In this document: piece after piece, positions 1 through 64,000 of the stretch
Numbering within the stretch: position 1 is the stretch's first letter
Layout of the letters: each line of letters begins with the position of its first letter
From: Terriglobia bacterium
GTDB taxonomy: Bacteria; Acidobacteriota; Terriglobia; JAJPHL01; JAPKYU01
Direction: 5' to 3'
NCBI GenBank assembly: GCA_965223005.1
Contig: CBDCVK010000010.1
Location: 672,001 to 736,000, forward strand
Length of the DNA: 64,000 bases
The notes under the pieces: model-generated
Seen by the model: the letters and a program-made list of their open reading frames with translations, nothing else
What the model was told of the DNA's origin: nothing
The model's database searches: none
Program-made: the position numbers and the translations under genes

Positions 1-2
1 AA

Positions 3-1115
3 CGGTCCCGGGCGGCGGGCGCCGACCTGGTGGATTTCGGCGCGGGTGAGCCGGATTTCATCACCCCCGACAATATCTGCCAAGCCGCCATCCGCGCCAT
101 CCAGGAGGGCTTTACCAAGTACACCCCGACCGGCGGAGTCGCCGACCTGAAACGGGCCATCTGCGAATGGCACCACCAGCAGTTCGGCACCGAATACACG
201 CCGGCCGAAGTGCTGGTCACCGTGGGGGGCAAGCACGCCATCTTCAACGCCATTTCGGTGCTGGTCAATCCCGGCGACGAGGTGGTGCTGCCGGTGCCTT
301 ACTGGGTCAGCTTCCGCGACATTATCCAGTACGCGGGCGGGCGCGCGGTCCTGGTGCCGACCGATGAAGAAGCCGGCTACCGGCTGCGGCAGGAAGCTGT
401 CGAGCAGGCCCTGACGGAACGCACGCGCTTGCTGATTATCAACTCCCCCAGCAACCCCAGCGGGGCGGTGATCGGGCCCAAGGAGTTTCGCCAGTTTTAC
501 GACCTGACCGCCGCGCGCGGCGTCTTGCTGCTTTCCGACGAGTGCTACTCGCACTTTGTCTACGAAGGCCAGCCCTTCTCGGTGGGGGCATTCCCCGGCG
601 CTCGCGAAAAGGCCATCGTGGTCGGTTCACTCTCGAAGACCTTTGCCATGACGGGCTGGCGGGTGGGCTACGTGCTGGCACGCCCCGAGATCATTCAGGC
701 TATGTTAAAGCTGCAGAGCCACTGCACCTCCAACACCACTTCCATCGCGCAGAAGGCGGCCATCGAGGCGCTCCGGGGCCCCCAGGATTCGGTGGGCCAG
801 ATGTGTGCCGAATATCGGCAGCGGCGCGATTTCGTGGTGCAGGGGCTGCGTGACATCCCCGGCATCCGTTGCCCGATGCCGCAGGGGGCCTTCTACGTGT
901 ACCCGAACGTGGGCGCCTACCTGAAGATTGACGGGGGCACCTCCACCATGGAGCTGACCGGCCGCCTCCTCCGCGAAGCGCAGGTGGCGCTGGTGCCGGG
1001 CGAGGCCTTCGGCACTACGGAACATCTGCGGCTTTCCTACGCCACCTCGATCCGCGAGCTGGAGCGGGGTCTGGAGCGGATGCGCCAGTTCTTCGCCAAG
1101 CTGGGGCCGAGTTGA
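3..1115 (+). CDS. PLP-dependent class I aminotransferase (aspartate aminotransferase-like), 5' end truncated by the window
   Basis: GAGEPDF, NSPSNPSG, DECY and SLSKTFAMTGWRVG (PLP lysine) motifs. The frame is open from position 3 (RSRAAGADLVDFG). Confidence 0.92.
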   Translation, partial: RSRAAGADLVDFGAGEPDFITPDNICQAAIRAIQEGFTKYTPTGGVADLKRAICEWHHQQFGTEYTPAEVLVTVGGKHAIFNAISVLVNPGDEVVLPVPYWVSFRDIIQYAGGRAVLVPTDEEAGYRLRQEAVEQALTERTRLLIINSPSNPSGAVIGPKEFRQFYDLTAARGVLLLSDECYSHFVYEGQPFSVGAFPGAREKAIVVGSLSKTFAMTGWRVGYVLARPEIIQAMLKLQSHCTSNTTSIAQKAAIEALRGPQDSVGQMCAEYRQRRDFVVQGLRDIPGIRCPMPQGAFYVYPNVGAYLKIDGGTSTMELTGRLLREAQVALVPGEAFGTTEHLRLSYATSIRELERGLERMRQFFAKLGPS

Positions 1116-1133
1116 GGCCAAGTTGAGGTAGGC

Positions 1134-2030
1134 GTGGACCCCGAGCAGCAGCCCTTCCCCATTGCGCCCTCTTACTACGAAAAAGTCTGGGGGCAGCTCC
1201 GCGATGGGCGGCGCCTGGGCGAGATTTGGTTTCCGGCGCTCCCGCTGCTGCTGAAGTTCCTCTTCACTAGCGACAAGCTTTCCGTGCAGGTGCACCCGGC
1301 TGACGCCTACGCGCGGCAGCACGAGAACAGCGCTGGCAAGACCGAATGCTGGTACGTGATGGAAGTCGAGCCGGGCGCTCGACTGGCCGTGGGGTTCCGC
1401 CGGGACATGGGCCGCGAGGAAATTCGGGAACGGGTGCGCGGGGGAACCATCGAAGAAGAACTGAACTGGCTCGCGGTCGATCCAGGTGACTTCATCTTTG
1501 TGCCGGCGGGCACCGTCCATGCCATCGGGCCGGGCCTGACGCTGTGTGAAGTGCAACAATTCAGTGACATCACCTACCGGATCTACGATTACGGGCGCCC
1601 CCGTGAGCTTCATTTGGAAAAGGCGCTTGAGGTGATGCGGCATCATCCGGCTGCCGGGTGCATTCGGCCCGCCCGGGCGGGCTCGGCTGAGCTCACTCAC
1701 GACTACCTGGTCGGCTGCCGCCACTTTGCTCTGGAGCGCCTCTCGACAGCGCGCACCTATTGCAGCCAAAAGGAAGCAACCCGCGTTGAGGTGCTCATTT
1801 TTCTGGAGGGCGAAGGAAAGATTGCAGCGGGAGATTTTCAGGCACCCTACGGTCGCCAGCAAGCGTGGTGCCTGCCGGAGACCCTGGAGAAATATGCCCT
1901 GGTCCCCAGCCGTCCCACCAACTGGCTGAAGGCTTACGTGCCGGCCAGCGTCGAGGGATTCCGGGCCACACTCGAGCGAGCAGGAGTGCCCGGGGAGCAG
2001 CAGAGGAGGATCGCGATTGAAGACCTCTGA
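1134..2030 (+). CDS. manA: Class I mannose-6-phosphate isomerase
   Basis: PLLLKFL, LSVQVHP, GKTECWY, PAGTVHAIG, EVQQFSDITYRIYDY and RELHLEKA motifs. Sits upstream of manC and PGM. Confidence 0.93.
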   Translation: MDPEQQPFPIAPSYYEKVWGQLRDGRRLGEIWFPALPLLLKFLFTSDKLSVQVHPADAYARQHENSAGKTECWYVMEVEPGARLAVGFRRDMGREEIRERVRGGTIEEELNWLAVDPGDFIFVPAGTVHAIGPGLTLCEVQQFSDITYRIYDYGRPRELHLEKALEVMRHHPAAGCIRPARAGSAELTHDYLVGCRHFALERLSTARTYCSQKEATRVEVLIFLEGEGKIAAGDFQAPYGRQQAWCLPETLEKYALVPSRPTNWLKAYVPASVEGFRATLERAGVPGEQQRRIAIEDL

Positions 2031-2033
2031 CAA

Positions 2034-2150
2034 TTTTGGATTTCGGATTTTGGATTGTTTACCCTCACCTGGCTCTGTGGTGGAAGATGGTTTCGGCTCT
2101 CTTCGTGTATGAAAAAATCCGCAAACCAAAATCTGAAATCCGAAATCCGC
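2034..2150. repeat. Heptamer-periodic inverted repeat pair (TTTTGGA/TTTCGGA ... AAATCCG/AAATCTG)
   Basis: The reverse complement of 2034-2056 (aatccaaaatccgaaatccaaaa) matches aaaccaaaatctgaaatccgaaa in the right tract at 20/23 positions. Confidence 0.7.
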
Positions 2151-3236
2151 TTGCACGCCGTGATTCTGGCTGGCGGGCGGGGCACCCGATTCTGGCCTCT
2201 CAGCCGCCGGCAACGGGCCAAGCAGGTGCTGCCCGTGTTGGGCCGCGGCAGCCTGATCCAGCAGACACTGGAGCGGCTGCAACCGGTGGTCCCACCCAGG
2301 CGCACCTGGATCCTTACCAACCAGCACCTGCGTGAGCTCATCCTGCGGCAGCTTCCGGCCATCCCGCCGTCGCAGGTGATCGCCGAGCCTGCCCAGCGCA
2401 ATACAGCCCCGGCCATCGGCCTGGCCGCACAATTGATTGCGCGCGTGGCCGGCCGGGAGGCGTTGCTTGGGGTTTTTCCGTCCGATCACGTCGTGGCCCG
2501 CCCGGTGCAGTTTCATAAGGCGCTGCGGGTGGCATCGCGTGCCGCCGCCGCCGGGTCCCTGGTGGTCCTGGGCATCCGCCCACGCTGGCCCGAAACCGGC
2601 TACGGCTACATCCAGTTCGTGGCCCGCCCCTCGATCGGACTCCGGCTCCAGCCTGTCGAGCGTTTCCGCGAGAAGCCGGACCTGGCGACCGCCCGGCGTT
2701 TCTTGCGCAGCGGGCGGCACTTCTGGAACAGCGGAATGTTCCTGTGGTCTGCCGGAACCATCCTGGACGCGTTGGAACAATACCTGCCGCGAACTGCAGC
2801 GGTTCTGGCCGAAATCGCCGGAGATTTCCGGCCGGCAACACTAGCTCGCCTCTACCCAAGGTGCGACAACATTTCGGTGGACTATGCGGTGCTGGAAAAG
2901 GCAGGAGCCAGGCGGCGAGTCGCGGGCCTGTGCTGCGAAATGGGTTGGAATGACGTGGGAAGCTGGAACGCCCTCTATGAGCTGTTGCCGCACGACAAGG
3001 CCGGCAACGCGGTGCGCGGTCAGGCCTGGCTGCTTGACGCCCGGGGCAATTACCTGGACCTGCTGGGAGTACCGGGAAGCAAGGGGCCAAAAAAGATGGT
3101 TGCGGCCATCGGGGTGGAAAACTTGGTGGTAGTAGACTGCCGCGACGCGCTATTGATTGCGCGCCGCGATCGGGCACAGGACGTGGCGAAGGTGGTGGCG
3201 TGGCTGGAAAAGAACAAGCGCGAGAAGTTGCTGTAG
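2109..3236 (+). CDS. manC: Mannose-1-phosphate guanylyltransferase
   Basis: VILAGGRGTRFWPLSR, EPAQRNTAPAI, PSDH, ETGYGYI, FREKP, WNSGMF, ISVDYAVLEK and GWNDVGSW motifs. ATG at 2109 is preferred over the TTG at 2055. Confidence 0.93.
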   Translation: MKKSANQNLKSEIRLHAVILAGGRGTRFWPLSRRQRAKQVLPVLGRGSLIQQTLERLQPVVPPRRTWILTNQHLRELILRQLPAIPPSQVIAEPAQRNTAPAIGLAAQLIARVAGREALLGVFPSDHVVARPVQFHKALRVASRAAAAGSLVVLGIRPRWPETGYGYIQFVARPSIGLRLQPVERFREKPDLATARRFLRSGRHFWNSGMFLWSAGTILDALEQYLPRTAAVLAEIAGDFRPATLARLYPRCDNISVDYAVLEKAGARRRVAGLCCEMGWNDVGSWNALYELLPHDKAGNAVRGQAWLLDARGNYLDLLGVPGSKGPKKMVAAIGVENLVVVDCRDALLIARRDRAQDVAKVVAWLEKNKREKLL

Positions 3237-4621
3237 CCGGGATCAAGTTCGGCACCGACGGGTGGCGCGGCGTCATCGCCGACGACTTCACCACCGACAA
3301 CGTGCGCCGGGTGGCGCGCGCGGTCGCCTCCTACATTCAGCGTTACGAGCAACCGGAGCGCGGAGTCGCCATCGGCTACGACTTGCGCTTTGGCTCGGAG
3401 CGCTTCGCGCAGGCGGCTGCCGAGGAGCTGGCCCGTGCCGGCCTGCGCGTCTGGCTGGCGGCCGACCACACCCCGACACCGGTCGTCTCCTACGCCGTGC
3501 GCCACTGGCAGACGGCCGGCGCGGTGATGATTACCGCCAGCCACAACCCCTGGCAGTGGAACGGCATCAAATTCAAAGCGAGTTACGGAGGTTCGGCTTC
3601 GCCGGAGATTGTTCGCAAGATTGAAGCCGCGATCGACGTCCCGGTGCCGCAACAGCCCGGCGGAGATATCCGCCACGCGGATTTCCGCGCGCCCTACCTG
3701 GAACACGTGGCACGACTAGCCAACCTGAAGAAGATCGCCAGCGCCGGTCTGAAGCTGGCGGTGGATCCCATGTATGGCGCCTCCCGCGGCTACCTACCGG
3801 CGCTGTTCGAGCAGCACGGCATTCCTAACCGGGAAGTGCATGGCGTGCGGAACCCGCTTTTCCCCGGCCTGAATCCGGAACCCATTGAGCCGCACGTCGA
3901 GGGACTGCGGCGTGCCGTCGTGGAAGACGGCCTCGACGCCGGCTTTGCTCTGGACGGCGATGCCGACCGGGTGGGGGCGATTGACCGGACCGGGGAGATG
4001 GTGGATTCCCACCGCATCTTCAGCTTGCTGCTCGAATACCTGCTGGAGCAGCGCGGGTTGCGCGGCGAAGTGGCCAAGACCTTTTCCACCACCAAGATGG
4101 TAGACCGCATCGCGGTGCGCCACGGCTTGAAGCTGCACGAGACCCCCATCGGCTTCAAGCACATCTGCGACCTCATGCTGGAGCGCGACATTCTGATCGG
4201 CGGGGAGGAGAGCGGGGGCATCGGTGTCAAGGGACACCTGCCAGAGCGCGACGGCATCTTGGTCTCCCTCCTGCTGGCCGAGCTGATGGCCGACCGCGGC
4301 AAAACCCTGGGCGAGCTGGTGGGCGAACTGCACCGCCGCTACGGGCCGCAGGTTTACAACCGGCTGGATCTGCACTTGTCGCCGGGGCAGAAAGAGCGAG
4401 CAGTGGCGGCTCTGGCAAAGGCCCCCGCGAACATTGCGGGTTTCCCTGTGACGGGGACCGAAACGCTGGATGGCATCAAGTTCCTGCTCGAACCCAACGC
4501 CTGGGTGCTGGTGCGCGTCTCCGGCACCGAGCCGCTGCTGCGGCTCTACGCCGAAGCGCCTTCCGCCGACGCAGTGGCAGCCATCCTGAGCCACATGGAG
4601 GAACTGGTCCGGAATGCCTGA
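3200..4621 (+). CDS. Phosphoglucomutase/phosphomannomutase
   Basis: IKFGTDGWRG, ITASHNP (catalytic Ser), DGDADR, GGEESGG and RVSGTEP motifs. Exact start uncertain. Confidence 0.93.
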   Translation: MAGKEQAREVAVAGIKFGTDGWRGVIADDFTTDNVRRVARAVASYIQRYEQPERGVAIGYDLRFGSERFAQAAAEELARAGLRVWLAADHTPTPVVSYAVRHWQTAGAVMITASHNPWQWNGIKFKASYGGSASPEIVRKIEAAIDVPVPQQPGGDIRHADFRAPYLEHVARLANLKKIASAGLKLAVDPMYGASRGYLPALFEQHGIPNREVHGVRNPLFPGLNPEPIEPHVEGLRRAVVEDGLDAGFALDGDADRVGAIDRTGEMVDSHRIFSLLLEYLLEQRGLRGEVAKTFSTTKMVDRIAVRHGLKLHETPIGFKHICDLMLERDILIGGEESGGIGVKGHLPERDGILVSLLLAELMADRGKTLGELVGELHRRYGPQVYNRLDLHLSPGQKERAVAALAKAPANIAGFPVTGTETLDGIKFLLEPNAWVLVRVSGTEPLLRLYAEAPSADAVAAILSHMEELVRNA

Positions 4622-5741
4622 GGAGGAGGCGCGCGCCCACCGCTACCAGCGCGCGCGGCGCTACCTCGGGCTGGCCGATTTCCTGCTCGGCTTGGCTTGG
4701 CTGGCAGCGCTGCTGTTACTGGGCTGGTCAGCTGTCCTTTGCGACTTCGCCTGGGCAATGGCCCGCAACTTCGGCGTCGCCCTGCTGTATTACACCGCGC
4801 TGCTGGCGCTGCTGGGCAAAGCGCTGGGACTGCCGCTGGACTATTACTCAGGATACGTACTGGAACACCGCTACGGGCTTTCCAACATGACCCGCGCGGC
4901 CTGGGTGAAAGATCAAGCCAAAGGCTTCGCGCTGGGCGTCACACTGGCGCTCGTGGCCACGCAGGTCCTCTACCGCCTGCTTCGCTCCTTCCCTGAACAC
5001 TGGTGGCTGATTGCCTGGGCCGTCTTCCTGCTGTTCGTGGTGGCCCTGACAAATCTGGCCCCGGTGTTGCTATTCCCGCTGTTTTACAAGTTCCACCCGC
5101 TCCAGGACAAGGAAATCAACCAGCGGCTACTCGGGCTCTGCGACCGCGCCGGAACTCGCGTCCGCGGCATCTTCGAGTGGAAGCTGAGCGCGAAGAGCCG
5201 CAAGGCCAACGCCGCGCTCGCCGGCTGGGGCAACACGCGCCGCATCCTGCTAGCCGATACTCTGCTGGAAAACTACTCGCCGGAGGAGATTGAGTCCATC
5301 CTGGCGCATGAGCTGGCGCATCACGTCCATCATCACATCGGCAAGTCATTGGCGCTCCAGGCGGCGACCAGCTTCGCTGGATTCTGGCTGGCCGACGTGG
5401 CTTTGCGCGCCTTCTCGCCCCGGTTCGGCTTCCTCGGACTGGACGATTTCGCCAACTTGCCGTTGCTGGCGCTGGTCGGCGCCGCTCTTTCGCTTGTGCT
5501 GCTCCCGGTGGTGAACGGCGTCTCCCGGTATTTTGAGCGGCAGGCCGACGATTACGCCCTGCGCGCCATCTCCAGCGTTGATCCGTTTATCTCCAGCATG
5601 GAGAAATTAGCGGTCCAGAACTTGAGCGAGCGCCGCCCCCATCCGCTGCTGGAGTTCCTCTTCCACGGCCACCATTCAGTGGAGAAACGCATCCGCCGCG
5701 CCCAGGCCTATTCTCAAACTCCCCTGGTTTCGCCCGGCTAG
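4614..5741 (+). CDS. M48 (Ste24-like) membrane zinc metallopeptidase
   Basis: Several TM segments, KANAALAG, HELAH (HExxH) and ERQAD motifs. Confidence 0.88.
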   Translation: MPEEEARAHRYQRARRYLGLADFLLGLAWLAALLLLGWSAVLCDFAWAMARNFGVALLYYTALLALLGKALGLPLDYYSGYVLEHRYGLSNMTRAAWVKDQAKGFALGVTLALVATQVLYRLLRSFPEHWWLIAWAVFLLFVVALTNLAPVLLFPLFYKFHPLQDKEINQRLLGLCDRAGTRVRGIFEWKLSAKSRKANAALAGWGNTRRILLADTLLENYSPEEIESILAHELAHHVHHHIGKSLALQAATSFAGFWLADVALRAFSPRFGFLGLDDFANLPLLALVGAALSLVLLPVVNGVSRYFERQADDYALRAISSVDPFISSMEKLAVQNLSERRPHPLLEFLFHGHHSVEKRIRRAQAYSQTPLVSPG

Positions 5742-5840
5742 TGTCGTGTAGCGTTGGAGCTTGCTGCGGAACAGCGGTGCCACCTGGTGGTAGGACAGAA
5801 TTAGCCGGCCGCGACCAGGAAAACCCGCTCCGGCCGGCAT

Positions 5841-6527
5841 TCAAAGTTCTGGCGGACGTTCTGGAGGTTTGGGTTCTTTGTCTGCTCCTGGAAGCGTGGG
5901 TTCCTCATCGGAATCTGCCGTCAGTTCCATGTCAAGTTTCACGCCGCTATAGCTGAGGACCTGGCCGCACCGGCAGCGGTATTTGCCTTCCCGGGCATTG
6001 ACCGGGAGATTCAGTAGCGAATGACAGGCGCCGCAGCGCAGTAATGGATGGAAGCTGCGGTCCCGGGCGTCGAGCATGGTCAGGCCATGGCAGGACGGGC
6101 AGGAGAACGTAATACCTGTCCCCGAACGAGCGGGCTCCCCCTCGCAAGGCACGGGGAATGCGCAATGGCGGCAGTTTACGTGGGAGTTTCGCAAGTCGAC
6201 ATCCGCGCCAGTCCCCTTCAGGGAAGAGCAGATCGCAAAGGAGGTCTCGTCACCCACGTAGCGGGCCAGGACAGCAGGCGTCTGGACCAAGGCACGTTGG
6301 GCCGCTTCAACCGAAGGAAACACTTTCAGCTCCACCAACTGACCAGCGAAACGGTCTGGATTCACCCCTGCAAGCGAATGCAGTACGATATCCTTCAGAG
6401 TTATCATGCGGCGATCCGTCTCGTCGCGCCGATCCCTCCTCCCCCTGCGCCGTTCGATCAATACGGGTATGTATCGCCGGCGACGGTCTCGGCCGCTGCG
6501 TCGATAGGATTTCCGCTCTTTCGTCAC
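5841..6527 (-). CDS. Hypothetical protein: Arg-rich DRR/ERR repeats + L7/L12-CTD-like segment + Cys-rich zinc ribbons
   Basis: RRSGRDRRRR..ERRRGRRDRRDETDRR; Cys pairs CRHC, CPSC, CGAC, CRC. Purine-rich RBS-like sequence before the GTG start. Confidence 0.7.
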   Translation of the reverse strand: MTKERKSYRRSGRDRRRRYIPVLIERRRGRRDRRDETDRRMITLKDIVLHSLAGVNPDRFAGQLVELKVFPSVEAAQRALVQTPAVLARYVGDETSFAICSSLKGTGADVDLRNSHVNCRHCAFPVPCEGEPARSGTGITFSCPSCHGLTMLDARDRSFHPLLRCGACHSLLNLPVNAREGKYRCRCGQVLSYSGVKLDMELTADSDEEPTLPGADKEPKPPERPPEL

Positions 6528-6638
6528 CAGATCCCTTTCCCTTTCGCACGGGGCCAGTAACCCATTGTGTGAACAGTATATTTGCAGACCGGGAGTTGGG
6601 CAACCCGAGCCGTCGTATTGTTACAACCAAGTCATTTG

Positions 6639-7190
6639 TTATGAACTCGAAGCGTATCGCTGCCCCCGGCGGCTCATCCAGATGAGCCAGACAACGGTGG
6701 CAAGCATTCCGAGCCAGCCGAGACGGCGAGTCAGGCCGCCGATCGTGCGGTCGTGCCCTAGCACACCCCAATGGCTGAACAAGAATTCCCAATCGTGCTC
6801 ACCCGTACCCACCAGCGGGATCACCTGGGTGCGCGCGTCGGCCATGTAGGTGCCGATGTACAGGAAGTTCTCGAAGAACCAGAAGGCGGCGAAGGCCAAC
6901 GCCGCGGTCTGGCGATGCCAGAAGAAATAGATCGCAATCAGCAGCGGGACCAGCAACTCACCGAGCGTCCCGCCCAGGATGCCGATCGTGTACCCAAACC
7001 AACCAAAAAGGAAATGGCCGCCCTCGTGGATGATCAGGTTGACGTTGTCGATCAGCAGGAAGCCGTCCCGATCGGTGGCTGCGTGCAGCAGGAACAACGC
7101 GTAGAAGGCCACCCAGCCCACCAACGCCGCGCGCGAGACGGACTGCCAATCCCCTTCCGGCCGCTCCCAGGGAAGCTCCACAGCCGGCAT
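6639..7190 (-). CDS. Membrane protein with HExxH motif (M50-like peptidase candidate)
   Basis: IIHEGGH, about 4 TM helices, and YMADA..GEHDW motif. Confidence 0.7.
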   Translation of the reverse strand: MPAVELPWERPEGDWQSVSRAALVGWVAFYALFLLHAATDRDGFLLIDNVNLIIHEGGHFLFGWFGYTIGILGGTLGELLVPLLIAIYFFWHRQTAALAFAAFWFFENFLYIGTYMADARTQVIPLVGTGEHDWEFLFSHWGVLGHDRTIGGLTRRLGWLGMLATVVWLIWMSRRGQRYASSS

Positions 7191-7290
7191 TCTAGCACCG
7201 GGCCAGCCCTGCGTCGTATGAGCCCGCAGCGGGGTCCACGAACTCTTTCAGGATGCTAGCGGAACGCGCGGAGGTTCCCAGGCCGGCGGC

Positions 7291-7635
7291 TCACCCGGAG
7301 TAGTCCTCGCAATAGGGATCTTCGCGGTGGTGGTAGTCCTGCTCAGCCTCGGTGTCTTCAAAGACCTCGGTGGTTTCAAAGAAAAGCTCCTTGCTGCCCA
7401 GGATGGCCTCGACGTATTTGTACATCTCCGGTGTCCGCAGCGATTCGTCGCTCAGGTAGATCAAGCGCCGCTCCACCGCCCGGCTGGCCTCCTCGCGCTG
7501 CTCGGGAGTCCACTCGGCGGGCATCTGCTTCAGGGCATACTCGCGCAGTTCGGCGACACGCCGTTCGCGCCAGCGGAGCGGCCCTTCGGCTACCTCTCGG
7601 AAGCGTTCGAAAAATTGCCGCCGCGACAGGCTCAT
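7291..7635 (-). CDS. Hypothetical protein
   Basis: 114-aa ORF with protein-like composition, N-terminal SRRQFF and an acidic tail. Fills the gap next to divergent guaA. Confidence 0.6.
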   Translation of the reverse strand: MSLSRRQFFERFREVAEGPLRWRERRVAELREYALKQMPAEWTPEQREEASRAVERRLIYLSDESLRTPEMYKYVEAILGSKELFFETTEVFEDTEAEQDYHHREDPYCEDYSG

Positions 7636-7877
7636 CTTCCGCTTGGCTCCAATTCTCCCTTATGCCTGATTGGGGGCATGCAGCGGGGCCGTCCCGATAA
7701 GATTTTTTCTTGGTCTTCAGGACAGAGTCAAGGGAAAGGCGCCAGGGCATCGCCAAGGGGAGTCGCGGCCAAGTCCCAAATCGCACATCCAAGCGCAGAA
7801 CACCTGGTTTCTGGGTCGCTGACCCAGGTGGTGCGAGCAGCCAGACAGGTTAGGTACAATGTAGCCTAGGCATTCTC

Positions 7878-9410
7878 ATGCACCAGAGCATCGTCATTCT
7901 GGATTTTGGGTCGCAGTATACCCAGTTGATCGCGCGGCGGATTCGCGAGCAAAACGTCTTCAGCCTCATCCTGCCCTTCCACACCCCAATCGAAAAGCTG
8001 CGGCAAATGAATCCCCGCGGCATCATTCTGTCAGGTGGACCCAGTTCCGTTTTTGACGAGGGGGCACCGCGCTGCTCACCGCAAATCCTTGAGCTGGGGG
8101 TACCGGTGCTGGGCATCTGCTACGGGTTACAGTTGCTGGCCCACCAGTTGGGCGGACGGGTGCGACCCGCCGAGCGCCGCGAGTACGGCCGCGCCCAGCT
8201 CGAGGTGCTGGACGGCTCCGCCCTGCTGACCCATGTGCCTCCCACACTTATGGTCTGGAACAGCCACGGTGATGAGGTGGAAGCGCTGCCGCAGGGCTTC
8301 CGCGCCACCGGACGCACAGCGAATGCCGTGGCCGCCATTGAGGACCAGCAGCGGCGCCTCTACGCAGTTCAATTCCATCCGGAAGTCCACCACACGCCTG
8401 AGGGACCCCAGATCCTCCGCAACTTCGTCGTGGACATCTGCGGCGCCCGCCCGGATTGGACTCCGGCCTCGTTTATTGAGGAAACGATTGCTCGGGTGCG
8501 CAAACAGGTTGGGGCAAGCCATGCAGTTTGCGCCCTGAGTGGAGGAGTGGATTCGACGGTGGCGGCCACGCTGGTCCACCGGGCGATTGGAGCGAGGCTG
8601 ACCTGCGTCTTCGTCGACAACGGGCTGCTGCGCAAAGACGAGTTCCCCACCGTACTGGCGCTGTTGCGGGAAGAGCTGGGGCTCAACGTGATCGGCGTAG
8701 ACGCCGAGCGCCGCTTCCTGGAACGGCTGGCCGGCGTCACCGATCCCGAGCAGAAACGCCGCATCATCGGGGAGGAGTTCATTCGCGTCTTCGAAGTGGA
8801 GGCCGGCAAGCTGGGCCCGGTGGAATACCTGGTTCAGGGAACGCTCTATCCCGATGTGATTGAATCGGTGTCAGTTAAGGGTCCATCGGCCACGATCAAG
8901 ACGCACCACAATGTCGGCGGACTGCCGCAAGAAATGAAGCTGCAATTAATTGAACCCCTGCGCGATCTATTTAAGGACGAAGTACGTCGTGTGGGCCGAG
9001 ACCTCGGCCTGCCGGAATGGGTCCTGCGGCGGCAACCCTTTCCCGGACCAGGCTTGGCCGTGCGCATCGTCGGGGAAGTGACGCCGGAGCGGCTGGCAAT
9101 CCTGAGGGAAGCCGACGCCGTGCTGCTCGAGGAGATTCGCCGGGAAGGCCTCTATGATAAGGTCTGGCAATCGTTTGCGGTGCTTTTACCGGTGCGGAGC
9201 GTTGGAGTGATGGGCGACCAGCGGACCTACGCTTACACTATCGCCCTGCGCTGCGTACAGTCCGAGGACGGCATGACCGCCGACTGGGTACCCCTCTCCC
9301 CCGCCCTCCTCGGCCGCCTATCCAACCGCATCGTCAACGAGGTTTCCGGGGTTAATAGAGTTGTATACGACATCAGCTCGAAACCTCCCAGCACCATCGA
9401 GTGGGAGTAG
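7878..9410 (+). CDS. guaA: GMP synthase (glutamine-hydrolysing)
   Basis: [43 protein letters not shown] and [10 protein letters not shown] motifs. Confidence 0.98.
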
Positions 9411-9478
9411 GCCCCGGGGGGCGGTGCCGGGAGCCGGGCTGCTTACTGTTGTATCGAACTGAGGGGGGCTAATTTCAA

Positions 9479-9504
9479 GTAACGCCGCGCGGTCGCCTTA
9501 CGTC
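9479..9504 (+). promoter_or_regulatory. Putative ECF-sigma promoter GTAAC-N17-CGTC
   Basis: AAC/CGT bipartite motif directly upstream of the ECF sigma gene. Confidence 0.55.
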
Positions 9505-9515
9505 CGTGTAGGTGT

Positions 9516-10160
9516 ATGGAATGGGTGATGGAACAGGGGCTTAGCGTAGCCACCCAGCCTGCGGTCCAGCCGGAAGTAGCGGTCATCCGCCGGGCCCAAA
9601 AAGGCGATCAGGAAGCCTTCCGCGAGATCGTGGAACGCTACCAGGCCAAGGTGTTCTCCATCATCCGCGGCGTTGTACGTAACCGGAATGATGCGGAAGA
9701 TATTGCCCAGCAAGTATTTACCAAGATATATTTCTCCCTGCCCAAGTCTGATTTTCGCTCCGCGCTAGTCACCTGGATCTACAAGATCACGGTGAACGAG
9801 TGCTATGACTACTTGCGGAAGCAAAAGGTACGGCCTCTGACCTTCGAAGCCGACTTGAACGAGAATGACCTGCGCCGCATTGATAATATGGAGGACCGCG
9901 GCCGAAATCGGGCGAAAGACCTGGATCGCCGCGCCGAACTTCGAGAATACGTGACGAAACTCCTTGACAAGCTCTCCGAGGAGGAGCGGTACTTGTTGTT
10001 TATGAAAGAAATGGAGGGGTATGCGGTCGAGGAGCTGGCCCGCATGGTCTCGATGAACGAGAATACTGTTAAAGTGAAGCTGTTTCGGGCCCGGCAAAAA
10101 TTGGTGAAAGCCGCCAAGAAATCCGGAATGCTGCGTGGCGGCCGACCTCCAGTTTTCTAA
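9516..10160 (+). CDS. ECF-family RNA polymerase sigma factor
   Basis: GDQEAFREIVERY, DAEDIAQQVF, TWIYKITVN and region 4 ENTVKVKLFRARQKL. Confidence 0.93.
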   Translation: MEWVMEQGLSVATQPAVQPEVAVIRRAQKGDQEAFREIVERYQAKVFSIIRGVVRNRNDAEDIAQQVFTKIYFSLPKSDFRSALVTWIYKITVNECYDYLRKQKVRPLTFEADLNENDLRRIDNMEDRGRNRAKDLDRRAELREYVTKLLDKLSEEERYLLFMKEMEGYAVEELARMVSMNENTVKVKLFRARQKLVKAAKKSGMLRGGRPPVF

Positions 10161-10195
10161 ATGGCCTGTGGTTTTCTAAAGGGGAAGAAAAGGCA

Positions 10196-10684
10196 ATGCA
10201 CAAGGTAGTTCGAACTTATTTGGAAGCGAGCCTGGATGGCAGTTTGCTGCCCTTGGCCCGGCGGGAGCTGGAGGCCCACCTGGAGGCCTGCCCGAGCTGT
10301 CGTCTGGAGCTGGAGGCGCTTGGCCAAACGCGCCAATGGATGAGGGCGCTGGTGACAAAAGAGCTGGTCGCGCCGGCTCCCGGCTTCTACGCCCGGGTGC
10401 AGGCCCGGGTGGAGGCCGAAAAAAGCCAGATATGGCCCTTCTGGCAGTTGTTTCCCGCATTCACCCAGCAGCTTGGCCTTGCTGTTGTCGCGCTGTTGCT
10501 GTTGCTGAGCACGTATTTTGTCACGCTTAACCAGACCGAGCGCGGCACGGCCATGGCCGAATTGATGCAGGATGCTCCCATCGTTCATGCGGAGACTCCA
10601 GCTCTCACGGCCGATTCTCACGTTAACCGCGAGCGCGTGCTGCTGGCCATCCTGACCCCGGCCGGCCGGCAGCATGGGGAGTAA
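10196..10684 (+). CDS. Zinc-binding (HxxxCxxC) transmembrane anti-sigma factor
   Basis: AHLEACPSC motif, a single TM helix, and position after the ECF gene. Confidence 0.85.
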   Translation: MHKVVRTYLEASLDGSLLPLARRELEAHLEACPSCRLELEALGQTRQWMRALVTKELVAPAPGFYARVQARVEAEKSQIWPFWQLFPAFTQQLGLAVVALLLLLSTYFVTLNQTERGTAMAELMQDAPIVHAETPALTADSHVNRERVLLAILTPAGRQHGE

Positions 10685-10685
10685 G

Positions 10686-11090
10686 ATGTCCAACCGGAGC
10701 CGTGCCATTCTCTACAGCGCCGTTGTCTTCCTCGCGGGCATAGTGGCCGGAGCGCTGCTCATGAATCTGCGGGAGCACCTCTGGCTGCACCCACGGGGGC
10801 ACGTAGTCACCGCAGCCAGTTGGGACCAGGCCGACCGCGCCCACTACATCGAGCAGATCAAGACAGAACTCCAACTCACCGAGACCCAGAGCCGAGAAAT
10901 GGAAGCGATCCTGGATGCTACCCTGCGGCAATACCACGATCTGCACACCTTTTCCCATCACATCCGGGAGGAAGGCATCACCAGCATCCGGGACGTCTTG
11001 GACGAGGAGCAGCGGCACCGCTTTGACGAGATTGTCGGCAAAATGACCTGTCCGCTGGAGGAAAAAGGCGACCACGGGCACTCACCGTAG
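10686..11090 (+). CDS. Membrane-anchored periplasmic helical protein of the ECF cluster
   Basis: N-terminal TM (VFLAGIVAGALL) and LTETQ/LDEEQ repeats resembling Spy/CpxP-type LTxxQ motifs. Confidence 0.7.
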   Translation: MSNRSRAILYSAVVFLAGIVAGALLMNLREHLWLHPRGHVVTAASWDQADRAHYIEQIKTELQLTETQSREMEAILDATLRQYHDLHTFSHHIREEGITSIRDVLDEEQRHRFDEIVGKMTCPLEEKGDHGHSP

Positions 11091-11353
11091 CCTCGCCCTG
11101 CGCCACCCGCCACCAAGGTTTTCCCGCAACTTCTTCTTCCCCGACGAGTCTATCAACCACACCCGGGGGGCAATTTGCTAGGAGCGGATGAGATTCCCGG
11201 CTGGGCGAATTTCGTGTGCGCGTGAGCTTGGCAAACGTCTGGAGACAGTTGGACTAAAGGCGCTTGGTGCTGTTTATGGGGCATCCGCTGGCGCCACTGG
11301 TCCTGTTGGCGACGGGGATGGGTTGTGACCGAGCTGGCCCGATCAGGTCGGGC

Positions 11354-12001
11354 TCAGTGAGCCAGTCGAGGGGCCACCAGTTCCCGCAGGCGCAGCAGCA
11401 CTTGCATACGCTGCGGCCCGTTCAGCAACCCGCTGGACTGCAGGATTTCCTGGAAACAGTCCTCCGCATCCACCGCCGAGGATGGAGCAGCACCGCCGTT
11501 TGCGGGAGGTGTCGAAAAGCTAGGACGGTGCCCATTGCCGTTTCCCCGCGCCAGGCTATGTCCGTTCCCGTTGCCCGAAGACCTTCCATTCGGAGGCGCG
11601 GGAGCCAGCAGTGCTGGAAGGGCAACCTTCAGCGCATCGGCGACCCGTTCCAGGGTGACCAGCCCGGGGATGATGCGGCCATTTTCGATGCGGGAGACAT
11701 AGGTGCGCGGTAGGCGCGCGCCGACCGCAAGCTGCTTCTGGGTCAGCCCGCGAATGCGGCGCCAGCCCCGGACTCCAGCGGCCACGTCAGGCCGCGTGGG
11801 CGCTCGCGGCTCGGGCGGGGCCACGACCGGCACGACCAACGACAAATAGCAGCGACGGCAGCGGTTCAGCGCCGTTAAATACTGCACCATTCGGCAGCGC
11901 GGACACCGTTCCACCGGGCGTTCCTCGCAGGCTGCCGGAGTCGGGGCAAGGTTAGAAATTTGGGCGGGAGCGGGAGTGAGAACAGCTTCGCTTAGGGCCA
12001 A
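11354..12001 (-). CDS. XRE-family HTH regulator with N-terminal zinc ribbon
   Basis: CPRC..CRRC, then RGLTQKQLA..RTYVSRIENG HTH. Start placed at TTG 12001 because a promoter overlaps the longer ORF start. Confidence 0.8.
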   Translation of the reverse strand: MALSEAVLTPAPAQISNLAPTPAACEERPVERCPRCRMVQYLTALNRCRRCYLSLVVPVVAPPEPRAPTRPDVAAGVRGWRRIRGLTQKQLAVGARLPRTYVSRIENGRIIPGLVTLERVADALKVALPALLAPAPPNGRSSGNGNGHSLARGNGNGHRPSFSTPPANGGAAPSSAVDAEDCFQEILQSSGLLNGPQRMQVLLRLRELVAPRLAH

Positions 12002-12033
12002 TCGCTTCGCGCCGAGAAAGATCGCCGGGCACC

Positions 12034-12062
12034 ATTGTGGGGTTCCGATCAAACATTGTCAA
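12034..12062 (-). promoter_or_regulatory. Putative sigma-70 promoter TTGACA-N17-CACAAT
   Basis: Perfect -35, 17-bp spacer and 4/6 -10 match, upstream of the HTH gene. Confidence 0.55.
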
Positions 12063-12286
12063 CAGGTTTTGTATTTTCCGTGTGTACTTTTTGTGTCTCC
12101 CGTCGAGTACCCAACTTCTTCCCTTCCGGGCTATCGCCCCTTTCGGGTTATCGTCAATGGTGTCCTCCTTTCGTTCCGCTGTGATACACCTGCATGCAAA
12201 AGATTCCAAAGCCAAGATCAAAAGGCGGGACTCGGAACTCCGGACTGACACTTTGAAGTTTGGACTTCGGAGCTTAGACTGGGACC

Positions 12287-12889
12287 ATGGATCGCCATTC
12301 GTCCTTTGCCCTGCTTCGCGAGTTCACTCAGAGCGAAAGCTTGATCAAGCACGCCCTAGCGGTGGAGGCCTGCATGCGCGCCTACGCCCGCCACTACGGC
12401 GAAGATGAAACCCGTTGGGGGATTGTCGGCCTGATCCACGACTTCGATTACGAGCGCTATCCGACTCCCGATCAACACCCCACGAAGGGATCCCAGATTC
12501 TGGCCGAGCGCGGCTACCCGGAAGACGTGCGGCGCGCCATCCTGGGCCACGCCAACTACAGCGGCGTGCCGCGCGACACCCGAATGGCCCAGGTGCTCTA
12601 CGCCTGCGACGAGCTGGCCGGCTTCCTCACCGCCGTGGCTTTGGTGAAGCCCGGCAAGAGCATCTTCGAGGTGGAGGCGCGCTCGGTGCGGAAGAAGATG
12701 AAGGACAAAGCGTTCGCGCGCTCGGTCAACCGTGACGACATCACCCGCGGGGCGGCCGAACTCACCGTAGACTTGGACCAGCACATCGGCTTCTGCATCG
12801 AGGCGATGAAAACAGTCGCCGACCAACTTGGCCTGCGCGGAAACCTCTCCAGCGGACAGCCCAACCCGCTACAACCCCGTGAAACCTAG
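12287..12889 (+). CDS. HD-domain (HDIG-type) metal-dependent phosphohydrolase
   Basis: KHALAVE, GLIHDFDYE, ACDELAG and KKMKDKAFAR motifs. Confidence 0.87.
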   Translation: MDRHSSFALLREFTQSESLIKHALAVEACMRAYARHYGEDETRWGIVGLIHDFDYERYPTPDQHPTKGSQILAERGYPEDVRRAILGHANYSGVPRDTRMAQVLYACDELAGFLTAVALVKPGKSIFEVEARSVRKKMKDKAFARSVNRDDITRGAAELTVDLDQHIGFCIEAMKTVADQLGLRGNLSSGQPNPLQPRET

Positions 12890-13100
12890 CGGGTGGCCGA
12901 CCGGCATGGATCAGGTCCAAAACCGGAATGGTAGTGCCAAGTTGGGCTGCCCCGCTGCAAGCCTGTTCCCTAATCCATTGCAGGCAAACCAGAAGAGAAC
13001 GGACTCCACGTTGCAAGGTCCAGTTCGGGGTAGGGGCGTCCCTGAGCTGGGCATTGGGGTTCGCAGACTCAGGGTTGCGCGAACTAGAGCCTAGCAATCC

Positions 13101-14759
13101 TTGCTCTGGCTGTGCTGCGGCGAAGCGCAGTTCCTCGGCCTGAGGGTGAAGCGTGCGAGCGCGCCAATTTCGGAGAGCCTGAAGGCTCTGGAGCAAAAGC
13201 CAGAGGAAGCCGCAGAACAGTTCCGCAGCCTGTTTGAGGAGGCGCCGGTCGCCTACCATCAGACCGACCGCAAGGGAATCGTGCGGCGCGTCAACCGCGC
13301 TGAGTGCGCTCTTCTGGGTCTGAAAGCCGAGGAAATTCTGGGCAAGCCCGTCTGGGAACTGCTGGTTCCTGAGCAACGGGAAAGGAGCCGTGAAGCTGTA
13401 CGCTGGAAGATCTCCGGGAAACAGCGCCTGGTCCCCTTCGAACGCGAGTATCTTCGCCGGGACGGCACCCGGCTAATGCTGGAAATTCATGAGAACTTGA
13501 TTCGCGACACCAACGGGAAGTCTGTGGGCCTCGGCTCGGTCTTGCTGGATATTACCGAGCGCAAGGAACTCGAAGAGCAACTTCGCCAGGCGCAAGAGAT
13601 GGAGACTCTCGGGTTGCTGGCAGGCGGGGCGGCCCACGACTTCAATAACGCGATGCTCGCCGTTCTGGCCTGGACGGAGCTGGCCTTGCAGAAAACAACT
13701 GCAGACCCTCCGCGCAGGCACTTCGAAAAGATTCAGGAGCAAGCCCAGCACGCGGCGGGCCTGAGCCGGCAGTTGCTTGCCTTCGCCAACCATCGGGTTT
13801 TGGAACCGTACCGGACGAACCTGAACCAGACCGTGACTCGTGTGATCGGGCTGCTGGAAAACTCCCTCGGCCAAGGAGTCCAAGTGGAAACCGGGCTGGC
13901 GCCGAATCTGGAGCACACCTGGGCCGTGCCGGCCGAGATGGAGCAGGTGCTGATCAACTTGTGCCTCAATGCCCGCGATGCGATGCCCGACGGCGGCCGA
14001 CTAGCGATCGAAACCCGCAATGTGGACCTTGCTGGGGACGAGGCCCGGCGACACGCCGAAACCCGGCCGGGTCGCTACGTCATGCTGGCTGTTTCCGATA
14101 CTGGGACGGGCATGGACGACTCCACGACGAGACGCATGTTCGAGCCGTTCTTCACCAGCAAACAAGCGGGCCAGGCCAGCGGCCTAGGCCTGGCTGTCGT
14201 CCACAGGATTGTCAAGCAACACGGCGGGTTCATCGATACCCAGAGCGAGCCGAAACGGGGCACCCGCGTCCGCATCTACCTCCCGGGGGCCGGGGCTGCC
14301 CCCAGCAAACGGGAAAGGAAAGCGGAAGTCGGACCGCCGGGCGGCGGTACGGAAACCATTCTGGTGGCTGAGGATCACGAGGCGGCCCGTGAGGTGGCAC
14401 GGGAGACGCTGGCCAGTCTGGGGTATCAGGTGCTGTTGGCCAGTGACGGACAGGAAGCGGTTCGGTTGGCGCAGGCCCAGCACGCAAGCATCAGCTTGGT
14501 CGTCCTGGACGTGCTGCTGCCCAGACTCAGCGGGCCTGGCGCTTACGCTCGCATGTGTGCGCTGAAGCCTCGCCTGCCAGTCATCTTCACCACCGGCGGG
14601 AGCACCCAGATCGCGCTGCCCGGCCGCATGATGGAGCAAGGCGCCGCAGTTCTGGAAAAGCCTTATAGCACCGAGACGCTGGGACGCAAGGTACGTGAGC
14701 TGCTGGATCGCGCCCGCGGTCCAACAGCTTCAGCGGCCACTTTGCGACGTCGCCGTTGA
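13101..14759 (+). CDS. PAS-domain hybrid sensor histidine kinase/receiver
   Basis: PAS domain, AHDFNN H-box, NLCLNARDAM, SDTGTGM, FEPFFTSK and GLGL boxes, plus C-terminal REC (AEDHE..LDV..KPY). Start uncertain. Confidence 0.9.
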   Translation: MLWLCCGEAQFLGLRVKRASAPISESLKALEQKPEEAAEQFRSLFEEAPVAYHQTDRKGIVRRVNRAECALLGLKAEEILGKPVWELLVPEQRERSREAVRWKISGKQRLVPFEREYLRRDGTRLMLEIHENLIRDTNGKSVGLGSVLLDITERKELEEQLRQAQEMETLGLLAGGAAHDFNNAMLAVLAWTELALQKTTADPPRRHFEKIQEQAQHAAGLSRQLLAFANHRVLEPYRTNLNQTVTRVIGLLENSLGQGVQVETGLAPNLEHTWAVPAEMEQVLINLCLNARDAMPDGGRLAIETRNVDLAGDEARRHAETRPGRYVMLAVSDTGTGMDDSTTRRMFEPFFTSKQAGQASGLGLAVVHRIVKQHGGFIDTQSEPKRGTRVRIYLPGAGAAPSKRERKAEVGPPGGGTETILVAEDHEAAREVARETLASLGYQVLLASDGQEAVRLAQAQHASISLVVLDVLLPRLSGPGAYARMCALKPRLPVIFTTGGSTQIALPGRMMEQGAAVLEKPYSTETLGRKVRELLDRARGPTASAATLRRRR

Positions 14760-14810
14760 GCGCTCCCAAAGTCGTACATTGCCGAGGCTTGTTGAGTTCC
14801 ACCGTTCCAA

Positions 14811-15356
14811 ATGAATACCCCGGTTCAAGAACAAACTAACGCCCCCGCACTAAAGGCCGACCGCCGCAGTTCCGAGCGTCGCGTTTATCATCGCTTCGAG
14901 TGGTCCACGACGGCCAACATCAGTGACCTGAGTGGCGGTCCACCAGCCCAAGCGCGCCTGGCCGACATTGGTTTGGGCGGTTGCTATCTTGACATGTTGG
15001 CACCGAGCCCCCTGAACTCCCGGGTTCACGTCAGCCTCGAAATTGAAAAGGAACGCTTCGAGGCGACCGCCGAGGTGAAGTTCTCCGCGCCTCGCATGGG
15101 GATGGGTCTGCAATTCATCTCCATGAGCGATCGCGGCCGCGCCCTGCTGGAAAAGCTGCTGAGGCGCCTTTCGGGACAGGCTTTGGGCAAGCTAGCAGGC
15201 CCGACCTACGAGAGCATGGTGCAGAGCATGGTTCAATTGGTCAATACGCTTCTTCAAGTTTTGGAGCAGAAAGGGATCACCTCTAAAGCAGAAATCGAGA
15301 ACATGATTTTGGCGCGAAATCGGGACCGCAAAAGGGATGCGAAACCCACAGAATAG
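14811..15356 (+). CDS. PilZ-domain protein
   Basis: ERRVYHR (RxxxR), DIGLGG (DxSxxG-like) and GMGLQF motifs. Confidence 0.82.
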   Translation: MNTPVQEQTNAPALKADRRSSERRVYHRFEWSTTANISDLSGGPPAQARLADIGLGGCYLDMLAPSPLNSRVHVSLEIEKERFEATAEVKFSAPRMGMGLQFISMSDRGRALLEKLLRRLSGQALGKLAGPTYESMVQSMVQLVNTLLQVLEQKGITSKAEIENMILARNRDRKRDAKPTE

Positions 15357-15548
15357 TTCCACGCCGGGTTACGGCTATTTTCCTTGTCAGCCAGCCGAGG
15401 TAAAAACCGCAGGGCACTCGGACCTTGACGCCAACGGTCTGCCGGTGTATGAGAATCACTTGGTGCTGTGCACGCGAGGAAGCCCATGGCATGAATTGTC
15501 ATGCGGTGAGACACAGGAAGTTAACCATATGACGGAGAAGGAAAACCC

Positions 15549-16565
15549 ATGATTCTCGTACCTGGATCTACCGGCAAGACTGTCACGATAGTCTCAATCA
15601 TCCTACTGATCACATTGGCATTGCCCTTGGTTGCCCAAGAGCAAACGGGCTTTCAAGGACCAGAAGGCTTCATCCTGCCGTCCCTCCATCCGGCCGGCAC
15701 AGAACTTGAAACAAAACTGCTAGCACCGGGCGTCTACGCCCTGCTCTCGACCAAACCGCCGGTGGATAACAGTGGGTTCATCGTTGGGGAACGGGGCGTG
15801 CTAGTGATTGATGCCCACATCAATGGGGAGATGGCGAGGAAGATCCAAGCGGCGGTTCGCCGCGTGACCGACAAGCCGATTCTTTACCTGGTTAACACCA
15901 ACTTCCACGGCGACCACACCTTCGGGAACTATGCGTTCCCCGACACCACGCTGGTCGTAGGCCACCGCGAGACGGCCAAGCGTATGCGCGACTTCGAGGA
16001 AGAGAAACAGTTCCTGTTGCCCACTGTAAACAACGATCAGACGCTATACGCCAACGCGCGCTTACGTTTGCCCGATGTGGTCTTTGACGACTACCTGCGG
16101 CTCGACTTGGGAGGCCGCGCGGTGGAGCTCTACCACTTCGGCCATGGCAACACACCCGGCGACACCGTGATCTACGTCCCGGAAGAGCGAATTGCTTGGA
16201 CCGGCAACCTGGTGTTCGGCGAAGGAATGAACCCTTTCTTGGTTGAGGGCAAACCGCGCGCCTACCTGCAAACTATTGCCCGCTTTGCTCAGACGCTCGC
16301 AGTCGAGCGCATCATCCCCGGTCATGGCGCTCCCCCATCCGGTCGAATTCTCGGACGTTACATGAGCTATCTGAACGAACTCCTCCAGTCGGTGCAAGAA
16401 GCCGTCCAGGCCGGGCAAAGCCTTGAGCAAACGCTGGCTGGTCTGCCATTGGGAAAGAAGTACCGTCCACCGCCCGACGCAGGTCTGACAGAATTCGACC
16501 AGTTCCTAGCGGGTTTTCACCTCTGGAACGTGCAGAAGACCTACCTCGAATTCAACCCGCGCTGA
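15549..16565 (+). CDS. Secreted metallo-beta-lactamase-fold hydrolase
   Basis: Signal-peptide-like N-terminus; NSGFIVG, NFHGDH and IIPGHG motifs. Confidence 0.85.
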   Translation: MILVPGSTGKTVTIVSIILLITLALPLVAQEQTGFQGPEGFILPSLHPAGTELETKLLAPGVYALLSTKPPVDNSGFIVGERGVLVIDAHINGEMARKIQAAVRRVTDKPILYLVNTNFHGDHTFGNYAFPDTTLVVGHRETAKRMRDFEEEKQFLLPTVNNDQTLYANARLRLPDVVFDDYLRLDLGGRAVELYHFGHGNTPGDTVIYVPEERIAWTGNLVFGEGMNPFLVEGKPRAYLQTIARFAQTLAVERIIPGHGAPPSGRILGRYMSYLNELLQSVQEAVQAGQSLEQTLAGLPLGKKYRPPPDAGLTEFDQFLAGFHLWNVQKTYLEFNPR

Positions 16566-16604
16566 TTGCCAATGAAGACGACGTGTGCCAGGCTATGAGG
16601 AACC

Positions 16605-17372
16605 ATGCTTCTCGCAAGCGCTCTTGAATACTTGGCGCAACAGATGGTCTTGCCGCCCAGCGACCTGAGCACGAACGTGCAGATGCTCTTGCGCTGGATT
16701 CACTTCCTTGCCGGAATCACCTGGCTCGGACTGCTTTATTTCTTCAATCTGGTCAATGTGGGGTTCATGAAGAAGCTGGACGCGCCGACGCGCAGCAAAG
16801 TGGTCCCGGCGTTGATGCCTTCGGCGCTGTGGTGGTTCCGCTGGACGGGTCTGGTGACGGTGCTGGCGGGCCTGCTCTACTTTATCTTTTACATCCTACT
16901 CACCGAGCCGCCGGAAAATCCGGGCCAGTTTTTCTGGAAGACCTTTATTGTGTGGCTAGTGCTGGTGCTGGTCACTTTTAAAATTGAGTTCTTCTTGCTC
17001 CGTGTTCCGGCGCTGGTTAAGAATGGCTGGTTGTTCGGCGCCATATTCGCGGTGCTGATTTTGATCATGATCCACATGGTTGTGCGGTTCAACACCTATG
17101 AGGGTGCCAGCAACCGGGCCCTTTCGATTGGCGTGGGCGGCGGCATGGGGATGATCATGCTGTTTAACGTGTGGGGCATTATTTGGCCGGCGCAGAAGCG
17201 CATCATCGCCTGGACCCAGGAAAACGCGGAGAAGGGCACGGCTGTTCCCCCGGAGTCGGCCACACTGGCGCGGCGCGTGTTTCTGGTCTCGCGCGCCAAT
17301 GCCTGGCTCTCGATTCCCATGCTGTTCTTCATGGCCGCCGCCAGCCACTATCCGGTTTTCGTTGGCGGCTAA
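16605..17372 (+). CDS. Multi-TM protein resembling the urate hydroxylase PuuD membrane domain
   Basis: RWIHFLAGITWLGLLYFFNLV, ALWWFRW, IMLFNVWGIIWPAQK and SRANAWLSIPMLFFM..SH motifs. No CxxCH cytochrome domain. Confidence 0.72.
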   Translation: MLLASALEYLAQQMVLPPSDLSTNVQMLLRWIHFLAGITWLGLLYFFNLVNVGFMKKLDAPTRSKVVPALMPSALWWFRWTGLVTVLAGLLYFIFYILLTEPPENPGQFFWKTFIVWLVLVLVTFKIEFFLLRVPALVKNGWLFGAIFAVLILIMIHMVVRFNTYEGASNRALSIGVGGGMGMIMLFNVWGIIWPAQKRIIAWTQENAEKGTAVPPESATLARRVFLVSRANAWLSIPMLFFMAAASHYPVFVGG

Positions 17373-17386
17373 GGGCACCCGCAACA

Positions 17387-18021
17387 ATGACGGACCCGAA
17401 ACGGGTGCTGCTGGTAGGACTGATGGCGTGGGTTGTCGCGGCTCCCTGCGATGTTTCTCTGCTGATTGAACCCAAGGAACTCACCCAATCTCTGGACCAG
17501 GTTGGCGTGGTAGATCTGCGTTCGGCCGGGGCGTTCCAAAAGGGCCACATTCCCGGCGCGGCCCACTGCAGGCGGGGCGGTGGAGACCGAAGCGCGCCCC
17601 GTGTCGGCTGGCAGCTTCCAGTCGCGGGCCAACCAAAACCGCATCGCCACCGCCGAGTGGATCCGCCAGCGACTGGAGCTGGAAAAACCCCCGCTGGTGC
17701 TCGATGCGCTCGCCCGAGGAATACGCTGGCGACATAGCGCCTGCAGGGATACGCGGGGGCCACATTCCAGGTGCGGTAAATCTGGGCTGGCGCGAGACCA
17801 TCACCGAGAACGGCCGCTTCAAGACTCCCGAGGAGCTACGCTGCCTGTTGCAGGGGCACGGCCTGGACTTCGACCGCGAGGTGGTCACCTACTGCAACAG
17901 CGGCACGCGCTCCTCCCAGCTTTACTTCGTCCTCCGCCTGCTGGGCCATCCGAAGGTGCGCAACTACGACGGCTCCTGGCTGGACTGGGGCTCCCGCCCC
18001 GAGTTCCCCGTGGAACAGTAG
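17387..18021 (+). pseudogene. Tandem-rhodanese sulfurtransferase pseudogene (internal deletion + frameshift)
   Basis: Three frames are needed: VDLRS..GHIPGAAH (from 17387), AGGAVETE..VLDA (from 17568), RSPEEY..GGHIPGA..YCNSGTRS..YDGSWLDW (to 18021). Confidence 0.85.
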
Positions 18022-18059
18022 TGCCTCCCCCTTGCCGCTCTGGCTTGGTCCTTGCGCCG

Positions 18060-18938
18060 CTAGGCCAGCGCGAATGGCCGAATCGGCGAGCCTGTCCCGC
18101 CCATGATTTTCAGCGGCGAGGCAATGAACAGGAACTCATGGATGCCCGCCGAGTGCAGCGGCTCCAGGTTCAGCGCCTCTATGATGTGAATCCCCTTTTC
18201 CACCAGCAGGTGCACATGGACGGGGAAGTTGCCGGGGGTGACTTCGAATGCCATGGTGTCGGAGCCGGCGGCAAAAATGCCGCTGCCGCTGAGCCAGCGG
18301 GCACCGCTCAAGTCCACGCCCGGAGCGCCTCCGTGACCGACAAATTCCCTCGGCCGGTCCCAGAGCGTGTCCCACCCGGTGCGGATCAGCACCACATCCC
18401 CCGCCTCGACAGCCACCCCAGCCCGAGTCGCTTCCTCCTCCAAGTGAGCGGCAGTGATGGCGTAGGCGGGGGGCAGAATTCCCTCCCGCTCCTTCGCGGC
18501 TTTGTTTGACGCTCCACCTGCCGTCGTTGCGTTCAGAAACACGCCGCGCCGCACGATGGGTACAACCTGATCAATGCCACCCACCGCCAGGCCGCGTTCG
18601 ACCGTCTGGTTCGGCTCAACCTCCGCCCCGCCAAACAGGCGCCCATTCCGCGAGAAATGGCAGAGCGCGTCGATGTGCGTTCCCACGTGGCCTCCCAGGG
18701 TAATGACCTCAGACGCCGAACTGACACCGCCCTCCAGCACGATGTCCCCGTGCCCCTTGGCTAAGCTGAACAAGAACGGCGGGTGCGTCGGCCAATGCGG
18801 CATGCCGATTCTCCACGGCTGCGACAGGTCAATGATGCGCACCTTGCTTCCGGCAACTGCCTGGGCAACTTGGCGGATGAGATCTCGTTCAGGATTCATG
18901 CTCATACTCCTGTCCCTGGTTTTGTCCTGTGCTGTCAT
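18060..18938 (-). CDS. Cyclase/kynurenine formamidase-family metal hydrolase
   Basis: HVGTHIDALCH (HxGTHxDxxxH), GDVVLIRTGW, GIHIIE and GGTGSPIRP motifs. Confidence 0.88.
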   Translation of the reverse strand: MTAQDKTRDRSMSMNPERDLIRQVAQAVAGSKVRIIDLSQPWRIGMPHWPTHPPFLFSLAKGHGDIVLEGGVSSASEVITLGGHVGTHIDALCHFSRNGRLFGGAEVEPNQTVERGLAVGGIDQVVPIVRRGVFLNATTAGGASNKAAKEREGILPPAYAITAAHLEEEATRAGVAVEAGDVVLIRTGWDTLWDRPREFVGHGGAPGVDLSGARWLSGSGIFAAGSDTMAFEVTPGNFPVHVHLLVEKGIHIIEALNLEPLHSAGIHEFLFIASPLKIMGGTGSPIRPFALA

Positions 18939-19113
18939 GTGGTTATATGCCAGAACGGCCCGAAGGGGAAACCGTTTGGGCGGAACAATGTGTCCTTCTG
19001 GGCGTCCTTAGGGGGAACGTTAGGGCATTGTCGCCGCAGACACCTTATCTCATTCTCTCGATTCCCACTTCAAATATGTTGGGTGTAGAATTGTCCCAGT
19101 TGGGAGGGATTCC

Positions 19114-20163
19114 TTGTTTCCTCGGGGCCAGCGCGTAGCAGCTCTGATGTGCCGCCTTCTAACTGTTGGCTTGTTCGCAGGTGTGATCAACGCCCAAACT
19201 CCCATCAGCGTTCGTGAGTTGGTCCGCGGCTTTCACTCACGCTATAAGAATGAGCAAGTTACAGTCCAGGGCTGGGTCTCGGCAGAAAAACGGGTTTCCT
19301 CGACTAGCTTCAAGGCGTATTACCTGAAAGACAGGTACGGTTCGACCATTGTTGTCCGCACAGTCAACAAAGTACCCCAGATTAATTCCGAGGTGCTGGT
19401 CACCGGTGTGGCGCTGGTGGATGCCGACACCAGAAGATTTTTCATAAGTGAAACGAGGCGGGAGGAGGTCAGCTCAGCTGGGGAAGAGACAGAGGAAGAA
19501 GCTCGGGAGCCGCTGGAGTTGCCATCAACAGAGAACCTGATTCTCATCGGCGTCATCGCGATTGGGCTGCTCTGGGTGGTTGTGAGGCTGAGGCGGAGAA
19601 AGGCTGCTCCGGCTCCCGGACCTGTGCCCTCCTACAAGCCTGCTCCCGCTCCTGTCCCCTCCTACAAGTCTGGTCCCGCTCCTGAGCCTGGGCGCCCCTA
19701 CAAGCCTGCTCCTCCCCCCATACCATCCGCTGAGAGTGCCTCGGTTGCCTTCCCAACTGCCCAGGTTGCTTCCCCAACTATGGATGACTTCAAGACAGTC
19801 AGGGTGTTCAAGACCACCAAAGTTCTACCGGGCACGTTAGTTATCCTGGAGAATGGGGAGGAGACCGACACCATTTACCTTTCGGATCAGTCCGGCCGAG
19901 ATGAGATCGAAATCGGCCGCGACACCCCAGACATTACCGGCGGAATCCGGATCAAGGATAAGACAAGCACATTGAGCCGTCGTCAGGCACGCTTGCTCTA
20001 TTCCGCTGCGGAAGAGCAATTCAAGCTGGTGAATCTGGCCCCCGAAACTTCCAATCCAACCATCATCAATGGGCGGCAAATGTCTGGCGACGAGACGGTG
20101 GTACTCAAGGACAACGATGTCCTCCGCATGGGCAATGTAGAGCTGAGATTCAGGAAATCCTAG
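19114..20163 (+). CDS. Single-pass membrane protein with C-terminal FHA domain
   Basis: Signal peptide, TM + RRRK stop-transfer, Pro-rich linker, and FHA residues IGR..SRRQA..NPTIING..LKDNDVLRMG. Confidence 0.8.
   Translation: MFPRGQRVAALMCRLLTVGLFAGVINAQTPISVRELVRGFHSRYKNEQVTVQGWVSAEKRVSSTSFKAYYLKDRYGSTIVVRTVNKVPQINSEVLVTGVALVDADTRRFFISETRREEVSSAGEETEEEAREPLELPSTENLILIGVIAIGLLWVVVRLRRRKAAPAPGPVPSYKPAPAPVPSYKSGPAPEPGRPYKPAPPPIPSAESASVAFPTAQVASPTMDDFKTVRVFKTTKVLPGTLVILENGEETDTIYLSDQSGRDEIEIGRDTPDITGGIRIKDKTSTLSRRQARLLYSAAEEQFKLVNLAPETSNPTIINGRQMSGDETVVLKDNDVLRMGNVELRFRKS
19621..19720 (+). repeat. Imperfect ~30-nt coding repeats (PSYKPAPA-like) in the FHA protein linker
   Basis: cctacaag occurs three times, encoding PVPSYKPAPA PVPSYKSGPA PEPGRPYKPAP. 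Confidence 0.7.
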
Positions 20164-20241
20164 CGCCGGTCCGAACTCTTCCCCGGTTGGAAATCACTCG
20201 CCCTCCCTGATCCAGGGTCCTCTGCTATCTTTGGAGTTGTT

Positions 20242-21156
20242 ATGCCGGAACTGCCCGAGGTGGAAACCATTGTGCGCGGACTGCGCACCTGCCTGCCCGG
20301 ACGGCGCATCGCGCGGGTGATGGTGGGGCCGGCCGCCGCGGCGCACATCCTGCAGACGCCGCCGGCGGAGTTCGTCCAGGCACTGGAAGGAGCCTCGGTA
20401 GTAGCCATCCAGCGATACGGCAAACACATCCTGCTGCGCATGGCGCCGGGTGAGAGGGGTCGCTTCGAACAAACGGGCTTCTGGTGGGTTGTCCACCTGG
20501 GCATGACCGGGCAGTTTGTCTGCGAGCCCTCCTGGCACGAGCTACCCCGGCATACCCACGCATGTTTCGAGCTGGAACCCATTCAGAAGATCGCTCCCAA
20601 CAAACCGGCCGACGAAGGCAGGCGCGCGCAGATGGCCCGGCAAGTCCTACGCTACACCGACATCCGGCAATTCGGCCGGATGGAGATCTTTGCTCCCGAT
20701 GGCAACAATGCCCTTCCGCCGCGCTTGGAACGGTTGGGGCCGGATCCGTTGGCGATCTCGGAGTCGGAATTCGTGCGCCGGATGGGCCAACGAACCGGGC
20801 GGGTGAAGTCGTTGCTGCTTGACCAGCACTTCCTGCGAGGCCTGGGAAACATCTACGCCGATGAATGCCTGTTCCGCGCCGGCGTGCATCCAGCTGCGTG
20901 CGCCCGCCGCGTCTCTGCCCGAAGGGTCGCCGCCTTGTTCTGTGCTACACGCTCCGTGCTGGAGGAGGCGATCGCCCGCGGCGGTTCCTCCGTGTCCAAT
21001 TACCTGGATGCCCTCGGGCAGACTGGCACCTTTCAGCAATTCCATCAGGTCTACCGGCGGGACGGCCAGCCCTGCCGGCGATGTGGCGCGACACTTCGGC
21101 GCCTGCTGGTCGCTGGCCGCGGCAGCACTTTTTGCCCACGCTGCCAGCGTCGCTGA
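20242..21156 (+). CDS. mutM: Formamidopyrimidine-DNA glycosylase
   Basis: MPELPEVE, HLGMTG, GLGNIYADE and C-terminal zinc finger CRRC..CPRCQ. Confidence 0.96.
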   Translation: MPELPEVETIVRGLRTCLPGRRIARVMVGPAAAAHILQTPPAEFVQALEGASVVAIQRYGKHILLRMAPGERGRFEQTGFWWVVHLGMTGQFVCEPSWHELPRHTHACFELEPIQKIAPNKPADEGRRAQMARQVLRYTDIRQFGRMEIFAPDGNNALPPRLERLGPDPLAISESEFVRRMGQRTGRVKSLLLDQHFLRGLGNIYADECLFRAGVHPAACARRVSARRVAALFCATRSVLEEAIARGGSSVSNYLDALGQTGTFQQFHQVYRRDGQPCRRCGATLRRLLVAGRGSTFCPRCQRR

Positions 21157-21175
21157 CAGGGGCCAGGTTCCTGGC

Positions 21176-21207
21176 GCCAGGCATGGGGTATGCCAGGCAT
21201 GGGGTAT
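21176..21207 (+). repeat. Perfect 16-bp tandem duplication gccaggcatggggtat
   Basis: Directly visible. Followed by the heptamer tract acctgaa acctgag acctaag (21223-21243). Confidence 0.8.
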
Positions 21208-21254
21208 GATTGTCAGGCGAACACCTGAAACCTGAGACCTAAGCGCCTGTCGTT

Positions 21255-22220
21255 ATGAGTTATTTCGCTATCGGAGTGGATCTCGGCGGGACCAACCTGC
21301 GTGTCGCCACTATCGACGTGCAGGGACGGATCTTGAAACAAACCCGCCTGAAGACGAACGTGCGAGGCGGCCGGGAAGCTGTGCTCCAGGAAATCTCAGC
21401 GGCGGTGGACGGACTGCGCGCCCCCCACTCTTCCCAGGCTTTGGCGGGCATCGGCCTCGGCGTGCCAGGGATCATTTACGCGGAGGAAGGGAGAATCCGC
21501 GAATCCCCGAACCTGCCGGGCTGGGAAAATTATCCCATCCGTGACGAGATTGAGCAGCAATTGGGCGTCCGGGTCTTCCTCGACAACGACGCAAACGCCG
21601 CGGCGCTAGGAGAGAAGTGGATGGGGCTGGGTCGGGACGTGGATAGCCTGGCCATGCTCACCCTAGGAACCGGAGTGGGCGGCGGCGTGGTGCAGAACGG
21701 ACGCGTCTGGCACGGCGCCCTGGGCATGGCCGGCGAATTCGGCCACATCACTATCAACCCCGACGGGCCCATCTGCGGATGCACCAACCACGGCTGCCTG
21801 GAACAGCTGGCGTCGGCCACCGCGATCGTGCGGATGGCCCATGAAGCGATCCGCGAGGGAAGGGGTCCCGCGCTCGCCCAGCTAGCTCGTGAGTGCTCTG
21901 AACTGACCTCCGAGATGATCTACCGCAAGGCACTGGAAGGGGAGGAGGCCGCGCGCGACATCTTCACGGTCGTCGGCCGCGCCCTGGGCATCGCATTGGC
22001 CGACTTGGTGAACGTTTTTAATTTCCCCCTGTACGCCATCACCGGCGGGGTAACCAAAGCCTGGGATTTGTTTGCCCCGGTGATGCTGGCCGAAGTGGAG
22101 CGCCGCTCCTTCGTCTACCGCGCCGGGGGCACACGGATCGCCCGCTCGCAACTGGGCAGCGAAGCGGGCCTCTACGGCGCTGCCTACCTACCGTTGCAAG
22201 CGCTGGGGGTGCAGCCATGA
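21255..22220 (+). CDS. glk: ROK-family glucokinase
   Basis: GVDLGGT, DNDANAAALGE, TLGTGVGGG and EFGH..CGCTNHGCLE motifs. Confidence 0.85.
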   Translation: MSYFAIGVDLGGTNLRVATIDVQGRILKQTRLKTNVRGGREAVLQEISAAVDGLRAPHSSQALAGIGLGVPGIIYAEEGRIRESPNLPGWENYPIRDEIEQQLGVRVFLDNDANAAALGEKWMGLGRDVDSLAMLTLGTGVGGGVVQNGRVWHGALGMAGEFGHITINPDGPICGCTNHGCLEQLASATAIVRMAHEAIREGRGPALAQLARECSELTSEMIYRKALEGEEAARDIFTVVGRALGIALADLVNVFNFPLYAITGGVTKAWDLFAPVMLAEVERRSFVYRAGGTRIARSQLGSEAGLYGAAYLPLQALGVQP

Positions 22221-22753
22221 TGGCCTTCGGTAAACATCCGCGCGATGAACGTTTTCAGAAGCTGGCGCGCCGCATCGAGGAACTGCGCCGCAAAGACGAG
22301 TCCGCACAGGAGCACCGGAGCCAGATCGGCCAGCGGCGGACCGAGGCCGTCCAGCATCTGTGGCACGTCTGTAGCGGCTTCGCCAGCCACCTGAACTCCT
22401 ACATCGAACACGACCAACTGCAACTGTCGCCGCCCGAGCCTCCCGGCGACTTCCCGGAAGACAACCAGCTGCAACTGCTGATGAACGTCCGAGGCCGCAT
22501 CCTGTTGCTGGACATCGGAGCCCCGGCCGACCTGGTGGCCAACGACAATTTCAAAAAGCCGTACATCCTGGAGGGCGAGGTGCGCTTCTTCAACCAGGAA
22601 TTGCTGGAGGAGGAGCGTGTCGAGGAACACGGCATCTTCTTCTGCCCGGGCGAAGGGGCCCAGGGCGCCTGGATGTACTGGAATGGCCGCACTTACAAGA
22701 GCGGCTACGTGGACGAAAATTACCTCGCCAGCCTGCTGGAACGAATCCTATAA
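22217..22753 (+). CDS. Hypothetical protein
   Basis: 178-aa ORF coupled to glk by an ATGA overlap and ending 21 bp before fadN. Confidence 0.75.
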   Translation: MMAFGKHPRDERFQKLARRIEELRRKDESAQEHRSQIGQRRTEAVQHLWHVCSGFASHLNSYIEHDQLQLSPPEPPGDFPEDNQLQLLMNVRGRILLLDIGAPADLVANDNFKKPYILEGEVRFFNQELLEEERVEEHGIFFCPGEGAQGAWMYWNGRTYKSGYVDENYLASLLERIL

Positions 22754-22774
22754 GCCGGCCATGAGCACGTCGAA

Positions 22775-25195
22775 ATGAGCACAAGCATTCGCCGGGCAGC
22801 GGTGTTGGGAGCTGGGGTGATGGGCGCGCGCATCGCTGCGCACCTGGCGAACGCGGGCATCCCCACGCATCTGCTCGACATCGCCCCCTCCAGCCGGACC
22901 GATCGTGAGCAGACGGCCGGGCTGACGCTGGAGTCTCCGCAGGTGCGCAACCGCATCGCCCTGGCCGGGTTGGAAGCGGCGAAGAAATCGCGCCCTGCCG
23001 CCTTCTTCGTTCCCGATCACGCCAGGCGGATCACTGTCGGCAACTTCGAGGACCACCTGAGCCGGGTGGCCGATGCCGACTGGATTATCGAGGCGGTGGT
23101 CGAGAATCTGGAGGTGAAGCGCTCCCTGCTGGCCCGGGTGGACCAGCTCCGCCGGCCCGGCTCCATCGTCTCCACCAATACCAGCGGCCTTCCGGTCAAC
23201 CAGATTGCCGAAGGGCGAAGCCAGGACTTCCGGCGTCACTGGCTGGGTACGCACTTCTTCAACCCGCCGCGCTACCTGCGCCTGCTGGAACTGATCCCGG
23301 GCCGCGACACGCTGATGGAGGTGGTCGAGCGGTTGGCCGAGTTTGCGGACCGGCGCCTGGGCAAGGGCGTCATCGTTGCCAAGGACACGCCCAACTTCAT
23401 CGCCAACCGCATCGGGACCTTCTCGCTCGTGAACCTGATGCGGCTCGTCGAGCAGGAAGGATTAACGGTAGAGGAAGTGGACGCGCTGACTGGCCCGGCC
23501 GTAGGCGCGCCGAAGACCGCCACGTTCCGCTTGCTGGACTTGGTGGGCCTGGACATCGTGGCCCACGTGATCGGCAACATCTTCGAGAACGCCCCTGACG
23601 ACGAGCGGCGCGACTTCTACCGTGTCCCGCCCTTCCTTCAGCAGATGCTCCAGCGCAACTGGCTGGGCGACAAGGCCGGCCAGGGTTTTTACAAGAAGGT
23701 CGGCAAGGGCGAGGGACGAGAAATCCTGGCGCTCGACCTGAAGACACTCGAATATCGCCCCCGCCAACGGCCCAACTTCCCGCTGCTCGAGATGGTCCGC
23801 AACGTGGACGATCCCGCCGAGCGGCTTCGCCTGTTGTTGAACGCAGAGGATCGCTCCGGCCGATTCGCCTGGAAAGCCCTCAGTGAGGTGTTGGTCTACG
23901 CCACCTGCCGAATCCCGGAGATCAGCGACCGCATCCTAGAAATAGACCAGGCGATGAAGTGGGGCTTCGGCTGGGAGCTGGGGCCGTTTGAAATGTGGGA
24001 CGCGCTGGGCTTGGCGGCCACTGTCGGCCGGCTGGAAAAAGAAGGGCGCGACGTGCCGGAAAATGTGCGCCGCATGCTGGCTGCCGGCGGCACCTCCTTC
24101 TATCGCCGCCAAAATGGGCGCGCTGAGTACTTTGATTTCGGCGGCGGCGCCTATTTCCTCTTGGAGCAGCCCGCCGACATCATCGTGCTGGCCGATGAGA
24201 AGCAGCGCTCACGGCTCATCCGCAAGAACCCAGGGGCCAGCCTGGTGGACCTGGGCGACGGCGTTTGCTGCATCGAGTTTCACTCGAAGATGAACGCCAT
24301 CGGGCCGGACATCCTGGCCATGCTCCAGGTGGGCCTGGAAGAGACGGCCCGGAACTTTGAGGCCATGGTCATCGCCAACCAGGGCGCCAACTTCTCCGTA
24401 GGCGCCAACCTGATGCTGGTGCTGATGGCGATCCAGGGCGAGGAATGGGAAGAGATTGAACTGGTGATTCGCCAGTTCCAGAATGTCACCCAGGCGCTGA
24501 AATACTCCGAGCGCCCCGTGGTAGTGGCGCCGTTCGGGATGACCCTGGGCGGGGGCTGCGAAATCCCGCTGCACGCGGCGCGTATCTGCGCCCACGCCGA
24601 GTTGTACACGGGCCTGGTGGAAACCAGCGTCGGGCTGATCCCAGCGGCCGGCGGCTGCAAGGAGATGCTGATCCGCGCCAACGAAGCCGCCGGGCCCGAC
24701 GCCGACATCTTCGAGCCGACCAAGGAAACTTTCCAGCAGACCGCCTTCGCCAAAGTCTCGACCAGCGCGGAGGAAGCCCGCCGCTTCCGCTTCCTCCGGC
24801 CCAGCGACTCGATTACGATGAATCGAGACCGGCTGATGGCCGATGCCAAGGCGCTGGCGCTGGAGATGGTCCGGAGCAGCCGGTCGGCACCGGCCGCGCG
24901 ACCACGCAACGATCTGGGCAATGACCTGCGCGTGGCCGGCGAAGCCGGTCTGGCTACACTGAAGCTCGGGATTCACCTGGCGCGGCAGGCCGAGCACATC
25001 ACCGACCATGACGCCCTGGTGGCCCGCAAGCTGGCTTACGTGCTCACGGGCGGGAACCTCAGCGGCAACCAGCGCGTCTCGGAACAATACCTGCTCGACT
25101 TGGAGCGCGAGGCGTTCCTGAGCCTGTGCGGAGAAAAAAAGACGCAAGAGCGCATCGCGCACACGCTGAAAACCGGAAAGCCGCTCCGGAATTGA
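22775..25195 (+). CDS. fadN: 3-hydroxyacyl-CoA dehydrogenase/enoyl-CoA hydratase (FadN-type)
   Basis: GAGVMG, IEAVVE, STNTSG, THFFNPPRY, crotonase-type NFSVGANL and GGGCE, and KPLRN C-terminus. Confidence 0.9.
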   Translation: MSTSIRRAAVLGAGVMGARIAAHLANAGIPTHLLDIAPSSRTDREQTAGLTLESPQVRNRIALAGLEAAKKSRPAAFFVPDHARRITVGNFEDHLSRVADADWIIEAVVENLEVKRSLLARVDQLRRPGSIVSTNTSGLPVNQIAEGRSQDFRRHWLGTHFFNPPRYLRLLELIPGRDTLMEVVERLAEFADRRLGKGVIVAKDTPNFIANRIGTFSLVNLMRLVEQEGLTVEEVDALTGPAVGAPKTATFRLLDLVGLDIVAHVIGNIFENAPDDERRDFYRVPPFLQQMLQRNWLGDKAGQGFYKKVGKGEGREILALDLKTLEYRPRQRPNFPLLEMVRNVDDPAERLRLLLNAEDRSGRFAWKALSEVLVYATCRIPEISDRILEIDQAMKWGFGWELGPFEMWDALGLAATVGRLEKEGRDVPENVRRMLAAGGTSFYRRQNGRAEYFDFGGGAYFLLEQPADIIVLADEKQRSRLIRKNPGASLVDLGDGVCCIEFHSKMNAIGPDILAMLQVGLEETARNFEAMVIANQGANFSVGANLMLVLMAIQGEEWEEIELVIRQFQNVTQALKYSERPVVVAPFGMTLGGGCEIPLHAARICAHAELYTGLVETSVGLIPAAGGCKEMLIRANEAAGPDADIFEPTKETFQQTAFAKVSTSAEEARRFRFLRPSDSITMNRDRLMADAKALALEMVRSSRSAPAARPRNDLGNDLRVAGEAGLATLKLGIHLARQAEHITDHDALVARKLAYVLTGGNLSGNQRVSEQYLLDLEREAFLSLCGEKKTQERIAHTLKTGKPLRN

Positions 25196-25224
25196 CGCTT
25201 TGTTAGGATGCAGAGGACAGCCAG

Positions 25225-26415
25225 ATGAAGGAAGCCGTCATCGTTTCCGTTGCCAGGACTGCCGTGGGCAAGGCCTACAAAGGCACGCTGCGGGCGACGC
25301 GTCCGGACGACATGGCCGCTACCGTGCTTTCGGCGCTGCTCCAGCGCACGCCCGACCTGGACCCCGCCGAGATTGAAGACGTCATCCTGGGCTGCGCCAT
25401 GCCGGAAGCCGAGCAGGGGATGAACGTGGCGCGCATCGCCGCTCTGCGCGCCGGCATGCCCATCACCACCAGCGCCATGACCGTCAATCGCTTCTGCTCC
25501 TCAGGCCTGCAGTCCATCGCCCTGGGCGCCGAGCGGATCATGGCCGGCTTTGCCGACGTCATTCTGGCCGGAGGAACCGAGTCCATGAGCCTGGTACCGA
25601 TGGGGGGCCACAAGCCGGCGCCGAATCCTCACCTGATGGACACCTATCCCGACGCTTACCTCTCCATGGGGCTGACCGCCGAGCGCCTGGTCCGCAAGTA
25701 CGGCGTTGACCGCGAGGCGCAGGATTGTTTCGCATGCGAGAGCCATCGCAAGGCGCTGGCCGCCATCCAGGCTGGCCGTTTCCAGGAGGAGATTGTGCCG
25801 CTCGAGGTCAGCCTCACCGAGCCCGGCCCGCCAGGACAGGGCGGGCCTGTCACTCACACCGGCACCTTTGCAGTGGATGAAGGCCCGAGGGCTGACACTT
25901 CGATGGAGGCCCTTGCGAAACTGAAGCCCGCTTTCCACGCCAACGGAACGGTGACGGCAGGCAACTCCTCCCAGATGAGCGACGGGGCCGCCGGCGCGGT
26001 GGTCATGTCGGCCGAGCGCGCCCACGCTCTGGGCTTGAAGCCACTGGCGCGCTTCCTGGCTTTTGCCACCGCCGGCGTACCGCCCGAAGAGATGGGCATT
26101 GGCCCGGCCTTCGCCATTCCCAAGGCGCTGAAGCTGGCCGGTCTGGCGCTGGACCAGATGGAGCTGATCGAGCTGAACGAAGCCTTTGCCGCGCAGGCAC
26201 TGTCGGTGATCCGCCAGGCGGAGTTGGACCCGGCGCGGGTCAACGTCAATGGGGGCGCCATCGCCCTGGGTCACCCGCTGGGCTGCACCGGGGCCAAGCT
26301 CACTGCTACCCTGGTGCAGGAGATGAAGCGCCGCAAGACGCGCTACGGCATGGTCACCATGTGCATCGGCGGGGGTATGGGTGCTGCCGGAATTTTTGAG
26401 AACCTGCAACTGTAG
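25225..26415 (+). CDS. fadA: Acetyl-CoA C-acyltransferase (thiolase)
   Basis: [20 protein letters not shown] and MCIGGGMG motifs. Confidence 0.93.
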
Positions 26416-26435
26416 CGGCGGTTAAGTCCTGCGAT

Positions 26436-26520
26436 TTGTCATCCCGAGCAAGGCGAGGGATCTGCTGCTCGGTGCAGGCTATTTCTTAAAGCAGATTCCT
26501 CGCTTTGCTCGGAATGACAA
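26436..26520. repeat. 85-bp palindromic (REP-like) element TTGTCATCCCGAGC...GCTCGGAATGACAA
   Basis: 31-bp arms with 28/31 complementarity in the fadA-fadE spacer. Confidence 0.85.
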
Positions 26521-26564
26521 GCGGGCTGCTTTTCCAGCAGACCGCGGACCCAGGGAGTTCGGAG

Positions 26565-28326
<1,762 letters not shown>

Positions 28327-28334
<8 letters not shown>

Positions 28335-28857
28335 TCCAAAGAACAAGGTCCCAAGCCCGAAGTCGAAATCCGCACCCCGCAATCCGGAATCTATAATTGT
28401 TCTGGCTGTGGGCCTCCCCGGGTCAGGAAAATCCACCTGGTTCGCCCGACGCCGGGTCCAGCCGCTTTCCAGCGATCTGCTGCGCCAGCTGCTGCTCGAT
28501 GACGCCACCGACCAGTCGCAGCAGACCGCGATTTTCTCGGCACTGCGCTGGCTTCTGCGGCTGCGCCTAGGACTGGGGCGGCGCGTTCATTGTGTGGATG
28601 CCACCAACCTGAACCGCCGGGAGCGCCGGGGCTATTTCCGCCTGGCCGCATTGTTCGACTGCCGTGTAGACGCGGTCTTCTTCGATGTGCCGCTCGACGT
28701 TTGCCGGGAGCGCAACGCCCGCCGGGGACGCCGCGTGCCGCGGGAGGTCATGCTACGCATGGTGCGCAAGCTGCGCCCGCCCACCTACGCAGAGGGCTTT
28801 CGCCGGATCACCGTCGTGAACGCCTCCGGGCGCGCCCGTCCGCTGCCCCGCCGCTAG
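28327..28857 (+). CDS. P-loop kinase (AAA_33 / polynucleotide-kinase-like)
   Basis: VGLPGSGKST Walker A, SSDLLR, VDATN..R and CRERNARR motifs. Start uncertain; TTG overlapping the fadE end was chosen. Confidence 0.82.
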
Positions 28858-28958
28858 ACTCACGGGTCTCCAGTCTTCAGTTTGTAGTCTCCAGTCTCAT
28901 GCGGAACTTGCAAACCCATCTCTGGCGGCGTAGGATGCGGCCCGGCTTTCCCGGACCT

Positions 28959-29443
28959 ATGTTTTCCCGGCTGCAATTCGCCCAGTTCCGTTTGCGACTG
29001 GCGCCGCAGCAGACGCTGTTCATGCCCGCTCAGAACAAGGGCAACGTCTTGCGCGGTGCGCTCGGCACCATGCTGCGCACGCTTTGCTGCCATCCAGAGT
29101 GTCCGGGGGCACGCCACTGCAACTTGCGCGCCACCTGCCCCTACGCTCAGGTGTTTGAGCCAGCACCACCAGCTGGCTCCTCCGCCCTGTCCAATTACCA
29201 GGCCATTCCTCGCCCCTTTGTTATTCGGCCGCCGGTAACGAAACAGAATGGCGTCATTGAGATTGACGAAAAAACTCAATATGGGCCGGGAGAAACTCTG
29301 GAATTTGGCCTGATTCTGGTGGGCCGCATCACCGAACTCTTGCCCCATTTCGTGCTCAGCTTCGACCGGCTAGCCGAAGCCGGCCTCGGGCTCAACCGCG
29401 CCCGCTGTCGCCTGGAGCGCGTCGAGCAGCTGGCTCCACTTAG
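28959..29443 (+). pseudogene. cas6: Cas6-family RAMP endoribonuclease, N-terminal part (interrupted)
   Basis: GNVLRGALG, Cys cluster CCxxxC..C..CPY, PRPFVIRPP, LEFGLILVG and GLG motifs typical of the Cys-cluster Cas6 (DUF2276-type) family. Confidence 0.85.
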
Positions 29444-29549
29444 CCCGGATTTCCTTTATGAACTATCGGCGGCAACCTTCTGAATGACTCCAACGTCAGT
29501 ATTGATGCGGGTTCCAGCATCAACATTGCCTTCCGGAGGTGTACACCGA

Positions 29550-30878
29550 ATGGGTGAGAGCCAAAAACAGGCGTTTCAACTGTCATTCAACCGGTTTCTG
29601 CGGGTCACATTTCAGGGATCGCGAATCACTTCCGACGGCGGTCTGATTCTGGTGCGCGAGTTGGACGAACGTTTGGGGTTCGGCGAACTTATCGAACAGC
29701 ACTTGATCGACTCTCGGGGGAAGAACACTCGGTTGCCCTTCGCTGACTTGCTGCGGCAGTCCATCTACAGCCGCTTGGCAGGATACGAAGACGTCAACGA
29801 CGCCGAGCGGCTTTCCCAAGATCCGACGTTCCGGCTGATCGGTTCGGAGAAGATCTGGGAACGTGGCGCAGCCCTGACTTCCCGGTTACAGTCGTTCGAG
29901 ACAGAACTGCTGACGCAAGACGAGAACCTTGCTGGTTTGGCAGCGATCAACCGGGATTTGATCGCCAGGGCGGAAGCTATGGATGCGCCGCGCCGGGTGG
30001 TGCTGGACATGGACAGCACCGAGATCCCGGTCTACGGCGAACAGGAGCAGAGCGCCTACAACGGGCATTTCGAGTCGAGTTGCTATCACCCGTTGTTGCT
30101 GTTCAGTCGCGAGGGTGACTGTCTGGCGGCCAAGCTGCGACCCGGCAACGTGCACAGCGCCGAGGATTGGGAAGAACTTCTCCTGCCAGAGATCGAACGG
30201 CAGCAGAAGCTGGGCAAGGAAGTGGTGTTTCGCGCCGACGCCGCCTTCGCCAAGCCGGAGATCTACGACGCACTGGAGGAGCGGGACGTGAAGTATGCGA
30301 TTCGCATCCCGGCCAACGACAGTCTGGAGAGGGACATCGCGGAGTTGTTGACGCGGCCAGTGGGGCGACCGAGCCACAAGCCGGTGGTCTGGTACAAGAG
30401 CTTTCTCTACCAGGCAGCCAGTTGGAAAAAGGCGCGGCGGGTGGTGGCGAAGGTGGAGTTCCACTTTGGCGAACTGTTCCCTCGCGTGGGGTTCATCGTC
30501 ACCAATCTGGAGACCGACAGCCGGGCGGTGGTCCGGTTCTACAACAAGCGGGGCACCGCAGAGCAATGGATCAAGGAAGGCAAGCAGGCGGTAAAGATGA
30601 CCCGGCTGAGTTGCCATCGGTTTCGGTCGAACGAGGTGCGCCTATGGCTGAGCCTGATCGCCTACAACTTGGGAAACCTGTGGCGGCGGCTGGTGCTACC
30701 GAAGAGGATCAACAACTGGTCGCTGACGAGTTTGCAGCAGCGGCTGGTGAAAACGGGAGGACGGCTGGTGAAACATGCGCGATATTACTGGCTTTTGCTG
30801 GCCGAAGGGCACTTGAGCCGGAGGCTGTTCAGCAGCATGCTGCGAACGATCTCGGCACTGCCGCTGCCAGACGGCTAG
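29550..30878 (+). CDS. IS1380-family DDE transposase
   Basis: ITSDGGLIL, GYEDVND, VLDMDST, YNGHF..YHPL, LRPGNVHSA, RADAAF and FYNKRGTAEQWIKEGK motifs. GGAGGT RBS before ATG 29550. Confidence 0.93.
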   Translation: MGESQKQAFQLSFNRFLRVTFQGSRITSDGGLILVRELDERLGFGELIEQHLIDSRGKNTRLPFADLLRQSIYSRLAGYEDVNDAERLSQDPTFRLIGSEKIWERGAALTSRLQSFETELLTQDENLAGLAAINRDLIARAEAMDAPRRVVLDMDSTEIPVYGEQEQSAYNGHFESSCYHPLLLFSREGDCLAAKLRPGNVHSAEDWEELLLPEIERQQKLGKEVVFRADAAFAKPEIYDALEERDVKYAIRIPANDSLERDIAELLTRPVGRPSHKPVVWYKSFLYQAASWKKARRVVAKVEFHFGELFPRVGFIVTNLETDSRAVVRFYNKRGTAEQWIKEGKQAVKMTRLSCHRFRSNEVRLWLSLIAYNLGNLWRRLVLPKRINNWSLTSLQQRLVKTGGRLVKHARYYWLLLAEGHLSRRLFSSMLRTISALPLPDG

Positions 30879-31037
30879 CGACCCAGGAGAGAGGGTAATT
30901 TTAGGTGCTCAGAAGTGGTCGGGCCGGACAAGTGTCAGCGGCGAGGCAGGCTGGGCAGGCGAAACCCGCACAGCGACTCCGAAGAACAGCCAAAATGTGC
31001 CGCACTACGACCTCAAAGAGGCCCGGGCGATTTGCGA

Positions 31038-31066
31038 TTGACACGACAGGGTAAGAGGCATAGGTT
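31038..31066 (+). promoter_or_regulatory. Outward-facing sigma-70-like promoter inside the IS right end (TTGACA-N17-TAGGTT)
   Basis: Perfect -35, 17-bp spacer, and a -10 keeping T-A...T. Ends 37 bp inside the IS end. Confidence 0.55.
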
Positions 31067-31163
31067 TTCGGGTGAAGGGGAAGCTCAAAATGGAAATTCC
31101 GGGTAAGAGATTAGACCCTGTTTCACTTGACGGACTAAGTCCGCAAGCCAGAAGGGGTGAACC

Positions 31164-31973
31164 ATGAGTTTGTCGAAGATCGTTGCTCTGGGCACCGGGA
31201 TTTACCATCACTACGGCCTGGAAGCTGCACTGAAAGGGATTCATCGGGCCGGGTGCGGCTATGTGGAGATGGCAGCCAACCCACCACATGCAGAACACGT
31301 TTCCCTCGACATGGACGACGCCGCAGTCGAGGCCCTGCTGGCCAAGCTTCAGCAGTACCGTCTCAAGGTCGTGGCTCTAAACGGCAACATCGGCATGATG
31401 AGGAAAGGCGACGTCGAGCGATCCAAGAAACTCATCAGCCTTGCTCCAAAGCTTGGCGCCGGGGTTGTGGTGAATACACTCGGCGGAGCCGGCCTGGAAG
31501 AGGACTTACCCCCGTTTCTGGCCAACGTCGGGGAGGTGGCGGACCATGCCCGAAAAAACGGTGTCACGATTGGCCTGGAAGTGCACGGCAAGCACACTGC
31601 CAACGGCAAACTCGCTTTGGCCACGGTTCGCGCGGTCAATGACCCAAACGTTAAGATCAACTACGATACCGCCAACTGCATCTATTTCGGCGATACCTTG
31701 CCCTACGAAGACCTGCCGGTTGCTGTCCCCGAAATGGCGCACATCCATCTGAAGGATAAGATCGGCGGCAAGGGAGTATGGAACTTTCCGCCCATAGGAA
31801 TGGGTGAAATTGACTTCGAAAGGGTGCTCAACATCTTGGACGACGGAGGCTATCGAGGTGCGCTGAGCGTGGAGATCGAGTTCGACGACCGGGGCTGGCC
31901 TCCTGTTGCCGAGGTGGACGAGGCTGCAAGCTCCGCCTATCGCACCCTCATGCGATTGCTGGAGACGCACTAG
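31164..31973 (+). CDS. Sugar-phosphate isomerase/epimerase (xylose-isomerase-like TIM barrel), cargo gene
   Basis: Metal-ligand motifs IGLEVH, INYDTAN, HIHLKD, G.GEIDF and LSVEIE. Confidence 0.88.
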   Translation: MSLSKIVALGTGIYHHYGLEAALKGIHRAGCGYVEMAANPPHAEHVSLDMDDAAVEALLAKLQQYRLKVVALNGNIGMMRKGDVERSKKLISLAPKLGAGVVVNTLGGAGLEEDLPPFLANVGEVADHARKNGVTIGLEVHGKHTANGKLALATVRAVNDPNVKINYDTANCIYFGDTLPYEDLPVAVPEMAHIHLKDKIGGKGVWNFPPIGMGEIDFERVLNILDDGGYRGALSVEIEFDDRGWPPVAEVDEAASSAYRTLMRLLETH

Positions 31974-32004
31974 CAGGAGCTGAGGGTTTCTGCCCGCGGC
32001 CGTG

Positions 32005-32168
32005 TCAGGCGCTGAGGTTCTTGAACGACTCCTTCATCTTGCGAAACTCAGCTAGGATACCCTTGAATTGCTTCTTATGCGCTTTCATCTGCAAGCCACG
32101 CTCCCGATTTTGGTCGTCGGTCCATTCAACGAGAATGAGGTGCTGACGCGATTTGTGGAGGATTCCGA
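32005..32168 (-). pseudogene. 3' fragment of an unknown donor-locus gene, truncated at the unit end
   Basis: Open frame GILHKSRQHLILVEWTDDQNRERGLQMKAHKKQFKGILAEFRKMKESFKNLSA* runs from the junction to a stop at 32005. It is blocked by TAA inside the target duplication. Confidence 0.55.
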
Positions 32169-32173
32169 CTTAG

Positions 32174-32660
32174 CCAATTCGCAATTCAGAATCCGCAATC
32201 GCAAGTCCTGGTAAGGTTCCTCACCCCGACCGATCTGGTTTTCGAGGAGAAGCAGGTGCGCGAGCCCGAGTTCCATCACCTCGTGCGTCGCCTGCGGGAC
32301 CGGTTGAACGCGCTGGCTACTTTTTACTGCGGCGGTCCGTTGCAGTTGGACTTCCAGGGTCTGGCTAAGCGCGCCCGGGATGTGGGCTGCCTTCGCCGGG
32401 ACTTGCACTGGGAGGAGCGCCAGCGCCGCTCGGCCCGCACCGGCCGCCGCCACTCAATCGGCGGCTTCCTCGGCGAATCCCTCTTCGGCGCCCCGACCGC
32501 CGACGCCTTTGCCGAATTCCTTCCTCTGCTCCACCTCGGCCAGTACCTCCACGTGGGCAAACATGCGGTGTGGGGCAACGGCTGGTACGAAATACAGGGT
32601 AGAGAATTCTCGACCGAAGCCCAGCCGGAAACTCAACGCAAGGCCGCGCTGAGGGTATAA
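32174..32660 (+). pseudogene. cas6: Cas6-family endoribonuclease, C-terminal part (interrupted)
   Basis: VRFLTPT, PEFHHLVRRLRDRL, RRSART, IGGFLG and the Gly-rich loop HVGKHAVWGNGWY. Confidence 0.85.
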
Positions 32661-32713
32661 TAGTGCCCGAAGAAGAGGGGACTGAACTTGCCGGGAATGT
32701 GTTGTACTGACTT

Positions 32714-32788
32714 TGGATTGTTTCCAACGCGCGGACGGCTCAGGCAGCTGACAGCTGACAGGTGAAGACGCGCGTTGGACGCAATCCA
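32714..32788. repeat. 20-bp-arm inverted repeat downstream of cas6
   Basis: tggattgtttccaacgcgcg / cgcgcgttggacgcaatcca (18/20). The loop contains cagctga cagctga caggtga. Confidence 0.8.
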
Positions 32789-32918
32789 TCCTCTCCCAGA
32801 GAACGCCCACTCCAAGGTTTACAGTTGCAATGAGGAAGTCGGCCCCTGCCGCGGGATGGCCTGCCGCGCGCCTGGCACAAGCAAGAGCGGGTGAAGGGGA
32901 CTACCAGACTGGACAGGG

Positions 32919-34622
<1,704 letters not shown>

Positions 34623-34695
34623 AACCTGCCAACTCCTCTCCAGAACGCCGCCGGCCAGGGGTGGGCTGGCACAGACACACTTCAGCCCTTTAGAT

Positions 34696-34724
34696 TAGAC
34701 GACTTAACCCCCATCAGAGTTTCA
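34696..34724 (-). promoter_or_regulatory. Putative ECF-type promoter TGAAAC-N17-CGTCTA upstream of rpoD
   Basis: AAC/CGT motif. The -10 context CGTCTAATCT is identical to the one upstream of the macA-like gene. Confidence 0.55.
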
Positions 34725-34743
34725 AAAAGGAAGAGAATCCCCT

Positions 34744-34773
34744 ATAATAATCACAAAGGAACCATTTTGTCAA
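34744..34773 (-). promoter_or_regulatory. Putative sigma-70 promoter TTGACA-N18-TATTAT for rpoD
   Basis: Near-consensus boxes in the AT-rich dnaG-rpoD spacer. Confidence 0.6.
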
Positions 34774-34883
34774 CAGATTCCGGGAAAACATCATGCTCTG
34801 GCGGGCGGTTCAGGAGGGACACGCCAGCCTGTTGGGCCAGGCTTGGCCTTGGGGGAGCAACCAAAGCTTAGCCTTGGCCAGCC

Positions 34884-36668
34884 TTAGCCTTGGCGAAGCA
34901 AATGGTGAGGAGCATTCAATTCGGCGTCAATCTGGCTAATTTCCAACGCAATTTGGGCTTGAGCCCGCGCCTCCTCCGCACTGCGCGGGGAACCAGCAGT
35001 CGCCAGCTGTCGACGCTTCTGCTCCCGGACCCGCCGCAATTGACCTAACCGGCGAAGTTCCTCAACATACTGCTGCGCCTTGTCCGGCGCGATCAGTTCC
35101 ACTGCCTCCTGATGGACGATCCCGGCCAGACGCGCGCGATCCGGCGGCTCCAGCCGGTCGAACAGGGCTGTCACGTCCAAAGCTTCTCCCGAGGGCAAGT
35201 CCAGGGCCGAGAGGGCGGCAAAGATGGGCCGGGTGACCCAATCGGCCCACAGGTCGGCCTCGGATAAAACCTGCAACAGGCTTGACCGCGCCGCCGGGTT
35301 CTCCAGAATCACTCGCAGCAATTCCTTCTCGTACTGGGAAGCATTGGGCGCCGCAGCTCCGGACCAGGGACGCCGATCGGCGGCAGCGGCAGACAACTCG
35401 CGGCCGACCACTTGCCGGTCCAGACCCAGCCGATCCGCCAGGTCTTTGGCCAGCTCGGCTCGCTCCATGGAGTCCGGCAATTTATTGATGTACTGCAGAA
35501 TATGACGTGCGGCGGCGGCCCGTCCCGCGGCGCTGCCCAGATCGAACAGCGTACGCGCCCGCTCCACCAGAAAGGCGAAGAAAGAAGGGGCAGCCTCCAG
35601 TTGCGCGCGGTAGGCTTCCGGCCCCTGGGAACGGATGAACTGGTCGGGGTCCTGGCCGGTGGGCAGCGCCAGCACGCTGACTTTCAGGCCCTCTTCCAGC
35701 AGCGTGGACAATGACCGCTCGGTGGCCGCCGACCCAGCCGCGTCCGGGTCGTAGTTGACCACTACCGTCTTGACCAGCGGCGCCAGCGCCTTGACCTGGA
35801 GCAGCGTCAGGCTGGTGCCGCAACTGGCAACCACATTGCTAACCCCGGCGGAGAAGACGGCCAGGGCGTCCATGTACCCCTCCACCAGCACCACCAGCTC
35901 CTGGCGGCGCATCCCTTCCCGGGCGCGGTGGAAGTTGAACAGCACGCGACTCTTGCGATAGATGAGGGTTTCCGGAGAATTCAGATACTTCGGTTGATCT
36001 TCCTTGCGCAGCGCGCGGCCACCGAATGCGATCACCTTGCCTGCTTCGTTGCCGATAGGAAACATGAGGCGCCCGCGAAAGCGGTCGAAGTGGCCGCCAG
36101 AGTCGCGCTTCAGAACCAGCCCGCTGGCCTCCAGCACCTCCGTGCCACAGCTCGGACCAAGCTGGCGGAGCAGAGCGCTGCCGGAAGCGGGCGCATAACC
36201 CAGTCGGAACTCGGCCGCCATCTCGGGGGACACCCCGCGCCGCTCCAGGTATTGCCGGACGGCTGCCCCTTCAGCCGATTGGAGCCGCCGTTGGAAGAAG
36301 GCAGCCGCTGTCTCGTGCATCTCCAGCAGCGCAGCCCGCAGGCGAACTTCGGCGTCGGCCTCCGGACCCCGCGCCCGAGGCAGCGGGATGCCAGCCCGCT
36401 CGGCCAGCCGGCGCACGGCTTCCGGGAAGGTGAGTCGTTCTGTCTCCATGACGAATTTAAAGACGTCGCCGGAAGCGCCGCAGCCGAAGCAGTGGTAAAA
36501 CTGCAGCCCGCCGTGGACGGAAAATGAGGGGGTCTTCTCCTGATGGAAGGGGCATAGGCCCATATAGCGCGCCCCGCCGCTCCGCTTCAGCCGCACGTGC
36601 TCGCCGACCAGCCGCACAATTTCGGTCGACTGCTTGACCTGGTAGGCGAAGTCCCCGGGCTGGGCCAT
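34884..36668 (-). CDS. dnaG: DNA primase
   Basis: CPFH..TPSF..CFGC zinc finger, FRGRLMFPI, KYLNSPET, VEGYMD and YDPDAAG motifs. Start at ATG 36668. Confidence 0.96.
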   Translation of the reverse strand: MAQPGDFAYQVKQSTEIVRLVGEHVRLKRSGGARYMGLCPFHQEKTPSFSVHGGLQFYHCFGCGASGDVFKFVMETERLTFPEAVRRLAERAGIPLPRARGPEADAEVRLRAALLEMHETAAAFFQRRLQSAEGAAVRQYLERRGVSPEMAAEFRLGYAPASGSALLRQLGPSCGTEVLEASGLVLKRDSGGHFDRFRGRLMFPIGNEAGKVIAFGGRALRKEDQPKYLNSPETLIYRKSRVLFNFHRAREGMRRQELVVLVEGYMDALAVFSAGVSNVVASCGTSLTLLQVKALAPLVKTVVVNYDPDAAGSAATERSLSTLLEEGLKVSVLALPTGQDPDQFIRSQGPEAYRAQLEAAPSFFAFLVERARTLFDLGSAAGRAAAARHILQYINKLPDSMERAELAKDLADRLGLDRQVVGRELSAAAADRRPWSGAAAPNASQYEKELLRVILENPAARSSLLQVLSEADLWADWVTRPIFAALSALDLPSGEALDVTALFDRLEPPDRARLAGIVHQEAVELIAPDKAQQYVEELRRLGQLRRVREQKRRQLATAGSPRSAEEARAQAQIALEISQIDAELNAPHHLLRQG

Positions 36669-36747
36669 GCCGCGCGTAATAGTAAACCAGTGCGGGCTCC
36701 AGAACAACGCCAGCACAATGTGGGTGGGCGGGTCGCTGCGCGAGAAA

Positions 36748-37491
36748 CTATCTGGTTCGTTCGTCGCTGGCGACTCTGCCGTCTCGAATGTGAATGACTC
36801 GATGTGCGCAGGCACCGATGTCGTGCTCGTGCGTCACCAACACGATGGTGTTTCCCTGGGCATGCAGACGGTCGAACAGTTCCATGATTTCCCGGCTGGT
36901 GGCCGAGTCCAGGTTGCCGGTGGGCTCATCAGCCAGCAGGATCGAGGGATGGTTGACCAGGGCCCGGGCGATGGCCACTCGCTGACGCTCGCCGCCCGAC
37001 AGCTCGCTGGGCCTGTGGCGCATGCGGTCCTCCAGGTCCACCAGCCGCAGAGTCTCCTGGGCTCGGAGCAGCCGCTCCTGAGCCGGCGTCCCGTTGTAAA
37101 TCAGGGGCAGCTCCACATTGTGCAGCGCGGAGGCTCGCCCCAGCAGGTTGAAGGTTTGGAAGACGAAGCCGATTTCCTTGTTGCGGATGAAGGCCAGCTG
37201 GTCGTCACTCAGGTCGCTAACCAGCCGCCCGTTGAGCCAGTAGCGGCCGCCGGAAGCCGTATCCAGGCACCCGATCAGGTTCATCAGGGTGGATTTGCCC
37301 GAACCGGAGGGCCCCATGACCGCCACGTATTCGTTGCGCTGGATTTCCAAGGTCACGGCGCAGACCGCCTGGATTTCGACCGAGCCCATCAGGTAGGTCT
37401 TGTACAAATCCTCGGTTTTGATCAATACGCTGTCGGGGGGTGGGTTGGGCTGCTGGCCAGCGGAGTCTAGTTCCGCTCTAGAAGACGCCAT
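36748..37491 (-). CDS. ABC transporter ATP-binding protein (MacB/LolD-like)
   Basis: [33 protein letters not shown] and VTHE motifs. Confidence 0.93.
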
Positions 37492-37556
37492 TCCTCGCTT
37501 GCTCCGTTGCTTCGGTGGCTGGCAATGCGGTGATCCGGTCTTGTTGTGTCCTAGGG

Positions 37557-38987
37557 TTATTCTTCCTTTTTGGGCGCTTTGTTGTCCACCCGGACCCTGG
37601 CATGGCTGCGGATGGTGCGCAACACCTTGTAGCTGCCGGTGACGATTTCCTCGCCGTCGCTTAGGCCGCTAGTGACCTCAATGTCGGTTGTGCCGATGAT
37701 GCCAGTCTCGACCGGCACAAACTCCACTCGTTTGTCGCGCGCCACAAAGACACCCTGAATCTCCTTCTTCCCGTCTTTCTCCCTCCGCCGGGCCTCGGGA
37801 CCGGCGGCCAGGGCGGCCCCGGCCTTCGAGTCCTCTTCCTCATCTTCTTCCAAGTCTGACTTCTGGCGGATGGTGAGCGCCTGGATGGGAATCGCCAGGA
37901 CGCCCTTCTTGCTCGCCGTCCGGATTCTCGCCGTGGTGGAGAGCCCCGGGCGCAGGTTGTCGGGAGGCGACTCCAGGGTCACCACCACCCTAAAGTCCTT
38001 GGCTTCCTGGCTGGCAACATTGGACTGAGCGGCGGCCATGCCTGTGGAACGGATGATGGCGGTGGTACCAATCTCGGTCACTTTCCCCTGGAAGGTCTGG
38101 TTGGGGAAGGCGTCCACGGAGACCTCGCCGGACTGACCCAGGTGCACGTTGACGATGTCGGTCTCATCCACCTTCACCTCAGCGGTGATCACCGACAGCT
38201 CGGCGATGGTCATCAGCAGGCTCCCCGGCGAGTTCTGGATACCCCTGACGACACTCTCACCGACGTGTACGGGCAGGTCGGTCACCACCCCGTCCAGTGG
38301 GGCGTAAAAGCTGTGTTGGTGTAGGACGTCGGAGGCGCGTGTCAGGCCAGCCCTGGACTGCCCAATGCGAGTCCTTGCCGTCTGCCGCTGTGATCGGGCC
38401 TGCTCCAACAGGGCACGAGTCTGCGCCACGCGGGCCTCCGTCTGGGCCACAACCGCCAACGCCACCTCATAGGCCGCGCTGGCCGCATCATATTGCGCCT
38501 TGCTGATCAGCTCGTCGCCGAACAACGCCTCGGCGCGTTGGAACTCCAACCGGGCCTTCTCCAGTTCTGCCTGGCTCCGCAACAGGTCGGCCTCCGCCGT
38601 GCGCTGGGCGGCCTTCGCTGAGCCGACAGAAGCTCCGGCAGCGGCGGCGTCCGCCTCAGAAGCCCGCAGCGCAGCCCGCTGGGCCTCGACGTCGGCTGAG
38701 GGTTGGACCGATTCCAGACGCGCCAGCAACTGGCCCTTTTGGACCGCATCTCCCTCCCGGATCAGAATTTCGGTAATCCGGCCGAAGGCGGTAGCGTTAA
38801 TGTTGACGTAGTTCAGCGGCTTGATCTCGCCGGAGGCGGTCACCACGGAGACCAAGTCCTGGCGGACGACTCTGCCAGTCTGTACGGTCACCACTTCCCT
38901 GCGGTTGATTTTAATGCCGACGACGACGAGGATGGCCACCAGCAACGCAGCCCCGGTAGTTAACGCGATCTTTTTCCGCTTAGTCAC
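37557..38987 (-). CDS. Periplasmic adaptor/membrane fusion protein (MacA/HlyD-like)
   Basis: N-terminal TM, lipoyl-like halves ([11 protein letters not shown]; APLDGVV), long coiled coil, VDETDI and LRPGLS motifs. Confidence 0.9.
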
Positions 38988-39093
38988 AAGGCCTTCCCGT
39001 CAGTGCCGCACCGGGCGCAAATCCACACGGTCCCCCTTGTTTCCCCTTTACGCCGGACGAGCCGCTGGCGATCTTAAGGTCCCAATTCGATAA

Positions 39094-39163
39094 TACGCAA
39101 AACCCCACCCAAGGTTCCAGTAGTCCTTTTCAGATTAGACGATCAGAGCCGGGCAAGGTTGCC
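39094..39163 (-). promoter_or_regulatory. Two tandem ECF-type promoter motifs (GGCAAC-N16-CGTCTA; GGAAC-N16-CGTA)
   Basis: Located at 39136-39163 and 39094-39118 on the minus strand, upstream of the macA-like gene. Confidence 0.55.
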
Positions 39164-39469
39164 AAGAATCCGAAGGGTGTCCTGGATGGCGGGTACTCAC
39201 AAGACACTAAGCCCAAGCACCTCAGCAGGTCTGCCGGAGCGGTCAACTATCGCATTGGCCGAGGGCCCACCGAGCCAAGCCAGGCAATATTGCCAGGCAG
39301 TATTGAATGCCGCCTACCAGACACTTCCGGGCCACTTCCTCAACCGGAGGCAGCCCAGGAGCGCAAAGACTCCTTGACAGCGACAGATTGCTTGACGAAC
39401 GGGAGGCAAGGCTCTTAGAATTGAGGGTGTTGTAGTGTCGGCTGTGTGTTGCCGAAGGCGAGGTTTGCT

Positions 39470-41122
39470 ATGAAACTCAAGGCTTGGGTCCCCTTCCTAT
39501 TGTTTGCCGTTTTCCTCTTTTTGCTGGCCGGGCCCGTTGCGGCTAAAGACAAGGACAAGGACGGCCGGTCACGGCTCAGCAACAAAGAGCGCGAGCGCCG
39601 GCGGCGCTCCCTGGAAAAGGAGCTAAATCGGCCCTTTCAAAGGTGGCTCAAAGAAGACGTCGCCTATATCATCACCGAAGAGGAGCGGAAAACTTTCAAG
39701 CGCCTTCAGAACGCGGAAGAACGGGAGCAGTTTATCGAGCAGTTCTGGCTGCGCCGTGATCCGACGCCGGACAGCGTAGAGAACGAGTACAAAGAAGAGA
39801 TGTACCGGCGTATTGCGTATGCCAATCAATACTTCGGCTCGGGATTTGCGGGCTGGAGAAGCGACCGGGGCCGCATCTACATCACCTTCGGCCCGCCCGA
39901 CGAAAGAGAAGAGAACGTCGGGGGCGGCATGTACCAAAGGCCTATGGACGAAGGCGGAGGCTTTACCCAAACCTACCCGTTCGAGAGATGGCGGTATCGC
40001 TACCTCGAGGAAATCGGCACCAACATAGAGATCGAGTTTGTGGATAAGAGCTTGACCGGGGAGTTCCGCATGGCGATGGATCCCTCGGAGAAGGACGCGC
40101 TTATAAATATACCTGGCGCCGGGCTGACCCATCTGGAGGCGATGGGCATGGCCAGCAAGGTCGATCGCGTTTTGGGCATCGAACACCAACAAATCGGCCA
40201 GGGCTCGACCATGAGGCCCTACAGCCCCAGCAAAAGCAGGTTCGAGCGCATGGACCAGTTCGTCAAGTTGCAGAGACCCCCGCCGGTCAAGTTTAAGGAC
40301 CTGGAGGAAGTGGTCGGAACCAGGATCAGCTACAACCTGTTCCCTTTCGAGGTCCGCACCGATTTCGTTCGTGTTACCTCCAGCACGGTGCTGGCGGCGC
40401 TGACCGTGCAAGTCAATGTCAAGGACATGACCTTCGAGGACATGGAGGGGATCCAGCGGGGGCTGGTGAACGTCTTCGGGCGGGTCACCACGCTGACCGG
40501 GCGCGTCGTACAAACCTTTGAGGATGTCATACATGTAGATGTGCCGGCCGAGCAGTTGGAGCTGTATCTAAACCAGAAGCGCGTCTACTGGCAGGGGATG
40601 CCGCTGCGGTCCGGCTTGTACCGGCTGGATCTGGTGCTGAAGGACATTCATAGCGGCAACATGGGAACCAGCCGGATGGCCCTGCGCGTGCCCCGCTACT
40701 ATGAGGATACGCTGGCCGCCTCCAGCCTGATTCTGGCCGATCGGCTGGAAAGGGTTTCCACCAGGCAGATCGGCAAGGGACAGTTTGTCATTGGTTCTAC
40801 GAAAGTGCGGCCCAGCGTCGAGGAAAAGTTTAGCCGCAACCAGCGCTTGGGCATCTACCTCCAAGTCTACAATCTGGCCACCGACGAGAAGACTCGCAAG
40901 CCTTCGGCCACCGTCGAGTACGCTTTGCAGAAGAATGGCCAGACCCTGTTCCAGCTCACCGAGAACAGCGACCAGATCAAGGGCGCCTTCCAGCAGATAA
41001 CGGTGGAGAAGTTGCTCCCGCTGGAGAGCCTGGAACCGGGCCGGTACAAGTTGCAGGTAAAAGTGACGGATCGGATCAAAAAGCAATCCATCACCCCTAC
41101 CGCGACGTTTACGATACAATAG
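39470..41122 (+). CDS. GWxTD-domain exported protein
   Basis: Signal peptide; WLKEDVAYIIT..FIEQFWLRRDPTP..NE..RRIAYAN..GWRSDRGRIYITFGPPD. Confidence 0.88.
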   Translation: MKLKAWVPFLLFAVFLFLLAGPVAAKDKDKDGRSRLSNKERERRRRSLEKELNRPFQRWLKEDVAYIITEEERKTFKRLQNAEEREQFIEQFWLRRDPTPDSVENEYKEEMYRRIAYANQYFGSGFAGWRSDRGRIYITFGPPDEREENVGGGMYQRPMDEGGGFTQTYPFERWRYRYLEEIGTNIEIEFVDKSLTGEFRMAMDPSEKDALINIPGAGLTHLEAMGMASKVDRVLGIEHQQIGQGSTMRPYSPSKSRFERMDQFVKLQRPPPVKFKDLEEVVGTRISYNLFPFEVRTDFVRVTSSTVLAALTVQVNVKDMTFEDMEGIQRGLVNVFGRVTTLTGRVVQTFEDVIHVDVPAEQLELYLNQKRVYWQGMPLRSGLYRLDLVLKDIHSGNMGTSRMALRVPRYYEDTLAASSLILADRLERVSTRQIGKGQFVIGSTKVRPSVEEKFSRNQRLGIYLQVYNLATDEKTRKPSATVEYALQKNGQTLFQLTENSDQIKGAFQQITVEKLLPLESLEPGRYKLQVKVTDRIKKQSITPTATFTIQ

Positions 41123-42933
41123 TGTCAGCGGTACCTAACTCGGCCTGGGAACAGGCCGAGTTGCACGAGGAGGTCAGATTGGGCAGGGATAGAAGAGGCA
41201 AACTCGTTGCCGCTTTGGGAGTATGGCTGCTCGCGGCATTTTGCCTATCTTCTCTGTGGGCCGCCCCCCGCAGTGTCTCGCCTTTGGGAACGCTCGCCGG
41301 GGTGGTCACGAACCGCCGGGGCATCCCGCAGATGGGAGCCGCCATCGCCCTCATCAGCGGAGACGGCCGCATCCTCCAGCACGCCTACACCAACGAGAAG
41401 GGAGCGTTCCTGCTGGAACGGGTCAAGCCTGGGCTGTATTCCCTCCGCGTCACCTTGACCAGCTTCCTGCCTTTTCTGAAACAGGAGATCCGAATCCAAC
41501 CCGGCGTCCGCTTCTTTCTTTCGGTCAACTTGGCCTCATTGCTGGAAACCGTAGACATTTTGCGGGGCCGACGCAGCCGCCCGGACAGTGACGAGGACTG
41601 GGCTTGGGTGTTGCGCAGTTCAGGTGTCTTCCGTCCAGTGCTGCGCTACCTGCCCGAGCAAAACGGCGACAGGTTGCCCACCCTGCGCGACCTCGAGAAC
41701 CGAACGCTGCTGCAGTTCAGCGGAGGCATGGGGCGCTCCTCGATCGCCGGCAGTGAGGCCGACTTCAATACCTCGTTCACCGTTGCCAACAACCCGTTCC
41801 AGAACACCAGTGTGTTGTTGAGTGGCAATCTGGGCTTTGAGCGGCACACGCCGGCGGCGGCTTTCCGCGGCGCGTTGCGGCGGGAGTTGGCCAGCGGTTC
41901 GACCCCTGAAGTCTCACTGACGCTGCGTCAAATTTTCCTGCCCGGCGCGTCTTCGGGACATGGAAGCGCGGAGAATTTACAGAGCATGACGCTGGCTGCC
42001 AGCAATCAGTTGCAGTTTGCTGACAGTCTCCGCCTCGAGTATGGCTTCCTCTATGACTCGGTCCGTTTCCTGAACCGGCTGAACACTTTTAGCCCCTACG
42101 GGCGAGTGATTTACCAGTCCAGCGAGTCTTCCTCGATTCAGGTCTACTACACCGAAGCGACGCCCCGGGTGCACCGTCCGGGCGCGGATCCGTTGCGCCA
42201 AGTGGCCTCGCAATTGGCTGTGTTCCCGCGTTTGTCGGTGCGCAATGGCTCTCCTACGGTGCAACGCAGCCGGCACATAGAAGCCAGCTTCCAACGAAAG
42301 CTGGGTGCCCGCACAGCGGCGGAAGTCGGCGCCTACCGGGACGAAATCAGCGATCTGACCTTGAACGCTATTGTTAACGGCGAGCCCTTCTGGGCCGATT
42401 TGTTTCCGGATGTGTTCACCCAGCAGTATTCCTTCAACAGCGGCAATTATCACACCAGCGGCGTGCGCGCCTCGGTGCGGCAAACCTTCTCCGAGCGACT
42501 GCAAAGCACTTTCGCCTACAGCTACGTCGGCGTGCTGGCGCCGGAGCGGATGTTCCTGCACACGCAAGACCCGGAGGAGTTGCGGAGCATTCTGAGAATG
42601 CAACGCCGGCATGCGCTTGCCGTCAAGCTGAAGGCCGATGTCCCGGCGACCCGAACACGGGTCCTGGCCGGGTATAAGTGGGTGTTGGGCCCCTCGGTGA
42701 CTCCCGGCGACTTTTACGACGAAAGCCTGGGGTATGCCGAGCCCCACCTGAACATCCTGGTGCGACAGCCGCTGCCTTCTTTGGTTGTTCTACCCGGCCG
42801 CGTGGAGGCGTTGGCCGATTTCCGCAACCTGCTGGCTCAAGGCTACGTGCCCATCATTACCGCCGATGGGAAACGCCTCCTGCTGGTCCAGAACTACCGC
42901 AGCTTCCGCGGCGGCTTTAGCTTCATCTTCTGA
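41122..42933 (+). CDS. Carboxypeptidase-regulatory-like domain + outer-membrane beta-barrel-like protein
   Basis: LAGVVTN..TNEKGAF..PGLYSLRV N-terminal domain, alternating beta-strand pattern and C-terminal Phe (FSFIF). Start uncertain. Confidence 0.75.
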   Translation: MSAVPNSAWEQAELHEEVRLGRDRRGKLVAALGVWLLAAFCLSSLWAAPRSVSPLGTLAGVVTNRRGIPQMGAAIALISGDGRILQHAYTNEKGAFLLERVKPGLYSLRVTLTSFLPFLKQEIRIQPGVRFFLSVNLASLLETVDILRGRRSRPDSDEDWAWVLRSSGVFRPVLRYLPEQNGDRLPTLRDLENRTLLQFSGGMGRSSIAGSEADFNTSFTVANNPFQNTSVLLSGNLGFERHTPAAAFRGALRRELASGSTPEVSLTLRQIFLPGASSGHGSAENLQSMTLAASNQLQFADSLRLEYGFLYDSVRFLNRLNTFSPYGRVIYQSSESSSIQVYYTEATPRVHRPGADPLRQVASQLAVFPRLSVRNGSPTVQRSRHIEASFQRKLGARTAAEVGAYRDEISDLTLNAIVNGEPFWADLFPDVFTQQYSFNSGNYHTSGVRASVRQTFSERLQSTFAYSYVGVLAPERMFLHTQDPEELRSILRMQRRHALAVKLKADVPATRTRVLAGYKWVLGPSVTPGDFYDESLGYAEPHLNILVRQPLPSLVVLPGRVEALADFRNLLAQGYVPIITADGKRLLLVQNYRSFRGGFSFIF

Positions 42934-43188
42934 TCAGTAATCCCCTCTTCGGCTAAACACCACTTCAGGCTGGCCGCGTGGCCTGTCCTCGAAACCCAGC
43001 GCCTCGCCTCAACACGGACTAGCTAGCCCGATCCCATTGTGATATGAAGCAGGTACAAGAAACAGGCAGGGCCATGTGGAAAATAGTAGTCATTATACTA
43101 TATTTGGTATTTCAGCCAGGGCCTGCTTACGCTAAAATGCAAGTAGTTGATACTCAATCAATTGTATTCTGGAAAGGGCGTTGGTTAT

Positions 43189-43203
43189 TGGAAACAGAGT
43201 TGC
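43189..43203 (+). promoter_or_regulatory. Putative sigma-54 (-24/-12) promoter TGGAAACAGAGTTGC
   Basis: GG and GC at the canonical spacing, in an AT-rich spacer upstream of the HK/NtrC-type pair. Confidence 0.55.
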
Positions 43204-43326
43204 TAAGGTGAGAGAGTCAGTGCTGGGTGTTGAGGTGTCTATCCACCTTGATGCCGGTTACAGTGGAGATGGCCCCAGGGGCCTGCGCCCAATGGGCAAG
43301 TTAGAAGAAAGCTTGGTGAGGAAGCC

Positions 43327-46224
43327 TTGATAGGGGAATTCCGGTTACGGTTCACGTCCATACTCGTGGGATTACTCACGATCTCCCTGGGCGTGTTGGC
43401 ATGGATCAACCTCGACCAGCAGCGCAAATTCCACCCTCCCCATGACGGGGCGACCTGGCAGGACAGCGCGGCAGGTGTCGTTGCCCGGTACGTGGAGCCC
43501 GGCGGGCCGGCAGCGCGGGCCGGAATTCAGGAAGGCGACCTACTGCGCAGCATCAATAGCGGCCCCATTCCCCGGGCCGCCCGCGTTACAAGGCTGCTCT
43601 ACCAGCTGGGCAACTGGGGCAGTGCGGAATATGAGCTGAGCCGCAGCGGGCGCCCCGTCGTCGCCTCCGTCATTCCGGAGCCGCGACAGACCAGCAGTCC
43701 CCTCCAACGCTACCTGCAGGTGGTGGCGCTGCTGTATTTGGCCATAGGCTTGTATGTCGTGCTGCGGCGCGGGCAAGCCGCGCGAGCCCTCCACTTTTAT
43801 CTGTTCTGCCTGGCTTCGTTTGTCCTGTATTTCTACCGCTACACCGGCAAGCTGGACGGTTTGGACTGGACTGTTTACTGGTCGAATGTTGTGGCCACCC
43901 TCCTGCAGCCGGCCCTGTTTCTCCATTTTGCCCTGGCGTTTCCAGAGCCGCGGGAATGGCTGAGGCGCCGCTCGTTCCTACTCCCGCTGGCCTACGCCCC
44001 GGCGGCGGTGTTGCTGCTGGTCCATCTAGGGGTCGTATCTCGCGTGCTGGAAATCGGCCTGCCGATCGGGACCGTGAGCTGGTGGCTGGATCGCATCGCC
44101 TACGCCCACCTGGCGGCGTGGTTTCTGGGGGGCACGGCTGTCCTGTACCAGGCTTATCGTCGAGCGCAGACACCGCTGCTGCGCCAGCAGATGAAGTGGA
44201 TTACTCGCGGCGTGACCCTCGGCATTGTCCCCTTTGCCGCTTTCTACATCCTGCCTTTCCTGTCGGGCGCGGTGCCAGCCGTTTGGATGCAGCTGTCGGC
44301 GCTTTCCCTGGTGTTGATCCCCCTGACCTTCGGCTACGCGATTCTGCGCTACCGGCTCATGGATGTGGACATTCTGTTCCGCCGCGGCGCCGCCTATACG
44401 CTGGCCACCCTGACGCTGGTAGCGCTGTACTTCACGGTGGTGGCGGTGGCTGGACTGGTGTTTCACTCCAGCCTGCCGGCTACCGGGACAGCGGGGCTTG
44501 TGATCGCGGTGGTGGTCAGCGCCCTTCTGTTCCATCCGCTGCGCGCCCGCATTCAGGAGCGCCTGGACCGCTACTTCTACCGTGAGCGCTACGACTACAG
44601 AAAAACGTTGGTGGATTTCGGCCGCGAGCTGAGCACCGAAACTGACCTTGCGCGCCTGCTGGGAGCGGTGTCCGAGCGGTTGTCTCACACGCTCAACGTG
44701 GAGCGGGTAGCCGTCTTCCTGCCAGATGAAAAGCCCAATGAGCAGGACGATGAGCAGGGCCAAATGCGGCTGGCGCACTCACGGGGACTGTCACTAGACG
44801 AGGAACCTGATCTGGGCTTCTTGGATGCCGCTCGGGCTGAATCCGCGCGAGGCTATCTGTTCTTTGAGAACACGAGGCTGGCGCCAGGCGAGGCGGAGCC
44901 GGCGCGCCGCGCGATCGCCACCCTGGACCTGCAGTATTACCTCGCTTGCCGGGCCCAGGGGCGCATCGTGGGATTCCTGGGGTTGGGCCAGACCAGTGAG
45001 AACAACTTCCTGTCCAGTGAGGACGTGGCGTTGTTGGAGGCGCTGTCGGGGCATCTGGGTGCGGCGGTCGAGAACGCAAGGCTCTACCGGCGCCTCGAGC
45101 GAAAGGCAGCCGAGTACGAACGCCTGAAGGAGTTCAACGAGAACATTGTCGAGTCGCTCAGCGTAGGCATCCTGGTGCTGGATCTGGACGACCGGGTCGA
45201 AAGCTGGAACACGCAACTGGAGCTGATGTACGGTCTGTCGCGCGAGCGAACTCGCGGTCAGCCAGTGGACAAAGTCCTCCCCGCGGAACTGGTGGCCGAG
45301 TTGCTGCGCTTCCGCAGCGACAGCGGGATTCATAACCTGTATCAGCACCGGGTGCGCACGCCGTCGGGCAGCGAGCGGGCTCTGAACATCGCGGTGGCCC
45401 CCTTGGTGAGCAAGAGGTTTGAACCGATTGGCCGGCTGCTCATCTTCGACGACGTCAGCGAGCGGGTGGAGCTGGAGCAGCAACTGGCCGAGGCGGAAAA
45501 GCTGAGCTCGGTCGGACTGCTGGCCGCCGGCGTGGCCCACGAGGTGAACACGCCGCTGACGGTCATCTCCAGCTACGCCCAAATGCTTTCCAAGCAGCTC
45601 CCAAACGAGGACGCGCGCGGAAAGCTGCTGGAGAAGATCATCAAGTCCACCTTCCGGGCCTCGGAAATCGTCAATAACCTTCTGAACTTTTCCCGAACCG
45701 GCAGCGCCCAGATGGCGCCAGTGGACTTGCACCGCGTGGTGCGCGACACACTAGCCTTGTTGGAGCACCCACTGAGAACCAGCCACGTGGAGGTGGAAAC
45801 CCGCTTCGCCCAGCAGCCGCCCCTCGTGCAGGGCAACGCCGGCAAGCTCCAGCAGGTGTTTCTCAATCTGTTCCTGAACGCCCGAGACGCCATGCCAGAA
45901 GGAGGCCGTCTGCGGGTCCATACGGAAACCAGTGAAGGTGCAGTTCAGGTGCAGGTGTCGGATAGCGGCCAGGGCATATCCCAGAAGCACATCCACCGCA
46001 TCTACGATCCCTTCTTCACCACCAAGGCCGCCCGCCCCGGCAACGGGGATATTTTGCGCTCCGGCGTTGGCCTGGGCCTCTCGGTCACCTACGGGATCGT
46101 CAAAGAGCATGCCGGCACCATCCGAGTGGAAAGCTCTCAGAGCCAGGGGACCGCCTTCTTGCTGGAGTTTCCCCGGTTGCCAGACAAGTTGAGAGCGACG
46201 TTGCCAGAAACCGTGAGCGTCTGA
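43327..46224 (+). CDS. Membrane sensor histidine kinase (PDZ + multi-TM + GAF + PAS + HisKA/HATPase)
   Basis: GPAARAGIQEGD PDZ motif, many TM segments, AHEVNTPL, NLFLNARDAM, DSGQG, PFFTTK and GLGL motifs. Confidence 0.92.
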   Translation: MIGEFRLRFTSILVGLLTISLGVLAWINLDQQRKFHPPHDGATWQDSAAGVVARYVEPGGPAARAGIQEGDLLRSINSGPIPRAARVTRLLYQLGNWGSAEYELSRSGRPVVASVIPEPRQTSSPLQRYLQVVALLYLAIGLYVVLRRGQAARALHFYLFCLASFVLYFYRYTGKLDGLDWTVYWSNVVATLLQPALFLHFALAFPEPREWLRRRSFLLPLAYAPAAVLLLVHLGVVSRVLEIGLPIGTVSWWLDRIAYAHLAAWFLGGTAVLYQAYRRAQTPLLRQQMKWITRGVTLGIVPFAAFYILPFLSGAVPAVWMQLSALSLVLIPLTFGYAILRYRLMDVDILFRRGAAYTLATLTLVALYFTVVAVAGLVFHSSLPATGTAGLVIAVVVSALLFHPLRARIQERLDRYFYRERYDYRKTLVDFGRELSTETDLARLLGAVSERLSHTLNVERVAVFLPDEKPNEQDDEQGQMRLAHSRGLSLDEEPDLGFLDAARAESARGYLFFENTRLAPGEAEPARRAIATLDLQYYLACRAQGRIVGFLGLGQTSENNFLSSEDVALLEALSGHLGAAVENARLYRRLERKAAEYERLKEFNENIVESLSVGILVLDLDDRVESWNTQLELMYGLSRERTRGQPVDKVLPAELVAELLRFRSDSGIHNLYQHRVRTPSGSERALNIAVAPLVSKRFEPIGRLLIFDDVSERVELEQQLAEAEKLSSVGLLAAGVAHEVNTPLTVISSYAQMLSKQLPNEDARGKLLEKIIKSTFRASEIVNNLLNFSRTGSAQMAPVDLHRVVRDTLALLEHPLRTSHVEVETRFAQQPPLVQGNAGKLQQVFLNLFLNARDAMPEGGRLRVHTETSEGAVQVQVSDSGQGISQKHIHRIYDPFFTTKAARPGNGDILRSGVGLGLSVTYGIVKEHAGTIRVESSQSQGTAFLLEFPRLPDKLRATLPETVSV

Positions 46225-46226
46225 TC

Positions 46227-47681
46227 ATGGCTGAAGGAAGAATTCTGATTGTTGATGATGAGGCAGAAGTCCGGGAAAGCCTGGAGACCTTGCTTGGCCT
46301 GGAAGGTTTCGAGGCGCTCTCGGCCGAGAGCGCCGAAGCTGGCCTGCAACTGCTGGGGCGCCGGGTCTTCGACCTGGTGCTGCTGGATGTGGCTCTGCCC
46401 GGCCGCAGCGGCCTCGAGGCGCTCGAAGAGATTCGTCGTCTGGACCCGAACCTGCCAGTGCTGATGATCACCGCTTACGCCTCGGTGGAGAACGCGGTGG
46501 CCGCCATGCACGCCGGAGCCCGCAACTACCTGACCAAGCCCTGGGATAACGAGAAGCTCGTGCTGGAAATCCGCAACACGGTGAGCACCCGCCGATTGGA
46601 AGCGGAAAACGTGCAGCTTCGGCGGGCATTGAAGCAGCGCTACTGCCTCCCCAATATCGTGGGCAAAGGCGAGCCCATGCTGAAGATTCTCGACCTGGTG
46701 GAGCAGATTGCGCCCAGCCGTTCGACGGTCTTGCTGAGCGGGGAAAGCGGGACCGGCAAGGAGCTGATCGCCAAAGCCATCCACGCCCACTCGCCGCGCG
46801 CCGACCGCCCCTTCGTGCCGGTCAATACCGGCAGCATGCCGGTGGATCTGCTGGAAAGCCTGCTGTTCGGCCATGTCAAGGGAGCCTTCACGAGCGCGGT
46901 CGCTTCTAAGAAGGGCTTCTTCGAGGTAGCCGACCGAGGCACCCTGTTCTTCGATGAAATCGGCACCATCGGCCTGGAAACGCAGGCCAAGCTGTTGCGG
47001 GTGATTCAGGAGCGCGAGTTCACACCGCTTGGCTCGACTGAGCTGGTCAAGGTGGACGTCCGTATTATTGCCGCCACCAACGTGGACTTGCACCGTCTGA
47101 TGGCCGAAGCCAAGTTCCGCGAGGACCTATACTACCGTCTGAACGTGATCTCGCTGCCGTTGCCGCCCCTGCGCGAACGAAAAGAGGATATCCCGCTGCT
47201 GGTGGACCATTTTCTGAAGAAGTATTGCGAGGAAAATCAGAAACCGCTGCGCCGTTTTTCGACGCCAGCCATGCGGCACCTGATGGATTACCACTGGCCG
47301 GGCAACGTGCGCGAACTGGAGAACGCCGTCGAACGGGCGGTCGTGCTTTCCCGGGAGCCCCTGGTGGATCCTTTGCTGTTGCCGGAATCCCTGCGGGAGC
47401 GAGCCGGCAAGGGTTCGGGCCTGCTGTCGGTTGTGGAGGAGCGCCCCGGCGCCTCCTTGTTCGAGATCCTGGACGAGTGCGAGCGCAGAGTCATTGTGGA
47501 CATGCTGGAGAAAACGAACTGGAGCCAGACCGAAGCCGCCGAGCGCTTTCAGATTCCCCTCTCAACGCTAAATCAGAAAATCAAGCGGCTGAACATCGAG
47601 ATCAAGCGGAAAAGTCGCAACTCGCACGCGCGGGAACGGGAGGAAGTGGCTACGCCCGAACGCGCGCATGCTCGCAGTTGA
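46227..47681 (+). CDS. Sigma-54-dependent NtrC-family response regulator
   Basis: REC domain, GESGTGKE, ESLLFGHVKGAFTSA, FFDEIG, FREDLYYRLNV, WPGNVRELEN and a C-terminal HTH. Confidence 0.95.
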   Translation: MAEGRILIVDDEAEVRESLETLLGLEGFEALSAESAEAGLQLLGRRVFDLVLLDVALPGRSGLEALEEIRRLDPNLPVLMITAYASVENAVAAMHAGARNYLTKPWDNEKLVLEIRNTVSTRRLEAENVQLRRALKQRYCLPNIVGKGEPMLKILDLVEQIAPSRSTVLLSGESGTGKELIAKAIHAHSPRADRPFVPVNTGSMPVDLLESLLFGHVKGAFTSAVASKKGFFEVADRGTLFFDEIGTIGLETQAKLLRVIQEREFTPLGSTELVKVDVRIIAATNVDLHRLMAEAKFREDLYYRLNVISLPLPPLRERKEDIPLLVDHFLKKYCEENQKPLRRFSTPAMRHLMDYHWPGNVRELENAVERAVVLSREPLVDPLLLPESLRERAGKGSGLLSVVEERPGASLFEILDECERRVIVDMLEKTNWSQTEAAERFQIPLSTLNQKIKRLNIEIKRKSRNSHAREREEVATPERAHARS

Positions 47682-47815
47682 ATTTTCCTGCACAACTGGC
47701 TTCGTCACACCCTCATTTCTGCCTGCTGTCGCCTGCGGGTTGCAGGTCGCTGAGCTGAGATATGTTGCTGATATCCAAGAACGTAAATCTTTTTCAAGAA
47801 ACCCAATCATTTTCG

Positions 47816-47844
47816 TTGACAATCAGTAATTTTCCTTTTAAATT
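47816..47844 (+). promoter_or_regulatory. Putative sigma-70 promoter TTGACA-N17-TAAATT
   Basis: Ends 9 nt before ATG 47854 with no SD sequence, suggesting a near-leaderless transcript. Confidence 0.55.
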
Positions 47845-47853
47845 CCACCGCCT

Positions 47854-48197
47854 ATGAATGTTCAGAGAATCCTACAATCACTTCGTCGGGAACAAGGACA
47901 ACTGGAGGAAGCGATTTCCGCGCTGGAACGTCTGGCGGCGCTGGGCCGCCGCGGCCGCCCGCCGGGGCGTCGCGGCCCAGGGAGGCCGCCCAAACGTCGC
48001 GGTCCGGGACGACCACCCAAGCGTCGCGGTCCGGGACGACCACCCAAGCGTCGCGGTCCGGGACGCCCAAACGTCGCGGTCCGGGACGACCGCCCAAACG
48101 TCGCGGTCCGGGACGACCGCCCAAACGTCGCGGTCCGGGGAGGCCGCGGAAGCGCCGCGGACCGGGCCGACCTCCCGTGACGGAGCAACCGAGCTAG
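47854..48197 (+). CDS. Small coiled-coil + multi-AT-hook DNA-binding protein, frameshifted in the repeat tract
   Basis: Coiled coil ILQSLRREQGQLEEAISALERL, then RGRPP/RRGPGRPPK repeats. As assembled it stops at 48180; the repeat frame ends at TAG 48195-48197. Confidence 0.8.
47968..48179 (+). repeat. Tandem repeat, 8 x 27 bp (cgtcgcggtccgggacgaccRcccaaR); unit 4 is 23 bp
   Basis: Units start at 47968, 47995, 48022, 48049 (23 bp), 48072, 48099, 48126 and 48153. Confidence 0.95.
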
Positions 48198-48559
48198 CAG
48201 GCTGCGCAGCCACGCACCGCTTCAGGCGGCGAGAACCGCTTGCTGGAGTTTGGCTCTGCAAATTCGGCCAATCTGCAGAGATGTCAGCGGGAGCCAGCGG
48301 TCGCTCCGAAGGTTTACTCAGTAGCCTACCAGAGAATTTCTTGGGGGAGTCGTAGTGTGGGTCAAGCTCGTCCCGCGCATTTTTCCGCTATCTCCGAGTT
48401 GTGCTATCTTGATTTCCCTTCTGAAGAGGGACAAATCTCAACACTGCGTCTTTTTCCTTTCGTAATCACCTCCTCCAAACGTTATGTGTCCGCGCGCCTT
48501 TTCCGGGCCAGTTTCGCTCGCGATCGGCGTCGCCCGCTGTGGTATCATAGAGACAGGAC

Positions 48560-49282
48560 ATGAAATTCGCGGTAGTCGTCTTTCCAGGCAGCAACTGTGA
48601 CGACGACGCCTACCAGGCGATCCGAGTGCAGTTGCGCCAGCCCGTGAGCTTCATCTGGCACCGGTCGCAGGATCTGGAAAACGCCGATGCGGTGATCCTG
48701 CCCGGTGGCTTTTCCTACGGCGACTACCTTCGGACGGGCGCCATCGCGCGCTTCTCTCCGGTGCTGGCGGCGGTGAAGCTCTTTGCGGACGGAGGGGGGT
48801 TGGTGCTGGGCATCTGCAACGGCTTCCAGATTCTTCTCGAGACTGGCCTGCTACCCGGAGCCATGCTGCGTAACCGCAGCCTGCGGTTCATTTGTCGACC
48901 CGTTCACCTCCGTGTGGAGAACACTTCGTTGCCCTTTACGCTTGCTTGCGAGCCCTGGCAGGTCCTGCGCGTTCCTATCGCCCACGCCGAGGGCAATTAT
49001 TTCGCCGAGCCTGAGGCGCTGGCCGAACTGGAGCGCAACGGCCGGGTAGCGTTCCGCTACTCGACCGCGGAGGGCGCCGTCACGCCGGAAGCGAATCCGA
49101 ACGGCTCGTTGCACAATATCGCCGGGATCGTCAACGAAGCCGGCAATGTCCTGGGGGTGATGCCCCACCCGGAACGCGCCAGCGATGCGCGCCTGGGTTC
49201 CACTGATGGGCTGTTCCTGTTCCGCTCGATGGTGGAGTGGACCGCCCGGCGCGCTTCCTTCGCAGTCCAAGCTTTGCGCTGA
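48560..49282 (+). CDS. purQ: FGAM synthase glutaminase subunit
   Basis: [32 protein letters not shown] and MPHPER motifs. Confidence 0.97.
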
Positions 49283-49287
49283 CCCGT

Positions 49288-51543
49288 GTGAGCACGATTA
49301 CTCCCGACGTAGTCACGCAACACCAGATCACCGCCGCAGAATACGCCCGGATCCTCGAACTGCTGGGGCGAGAGCCGAACCTGACCGAGCTGGGCATCTT
49401 CAGCGTGATGTGGAGCGAGCACTGCAGCTACAAGAGTTCGCGACTGCTGCTAAAGAACCTGCCCACCGAGGGCCCGTGCGTGCTGCAGGGCCCCGGCGAG
49501 AACGCCGGCGTCATTGACATTGGCGACGGCTGGGCTTGCGTCTTCAAGATCGAATCGCATAACCACCCCAGTTTTGTCGAGCCCTTCCAGGGCGCAGCCA
49601 CCGGGGTAGGCGGCATCCTGCGCGACATCTTCACCATGGGCGCCCGGCCCATTGCGGTGCTGGATTCGCTGCGATTTGGGCCCGTGCAGACAGACGCCCA
49701 AGCGGCGCGGAACCGGCGCATCCTGGACGGGGTGGTCCGGGGCATCGCCCACTACGGCAACTGTTTCGGGGTGCCGACGGTGGGAGGGGAGGCCGTCTTC
49801 GAGCCGTGCTACAGCTCCAACCCGCTGGTCAACGTATTTGCCCTGGGCGTGGCTCCCGCTGAGCAGCTGTTCTTTGCGCGTGCCGGCGGGCCGGGAAACA
49901 CAGTCATCTACGTGGGGGCCAAGACCGGCCGGGACGGCATTCACGGGGCGTCCTTGCTGGCCTCGGCCGAGTTTACGGAGGAATCCCGGCAGAAACGCCC
50001 CAACGTCCAGGTGGGCGACCCTTTCCTGGAGAAACTGCTGCTGGAGGCGTGCCTGGAAGCAATGCAGACCGGGGCGGTGGTGGGCATCCAGGACATGGGC
50101 GCCGCCGGACTCACTTGCTCCAACTGCGAAATGGGCGCGCGGGCCGGCACGGGAATCGAGATCGAACTGGACCGGGTCCCGCAGCGCGAGACGGGAATGT
50201 CTCCCTACGAAATCATGCTCAGCGAGTCGCAGGAGCGGATGCTGCTGGTGGCCGAACGCGGGCGGGAGCAAGAAATTTCTGCGGTCTTCCACAAGTGGGG
50301 CCTGGACGCGGTGGCCATCGGCGTAGTCACCGACGACCAACGGCTGCGCGTGCGCCACGACGGCCGGGTGGTGGCTGACATTCCCAACGCCGCCCTGGCG
50401 CGGGAGGCCCCGGCTTACCTGCGCCCGCGCAAGCCAGCTCCCCGGCCCGTTCCGCTGGAGCCCCCCTTGGAATTCGCCCACGGCTTCGGGGCGCGCAACT
50501 TGACCGCCGACTGCAAACAGCTGCTGGCCTCGCCCACCATCGCCGGCAAGCGCTGGATCTGGGAGCAGTACGACTCGATGGTGCGCACCAACACGGTCGC
50601 GGGGCCGGGCAGCGATGCGGCAGTCCTCCGCCTGAAAGAAACAGGCCAGGGTCTGGCCATCAGCCTGGACGGCAACGGACGTTACGCCTGGCTGGAACCG
50701 CGCCTGGGCGCGCGCCTGGCGGTCGCCGAAGCCAGTCGCAACGTGAGTTGCACTGGGGCGCGGCCCATCGCCGCCACGAACTGCCTGAACTTCGGCAATC
50801 CGGAAAAACCCGAAGTCATGTGGCAGTTCGCTGAGGCCGTGGAAGGCGTGGCGGAAGCCTGCCGCGCCCTCCAGACCCCGGTCACCGGCGGCAACGTCAG
50901 CTTCTACAATGAGACACTGGGCCAGAGTATTTACCCCACACCTGTGGTCGGCATCGTGGGCCTGCTGGAAAAGGACGCCACGCCACTCGGGTACTGTTTC
51001 CGCGCAGCCAGCCGCCGCGTCGTGTTGCTAGGAGGCATCCCCGACGGCGACGTCAACGAGGCGGCGGTGCGCTTCGGTTCCACCGAATATGCCCGCAGCG
51101 TGCTGGGGTGTGTCTGGGGGTTGCCGCCCACGCTGGATCTGGAGTATGAAGCCCGGGTTCAGGCCTGCTGCCGTGAGCTGGCCCGCCAGGGCGTGATTGA
51201 ATCGGCCCACGACGTCAGCGATGGGGGTCTGGTCGTGACGCTGGCCGAATCTTGCCTTTCCGGCATGGGGCTGGAGGCCGACCTGGATTCCGCGCTCGGT
51301 CCGCAACTGGCCCTGTTCGCTGAATTTTCCTCCCGCATTGTGGTGTCGGTGGCGGAGAATCGCCTTGCCGCGCTGGATTCGATTGCGGCACAATATGAGG
51401 TCAGCACCGACGAGCTAGGCGTGACCCGACCGGGACGTTTCTCGTTAAGTGTGAACGGAAACCCAGCGGTCCAGAGTACCGTCGAAGAATTGCAAGTGAT
51501 CTGGGAACAGGCCTTGCCAAACAACCTAAAGCTGAAAAACTGA
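49288..51543 (+). CDS. purL: FGAM synthase large subunit
   Basis: [35 protein letters not shown] and NCLNFGNPE motifs. Confidence 0.97.
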
Positions 51544-51573
51544 AGTCCGCGAAGGGAAGCACCGGGAGCAATA

Positions 51574-52989
51574 ATGGCCGCAGTGATCAGGCCGGACAAG
51601 TTCCGCGACGAATGTGGTGTGATGGGAGTCTGTGGCCACCCGGAAGCGGCCAAGCTGGTTTACCTGGGGCTGCATGCGCTCCAGCACCGTGGCCAAGAAA
51701 GCGCGGGGATCGTGGCCAGCGACGGCCTCCAGTTGCGCGCGCACAAGGGTATGGGAGAGGTGTCGGAAGTCTTCAGCGAGCCCGCACTGGCGTCACTCCA
51801 CGGACAGTTCGCGGTCGGCCATACGCGCTACTCGACGGCCGGCGACACCTCGCTGAACAACGCCCAGCCGTTAACCGTGGACTGCAATAAAGGCTTGCTG
51901 GCTCTGGCGCACAACGGCAACCTGGTGAACGCGCGGCAAGTCCGCCGGCGCCTGGAACAGCGGGGCTCCATCTTCCAGACCACTAGCGACAGCGAAGTCA
52001 TCCTGCACCTTATCGCCCACTCGCGCCAGAAGCTGCTGATCGACGCCCTTGCGGAGGCACTGCACCAGGTGGAAGGTGCTTATTCCCTGGTGCTGCTGAC
52101 TCGCGACCGGCTCATCGCCGTGCGGGACCCGCGCGGCTTCCGGCCCCTCTGCCTGGGCCAGCTGGATGGCGCCGTGGTCGTTGCCTCAGAAACCTGCGCC
52201 TTCGATCTGCTAGGCGCTCGCTACGATGGGGAAATCGAGCCGGGCGAGTTGGTGGTGGCCGAGGCCGGAAGCTCTACCCGGACGCGGTTCAGCGCGCCGA
52301 TGCCGCACCACTATTGCATTTTTGAGCACGTTTATTTCTCCCGTCCGGACAGCATCGTCTTCGGGCGCCCCGTGCACGAGTCCCGCGAGATGCTGGGACG
52401 GTTGCTGGCGCGCGAGGCTCCGGCCGACGCCGACATTGTGGTTCCCGTGCCCGATTCCGGCGTCCCTGCCGCGGCCGGCTACGCCAACGAATCCGGCCTT
52501 CCGCTGAAACTTGGCTTGATCCGCAACCACTACGTGGGCCGTACTTTTATCGAGCCAGAACAGACCATCCGCGATTTTGGCGTCAAGCTGAAGCTGAATC
52601 CGGTGCGTACCCTGCTGGAAGGGCAGCGGGTGGTATTGGTGGACGATTCCATCGTGCGCGGCACCACCAGTCGAAAAATCGTACGCATGATCCGTGAGGC
52701 CGGGGCCCGCGAAGTCCACATGCGCATCTCCTGCCCCCCCACCATTTCTCCCTGCTACTACGGCGTGGACACTCCCAACGAAAAGGAACTGATCGCCGCC
52801 AACTGCTCGATCGAGCAGATCCGCGAGTACACCAACGCCGACTCGCTGGCCTACCTCTCCTTGGAGAGCCTGCGGCGGGCGGTGGAGGATCAGGACAGCC
52901 GCTATTGTACTGCCTGCTACACTCGTAAGTATCCTACCGAGTTGCCGAACGCCGAGCTGGAGGCTGGCCTTGCAGGACGAGGCACGTGA
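51574..52989 (+). CDS. purF: Amidophosphoribosyltransferase
   Basis: ECGVMG, LQHRGQE, GHTRYST, CIFEHVYFSRPDS and VDDSIVRGTTS motifs. Confidence 0.97.
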   Translation: MAAVIRPDKFRDECGVMGVCGHPEAAKLVYLGLHALQHRGQESAGIVASDGLQLRAHKGMGEVSEVFSEPALASLHGQFAVGHTRYSTAGDTSLNNAQPLTVDCNKGLLALAHNGNLVNARQVRRRLEQRGSIFQTTSDSEVILHLIAHSRQKLLIDALAEALHQVEGAYSLVLLTRDRLIAVRDPRGFRPLCLGQLDGAVVVASETCAFDLLGARYDGEIEPGELVVAEAGSSTRTRFSAPMPHHYCIFEHVYFSRPDSIVFGRPVHESREMLGRLLAREAPADADIVVPVPDSGVPAAAGYANESGLPLKLGLIRNHYVGRTFIEPEQTIRDFGVKLKLNPVRTLLEGQRVVLVDDSIVRGTTSRKIVRMIREAGAREVHMRISCPPTISPCYYGVDTPNEKELIAANCSIEQIREYTNADSLAYLSLESLRRAVEDQDSRYCTACYTRKYPTELPNAELEAGLAGRGT

Positions 52990-53776
52990 ACAGACCGGCG
53001 CGGCTCTCCTGCATACCGCTGGAGAAGGCTCGTGCGGCCAAGGGGTGGCTGCAGAGCCGGTCGAGACCATTTCCGAGGAGACAACGGAGGGCGCTGCTCC
53101 GGCAGCTCCGCCCGGGGCCACCCGGTTTGGTCGCTCGGCGGTGTTAGCCCATATCCGCTGGCTGGCCAGCATCGTGGTCCTTGTGTTCCTGATTCGCACC
53201 TTCGTCGGTGAGGCAACGATCATCCCCACCGCCTCCATGGAAAACACGATCCTGGTGGGGGACCATGTATTCTTGACCAAGCTCCTCTACGGGCCACGCA
53301 TCCCGTTCACCGACTGGAGGCTGCCGGCTGTGCGCCACGTGAAGGGTCAGGACATTGTGGCCTTCCGCTATCCCCGCGACCCCTCCTTGATCTACGTGAA
53401 GCGCGTCATCGGGGTGCCGGGCGACCGGGTGGAAGTGCTCGGCCACCAGGTCTTGATCAACGGGCAAAGGTTGAAGGAGCCCTACGTCGTGCACACCCAC
53501 CCAAGACGGCGCGAGAACTACGGGCCGACCACGGTCCCGGCCGGGCACCTGTTTGTCATGGGCGACAATCGTGACAATTCCAACGATAGCCGCTTCTGGG
53601 GTTCGGTGCCGTTGGAGAACGTGGTCGGCAAACCGCTGCTGGTGTACTGGTCCTACGAAGCACCCACGGATGACTGGCTTCAGGAAGGCGTCCTGAATCG
53701 GGCTCGCTTCTACGCCACCGTGGCCATGAACTTCTTTTCCAAAACCCGCTGGGCACGCACAGGGCTGCTGCTTTGA
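52970..53776 (+). CDS. lepB: Signal peptidase I
   Basis: IPTASMENTILVGD (Ser), YVKRVIGVPGD (Lys) and MGDNRDNSNDSRFWG motifs. Start uncertain. Confidence 0.92.
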   Translation: MQDEAREQTGAALLHTAGEGSCGQGVAAEPVETISEETTEGAAPAAPPGATRFGRSAVLAHIRWLASIVVLVFLIRTFVGEATIIPTASMENTILVGDHVFLTKLLYGPRIPFTDWRLPAVRHVKGQDIVAFRYPRDPSLIYVKRVIGVPGDRVEVLGHQVLINGQRLKEPYVVHTHPRRRENYGPTTVPAGHLFVMGDNRDNSNDSRFWGSVPLENVVGKPLLVYWSYEAPTDDWLQEGVLNRARFYATVAMNFFSKTRWARTGLLL

Positions 53777-54804
53777 AGCCCGTCAGCTACGCCGACGCCG
53801 GTGTAGACCGTGCGACGGCCCGCAGCACCCGCTCCCAAATCCGTTTGCTGGCCCGCAAGACTTTTACCCGAGATGTTCTGACGGAAATTGGAGGCTTTGG
53901 GGGGCTGTTCCGCATGCCCAAGCACCGGTGGCGAGACCCGGTCCTGGTGTCCAGTTGTGACGGCGTTGGCACGAAACTTAAGTTGGCGTTCCTGACGGGC
54001 AACCATCGGACCGTGGGCACTGACCTGGTCAATCACTGCGTCAACGACATCGCCGTCGGGGGTGCAGAGCCGCTGTTCTTCCTCGACTATCTGGCCACCG
54101 GGCGCCTGGAGCAGACCGTCGCCGAGCAGATCATCTCCGGCGTGGCCGAAGCGTGCCGCGCCAACGGCTGTGCCCTGGTAGGTGGGGAGACCGCCGAGAT
54201 GCCCGGGTTTTACGCCGACGGGGAGTACGACCTGGCCGGCTTCATCGTGGGTGCGGTCGAACGTCGCAAGATTCTGGACCCCAGCCGCGTGCGCGCGGGT
54301 CATCTGCTGCTCGGCATTCCATCGACCGGGCTGCACACCAACGGCTACTCGCTGGCCCGCAAGCTGCTGTTCGAGCAAGCGGGGTTACGGGTGGACTCGC
54401 GTGTTTCGGAGCTGAAGGGAACCGTGGGTGAGGAGCTGCTGCGGGTGCACCGCAGCTACCTCCAGGTGCTGCGGAGTCTCCAGCAGGAAGGCGCGCTGGC
54501 CGCTGCCGCCCACATCACCGGCGGCGGCCTCACCGAAAATGTCCCGCGCGTCTTGCCCCACAAGCTGCGCGCGCGAATTCGACTGGATTCCTGGCCCGTT
54601 CCGCCAGTTTTCCGCTATCTTCAGAAGTTGGGAGCGATTGCCGCCGCCGAAATGCTCCGCACTTTCAATATGGGCGTCGGCCTGGTCCTGATCGTTCCCC
54701 CGACGCGCCATCGTCGGGCGGCCGCGCTGCTGGACCGGCTGAAGGAACAACATTACCTGATCGGCCGGGTCGTCCCTGGCAAGGGCCGGGTAGAGTACGT
54801 GTAA
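53773..54804 (+). CDS. purM: AIR synthase
   Basis: YADAGVD, DGVGTK, FFLDY, GGETAEMPG, HTNGYSL, HITGGG and TFNMG motifs. Confidence 0.97.
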   Translation: MKPVSYADAGVDRATARSTRSQIRLLARKTFTRDVLTEIGGFGGLFRMPKHRWRDPVLVSSCDGVGTKLKLAFLTGNHRTVGTDLVNHCVNDIAVGGAEPLFFLDYLATGRLEQTVAEQIISGVAEACRANGCALVGGETAEMPGFYADGEYDLAGFIVGAVERRKILDPSRVRAGHLLLGIPSTGLHTNGYSLARKLLFEQAGLRVDSRVSELKGTVGEELLRVHRSYLQVLRSLQQEGALAAAAHITGGGLTENVPRVLPHKLRARIRLDSWPVPPVFRYLQKLGAIAAAEMLRTFNMGVGLVLIVPPTRHRRAAALLDRLKEQHYLIGRVVPGKGRVEYV

Positions 54805-54854
54805 GGCCAAGGCCTCCGGTCGGAGCGATAAGCAACTGCAGGAGGGTTGTCGGG

Positions 54855-55457
54855 ATGAAGAAGCGAATCGCGGTCCTGCTCAGCGGCCGCGGCTCGAATT
54901 TTGAAGCGATCGCCGACAATGTCGCCGCCGGCCGCATCAACGCCGAGATCGCTGTCGTGCTCAGTAACCGCCCCGACGCTTTGGGCCTGGAGCGGGCCCG
55001 GCAGCGCGGCCTGCCCACCGTCGTTCTCCCTTCCAAGGGTCTGGAGCGGGAGGCCTACGACCGCCAGGTGGTGGCGGCGCTCCGAGAAAAACAGGTGGAC
55101 CTGGTGTGCCTGGCTGGGTTCATGCGCGTGCTCAGCCCCCATCTTGTCCGGGAATTTCGCGACCGAATCTTGAACATTCATCCCGGGCTGTTGCCTGCCT
55201 TCTCAGGCCTGGAAGCGCAGCGCCAGGCCTTAGAATACGGTGTTAAGGTGAGCGGCTGCACGGTGCACTTTGTGGACGAGTTCGTGGACCACGGACCGAT
55301 CATCCTGCAGGCCTGCGTCCCAGTGCTCAATGATGATACGCCGGAAACGCTGTCTGCACGCATCCTGAGTGAAGAGCACCGGATCTACTCAGAGGCCATT
55401 AACCTGGTACTGAATGACCGCATCCGTGTTGAGGGCCGCCGTGTCGTGGCCAAGTAA
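54855..55457 (+). CDS. purN: GAR transformylase
   Basis: SGRGSN, LAGFMR, NIHPGLLP, GCTVHFV and DHGPII motifs. Confidence 0.97.
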   Translation: MKKRIAVLLSGRGSNFEAIADNVAAGRINAEIAVVLSNRPDALGLERARQRGLPTVVLPSKGLEREAYDRQVVAALREKQVDLVCLAGFMRVLSPHLVREFRDRILNIHPGLLPAFSGLEAQRQALEYGVKVSGCTVHFVDEFVDHGPIILQACVPVLNDDTPETLSARILSEEHRIYSEAINLVLNDRIRVEGRRVVAK

Positions 55458-55461
55458 AGCC

Positions 55462-57179
<1,718 letters not shown>

Positions 57180-57188
57180 AATAATTCC

Positions 57189-57262
57189 TCCGCAGATTAG
57201 GCAGATTTCGTCATCCACTGTTTAGATTGTTCCATTCTGCGAAAATCTGTGTAATCCGCGGA
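57189..57262. repeat. 9-nt-periodic inverted repeat (cgcagatta ggcagattt ... aatctgtgt aatccgcgg)
   Basis: Arms at 57190-57208 and 57243-57261 are complementary at 16/19 positions, in the spacer after tyrS. Confidence 0.72.
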
Positions 57263-57278
57263 TTCGTTTTTCTGTGAA

Positions 57279-58166
57279 ATGAAAACCCTGGTGTTGGTGA
57301 ATACCGCGGCCGGACGCGGTCACTATCGAAAAAGCCTGGAGCGGGTGCGTCGACTGTGCCGTGAGTTGGGCGCCGAAGTGGCCGAGACCAGATCGCCCGA
57401 GGAAGCTTTCGAGCGAGCCCGCGCCGCTGCCGATGCGGGCTACGGGCGCGTAGTCGCCGTGGGTGGCGACGGCACCGCCCATCACGTGCTGAACGGCCTG
57501 GCCGGGGCGGGCACAGTCCCCTCAGAAAACAGCGCGGCCCTGGGCATTGTTCCGCTGGGCAGCGCAAACGACCTGGCGCGAAACCTTGGCCTGCCGCGGG
57601 ATACGGAGGCAGCGACGCGCCTGGCCCTCACCGGCCCGCTGCGTCGGGTAGACCTGGCGCGGGTGGCGGGCCGCTGGTTCGGCTGCATCGCCAGCTTCGG
57701 GCTGGACTCCCACGCCAACCGCATCGCTAACCGCCACCGCCGCCTGAGGGGCACCGCCATCTACGTCTACGCCCTGCTGCGCACCTTGGTGGAGTGGCGC
57801 GTCCCGGTGGTCCGCATTCAAAGCGACAGCGGCGAACTTCGAGGACCCATGATGCTGTTTGCCGTCGGTAATGCCTCCAGCTACGGCGGAGGCATGCGGA
57901 TTGCCCCCCGCGCCGACATGGCCGATGGGCGGCTCGACCTGTGTTTGGTCCGCGACATGTCCCGGCTGAAGCTGCTTTTTCGCTTCCCTGGGGTGTTTTC
58001 CGGCACCCACCTGCGCTACCCCGAAGTGACCTACTTGCAAGCCTCGCGCGTTCGGGTGGAAGCCGATCGCCCGCTGGACATTTTTGCTGATGGGGAATTT
58101 GTCGGCCACACCCCGGCCGAAGTGGAACTATTCCCCGGCGCGCTCAAAGTGGTGGCGCCTTCGTAG
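57279..58166 (+). CDS. Diacylglycerol kinase-family (YegS/BmrU-like) lipid kinase
   Basis: VNTAAG, GGDGT, PLGSANDLA, YGGG and DGE motifs. Confidence 0.9.
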   Translation: MKTLVLVNTAAGRGHYRKSLERVRRLCRELGAEVAETRSPEEAFERARAAADAGYGRVVAVGGDGTAHHVLNGLAGAGTVPSENSAALGIVPLGSANDLARNLGLPRDTEAATRLALTGPLRRVDLARVAGRWFGCIASFGLDSHANRIANRHRRLRGTAIYVYALLRTLVEWRVPVVRIQSDSGELRGPMMLFAVGNASSYGGGMRIAPRADMADGRLDLCLVRDMSRLKLLFRFPGVFSGTHLRYPEVTYLQASRVRVEADRPLDIFADGEFVGHTPAEVELFPGALKVVAPS

Positions 58167-58227
58167 AGTCGCGCTCCAGGCCGAAACCGCTGATGCAAGA
58201 GTGTCGTTTGCGATATAGTTCTCGACC

Positions 58228-59442
58228 ATGGGCGCGAGGCAAAAGCGGCGTTTGCCGTCGATCGAAGAGCTGGAAAAGAAGCACCTGATTCAGACCTATG
58301 CCCGCTACCCGCTGGTGATTGAGCGCGGGCGCGGCTGCTGGGTGTACGACACCGAAGGGCGCAAATACCTGGATTTTCTCAGCGGCCTGGGGGTGAACGC
58401 GCTGGGTCACGCGCACCCCCGCATCGTGAAGGTGATGCGGGAGCAGGCGGGCCGGGCCATCCACGTATCCAACCTGTACTACCACGCCTACCAAGCGCCC
58501 CTGGCGGCGCGCCTGGCCAAGCTCTCCGGCCTGGACCGCGTCTTTCTGTGCAACAGCGGGACCGAGGCGGTCGAGGGTGCGCTCAAATTGGCCCGGGCCC
58601 ACTGCGCCAAGACGCAGAACAAGTTTCACCTGGTGGCGCTGGATAACTCTTTCCACGGACGCACGTTGGGCGCCCTGGCCGCTACCGGGCAAAAGAAGTA
58701 CCGCCTGCCGTTCCGCCCCTTGCTGCCCGGTGTGGAGTTCGTCAGGTTCAATGACGTGGCCGACCTGCGGGCCCGAGTCAACGAGCATACGGCGGCGATT
58801 CTGCTGGAACCCATCCAGGGGGAGGGCGGCATCTTCGAGTTGGACCTGGAATTCCTGCGCGCGGCCGCGCAACTGGCGCGCCAGTATGACGCCCTGCTCA
58901 TCCTGGACGAGATTCAGTGCGGGTTGGGGCGGACGGGCGACTACTTCGCTTTTCGCCGCCTTGGGGTGAAACCGGACATCGTGGTGGCGGCCAAGCCACT
59001 GGCCGCGGGCTTACCGCTGGGCGCCATCATCGCCCGCGAGCCGGTGGCGGCAGCGCTCGGCACCGGCATGCATGGAAGCACCTTTGGAGGCGGGCCGCTG
59101 GCCTGCCGCGTGGCCCTGGAATTCCTGGATATCCTGGAGCAGGAGAAGTTGCTTAAGAACGTCCGGCGCGTGGGCGCCTACTTCCAGCGTCGCCTGCGCC
59201 AACTCCAGCGCCGGTTTCCCTTTATCAAAGCTGTGCGCGGCCGCGGGCTGATGCTAGCCGCTGACCTGGATTTCGACGCCCGCCCCATTGTCCACGAAGC
59301 GATGCAGGCCGGACTGCTCGTGAACAGCACACACGACACCGTGCTCCGCTTCCTTCCGCCCTACATCATCGGCGAAGAGCATGTGGACCGGGCCCTGGGG
59401 GTCCTAGAGCGCATTCTCAGCAAAGGACGCTTCCCCAAGTGA
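58228..59442 (+). CDS. argD: Acetylornithine aminotransferase (class III)
   Basis: NSGTEAVE, FHGRT, EPIQGEGG, DEIQCGLGRTG, HGSTFGG and LRFLPP motifs. Confidence 0.88.
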   Translation: MGARQKRRLPSIEELEKKHLIQTYARYPLVIERGRGCWVYDTEGRKYLDFLSGLGVNALGHAHPRIVKVMREQAGRAIHVSNLYYHAYQAPLAARLAKLSGLDRVFLCNSGTEAVEGALKLARAHCAKTQNKFHLVALDNSFHGRTLGALAATGQKKYRLPFRPLLPGVEFVRFNDVADLRARVNEHTAAILLEPIQGEGGIFELDLEFLRAAAQLARQYDALLILDEIQCGLGRTGDYFAFRRLGVKPDIVVAAKPLAAGLPLGAIIAREPVAAALGTGMHGSTFGGGPLACRVALEFLDILEQEKLLKNVRRVGAYFQRRLRQLQRRFPFIKAVRGRGLMLAADLDFDARPIVHEAMQAGLLVNSTHDTVLRFLPPYIIGEEHVDRALGVLERILSKGRFPK

Positions 59443-59529
59443 AACGGCCCGTCTAGTAATGGGAAGTAGCGCCCTGCCTGGCCGCTTGTCGGGCTCGGGG
59501 CGGCCGAAGCCAGAGCCCAGAACGAGCAG

Positions 59530-62500
59530 TTATATGCGCGGACGCTCCTCGTCCGCTTCGTCAATGAAAAACTCCGCCGGAGTGGGCCGCGCTTCCTCAG
59601 CCACGACCTCTTCCACCGGCAGCAGTTCAGCTTCGGCGTCGGTGGAGAGCCGGACCCGGCGGTAATAGTCCAAACCGGTGCCGGCCGGAATCAGCCTGCC
59701 CATGATCACGTTTTCCTTCAGGCCGCGCAGGTAGTCCACCTTCCCGGAGATGGCCGCCTCGGTCAGCACGCGGGTGGTCTCCTGGAAGGAGGCCGCCGAG
59801 ATAAAGGAATCTGTGGAGAGCGAGGCTTTGGTGATGCCCATCAGCAAGGGCCGCCCGACCGCCGGCTTGCTTCCACGGGCGAGAACCAGTTCATTTTCCT
59901 CGGCAAACCGGAAGCGGTCCACCACTTCTTCCAGCAGGAACTCAGTGTCGCCTACCTCCTCCAACTTCACCCAACGCATCATCTGCCGGACGATGACCTC
60001 AATGTGCTTGTCGTTGACGGTGACCCCCTGAAGGCGGTACACCTCCTGGATTTCTTTGACCAGATAGTCCTGGGTTTTTCTCTCGCCCAACACCGCTAGG
60101 ATGTCATGGGGGTTCAACGGCCCGTCCATCAAGGGCTCGCCGGCCCGGACACGCTCCCCCTCCTGAACCCGGACGTGCACACCTCGCGGGAGGGAATACT
60201 CATGCTCGATGCCGTCGTCGGCGGCCACCAAGATCTTGCGCAGGCCTTTGGAAATGTCGCCATGCTTCACCACGCCGTCCACTTCACTGATCACGGCCGG
60301 GTCTTTCGGGTTCCGAGCCTCGAACAGTTCCACGACCCGCGGCAGACCCCCGGTAATGTCCTTGGTCTTTGTGGTTTCGCGCGGGATCTTGGCCAGCACA
60401 TCGCCGGGATGCACCTCGTCGCGGTCGCTCACCATCAGGTGGGCCCGGGTGGGCATCAGGTACTGCTTGATGGACTTGTGTTTGTCGCTGCGGATGATCA
60501 CGGTGGGCTGCAACTTCTCGTCCGCCGCATCGGTCACCACCGAGCGCGACAGCCCGGTGATCTCATCCACTTCCTCGTGCAGAGTGACGCCTTCCAACAG
60601 GTCCTTAAACTGGATCGTGCCCCCCACCTCGGTGAGGATGGAGAAGGTATAGGGATCCCACTCCACCAGGGTCTGGCCGAGAGTGACCGGCTGGCCGTCC
60701 TCAACCAGCAACTTGGCGCCGTAGACCACCAAGTAGTGTTCCTTCTCCCGCCCCTTCTCGTCCACGATGGTGATAGCGCCGCTGCGGTTCATCGCCACCA
60801 GCCGTTTTTCCTTGGAGCGCACGGTGGTCAGGTTCGTGAAGCGCACGAAGCCGTTGTTCTTGGCCTCCAGGGTGGACTGCTCGCTGATCCGGGTAGCCGT
60901 GCCCCCGATGTGGAAGGTGCGCATGGTGAGCTGGGTGCCGGGCTCGCCGATGGACTGGGCGGCAATAATGCCCACCGCTTCGCCCAATTCTGCCAGCCGA
61001 CCGCTGGCCAGGTTCCGTCCGTAGCACATGATACAAACACCGCGCCGGGCCTCGCATGTCAGCACCGAACGAATCTTGACCCGCTCGATGCCGGCCGCCT
61101 GGATCGCGTTGGCTAGCTCCTCGTCGATCTGTTGGTTGACATCGGCGATGACGTTGCCCTCGTAGTCCTTGACCTTCTCCAGCGAGATGCGCCCTACGAT
61201 GCGGTCCCGCAACGGCTCGATGATCTCGCCCGACTCCACGATGGGCTCGGCATAAATCCCGTCGGCGGTGCCGCAGTCCTCCATGCTGATGGTGGCGTCC
61301 TGGGCCACATCCACCAGGCGGCGCGTCAGGTAGCCGGAGTCAGCCGTCTTTAGCGCCGTGTCGGCCAGTCCCTTGCGGGCCCCGTGCGTGGAGATGAAGT
61401 ATTGCAGCACGGTGAGACCCTCGCGGAAGTTGGCGGTGATGGGCGTTTCAATGATTTCCCCCGAGGGTTTGGCCATCAGACCGCGCATGCCCGAAAGCTG
61501 CCGGATCTGCTGCTTGGATCCGCGGGCCCCGGAGTCAGCCATGATGTAGATGGGGTTGAAGTGCTCCCCTTTCTGGTCCTCCGCCTCCATGGCGTTGAAC
61601 ATCTCGTCGGCCACCCGCTCGGTGATGTTCGACCAGATGGCGATCACTTTGTTGTAGCGCTCGCCGTTGGTGATGGCTCCGTCCATGTACTGCTGCTGCA
61701 CGGCGATCACTTCCTTCTCGGCTTGCCTCACCAGCGCCTGCTTGTTGATCGGGATGACCATGTCGTCGATGCCGATCGAGATGCCGGCTTTCGTGGCGTA
61801 AAGAAAGCCCAGGGTCTTGATCTCGTCCAGTATCTTCACCGTGGCTTCCAGGCCAAACTGCAGGTAGCAGTACTGGACCAGTTGGCCGACGCCCTTCTTC
61901 TTGAGTAGGCCGTTGATGAAGGGCATCGTTTTGGACAGGTGGTCGTTCAGGATGACTCGTCCAACCGTGGTTTCCAGATATTGGTTCTGGAAGTTGACGG
62001 GCTCGGTGTGCAGGATATCCTGGTTGTCGTAGGCGCGGGTCAGGTCGATCACCTTGCCAGAATAACGGAGGCGGATCGGCGTCAGAGTCTCCACCTCGCC
62101 CATTTCCAGGGCTAGCAGCACTTCCTCCGCGTTGGCGAACGTGCGACCTTCTCCCTTCGTGGTATGGCGTGCCTTGGTCAGATAGTAGAGGCCGAGCACC
62201 ATATCCTGGGTAGGCACGGCCAGGGGCTGCCCATTGGCCGGCGACAGGATGTTGTTGGAGCTCAGCATCAGCACGCTGGCCTCGATCTGCGCCTCCGGCG
62301 ACAGCGGGATGTGCACCGCCATCTGGTCTCCGTCGAAGTCGGCGTTGAACGCGGTGCAGACCAGCGGGTGAATCTGAATGGCTTTGCCTTCCACCAGGAC
62401 CGGCTCAAACGCCTGGATGCCCAGGCGGTGCAAGGTGGGGGCCCGGTTGAGCAGCACCGGATGGTCGCGGATGACCTCCTCCAGGATGTCCCAGACCAGG

Positions 62501-63726
62501 GGTTCCTTCTGTTCGACCAGTTCCTTGGCCTGCTTGATGGTGGTGCAGTAGCCCCTCTGTTCCAGGCGGTGATAGATAAAGGGCTTGAACAGTTCCAGGG
62601 CCATCTGTTTGGGGAGGCCGCACTGGTGCAATTTCAGCTCCGGGCCAACGACGATGACCGAGCGCCCGGAATAATCCACGCGTTTCCCTAACAGGTTCTG
62701 GCGGAAGCGGCCTTGTTTTCCCTTCAGGGTGTCGGAGAGAGATTTCAGCGGTCGGTTATTCGCGCCGCGCAGGATGCGGCCGCGGCGCCCGTTGTCAAAC
62801 AACGCATCTACCGCTTCCTGCAACATTCTCTTTTCATTCCTCACGATCACGTCCGGGGCGTGCAGCTCCATGAGCTTCTTCAGCCGGTTATTGCGGTTGA
62901 TGACCCGGCGATAGAGATCGTTCAGGTCGGAAGTGGCAAAGCGGCCACCGTCGAGTGGCACTAGCGGACGCAGTTCCGGGGGAATCACCGGGAGCACATT
63001 CAGGATCATCCACTCCGGCCGGTTGCCCGACTTGCGGAAGGCGTCCACCACCTTCAGCCGCTTGGCATACTTGATCCGCTTCTGTGTGCTGGGCTCGTTC
63101 TTCATCTTGTCGCGCAACTCTTCGGCCATCGCTTCCACGTCCACCCGCTTCAGCAGCTCCTTGATGGCCTCGCCGCCCATCATGGCCACGAACTTGCCCG
63201 GGTATTCCTGCTGCGGTTGCCGGAACTCCTCTTCGCTCAGGATCTGACGCTCTTTCACCGGAGCCTCACCCGGATCCACCACGACGTAGGCCTCAAAGTA
63301 GAGCACCCGCTCCAGATCCCGCAGGGTGATGTCCAGCAGGTAGCCGATGCGGCTGGGCAGGCCCTTGAAGAACCAGACGTGAGAGCAGGGGGAGGCCAGC
63401 TCGATGTGCCCCAACCGCTCTCGCCGCACACGCGACAGGGTGACTTCCACTCCGCACTTGTCGCAGACGACTCCCCGGTGTTTCATCCGCTTGTACTTGC
63501 CACAGAGGCACTCCCAGTCCTGTGTCGGGCCAAAGATGCGGGCGCAGAACAGGCCGTCGCGTTCCGGCTTAAAGGTGCGATAGTTGATCGTCTCCGGCTT
63601 GGTCACCTCCCCGTGTGACCAGCTGCGGATCTTCTCCGGCGAAGCCAGGCTGATCCGGATGGAGTCGAAGTCGGCAATCAGATTCGCTCGGTCGTAGGGA
63701 CTGCTTCGATACAAGGCATCCTCCAC
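59530..63726 (-). CDS. rpoC: RNA polymerase beta' subunit
   Basis: [38 protein letters not shown] and SAASFQETT motifs. Confidence 0.99.
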
Positions 63727-63847
63727 TGGGCATTCGCCCCAAGGCTAAGAAACCAGAATTTACCCATCCAGACGCCAACTGCTCGCGCAGCGGGTCTGTT
63801 GGTGTCCTTTGCGTGCATCCAGATTCCTCTTGTCAACCGCCACAGCG

Positions 63848-64000
63848 CTAATCGGCTGCAGCCGCCGCTGTGTCCAATAGCTCTTTCTTGCGCTTCATCA
63901 GTTCCACGTCCAGGCACAGCGACTGAAGTTCGCGAATCAAAACGTTGAAGGATTCCGGCACTCCCGGCTCCATTGCCGCTTCGCCCTTGACGATGGCTTC
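63848..64000 (-). CDS. rpoB: RNA polymerase beta subunit, C-terminal fragment (window edge)
   Basis: Own translation: [50 protein letters not shown]. Confidence 0.97.

Follow-up and report, generated by a model that had tools for sequence, protein, structure and literature searches.

Among IS1380-family elements, which measure about 1.65–1.7 kb, ISEcp1 transposes as a unit that is flanked as a whole by a 5-bp duplication. IS1247 of Xanthobacter autotrophicus, of the same family, is reported to mobilise, in a one-ended manner, a catabolic gene lying next to it. According to passages on ISEcp1 in PMC9330008 and PMC3316993, a lone IS moves the DNA adjoining it on the right by means of its true left end and an imperfect right-end look-alike downstream, and the unit lengths vary. 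Section 7.3 of PMC9330008 describes the ISPme1 TMos of Paracoccus methylutens, also IS1380-family, in which variable 3'-adjacent segments are mobilised, the donor keeps its copy, a pattern reported as replicative, and the cargo has nothing to do with resistance. The same section reports that rolling-circle elements of the IS91/ISCR type capture downstream DNA when one end is missed (PMC9330008). The window analysed here (64,000 nucleotides of a Terriglobia bacterium, contig CBDCVK010000010.1) holds a unit that resembles those of ISEcp1 in its true left end, its surrogate right end and the duplication around the whole, but its cargo consists of one metabolic gene and of fragments of genes, it is chromosomal in an uncultured environmental bacterium, and it carries no resistance gene. 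Like ISPme1, the element moves variable 3' segments unrelated to resistance and keeps its donor, whereas the host group is another one, and native source locus, intermediate and final insertion survive in one genome, with recoverable empty sites. IS91/ISCR elements produce no target duplication and have another transposase; since the window element has a DDE transposase and 5-bp duplications, its mechanism is not that of IS91/ISCR rolling-circle transposition. The mechanism is already known from ISEcp1 and ISPme1, while the stepwise capture is new here; among the papers listed when the literature was searched for IS1380 together with Acidobacteria, with sponge symbionts or with transposable modules, none mentions IS1380.

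It is confirmed that the IS and 1066 bp of right-flanking DNA (29444–32168) form a 2725-bp unit between two copies of CTTAG, within a Cas6-like gene (Table 1). The IS begins with CCCGGATTTCC and closes with ...GGAAATTCCGG, its right boundary having been set by comparison of 35 complete copies from two sister genomes (G001 and G003). The preliminary description had placed the ends at 29444 and 31103 and the passenger at 31104–32168 (1065 bp). The left end of the IS and the right limit of the passenger stand as given, whereas the IS is one base shorter than thought: a relic duplication, GTAAG, starts with the G at 31103, and the cargo therefore begins there. Membership of the IS1380 family, also proposed earlier, agrees with the profile matches of the transposase (372.4 bits to the equivalog model NF033539, cut-off 180; E 1e-118 to PF13701) and with the layout of a 1659-bp element with one 464-aa ORF and short terminal inverted repeats. 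Target duplications of 4–5 bp were taken as the family criterion, and a perfect 5-bp duplication surrounds the IS alone in 15 of the 35 sister-species copies. A copy on contig C6, 83.5% identical, has the target duplication ATTAG. The nearest named relatives of the transposase are mostly from Acidobacteriota MAGs, on which the reading of the host as an acidobacterium is based.

Table 1. Features of the interrupted Cas6-like gene and of the unit within it (window coordinates).
Feature	Position	Strand	Remarks
N-terminal half of interrupted Cas6-like gene	28959..29443	+	Start MFSRLQF chosen to agree with the G001 orthologue (323 aa)
Left copy of target duplication CTTAG (2725-bp unit)	29439..29443		Window sequence, donor and G001 comparison
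IS1380-family insertion sequence, 1659 bp	29444..31102	+	Imperfect terminal inverted repeats CCCGGATTTCCTTTATGA... and ...TCAAAATGGAAATTCCGG
Transposase ORF, 464 aa	29484..30878	+	Sole ORF of the IS
Relic right-hand duplication GTAAG of the original IS insertion beside the native isomerase gene	31103..31107		Inferred; duplications of this IS are 5 bp long
First captured segment, 949 bp	31103..32051	+	Identical to G000:C8:118337-119299 (native locus), apart from 14 nt inserted in C8
Sugar-phosphate isomerase/epimerase, intact, 269 aa (xylose isomerase-like TIM barrel, PF01261)	31164..31973	+	
Stop codon and last 15-16 codons of native HpcH/HpaI-type aldolase gene	32005..32051	-	Captured alongside the isomerase
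Relic right-hand duplication CTAGG left by the shorter unit (IS + 949 bp) that came first	32052..32056		Left partner flanks the IS at the donor only
Second captured segment, 117 bp	32052..32168	-	Internal piece of the lipoprotein/PEGA-domain gene interrupted by the shorter unit at the donor
Surrogate right end GGAGGATTCCGA	32157..32168	+	7/12 positions as in the true end, ATTCC-N2 register kept
Right copy of target duplication CTTAG	32169..32173		Directly after GGAGGATTCCGA; window sequence, comparison with donor, G001 and public contigs
C-terminal half of Cas6-like gene	32174..32660	+	PF10040 domain, 56 bits, cut-off 25

Several elements of the original reading are plain in the window itself. 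The IS alone has no flanking target duplication (CTTAG on the left, GTAAG on the right), CTTAG recurs at 32169–32173 directly after the IRR-like sequence GGAGGATTCCGA, and deletion of 29444–32173 joins ...RVEQLAPLS in frame to QFAIQNPQSQVLVRFLTPT. The duplication had been put at 4–6 bp; this insertion taken alone is compatible with 3–6 bp, and a length of 5 bp is supported by the 15 IS-only and 10 unit-level 5-bp duplications of the sister species. A given 5-mer is expected to recur about once within some 1 kb by chance, so CTTAG by itself is no proof. It is more than chance because identity to the donor copy is lost at the end of the unit, because G001 has a single CTTAG, and because public contigs skip 2730 bases. 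In G001, which belongs to the same genus, the sequence ...CCACTTAGCCAATTC... occurs once, with one CTTAG precisely at the predicted join, and the orthologue of the Cas6-like gene is intact (323 aa). Public contigs from four of four runs contain a joint omitting exactly 2730 bases at the site, and one of them, 554 nt long, shows zero differences from the flanks in the window. The empty-site allele that the preliminary description had asked for, with the predicted fusion and a single CTTAG, was found both in G001 and in these runs.

The same four runs bear on the possibility that the assembler misplaced a repeated 2.7-kb element in the Cas6-like gene. They gave only the empty-site form, at full flank depth (joint versus flanks 13.2 vs 13.4, 11.6 vs 10–12 and 30.5 vs 25–27), and among the matches listed no record bridges 29443/29444 or 32168/32169, a result that covers contigs only and does not imply that the insertion allele is absent. 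The assembly also looks poorly polished elsewhere, at the copy on C9. A false join, however, would not repeat, exactly and over 5 bp, a target that is single in G001, nor would it stop at a sequence in register with the true end of the IS. Moreover, the window copy has a private base, T at 29739, that changes Leu to Phe in the transposase and differs from the donor copy and from 33 of 33 sister-species copies. An assembly artefact is very improbable on this evidence; the equal depth of empty-site joint and flanks in the four runs suggests that the insertion allele may be rare or specific to one sample.

The preliminary description had predicted a donor in which the isomerase lies beside a full-length convergent gene. 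Such a copy is present on the same contig, 470 kb away (G000:C10:1171423-1174147), and differs from 29444–32168 by one base. Identity between the two fades within a few bases of the right end of the unit, and at the donor the convergent ORF continues for 170 aa past this point. The donor also contains an inner unit: CTAGG stands to the left of its IS and again at the very point at which identity to the native C8 locus ends. Removal of the inner unit restores a 262-aa frame, which matches a 274-aa paralogue in one alignment across the join (E 1.3e-32). A search for the empty site of the inner unit found no close lipoprotein/PEGA orthologue in 12 other genomes (the sole match, in G003, is 32% identical), and the site is therefore supported by the restored frame and the paralogue. 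The donor region is rich in mobile elements. The copy on C9 was considered as a possible older donor and set aside, since an alignment of 785 columns with 86 gap positions and 31 substitutions leaves its age unreadable.

The native source of the first captured segment is on contig C8, to which 31103–32051 is alike at 949 of 949 bases, with 14 nt inserted in C8. The passenger was correctly recognised as a sugar isomerase/epimerase, and the 269-aa gene is intact (PF01261). Across the insertion point, the C8 locus is syntenic with its counterparts in G001 and G003. Its own isomerase copy is frameshifted in this assembly, and the only intact copies in this genome are those on the element (donor and window). 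As assembled, the C8 locus has no IS at the insertion point, only an 11-bp tandem duplication, and the donor of the initial step is absent from the assembly. The 11-bp duplication could be an excision footprint, could be older than the IS, or could be a polishing artefact at the repeat boundary.

Judged from these sequences, the locus very probably records two successive right-end bypass ('one-ended') transpositions, in which an IS1380-family element enlarged its cargo. The one-ended capture read from the window at the outset is thereby upheld by the donor, the empty site and the other cargo found, although it had been taken for a single step and two are indicated instead. Initially, the IS would have entered GTAAG just upstream of the native sugar isomerase/epimerase gene, at what is now the C8 locus. 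In a first overshoot, which the sequence shows, it used its true left end and a weak right-end look-alike 949 bp downstream, carrying IS plus 949 bp into the lipoprotein/PEGA-domain gene 470 kb from the window, with duplication of CTAGG. A second overshoot from this donor, likewise shown, then extended to GGAGGATTCCGA, 117 bp further within the interrupted gene, and placed IS plus 1066 bp in the Cas6-like gene of the window, with duplication of CTTAG. The donor copy was retained, as in a copy-and-paste or replicative pathway, and the outcome is a split Cas6-like gene and a second intact isomerase copy in the genome.

The behaviour of the IS in related genomes points in the same direction. The scoring of IS candidates covered 40 of 140 in G001 and 40 of 96 in G003. 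Besides those with a duplication around the IS alone, at least 10 of the 35 are proven units with other right-side cargo of 20–1342 bp, in which the copy's own left 5-mer recurs where homology between siblings ends; copies with different passengers had been predicted. Right flanks are common to siblings in eight further copies whose unit ends are indistinct (up to 18 of the 35 have right flanks in common), and three others lack any duplication. Endpoints are variable: siblings from one donor differ in cargo length (20 and 264, 125 and 175, 1068 and 1342 bp), and the two units of the window lineage carry 949 and 1066 bp. The cargo is on the right (3') side only, in a unit whose left end is the true one and whose right end is a surrogate, in both window-lineage units and in all 10 resolved units of G001 and G003. 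Compared with the terminal 12 nt of the true end, 11 surrogate ends have a mean of 6.7 matches, against 3.0 for random genome sites, and this mean was attained in none of 100,000 resamplings. The surrogate end of the first step is weak, with 6 of 12 matches, a level reached by about 6% of random sites.

These siblings also bear on the notion of the 2725-bp unit as a fixed transposon, with a proper right end of its own (a 'transporter IS' with its passenger gene), that moved with no overshoot. Such a transposon would account for two nearly identical copies with the same ends, differing at one base, and for a far end that resembles the true one. At the donor, however, the far end falls inside an ORF that continues, a complete true right end persists within the unit, and the cargo is pieced together from the native locus and a second gene, which a relic duplication separates, while siblings in the sister genomes stop at differing distances from one donor; a fixed transposon is thus highly unlikely. 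Recombination or another non-transpositional duplication, with CTTAG present by the coincidence that its chance frequency allows, is scarcely credible given a left boundary at the exact IS end of 35 other copies, a right boundary at an IRR-like motif, and the single CTTAG in the target of G001 and the public contigs.

Among 42 copies of a related IS (64–75%), found in named soil MAGs of Acidobacteriota belonging to five groups, right ends are sharp, no right flank is common past about 20 nt, and no habit of carrying cargo was seen. Copies of the window IS are 99.3–99.8% identical across species whose host genes are 80–97% identical, which may reflect a very recent spread between species. It is possible, if rather doubtful, that this IS lineage is an unusually frequent bypasser of its right end, recently spread between species, and a general shuffler of chromosomal gene fragments whose cargo grows stepwise.

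The target had been called cas6. The Cas6-like domain is present, and the intact G001 orthologue also matches PF10040 (54 bits, cut-off 25), but membership of a CRISPR-Cas locus does not hold: two k-mer scans of the genome for exact repeats with the spacing of an array (20-mers in 4 or more copies, 16-mers in 3 or more) found no CRISPR array, and no cas1/Cas1 was found in the genome, which is 96% complete. TRF, a program ill-suited to arrays, gave one unrelated repeat. An NCBIfam profile search with the Cas6-like gene gave no match, and the intact orthologue matched nothing among PDB sequences below E 0.4. Upstream of the chosen start of the interrupted gene, the ATG at 28899 is a second one in frame. 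In the gene's neighbourhood are a polynucleotide-kinase-like gene and rpoD/dnaG, and at a distance of about 406 kb there is a type III-like module (Cas10/Csm2/RAMP). The target is an orphan PF10040 gene outside any CRISPR-Cas locus, and annotators should not take the interrupted gene as evidence of one.

What is known of IS1380-family elements capturing the DNA beside them comes mostly from resistance genes that clinical bacteria carry on plasmids; DNA of the present organism occurs in a run labelled as a sponge metagenome. The cargo may be maintained by selection, as the sole intact isomerases ride on the element. No promoter or terminator, including an outward promoter at the right end of the IS such as would drive the cargo in an ISEcp1-type unit, was found in 29300–32300 by a scan for the sigma-70 consensus, which is of the E. 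coli type and may not apply to this organism. What becomes of the donor site is treated as an unanswered question for the family in section 7.3 of PMC9330008, and the missing IS and 11-bp duplication at C8 might record it, while retention of the later donor bears on the question of a replicative pathway. With source, intermediate, insertion and empty target all preserved, the locus illustrates that repeated overshoot can enlarge a cargo. The dozens of sibling copies in the sister species are a natural series of surrogate ends, and they provide a candidate end motif for the transposase, ATTCC followed by two or three bases.

The IS that interrupts the Cas6-like gene belongs to the IS1380 family, as first described: its transposase scores 372 bits against NF033539 (cut-off 180) and matches PF13701 (E 1e-118). 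Of the ends proposed in the preliminary description, the left (29444) stands, while the right, put at 31103, lies one base further in, at 31102. All 35 complete copies fetched from two genomes of sister species in the same genus (G001 and G003) start with CCCGG and finish with TTCCGG, and all but two (1689 and 1658 bp) are 1659 bp long, so the window IS spans 29444–31102.

Features of the unit formed by the IS and its right-flank cargo (window positions)
Feature	Position	Length	Sequence or class	Remark
IS left end	starts 29444		CCCGGATTTCC	read directly
IS right end	closes at 31102		...ATGGAAATTCCGG	read directly
Target duplication	29439–29443 and 32169–32173		CTTAG	right copy directly after GGAGGATTCCGA
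Transposase ORF	29484–30878	464 aa	IS1380 family	
Cargo ORF	31164–31973	269 aa	xylose-isomerase-like TIM barrel	PF01261, E 8.5e-36

A donor with a full-length version of the convergent gene had been predicted, and when the region was searched with BLAST across the genome as a whole (G000), 29443–32179 was recovered on the same contig, at C10:1171422–1174158. Within the unit, 29739 is the only base that distinguishes the two copies, and their identity ends within a few bases of its right end. The minus-strand ORF cut at 32168 in the window continues here to 170 aa (C10:1173984–1174496), so that the right end of the unit is a gene-internal point at the donor rather than the end of an element. 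The donor site retains its own copy of the unit. Base 29739 is C in the donor and in all 33 of the 1659-bp sister-species copies, and T in the window copy, a pattern in keeping with the donor as the source of the window copy, which would then have changed at this single base after it moved. The stretch left of the donor copy (C10:1167400–1171400) is rich in mobile elements, with a serine-recombinase fragment, a phage-like replication protein and an IS3-family element that has at least five near-identical full copies in the genome; to the right is a truncated ComM/Mg-chelatase-like gene. The donor junctions are found a third time on C9 (L138, C9:87627–88331), in a form full of deletions: over 785 aligned columns there are 86 gap positions and 31 substitutions, as would result from decay biased towards deletion or from a consensus of low quality.

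Homology between the cargo and another contig, C8, begins exactly at the IS end and finishes exactly at 32051: 31103–32051 matches C8:118337–119299 at 949 of 949 bases, the sole difference being 14 nt inserted in C8. This end point falls within an HpcH/HpaI-type aldolase gene, in its final 16 codons; the gene is convergent on the isomerase gene in C8. C8 is the native isomerase locus, and synteny extends across the insertion point in G001 (86–97% identity) and G003 (78–80%). At the donor site, CTAGG directly precedes the IS and occurs again after 32051, which indicates that an earlier unit (IS plus 949 bp) had entered there and generated a separate 5-bp duplication. When this inner unit is deleted together with one CTAGG, a frame of 262 aa is restored, and it matches a lipoprotein/PEGA paralogue on C8 (274 aa) in a single alignment (residues 61–260, E 1.3e-32) that crosses the join at residue 155. 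The first five cargo bases, GTAAG, would be the duplication made when the IS, by itself, entered the native locus at an even earlier stage, a step that we infer because the G000 assembly has no IS-only copy there.

The native isomerase gene on C8 is frameshifted by the 14-nt insertion, so that the only intact isomerase copies in this assembly sit on the IS unit. The insertion is absent from G001, G003, the element-borne copies and a public contig that covers 31422–32051 and extends past 32051. Exactly at the IS insertion point, C8 also has an 11-bp tandem duplication, GTCGTAAGAGA (around 119299–119320), that G001 lacks; it may be a footprint, may be older, or may have arisen as an artefact of polishing. 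Each of the two changes may be genuine, or an error in the consensus at the boundary of a repeat. All matches of the 269-aa cargo protein to named epimerase/isomerase equivalogs score far under cut-off, and it can therefore be named to class only.

Two other IS1380-family elements, ISPme1 and ISEcp1, are described as moving 3'-adjacent segments of variable length through misrecognition of a downstream sequence resembling the true end, and ISPme1 transposition as apparently replicative (PMC9330008); the process has been termed one-ended transposition (PMC3316993). In all sequence features open to comparison the window unit agrees with these systems, and it fits this type of mobilisation; its cargo is not a resistance gene. 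Among the literature matches listed, no paper linked IS1380 with Acidobacteria or sponge symbionts.

Copies with other passengers, expected from the outset, are present in G001 and G003. Many of the 35 complete copies have a right flank in common with siblings and different left flanks, and in 10 the 5-mer to the left of the copy is found again precisely where sibling homology ends, giving cargo lengths of 20, 125, 175, 264 (twice), 629, 741, 744, 1068 and 1342 bp. A perfect 5-bp duplication surrounds the IS alone in 15 (one copy, L012, is counted in both groups), a further 8 have right flanks common to siblings with unit ends that are not resolvable, and 3 are without any duplication. From these comparisons, right-flank capture is evidently a habit of the IS in both genomes. 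Compared with the final 12 nt of the true end, the 11 surrogate ends (downstream look-alikes of the IS right end, two of them from the window) agree at 6.7 positions on average, vs 3.0 for random genome sites; the higher value was reached in 0 of 100,000 resamplings. The outer window end matches at 7/12, keeping the register of ATTCC plus two bases, and the inner at 6/12, a score as high as that of about 6% of random sites. In MAGs of named soil Acidobacteriota, 42 copies of related IS (64–75%) had no right flank in common beyond about 20 nt.

The frame broken at 29443 picks up at 32174 and scores 56 bits against PF10040 (Cas6; cut-off 25). The original naming of the target as cas6 holds for the domain but not for a CRISPR association. 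Neither a CRISPR array (two k-mer scans) nor Cas1 was found in G000, which is 96% complete. On one side of the Cas6-like gene lies a polynucleotide-kinase-like gene (AAA_33, matching bacterial Pnkp in part) and on the other rpoD/dnaG; a compact type III-like module (L143, C10:1109900–1113951; 531-aa Cas10, Csm2, a RAMP protein and an unassigned 304-aa ORF) is about 406 kb away; and the C-terminal half of the gene is matched in 13 of the 41 genomes searched, G000 included, and in 5 of 6 other same-family genomes. Taken together, these make ‘Cas6’ valid as a domain name only. The Pnkp-like gene (28267–28857) is directly upstream of the Cas6-like gene (28959–32660); in G001 one open frame (475 aa) extends upstream from the latter, and the same gene order may hold. 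As a pair, the two genes may serve RNA processing and have no connection with CRISPR.

An empty-site allele, as predicted, occurs in G001 and in contigs of all four public sequencing runs aligned to 28700–32900. Aligned to G001, the unit flanks overlap by exactly five bases; its empty site reads ...GCTGGCTCCACTTAGCCAATTCGAAATTC... and lies in a gene for an intact 323-aa protein with PF10040. The public contigs join 29437 to 32168, skipping 2730 bases, with eight letters at the joint that fit either side; one of 554 nt (run X16) has zero differences from the window flanks. The joint is covered as deeply as the flanks (13.2 vs 13.4, 11.6 vs 10–12 and 30.5 vs 25–27), so the uninterrupted allele is the dominant one in these runs; one or more of them may be the assembly's source sample. 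Among the matches listed for the four runs, no contig crosses the insertion junctions, though contigs cannot show absence. One contig of run X15 joins the right end of the IS (31102) to its left end (29440) with 12 other letters between; this could reflect either the junction of a circle or two IS copies arranged head to tail with a spacing of 16 bp.

G001 also holds about 20 copies of a second IS, 84–86% identical to the window IS, and G003 several at 77–82%; the genus harbours several expanding lineages of the IS family. Copies of the window IS itself in G000 are only the two unit-borne ones, plus relatives at 83.5% and 79% and some fragments, and G001 and G003 each have at least 17–19 at full length (part of the candidates scored). 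These differ from the window IS at 3–12 of 1659 bases, whereas the Cas6-like flanks are more divergent (96–97% identity in G001, 80–83% in G003), a disparity which suggests that the IS has spread among species recently.

Follow-up and report, generated by a model that had tools for sequence, protein, structure and literature searches.

A stand-alone cas6 gene of a Terriglobia bacterium (genome G000), split by a mobile element, was found to be followed directly by a single CRISPR-repeat-like RNA element. We consider the chances about even that Cas6 matures this lone crRNA-like RNA, which may serve a Csm complex as a fixed guide, and that the insertion abolishes the maturation. The gene was located in a 64,000-nt window (the whole stretch of DNA analysed), the relevant features of which are listed in Table 1.

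Table 1. Features at the interrupted cas6 locus (positions in the window)
Feature	Position	Strand	Details
Upstream P-loop kinase, resembling polynucleotide kinase in its kinase domain	28267..28857	+	Pfam AAA_33 E 2e-23
cas6, N-terminal part, 161 codons, with Cys cluster	28959..29441	+	ATG 28959; base 29442 opens the split codon
Inserted transposition unit	29443..32167	+	Net insertion 2730 bp; second copy in genome; empty-site joints
IS1380-family insertion sequence proper	29443..31102	+	Transposase ORF 29484-30878, 464 aa
Passenger segment	31103..32167	+	Xylose-isomerase-like TIM-barrel ORF 31164-31973, 269 aa
cas6, C-terminal part, 162 codons, with Gly-rich loop	32172..32660	+	Codons 32172-32657, stop 32658-32660
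Conserved GGTATAAT box	32654..32661	+	Perfect -10 hexamer, overlaps cas6 stop codon
Lone CRISPR-repeat-like unit	32664..32688	+	Starts 4 nt past cas6 stop; best repeat-matrix score in genome
Conserved single-stranded, spacer-like 26-nt stretch	32689..32714	+	Alignment of 11 sequences
Long hairpin, stems of 7 and 11 pairs, variable loop	32715..32787	+	Between lone unit and rpoD 3' end
Convergent rpoD	32919..34622	-	567 aa

Structure and identity of cas6

The cas6 reading frame was open across the junction of the two parts, and the joined product had 323 aa. The same-genus genome G001 (locus L027) contained a single uninterrupted 323-codon ORF collinear with both parts; in a tblastn search of L027, the N-terminal part ended at 9723 and the C-terminal part began at 9722; nothing had been lost. 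The two parts displayed 91% (residues 1-161) and 94% identity, respectively, to the G001 ortholog, from which Cas6 of G000 differed at 24 of 323 residues. Every position of the family that is invariant (34) or near-invariant (38) was retained: C44, C60, H288, G290, G296, and G298 were invariant in 58 aligned homologs, C54 was at least 90% conserved, and the Gly-rich loop HVGKHAVWGNG was a feature of the family. The first-pass annotation, made from the letters and ORFs of the window, had described a fused 323-aa ORF from this ATG with an N-terminal Cys cluster and a Gly-rich loop, the insertion being its sole lesion, and all of this stood.

The Cas6 assignment made there was borne out by profile and structure searches. 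Pfam PF10040 (cut-off 25) matched both the C-terminal part (E 5e-15, 56.4 bits) and the intact G001 ortholog (54.3 bits), and PADLOC Cas6 model PDLC01477 matched the intact ortholog over its full length (E 3.7e-74). No NCBIfam model matched, and the N-terminal part alone had no match in the Pfam copy used; homologs carried a precomputed PF27225 annotation on their N-terminal part. The G001 ortholog, modelled with AlphaFold2 (pLDDT 89.3, pTM 0.86), displayed two ferredoxin-like (RRM) domains plus the C-terminal Gly-rich loop; in a Foldseek search against PDB, all 10 top matches were Cas6 (110 matches at E <= 0.001), the best being Cas6 TTHB231 (E 1.7e-13, TM 0.56/0.67). Judged by its profiles and modelled structure, the gene is a genuine Cas6 family member with the Cas6 fold, and endoribonuclease activity is predicted for its product. 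It shared with Thermus thermophilus TTHB231 (PDB 4c9d, 4c98) the PF10040 match, the two-domain fold, the Gly-rich loop, and family members adjoining arrays with a hairpin repeat. Unlike solved Cas6 proteins, to which it had ~16% identity, it contained an additional N-terminal loop rich in Cys (C44, C54, and C60 conserved), and unlike TTHB231-type Cas6 it was accompanied by neither an array nor a cas operon and by one repeat-like hairpin only.

Structure and polymorphism of the inserted IS1380 unit

The borders of the insert were ambiguous within the 8 nt ACTTAGCC found on both sides and were compatible with duplication of the 5-nt target ACTTA (29438-29442 and 32168-32172). The insertion sequence displayed the traits of the IS1380 family, namely a DDE transposase, terminal inverted repeats, and a likely short target duplication: the transposase matched NCBIfam transpos_IS1380 (372.4 bits; cut-off 180) and Pfam DDE_Tnp_1_4 (E 1e-118), and the ends of the IS unit had CCCGGA..TTTCC..TGA in common, as read from the sequence. 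The passenger ORF matched Pfam AP_endonuc_2 (E 8.5e-36). A second copy of 29443-32170 was located at G000:C10:1171422-1174158 and reported as 100% identical, the two copies diverging past 32170 in the printed ends. Partial copies with 79-84% identity spanned the IS portion only, and a 99% identical copy of the passenger segment without the IS was found on contig C8. In public runs, the IS proper had a read depth 10-100x that of the flanks, with contigs stopping at 31102, and the passenger segment had a depth of ~2x. From the two reportedly 100% identical copies and these depth profiles, we infer one-ended mobilisation of the IS together with its passenger, which we take to resemble ISEcp1-type one-ended transposition within the IS1380 family. 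The two had in common an IS1380-family transposase moving with adjacent DNA as one unit, a weak surrogate right end, and a likely 5-bp target duplication, but the unit described here was found in an environmental Acidobacterium and carried a sugar-isomerase-like TIM-barrel gene as its passenger.

The empty-site joint 29437>32168 was present in public DNA runs X5 and X6, with 2730 bases skipped and eight letters fitting both sides; the empty-site contig of run X6 was 864 nt long with a depth of 30 and no mismatches. Since the uninterrupted allele occurred in public DNA runs, the insertion into cas6 is recent and polymorphic. That a mobile element had knocked out cas6, as first read from the window, was confirmed by the IS1380-family profile and the second genomic copy. 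The presence of an IS-broken cas6 in a wild strain indicated that the gene was dispensable, at least in the short term.

Genomic context, descent, and selection

The upstream kinase matched NCBIfam bacter_Pnkp at positions 6-157 only and under the cut-off of that model (E 8.4e-25). The kinase–cas6–rpoD synteny was retained in relatives; the kinase adjoined cas6 in G001, G003, and G004, this adjacency being confined to genera g1 and g2. A Cas1 profile search of G000 gave no match (best E 0.12), and no CRISPR array of at least three repeats was found in its assembly, which consisted of 10 contigs (96% complete) and in which arrays could be lost at contig breaks; none of its nine two-copy direct repeats matched the repeat of the Cas6 family. 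The profile of DevR-family type I Cas7 had no match in any of the five genomes searched. The first-pass annotation had seen an orphan cas6 flanked by a P-loop kinase and convergent rpoD, with no cas1/2, effector gene, or array in 64 kb; this was true of the window, but a type III-like module was found elsewhere in the genome (see below).

Members of the Cas6 family were surveyed at 80 loci, of which 28 had arrays and about 48-49 had cas genes (match to at least one cas protein of L042). One 37-nt repeat type accounted for 23 of the 26 arrays examined. The orphan cas6 genes formed one clade in a quick tree (SH-aLRT 99), which covered at least four genera and was sister to a cas-linked Acidobacteriota clade. 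In the related type I loci L043, L051, L096, L108, and L112, lone repeats or mini-arrays stood right after cas6, and family member L113 adjoined Cas10- and Csm3-like genes. A cas operon at this site in relatives had been named as what would make the gene a deletion remnant rather than a stand-alone gene: none was present in G001, G003, or G004, and the more distant family members were mostly within type I-like cas operons. Given operons in distant members and none at the site in close relatives, cas6 is most likely the surviving piece of a former cas operon, later maintained by selection. Its dN/dS was 0.17-0.23 over dS up to 0.68 (rpoD, 0.18; kinase, 0.18-0.34), values that indicate purifying selection on cas6.

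A lone repeat-like RNA element downstream of cas6

The lone unit comprised a stem-loop (32666-32680; stem CCC/GGGG, loop of 8 nt) and, directly after it, the handle-like ACTGAACT (32681-32688). A repeat matrix built from the 37-nt repeat of arrays beside this Cas6 family was run over all 6.48 million genome positions and gave the unit 26.8 bits, the runner-up having 17.1; the counterparts in G001, G003, and G004 scored 26.8, 26.1, and 25.6 bits, respectively. The 3' motif of the family repeat occurred exactly once each in G000, G001 (four contigs), and G003 (two contigs), always at this locus. With a single repeat only, canonical 3'-end formation would be impossible.

An alignment of 11 sequences (five genomes plus six metagenome contigs) showed the stem and handle of the lone unit to be retained, with varying loop bases; the invariant stem gave no covariation signal, and the number of C in the stem was three in G000, four in the intact X6 allele, and five in G001 and G003. 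Ten of the 11 sequences had the element at the 3' end of rpoD, the contig of G004 stopping short of rpoD. It was tied to rpoD and not strictly to cas6: it lay 2.5 kb from cas6 in G004 and on a separate contig in G006, and the six metagenome contigs had no cas6 within ~2 kb. Elsewhere in the genome, complements of the 26-nt stretch did not exceed 12 nt if perfect, or 16 nt if a single mismatch was allowed, its sole full complement being the opposite strand at the same place. The predicted 135-nt RNA had a folding z of -2.8, and 99% of cells of the long-hairpin alignment paired. Five pairs of this hairpin varied only between G-C or U-A and G.U, and the 18 G.U cells would be A.C on the other strand, a pattern that favours an RNA on the cas6 strand over the rpoD mRNA strand. 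The GGTATAAT box lay 4-6 nt ahead of the hairpin in all 11 sequences (variants TACAAT and TATACT), and a simple promoter scan found no -35/-10 pair; were the box a promoter, the transcript would begin at or within the hairpin's 5' arm, which would count against the main reading. RNA-library contigs gave the element thin cover only, and these came from relatives.

An array-less Csm module elsewhere in the genome

It is commonly supposed that array-less type III modules draw their crRNAs from arrays elsewhere, and lone repeats in the vicinity of type III loci have been put down to decay. One such module of G000, the type III-A-like Csm1-Csm2-Csm3-Csm4, was located 407 kb from cas6 (NCBIfam scores/cut-offs: Csm1, 201.2/170; Csm2, 35/30.6; Csm3, 133/90; Csm4, 90.9/55). 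The Csm1/Cas10 match began at position 230 of the 753-position model, and thus the HD part was absent; among the genomes with an alignment over the Cas10 GGDD motif, G000, G001, G006, and G009 had it and G003, G005, G008, and G010 had it replaced. The RNA-cleavage motif of Csm3 was retained. No array, cas6, or repeat match was found within 10 kb of the module in nine genomes, no Csm5, Csm6, or other cOA sensor among its 10 neighbouring ORFs, and no Csx1_HEPN match in G000. The module was present in nine of the ten other genomes of the order, adjoined thiI across the order, and appears to have been vertically inherited. It also occurred in the sister family f2, in which no such element was found after rpoD in G007 and G008; the co-occurrence of module and element is confounded by shared descent.

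Proposed mechanism and alternative explanations

We propose that, in one Terriglobia lineage, Cas6 outlived the type I-like cas operon that it formerly served, and that its likeliest substrate would be the lone repeat-derived hairpin 4 nt past its stop codon. A Cas6 cut at the 3' base of this hairpin would yield an 8-nt crRNA-type 5' handle, the 26-nt single strand, and the long 3' hairpin, and this product would most plausibly be used by the distant Csm1-4 module. With the Csm3 motif kept and the Cas10 cyclase motif recurrently lost among relatives, the outcome may be plain RNA-guided RNA binding or cutting with a single hard-wired guide, and the 2.73-kb unit splitting cas6 should stop maturation in this strain. 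We infer the cleavage of the lone hairpin by Cas6 and the loading of its product into Csm, and likewise any target. The proposal draws on the conserved lone repeat, the similar units after cas6 in related type I loci, the G.U pattern of the long hairpin, and the Cas10- and Csm3-like genes beside L113; against it stand the single repeat, the stem without covariation, the 26-nt stretch for which no target was found, the tie of the element to rpoD rather than to cas6, the occurrence of Csm in f2, the short-term dispensability of cas6, and the possible loss of arrays at contig breaks. It is improbable that these parts make up a domesticated one-guide CRISPR system, in which a Cas6-cut transcript of the rpoD 3' end would arm an HD-less, cyclase-dispensable Csm against host RNA instead of serving adaptive immunity; the one fully matching target seen for such a system would be RNA of the sigma-70 gene, either read-through or antisense.

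The main rival explanation, to which we give a modest share of the probability, is that cas6 and the last repeat are functionless relics of a deleted type I-like locus, the IS being a step of decay and the sequence beyond the hairpin serving rpoD as 3' UTR or terminator. Most family members with enough flank (about 48-49 of 80 loci) do sit in cas operons, and lone repeats beside cas6 are common in cas-linked loci, both in our own survey and in the available text of PMC10120712; moreover, the element stays at the rpoD 3' end with cas6 nearby or not, the IS-broken allele persists in nature, and the hairpin stem of G000 is shorter by C count than those of the intact X6 allele and of G001 and G003. 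Counting against mere decay are a dN/dS of 0.17-0.23 over dS up to 0.68, the presence of 72 of 72 conserved family positions, a single orphan clade spanning at least four genera, a hairpin stem and handle kept despite loop changes, and G.U changes that favour the cas6-strand RNA.

The first-pass annotation had offered two functions for Cas6. Its suggestion of a repurposing for a non-CRISPR RNA was half right: the likely substrate is a hairpin derived from a CRISPR repeat, which that annotation had not seen. A variant independent of Csm, in which Cas6 would have a regulatory role by processing or binding the lone hairpin, e.g., in defining its own mRNA 3' end or in generating an antisense RNA against the rpoD transcript, is quite unlikely. 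It would fit the position of the hairpin within the cas6 3' UTR in genus g1, the location of the element at the 3' end of rpoD in 10 of the 11 aligned sequences, the 26-nt stretch having its only full complement on the opposite strand, and the PNK-like kinase next to cas6 in two genera, which could act on 5'-OH ends; against this, a crRNA-type handle is retained though needless for such a role, and the kinase adjacency is confined to g1 and g2. The other suggested function, a trans-acting processor for arrays elsewhere in the genome, was not supported and is very unlikely. Array-less type III loci taking crRNAs in trans are described in the available part of PMC12669027, and an array could be missing from an assembly of 10 contigs and 96% completeness, but no array of at least three repeats and no Cas1 were found in G000, its nine two-copy repeats did not match the family repeat, and the repeat 3' motif was confined to the cas6 locus in G000, G001, and G003.

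Comparison with known systems and significance

In CreR/CreA systems, standalone repeat-like elements or mini-arrays beside cas genes give regulatory crRNA-like RNAs, according to the portions available of PMC10120712, 10.1101/2023.03.10.532045, and PMC8501985; as far as the accessible text of PMC10120712 goes, repeat-like elements are enriched near cas6 in type I-B loci, and type III mini-arrays are judged degraded and non-functional. The element described here resembled CreR/CreA, as presented in those portions, in being a standalone repeat-like sequence beside cas6, conserved among relatives (five genomes and six metagenome contigs), with a fixed spacer-like part. It differed in that those RNAs, as described there, rely on a resident effector (type I or V-A) and are directed at a promoter of their own locus, while here there was no DevR-family Cas7 by that profile, a single repeat, and no partial target for the 26-nt stretch; neither partial complementarity to a cas or toxin promoter nor a DNA-binding effector was found, complements being limited to chance 12-mers. 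Reduced type III systems that have neither arrays nor adaptation genes (III-F, III-G, III-H, and others) are proposed to use crRNA made elsewhere (PMC12669027, available part). The Csm module was similar to them, on the same partial text, in having no array or cas1/2, few subunits, and lost Cas10 functions; unlike III-G and III-H, which are described there as keeping HD and losing cyclase, it had no HD, and unlike the reduced systems it was III-A-like by profile, in a genome that seemingly offers one fixed unit and no array.

This soil Acidobacteria family appears to retain only three CRISPR parts: a cas6 under selection, one conserved RNA made up of a repeat and a spacer-like part, and a minimal Csm module. 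Should they not cooperate, the locus would still be a clean example of a cas gene and its last repeat outliving their operon. Since samples of one kind contain both the allele broken by the IS and the intact one, they provide a ready-made natural comparison. If the three parts work together, they would represent a natural case in which a class 1 CRISPR effector has been pared down to one inherited guide, and they would bear on the exaptation of CRISPR systems for host functions.

Structure and identity of the split cas6 gene

The window spans G000:C10:672001–736000. The source genome G000 (3.24 Mb in 10 contigs, 96% complete, G+C content 61.5%) contained a cas6 gene split into two pieces: the 5′ piece displayed an open frame up to position 29441, where it was broken, and the 3′ piece picked up the same frame at 32172. 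In the same-genus genome G001, the two pieces corresponded to one continuous 323-codon ORF; the two tblastn segments abutted with neither gap nor overlap, and 24 of 323 residues separated the rebuilt Cas6 from this ortholog. In an alignment of 58 family sequences, 34 positions were invariant and 38 near-invariant, and the rebuilt protein kept every one of them. The first-pass annotation, which had reconstituted a 323-aa ORF with a Cys cluster, a Gly-rich loop and no lesion besides the insertion, was thereby borne out: the ORF was collinear with the uninterrupted one of G001, both motifs were present, and the 72 conserved positions were intact.

The proposed check against the CRISPR_Cas6 profile PF10040 came out positive: the C part matched above the cut-off (E 5e-15), as did the intact ortholog (E 2.4e-14), and the PADLOC Cas6 model spanned the ortholog over its full length (E 3.7e-74). 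None of the NCBIfam models matched Cas6. A PDB sequence search gave nothing significant (best E 0.4), and thus the tie to solved Cas6 proteins rested on the fold: the AlphaFold2 model of the ortholog (58 aligned homologs; mean pLDDT 89.3, pTM 0.86) had only Cas6 proteins as its best Foldseek matches in PDB, with TTHB231 ranking first (E 1.7e-13), followed by Cas6 of Sulfolobus, Marinomonas, Streptococcus, and Pyrococcus. A large protein collection yielded 657 proteins matching Cas6 at E <= 0.001; among the matches listed, both PF27225 and PF10040 were carried, and some were labelled Cas6 by their sources. The identity as Cas6 and the disruption of the gene are solid.

Coordinates of the features in the window, in the Csm module, and in related loci
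Feature	Coordinates	Strand	Remarks
Kinase gene	window 28267–28857		upstream of cas6
cas6, 5′ piece	window 28959–29441	+	ATG at 28959
Insert	window 29443–32167		second copy, matching 29443–32170, at G000:C10:1171422–1174158 (L002)
IS1380-family element	window 29443–31102		left 1.66 kb of insert; transposase 372 bits vs cut-off 180
Passenger segment	right 1.07 kb of insert		xylose-isomerase-like TIM-barrel gene
cas6, 3′ piece	window 32172–32660	+	TAA at 32658–32660
RNA element, part 1			GGTATAAT-type box
RNA element, part 2 (lone repeat, which also takes in part 3)	window 32664–32688	cas6 strand	top matrix site, beginning 4 nt past cas6 stop; small hairpin, stem invariant, 5′ half of loop variable as in canonical repeats
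RNA element, part 3			handle-like ACTGAnnT or ACCGAAGT
RNA element, part 4			conserved stretch, ~26 nt
RNA element, part 5	window, to 32787		long hairpin, loop variable
Csm1/Cas10–Csm2–Csm3–Csm4 operon	G000:C10:1109906–1113952 (L116 8906–12952)	minus	outside window
Region after Csm operon	L116 5064–8905		G000 only
csm3–csm4 interval, G001	L117 8317–9480		unrelated genes
csm3–csm4 interval, G003	L118 9867–12703		unrelated genes
Cas1-like fragments, G003	G003:C2:1262196–1262321; G003:C2:1601762–1601887		equal scores
Cas1-like fragment, G001	G001:C3:432293–432415		
Lone repeat or mini-array after cas6, related loci	L043 11260; L051 9538; L112 11273; L096 3659, 3719; L108 3488, 3559, 4671		type I-like loci

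The insertion in cas6

The contig carried a second copy of the insert 470 kb off, reported as 100% identical; in the end sequences compared, the match broke off beyond 32170. The insert was composed of an IS1380-family element and a passenger segment, and contig C8 (L004) had a 99% identical copy of the latter that lacked the IS. This split agreed with the depth profile of public sequencing runs, in which the IS part reached 10–100x and the passenger part about 2x the depth of the flanks. One-ended transposition is known for ISEcp1, and the arrangement of the insert looks like a product of such an event.

Contigs with the empty site, joining 29437 to 32168 and skipping 2730 bases (8 letters at the joint fit either side), were found in two DNA runs from two studies: (i) an 864-nt contig of run X6 with depth 30 and no mismatches and (ii) a contig of run X5 with depth 13, whose shorter side had just 30 letters. 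Therefore, an uninterrupted cas6 allele occurs naturally, and the insertion is a recent, polymorphic one. A contig of X5 had the right end of the IS proper (31102) joined back to its left end (29440) with 12 other letters between, which may represent tandem IS copies or a circular transposition intermediate.

The CRISPR-linked Cas6 family

Eighty family loci were taken from one-genome-per-species contigs, and a quick maximum-likelihood tree of 73 rows was built, with nine of the 80 loci left out because they were shorter than 250 aa or had a stop within the matched part. The orphan Cas6 proteins of G000 and G001, together with the copies in G004 (another genus), G006, and G010, formed one clade (SH-aLRT 99), sister (SH-aLRT 97) to 20 Acidobacteriota Cas6 proteins, 17 of which lay beside cas genes. 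An array was present within the fetched flank at 28 of the 80 loci, and at least one cas protein of reference locus L042 was matched at 48; one further locus, L113, matched Cas10- and Csm3-like proteins. L042 displayed the order cas6, a large unassigned gene, cas7 (DevR), cas5, cas3, cas1, cas2, cas4, and array, which by gene order reads as type I-B-like. Among 26 arrays examined, 23 were built from closely alike 37-nt repeats: a C-rich/G-rich stem of 4–5 bp closes a loop of 8 nt whose last bases are AGA or GGA, and the tail is of the ACTGAAA type. These gene neighborhoods indicate that the Cas6 family at large is CRISPR-linked.

Related Acidobacteria with canonical type I-like loci had, directly 3′ of cas6 and separate from the main array, either a single repeat or a mini-array of two repeats. 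Such units resemble the crRNA-like regulators described for type I-B, and their placement agrees with PMC10120712, which reports that repeat-like sequences are enriched close to cas6 in loci of this type.

Orphan status, synteny, and selection

The first-pass view of cas6 as an orphan held genome-wide in G000: the split cas6 was the sole PF10040 gene, no array of at least three repeats was found, and none of nine two-copy direct repeats resembled the family repeat. Neither Cas1 (best match E 0.12) nor DevR-type Cas7 was found in G000. Cas1 signals in G001 and G003 were ruled out as genes, being 41–42-residue fragments in 77-aa frames; they may have been left behind by a lost adaptation module or belong to a repeated element. 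Cas3-like_C_2 matches were likewise ruled out as Cas3, since they were generic helicases and the control was positive in 14 of 14 genomes.

The kinase–cas6–rpoD synteny suggested earlier was recovered in relatives: the order thiolase, acyl-CoA dehydrogenase, kinase, cas6, convergent rpoD, and dnaG was kept in G001 and G003 (same genus), and the kinase–cas6 pair was also kept in G004, this adjacency spanning two genera only. Pairwise dN/dS was 0.17–0.23 for cas6, comparable with the values for rpoD (0.18) and the kinase (0.18–0.34), with dS up to 0.68. The kinase resembled the kinase domain of bacterial polynucleotide kinase-phosphatase (E 8e-25, covering the N-terminal 157 model positions only); a putative 5′-OH RNA kinase beside an enzyme leaving 5′-OH ends is suggestive.

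The lone repeat and the RNA element

A weight matrix of the last 25 nt of 23 family repeats was scored on 6.48 million positions of G000, covering both strands: the top site scored 26.8 bits and the runner-up 17.1, on a background with a mean of −47.5 and an sd of 11.5. Equivalent sites in G001, G003, and G004 scored 26.8, 26.1, and 25.6, respectively, and the nine other loci of 12 scanned, including Csm loci and loci of more distant homologs, had no score above 14. A degenerate 14-nt repeat-tail motif occurred exactly once each in G000, G001, and G003, always at the lone repeat site. Pattern matches in G005 (C141) and G006 (C73) were ruled out as repeats and taken as chance because their matrix scores were below 10.

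BLAST of the 141-nt region located it in five of 11 genomes of the order (G000, G001, G003, G004, and G006); a sixth match, in G008, covered 21 nt only and was taken as chance. Six further sequences, of a more distant lineage with rpoD ~78% identical, came from metagenome contigs scanned by pattern. In the alignment, all 11 sequences had the same parts in the same order. The element was located at the rpoD 3′ end in 10 of the 11 sequences, the G004 contig stopping ahead of rpoD; relative to cas6, it lay directly after it in the genus of G000, 2.5 kb off behind two TPR genes in G004, and on a different small contig in G006.

Across the 11 sequences, 99% of cells in the long hairpin were paired, and five pairs varied only between G-C or U-A and G.U; on the opposite strand, the 18 G.U cells would turn into A.C mismatches, and therefore an RNA on the cas6 strand fits, rather than the rpoD mRNA. 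No long-hairpin pair was changed on both sides, so covariation proper was absent. Rfam matched no family in 32500–33000 (best matches chance, E 1.5 or worse), and a promoter scan at the element found no −35/−10 pair and no terminator. Searching public runs for RNA gave four RNA runs with only 5–8% of sampled words each; contigs from runs X1 and X2 were short, came from relatives, contained parts of cas6 (5 and 10 mismatches) with thin element cover, revealed no transcript ends, and were uninformative on transcription. A contig of X2, an RNA library, skipped 147 bases (window 32787–32935) between the long hairpin and the rpoD end, matching relatives such as G006, in which the hairpin lies a few bases past the rpoD stop.

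The array-less Csm module

Five genomes were searched with a RAMP profile, and each gave one gene. In G000, this gene led to an operon in which all four products, Csm1, Csm2, Csm3, and Csm4, were above the NCBIfam cut-offs. Csm1/Cas10 (530 aa) covered positions 230–689 of the 753-position model and therefore had no HD domain, and Csm2 had a Cys-rich N-terminal extension. Cas10 orthologs were present in five of six other genomes of the same family and in all four of the sister family f2, while the class outside these two families, covered by 30 genomes, gave one weak match only; the PF10040 distribution was near-identical within the order (five of six and three of four, respectively). In nine genomes, no array, cas6, or repeat-matrix match was found closer than 10 kb to the module. 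The module adjoined thiI in the genus of G000 and in G006.

The Csm3 motif around the Asp that we take to be the catalytic residue was kept in all seven genomes where it was found. Cas10 GGDD was present in four genomes and replaced in four, including the same-genus G003, and the G007 sequence had no alignment over the motif. Regarding cOA sensors, G000 had no Csx1_HEPN match, and the SAVED search was uninformative, its control being silent. These sequence features suggest a Csm complex pared down to the guided binding or cutting of RNA by means of a guide RNA.

A PilZ protein, an integrase, and a methyltransferase beside the module in G000 were dropped as module parts, since they were not conserved in G001 and G003. 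The G000-only region after the operon, with a tRNA-like fragment, an integrase gene, and a 756-aa protein with C-terminal PilZ, is probably an integrated island. csm3 and csm4 were adjacent in G000 and separated in G001 (by an interval holding a 387-aa ORF) and G003.

A proposed mechanism and the points against it

In the proposed mechanism, Cas6 would cut the lone hairpin at its 3′ base. The product would have a handle of 8 nt, a fixed, guide-like stretch of 26 nt, and a 3′ hairpin that would protect it; the user of this handle-bearing RNA would be the Csm complex, the sole protein set in G000 known to use such handles. Cleavage by Cas6 has about an even chance, and the Csm step is a hypothesis to which we give lower odds.

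Several observations stand against this model. There is a single repeat only, and in G000 the 26-nt stretch had no target except its own site, read on the antisense strand: a blastn-short search with the 45 nt that follow the handle gave only exact matches of 10–12 nt, plus a 16-nt match containing one mismatch. The element was tied more tightly to rpoD than to cas6; f2 had the Csm module without the element, which was absent after rpoD in its genomes G007 and G008. A promoter function of the GGTATAAT box would place the transcription start at the stem or within it, and a −35 partner was not found. The hairpin stem had three C in the IS-broken G000 allele, four in the intact X6 allele, and five in G001 and G003; the shorter G000 stem may reflect decay, strain variation, or homopolymer error.

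Relation to known systems

Standalone Cas6 genes and Cas6 acting in trans are already known. Array-less reduced type III variants and repeat-like regulatory units near cas6 have been described as well, in PMC12669027 and PMC10120712, respectively. A literature search of articles apart from their supplements, which may list such loci, found no description of an orphan cas6, a repeat unit, and Csm in combination. The combination here, with no array or adaptation genes, is that of a family-wide selected orphan cas6, one conserved repeat unit, and a minimal Csm module, and we put forward as a hypothesis that cas6, the RNA element, and the Csm module would be functionally coupled.
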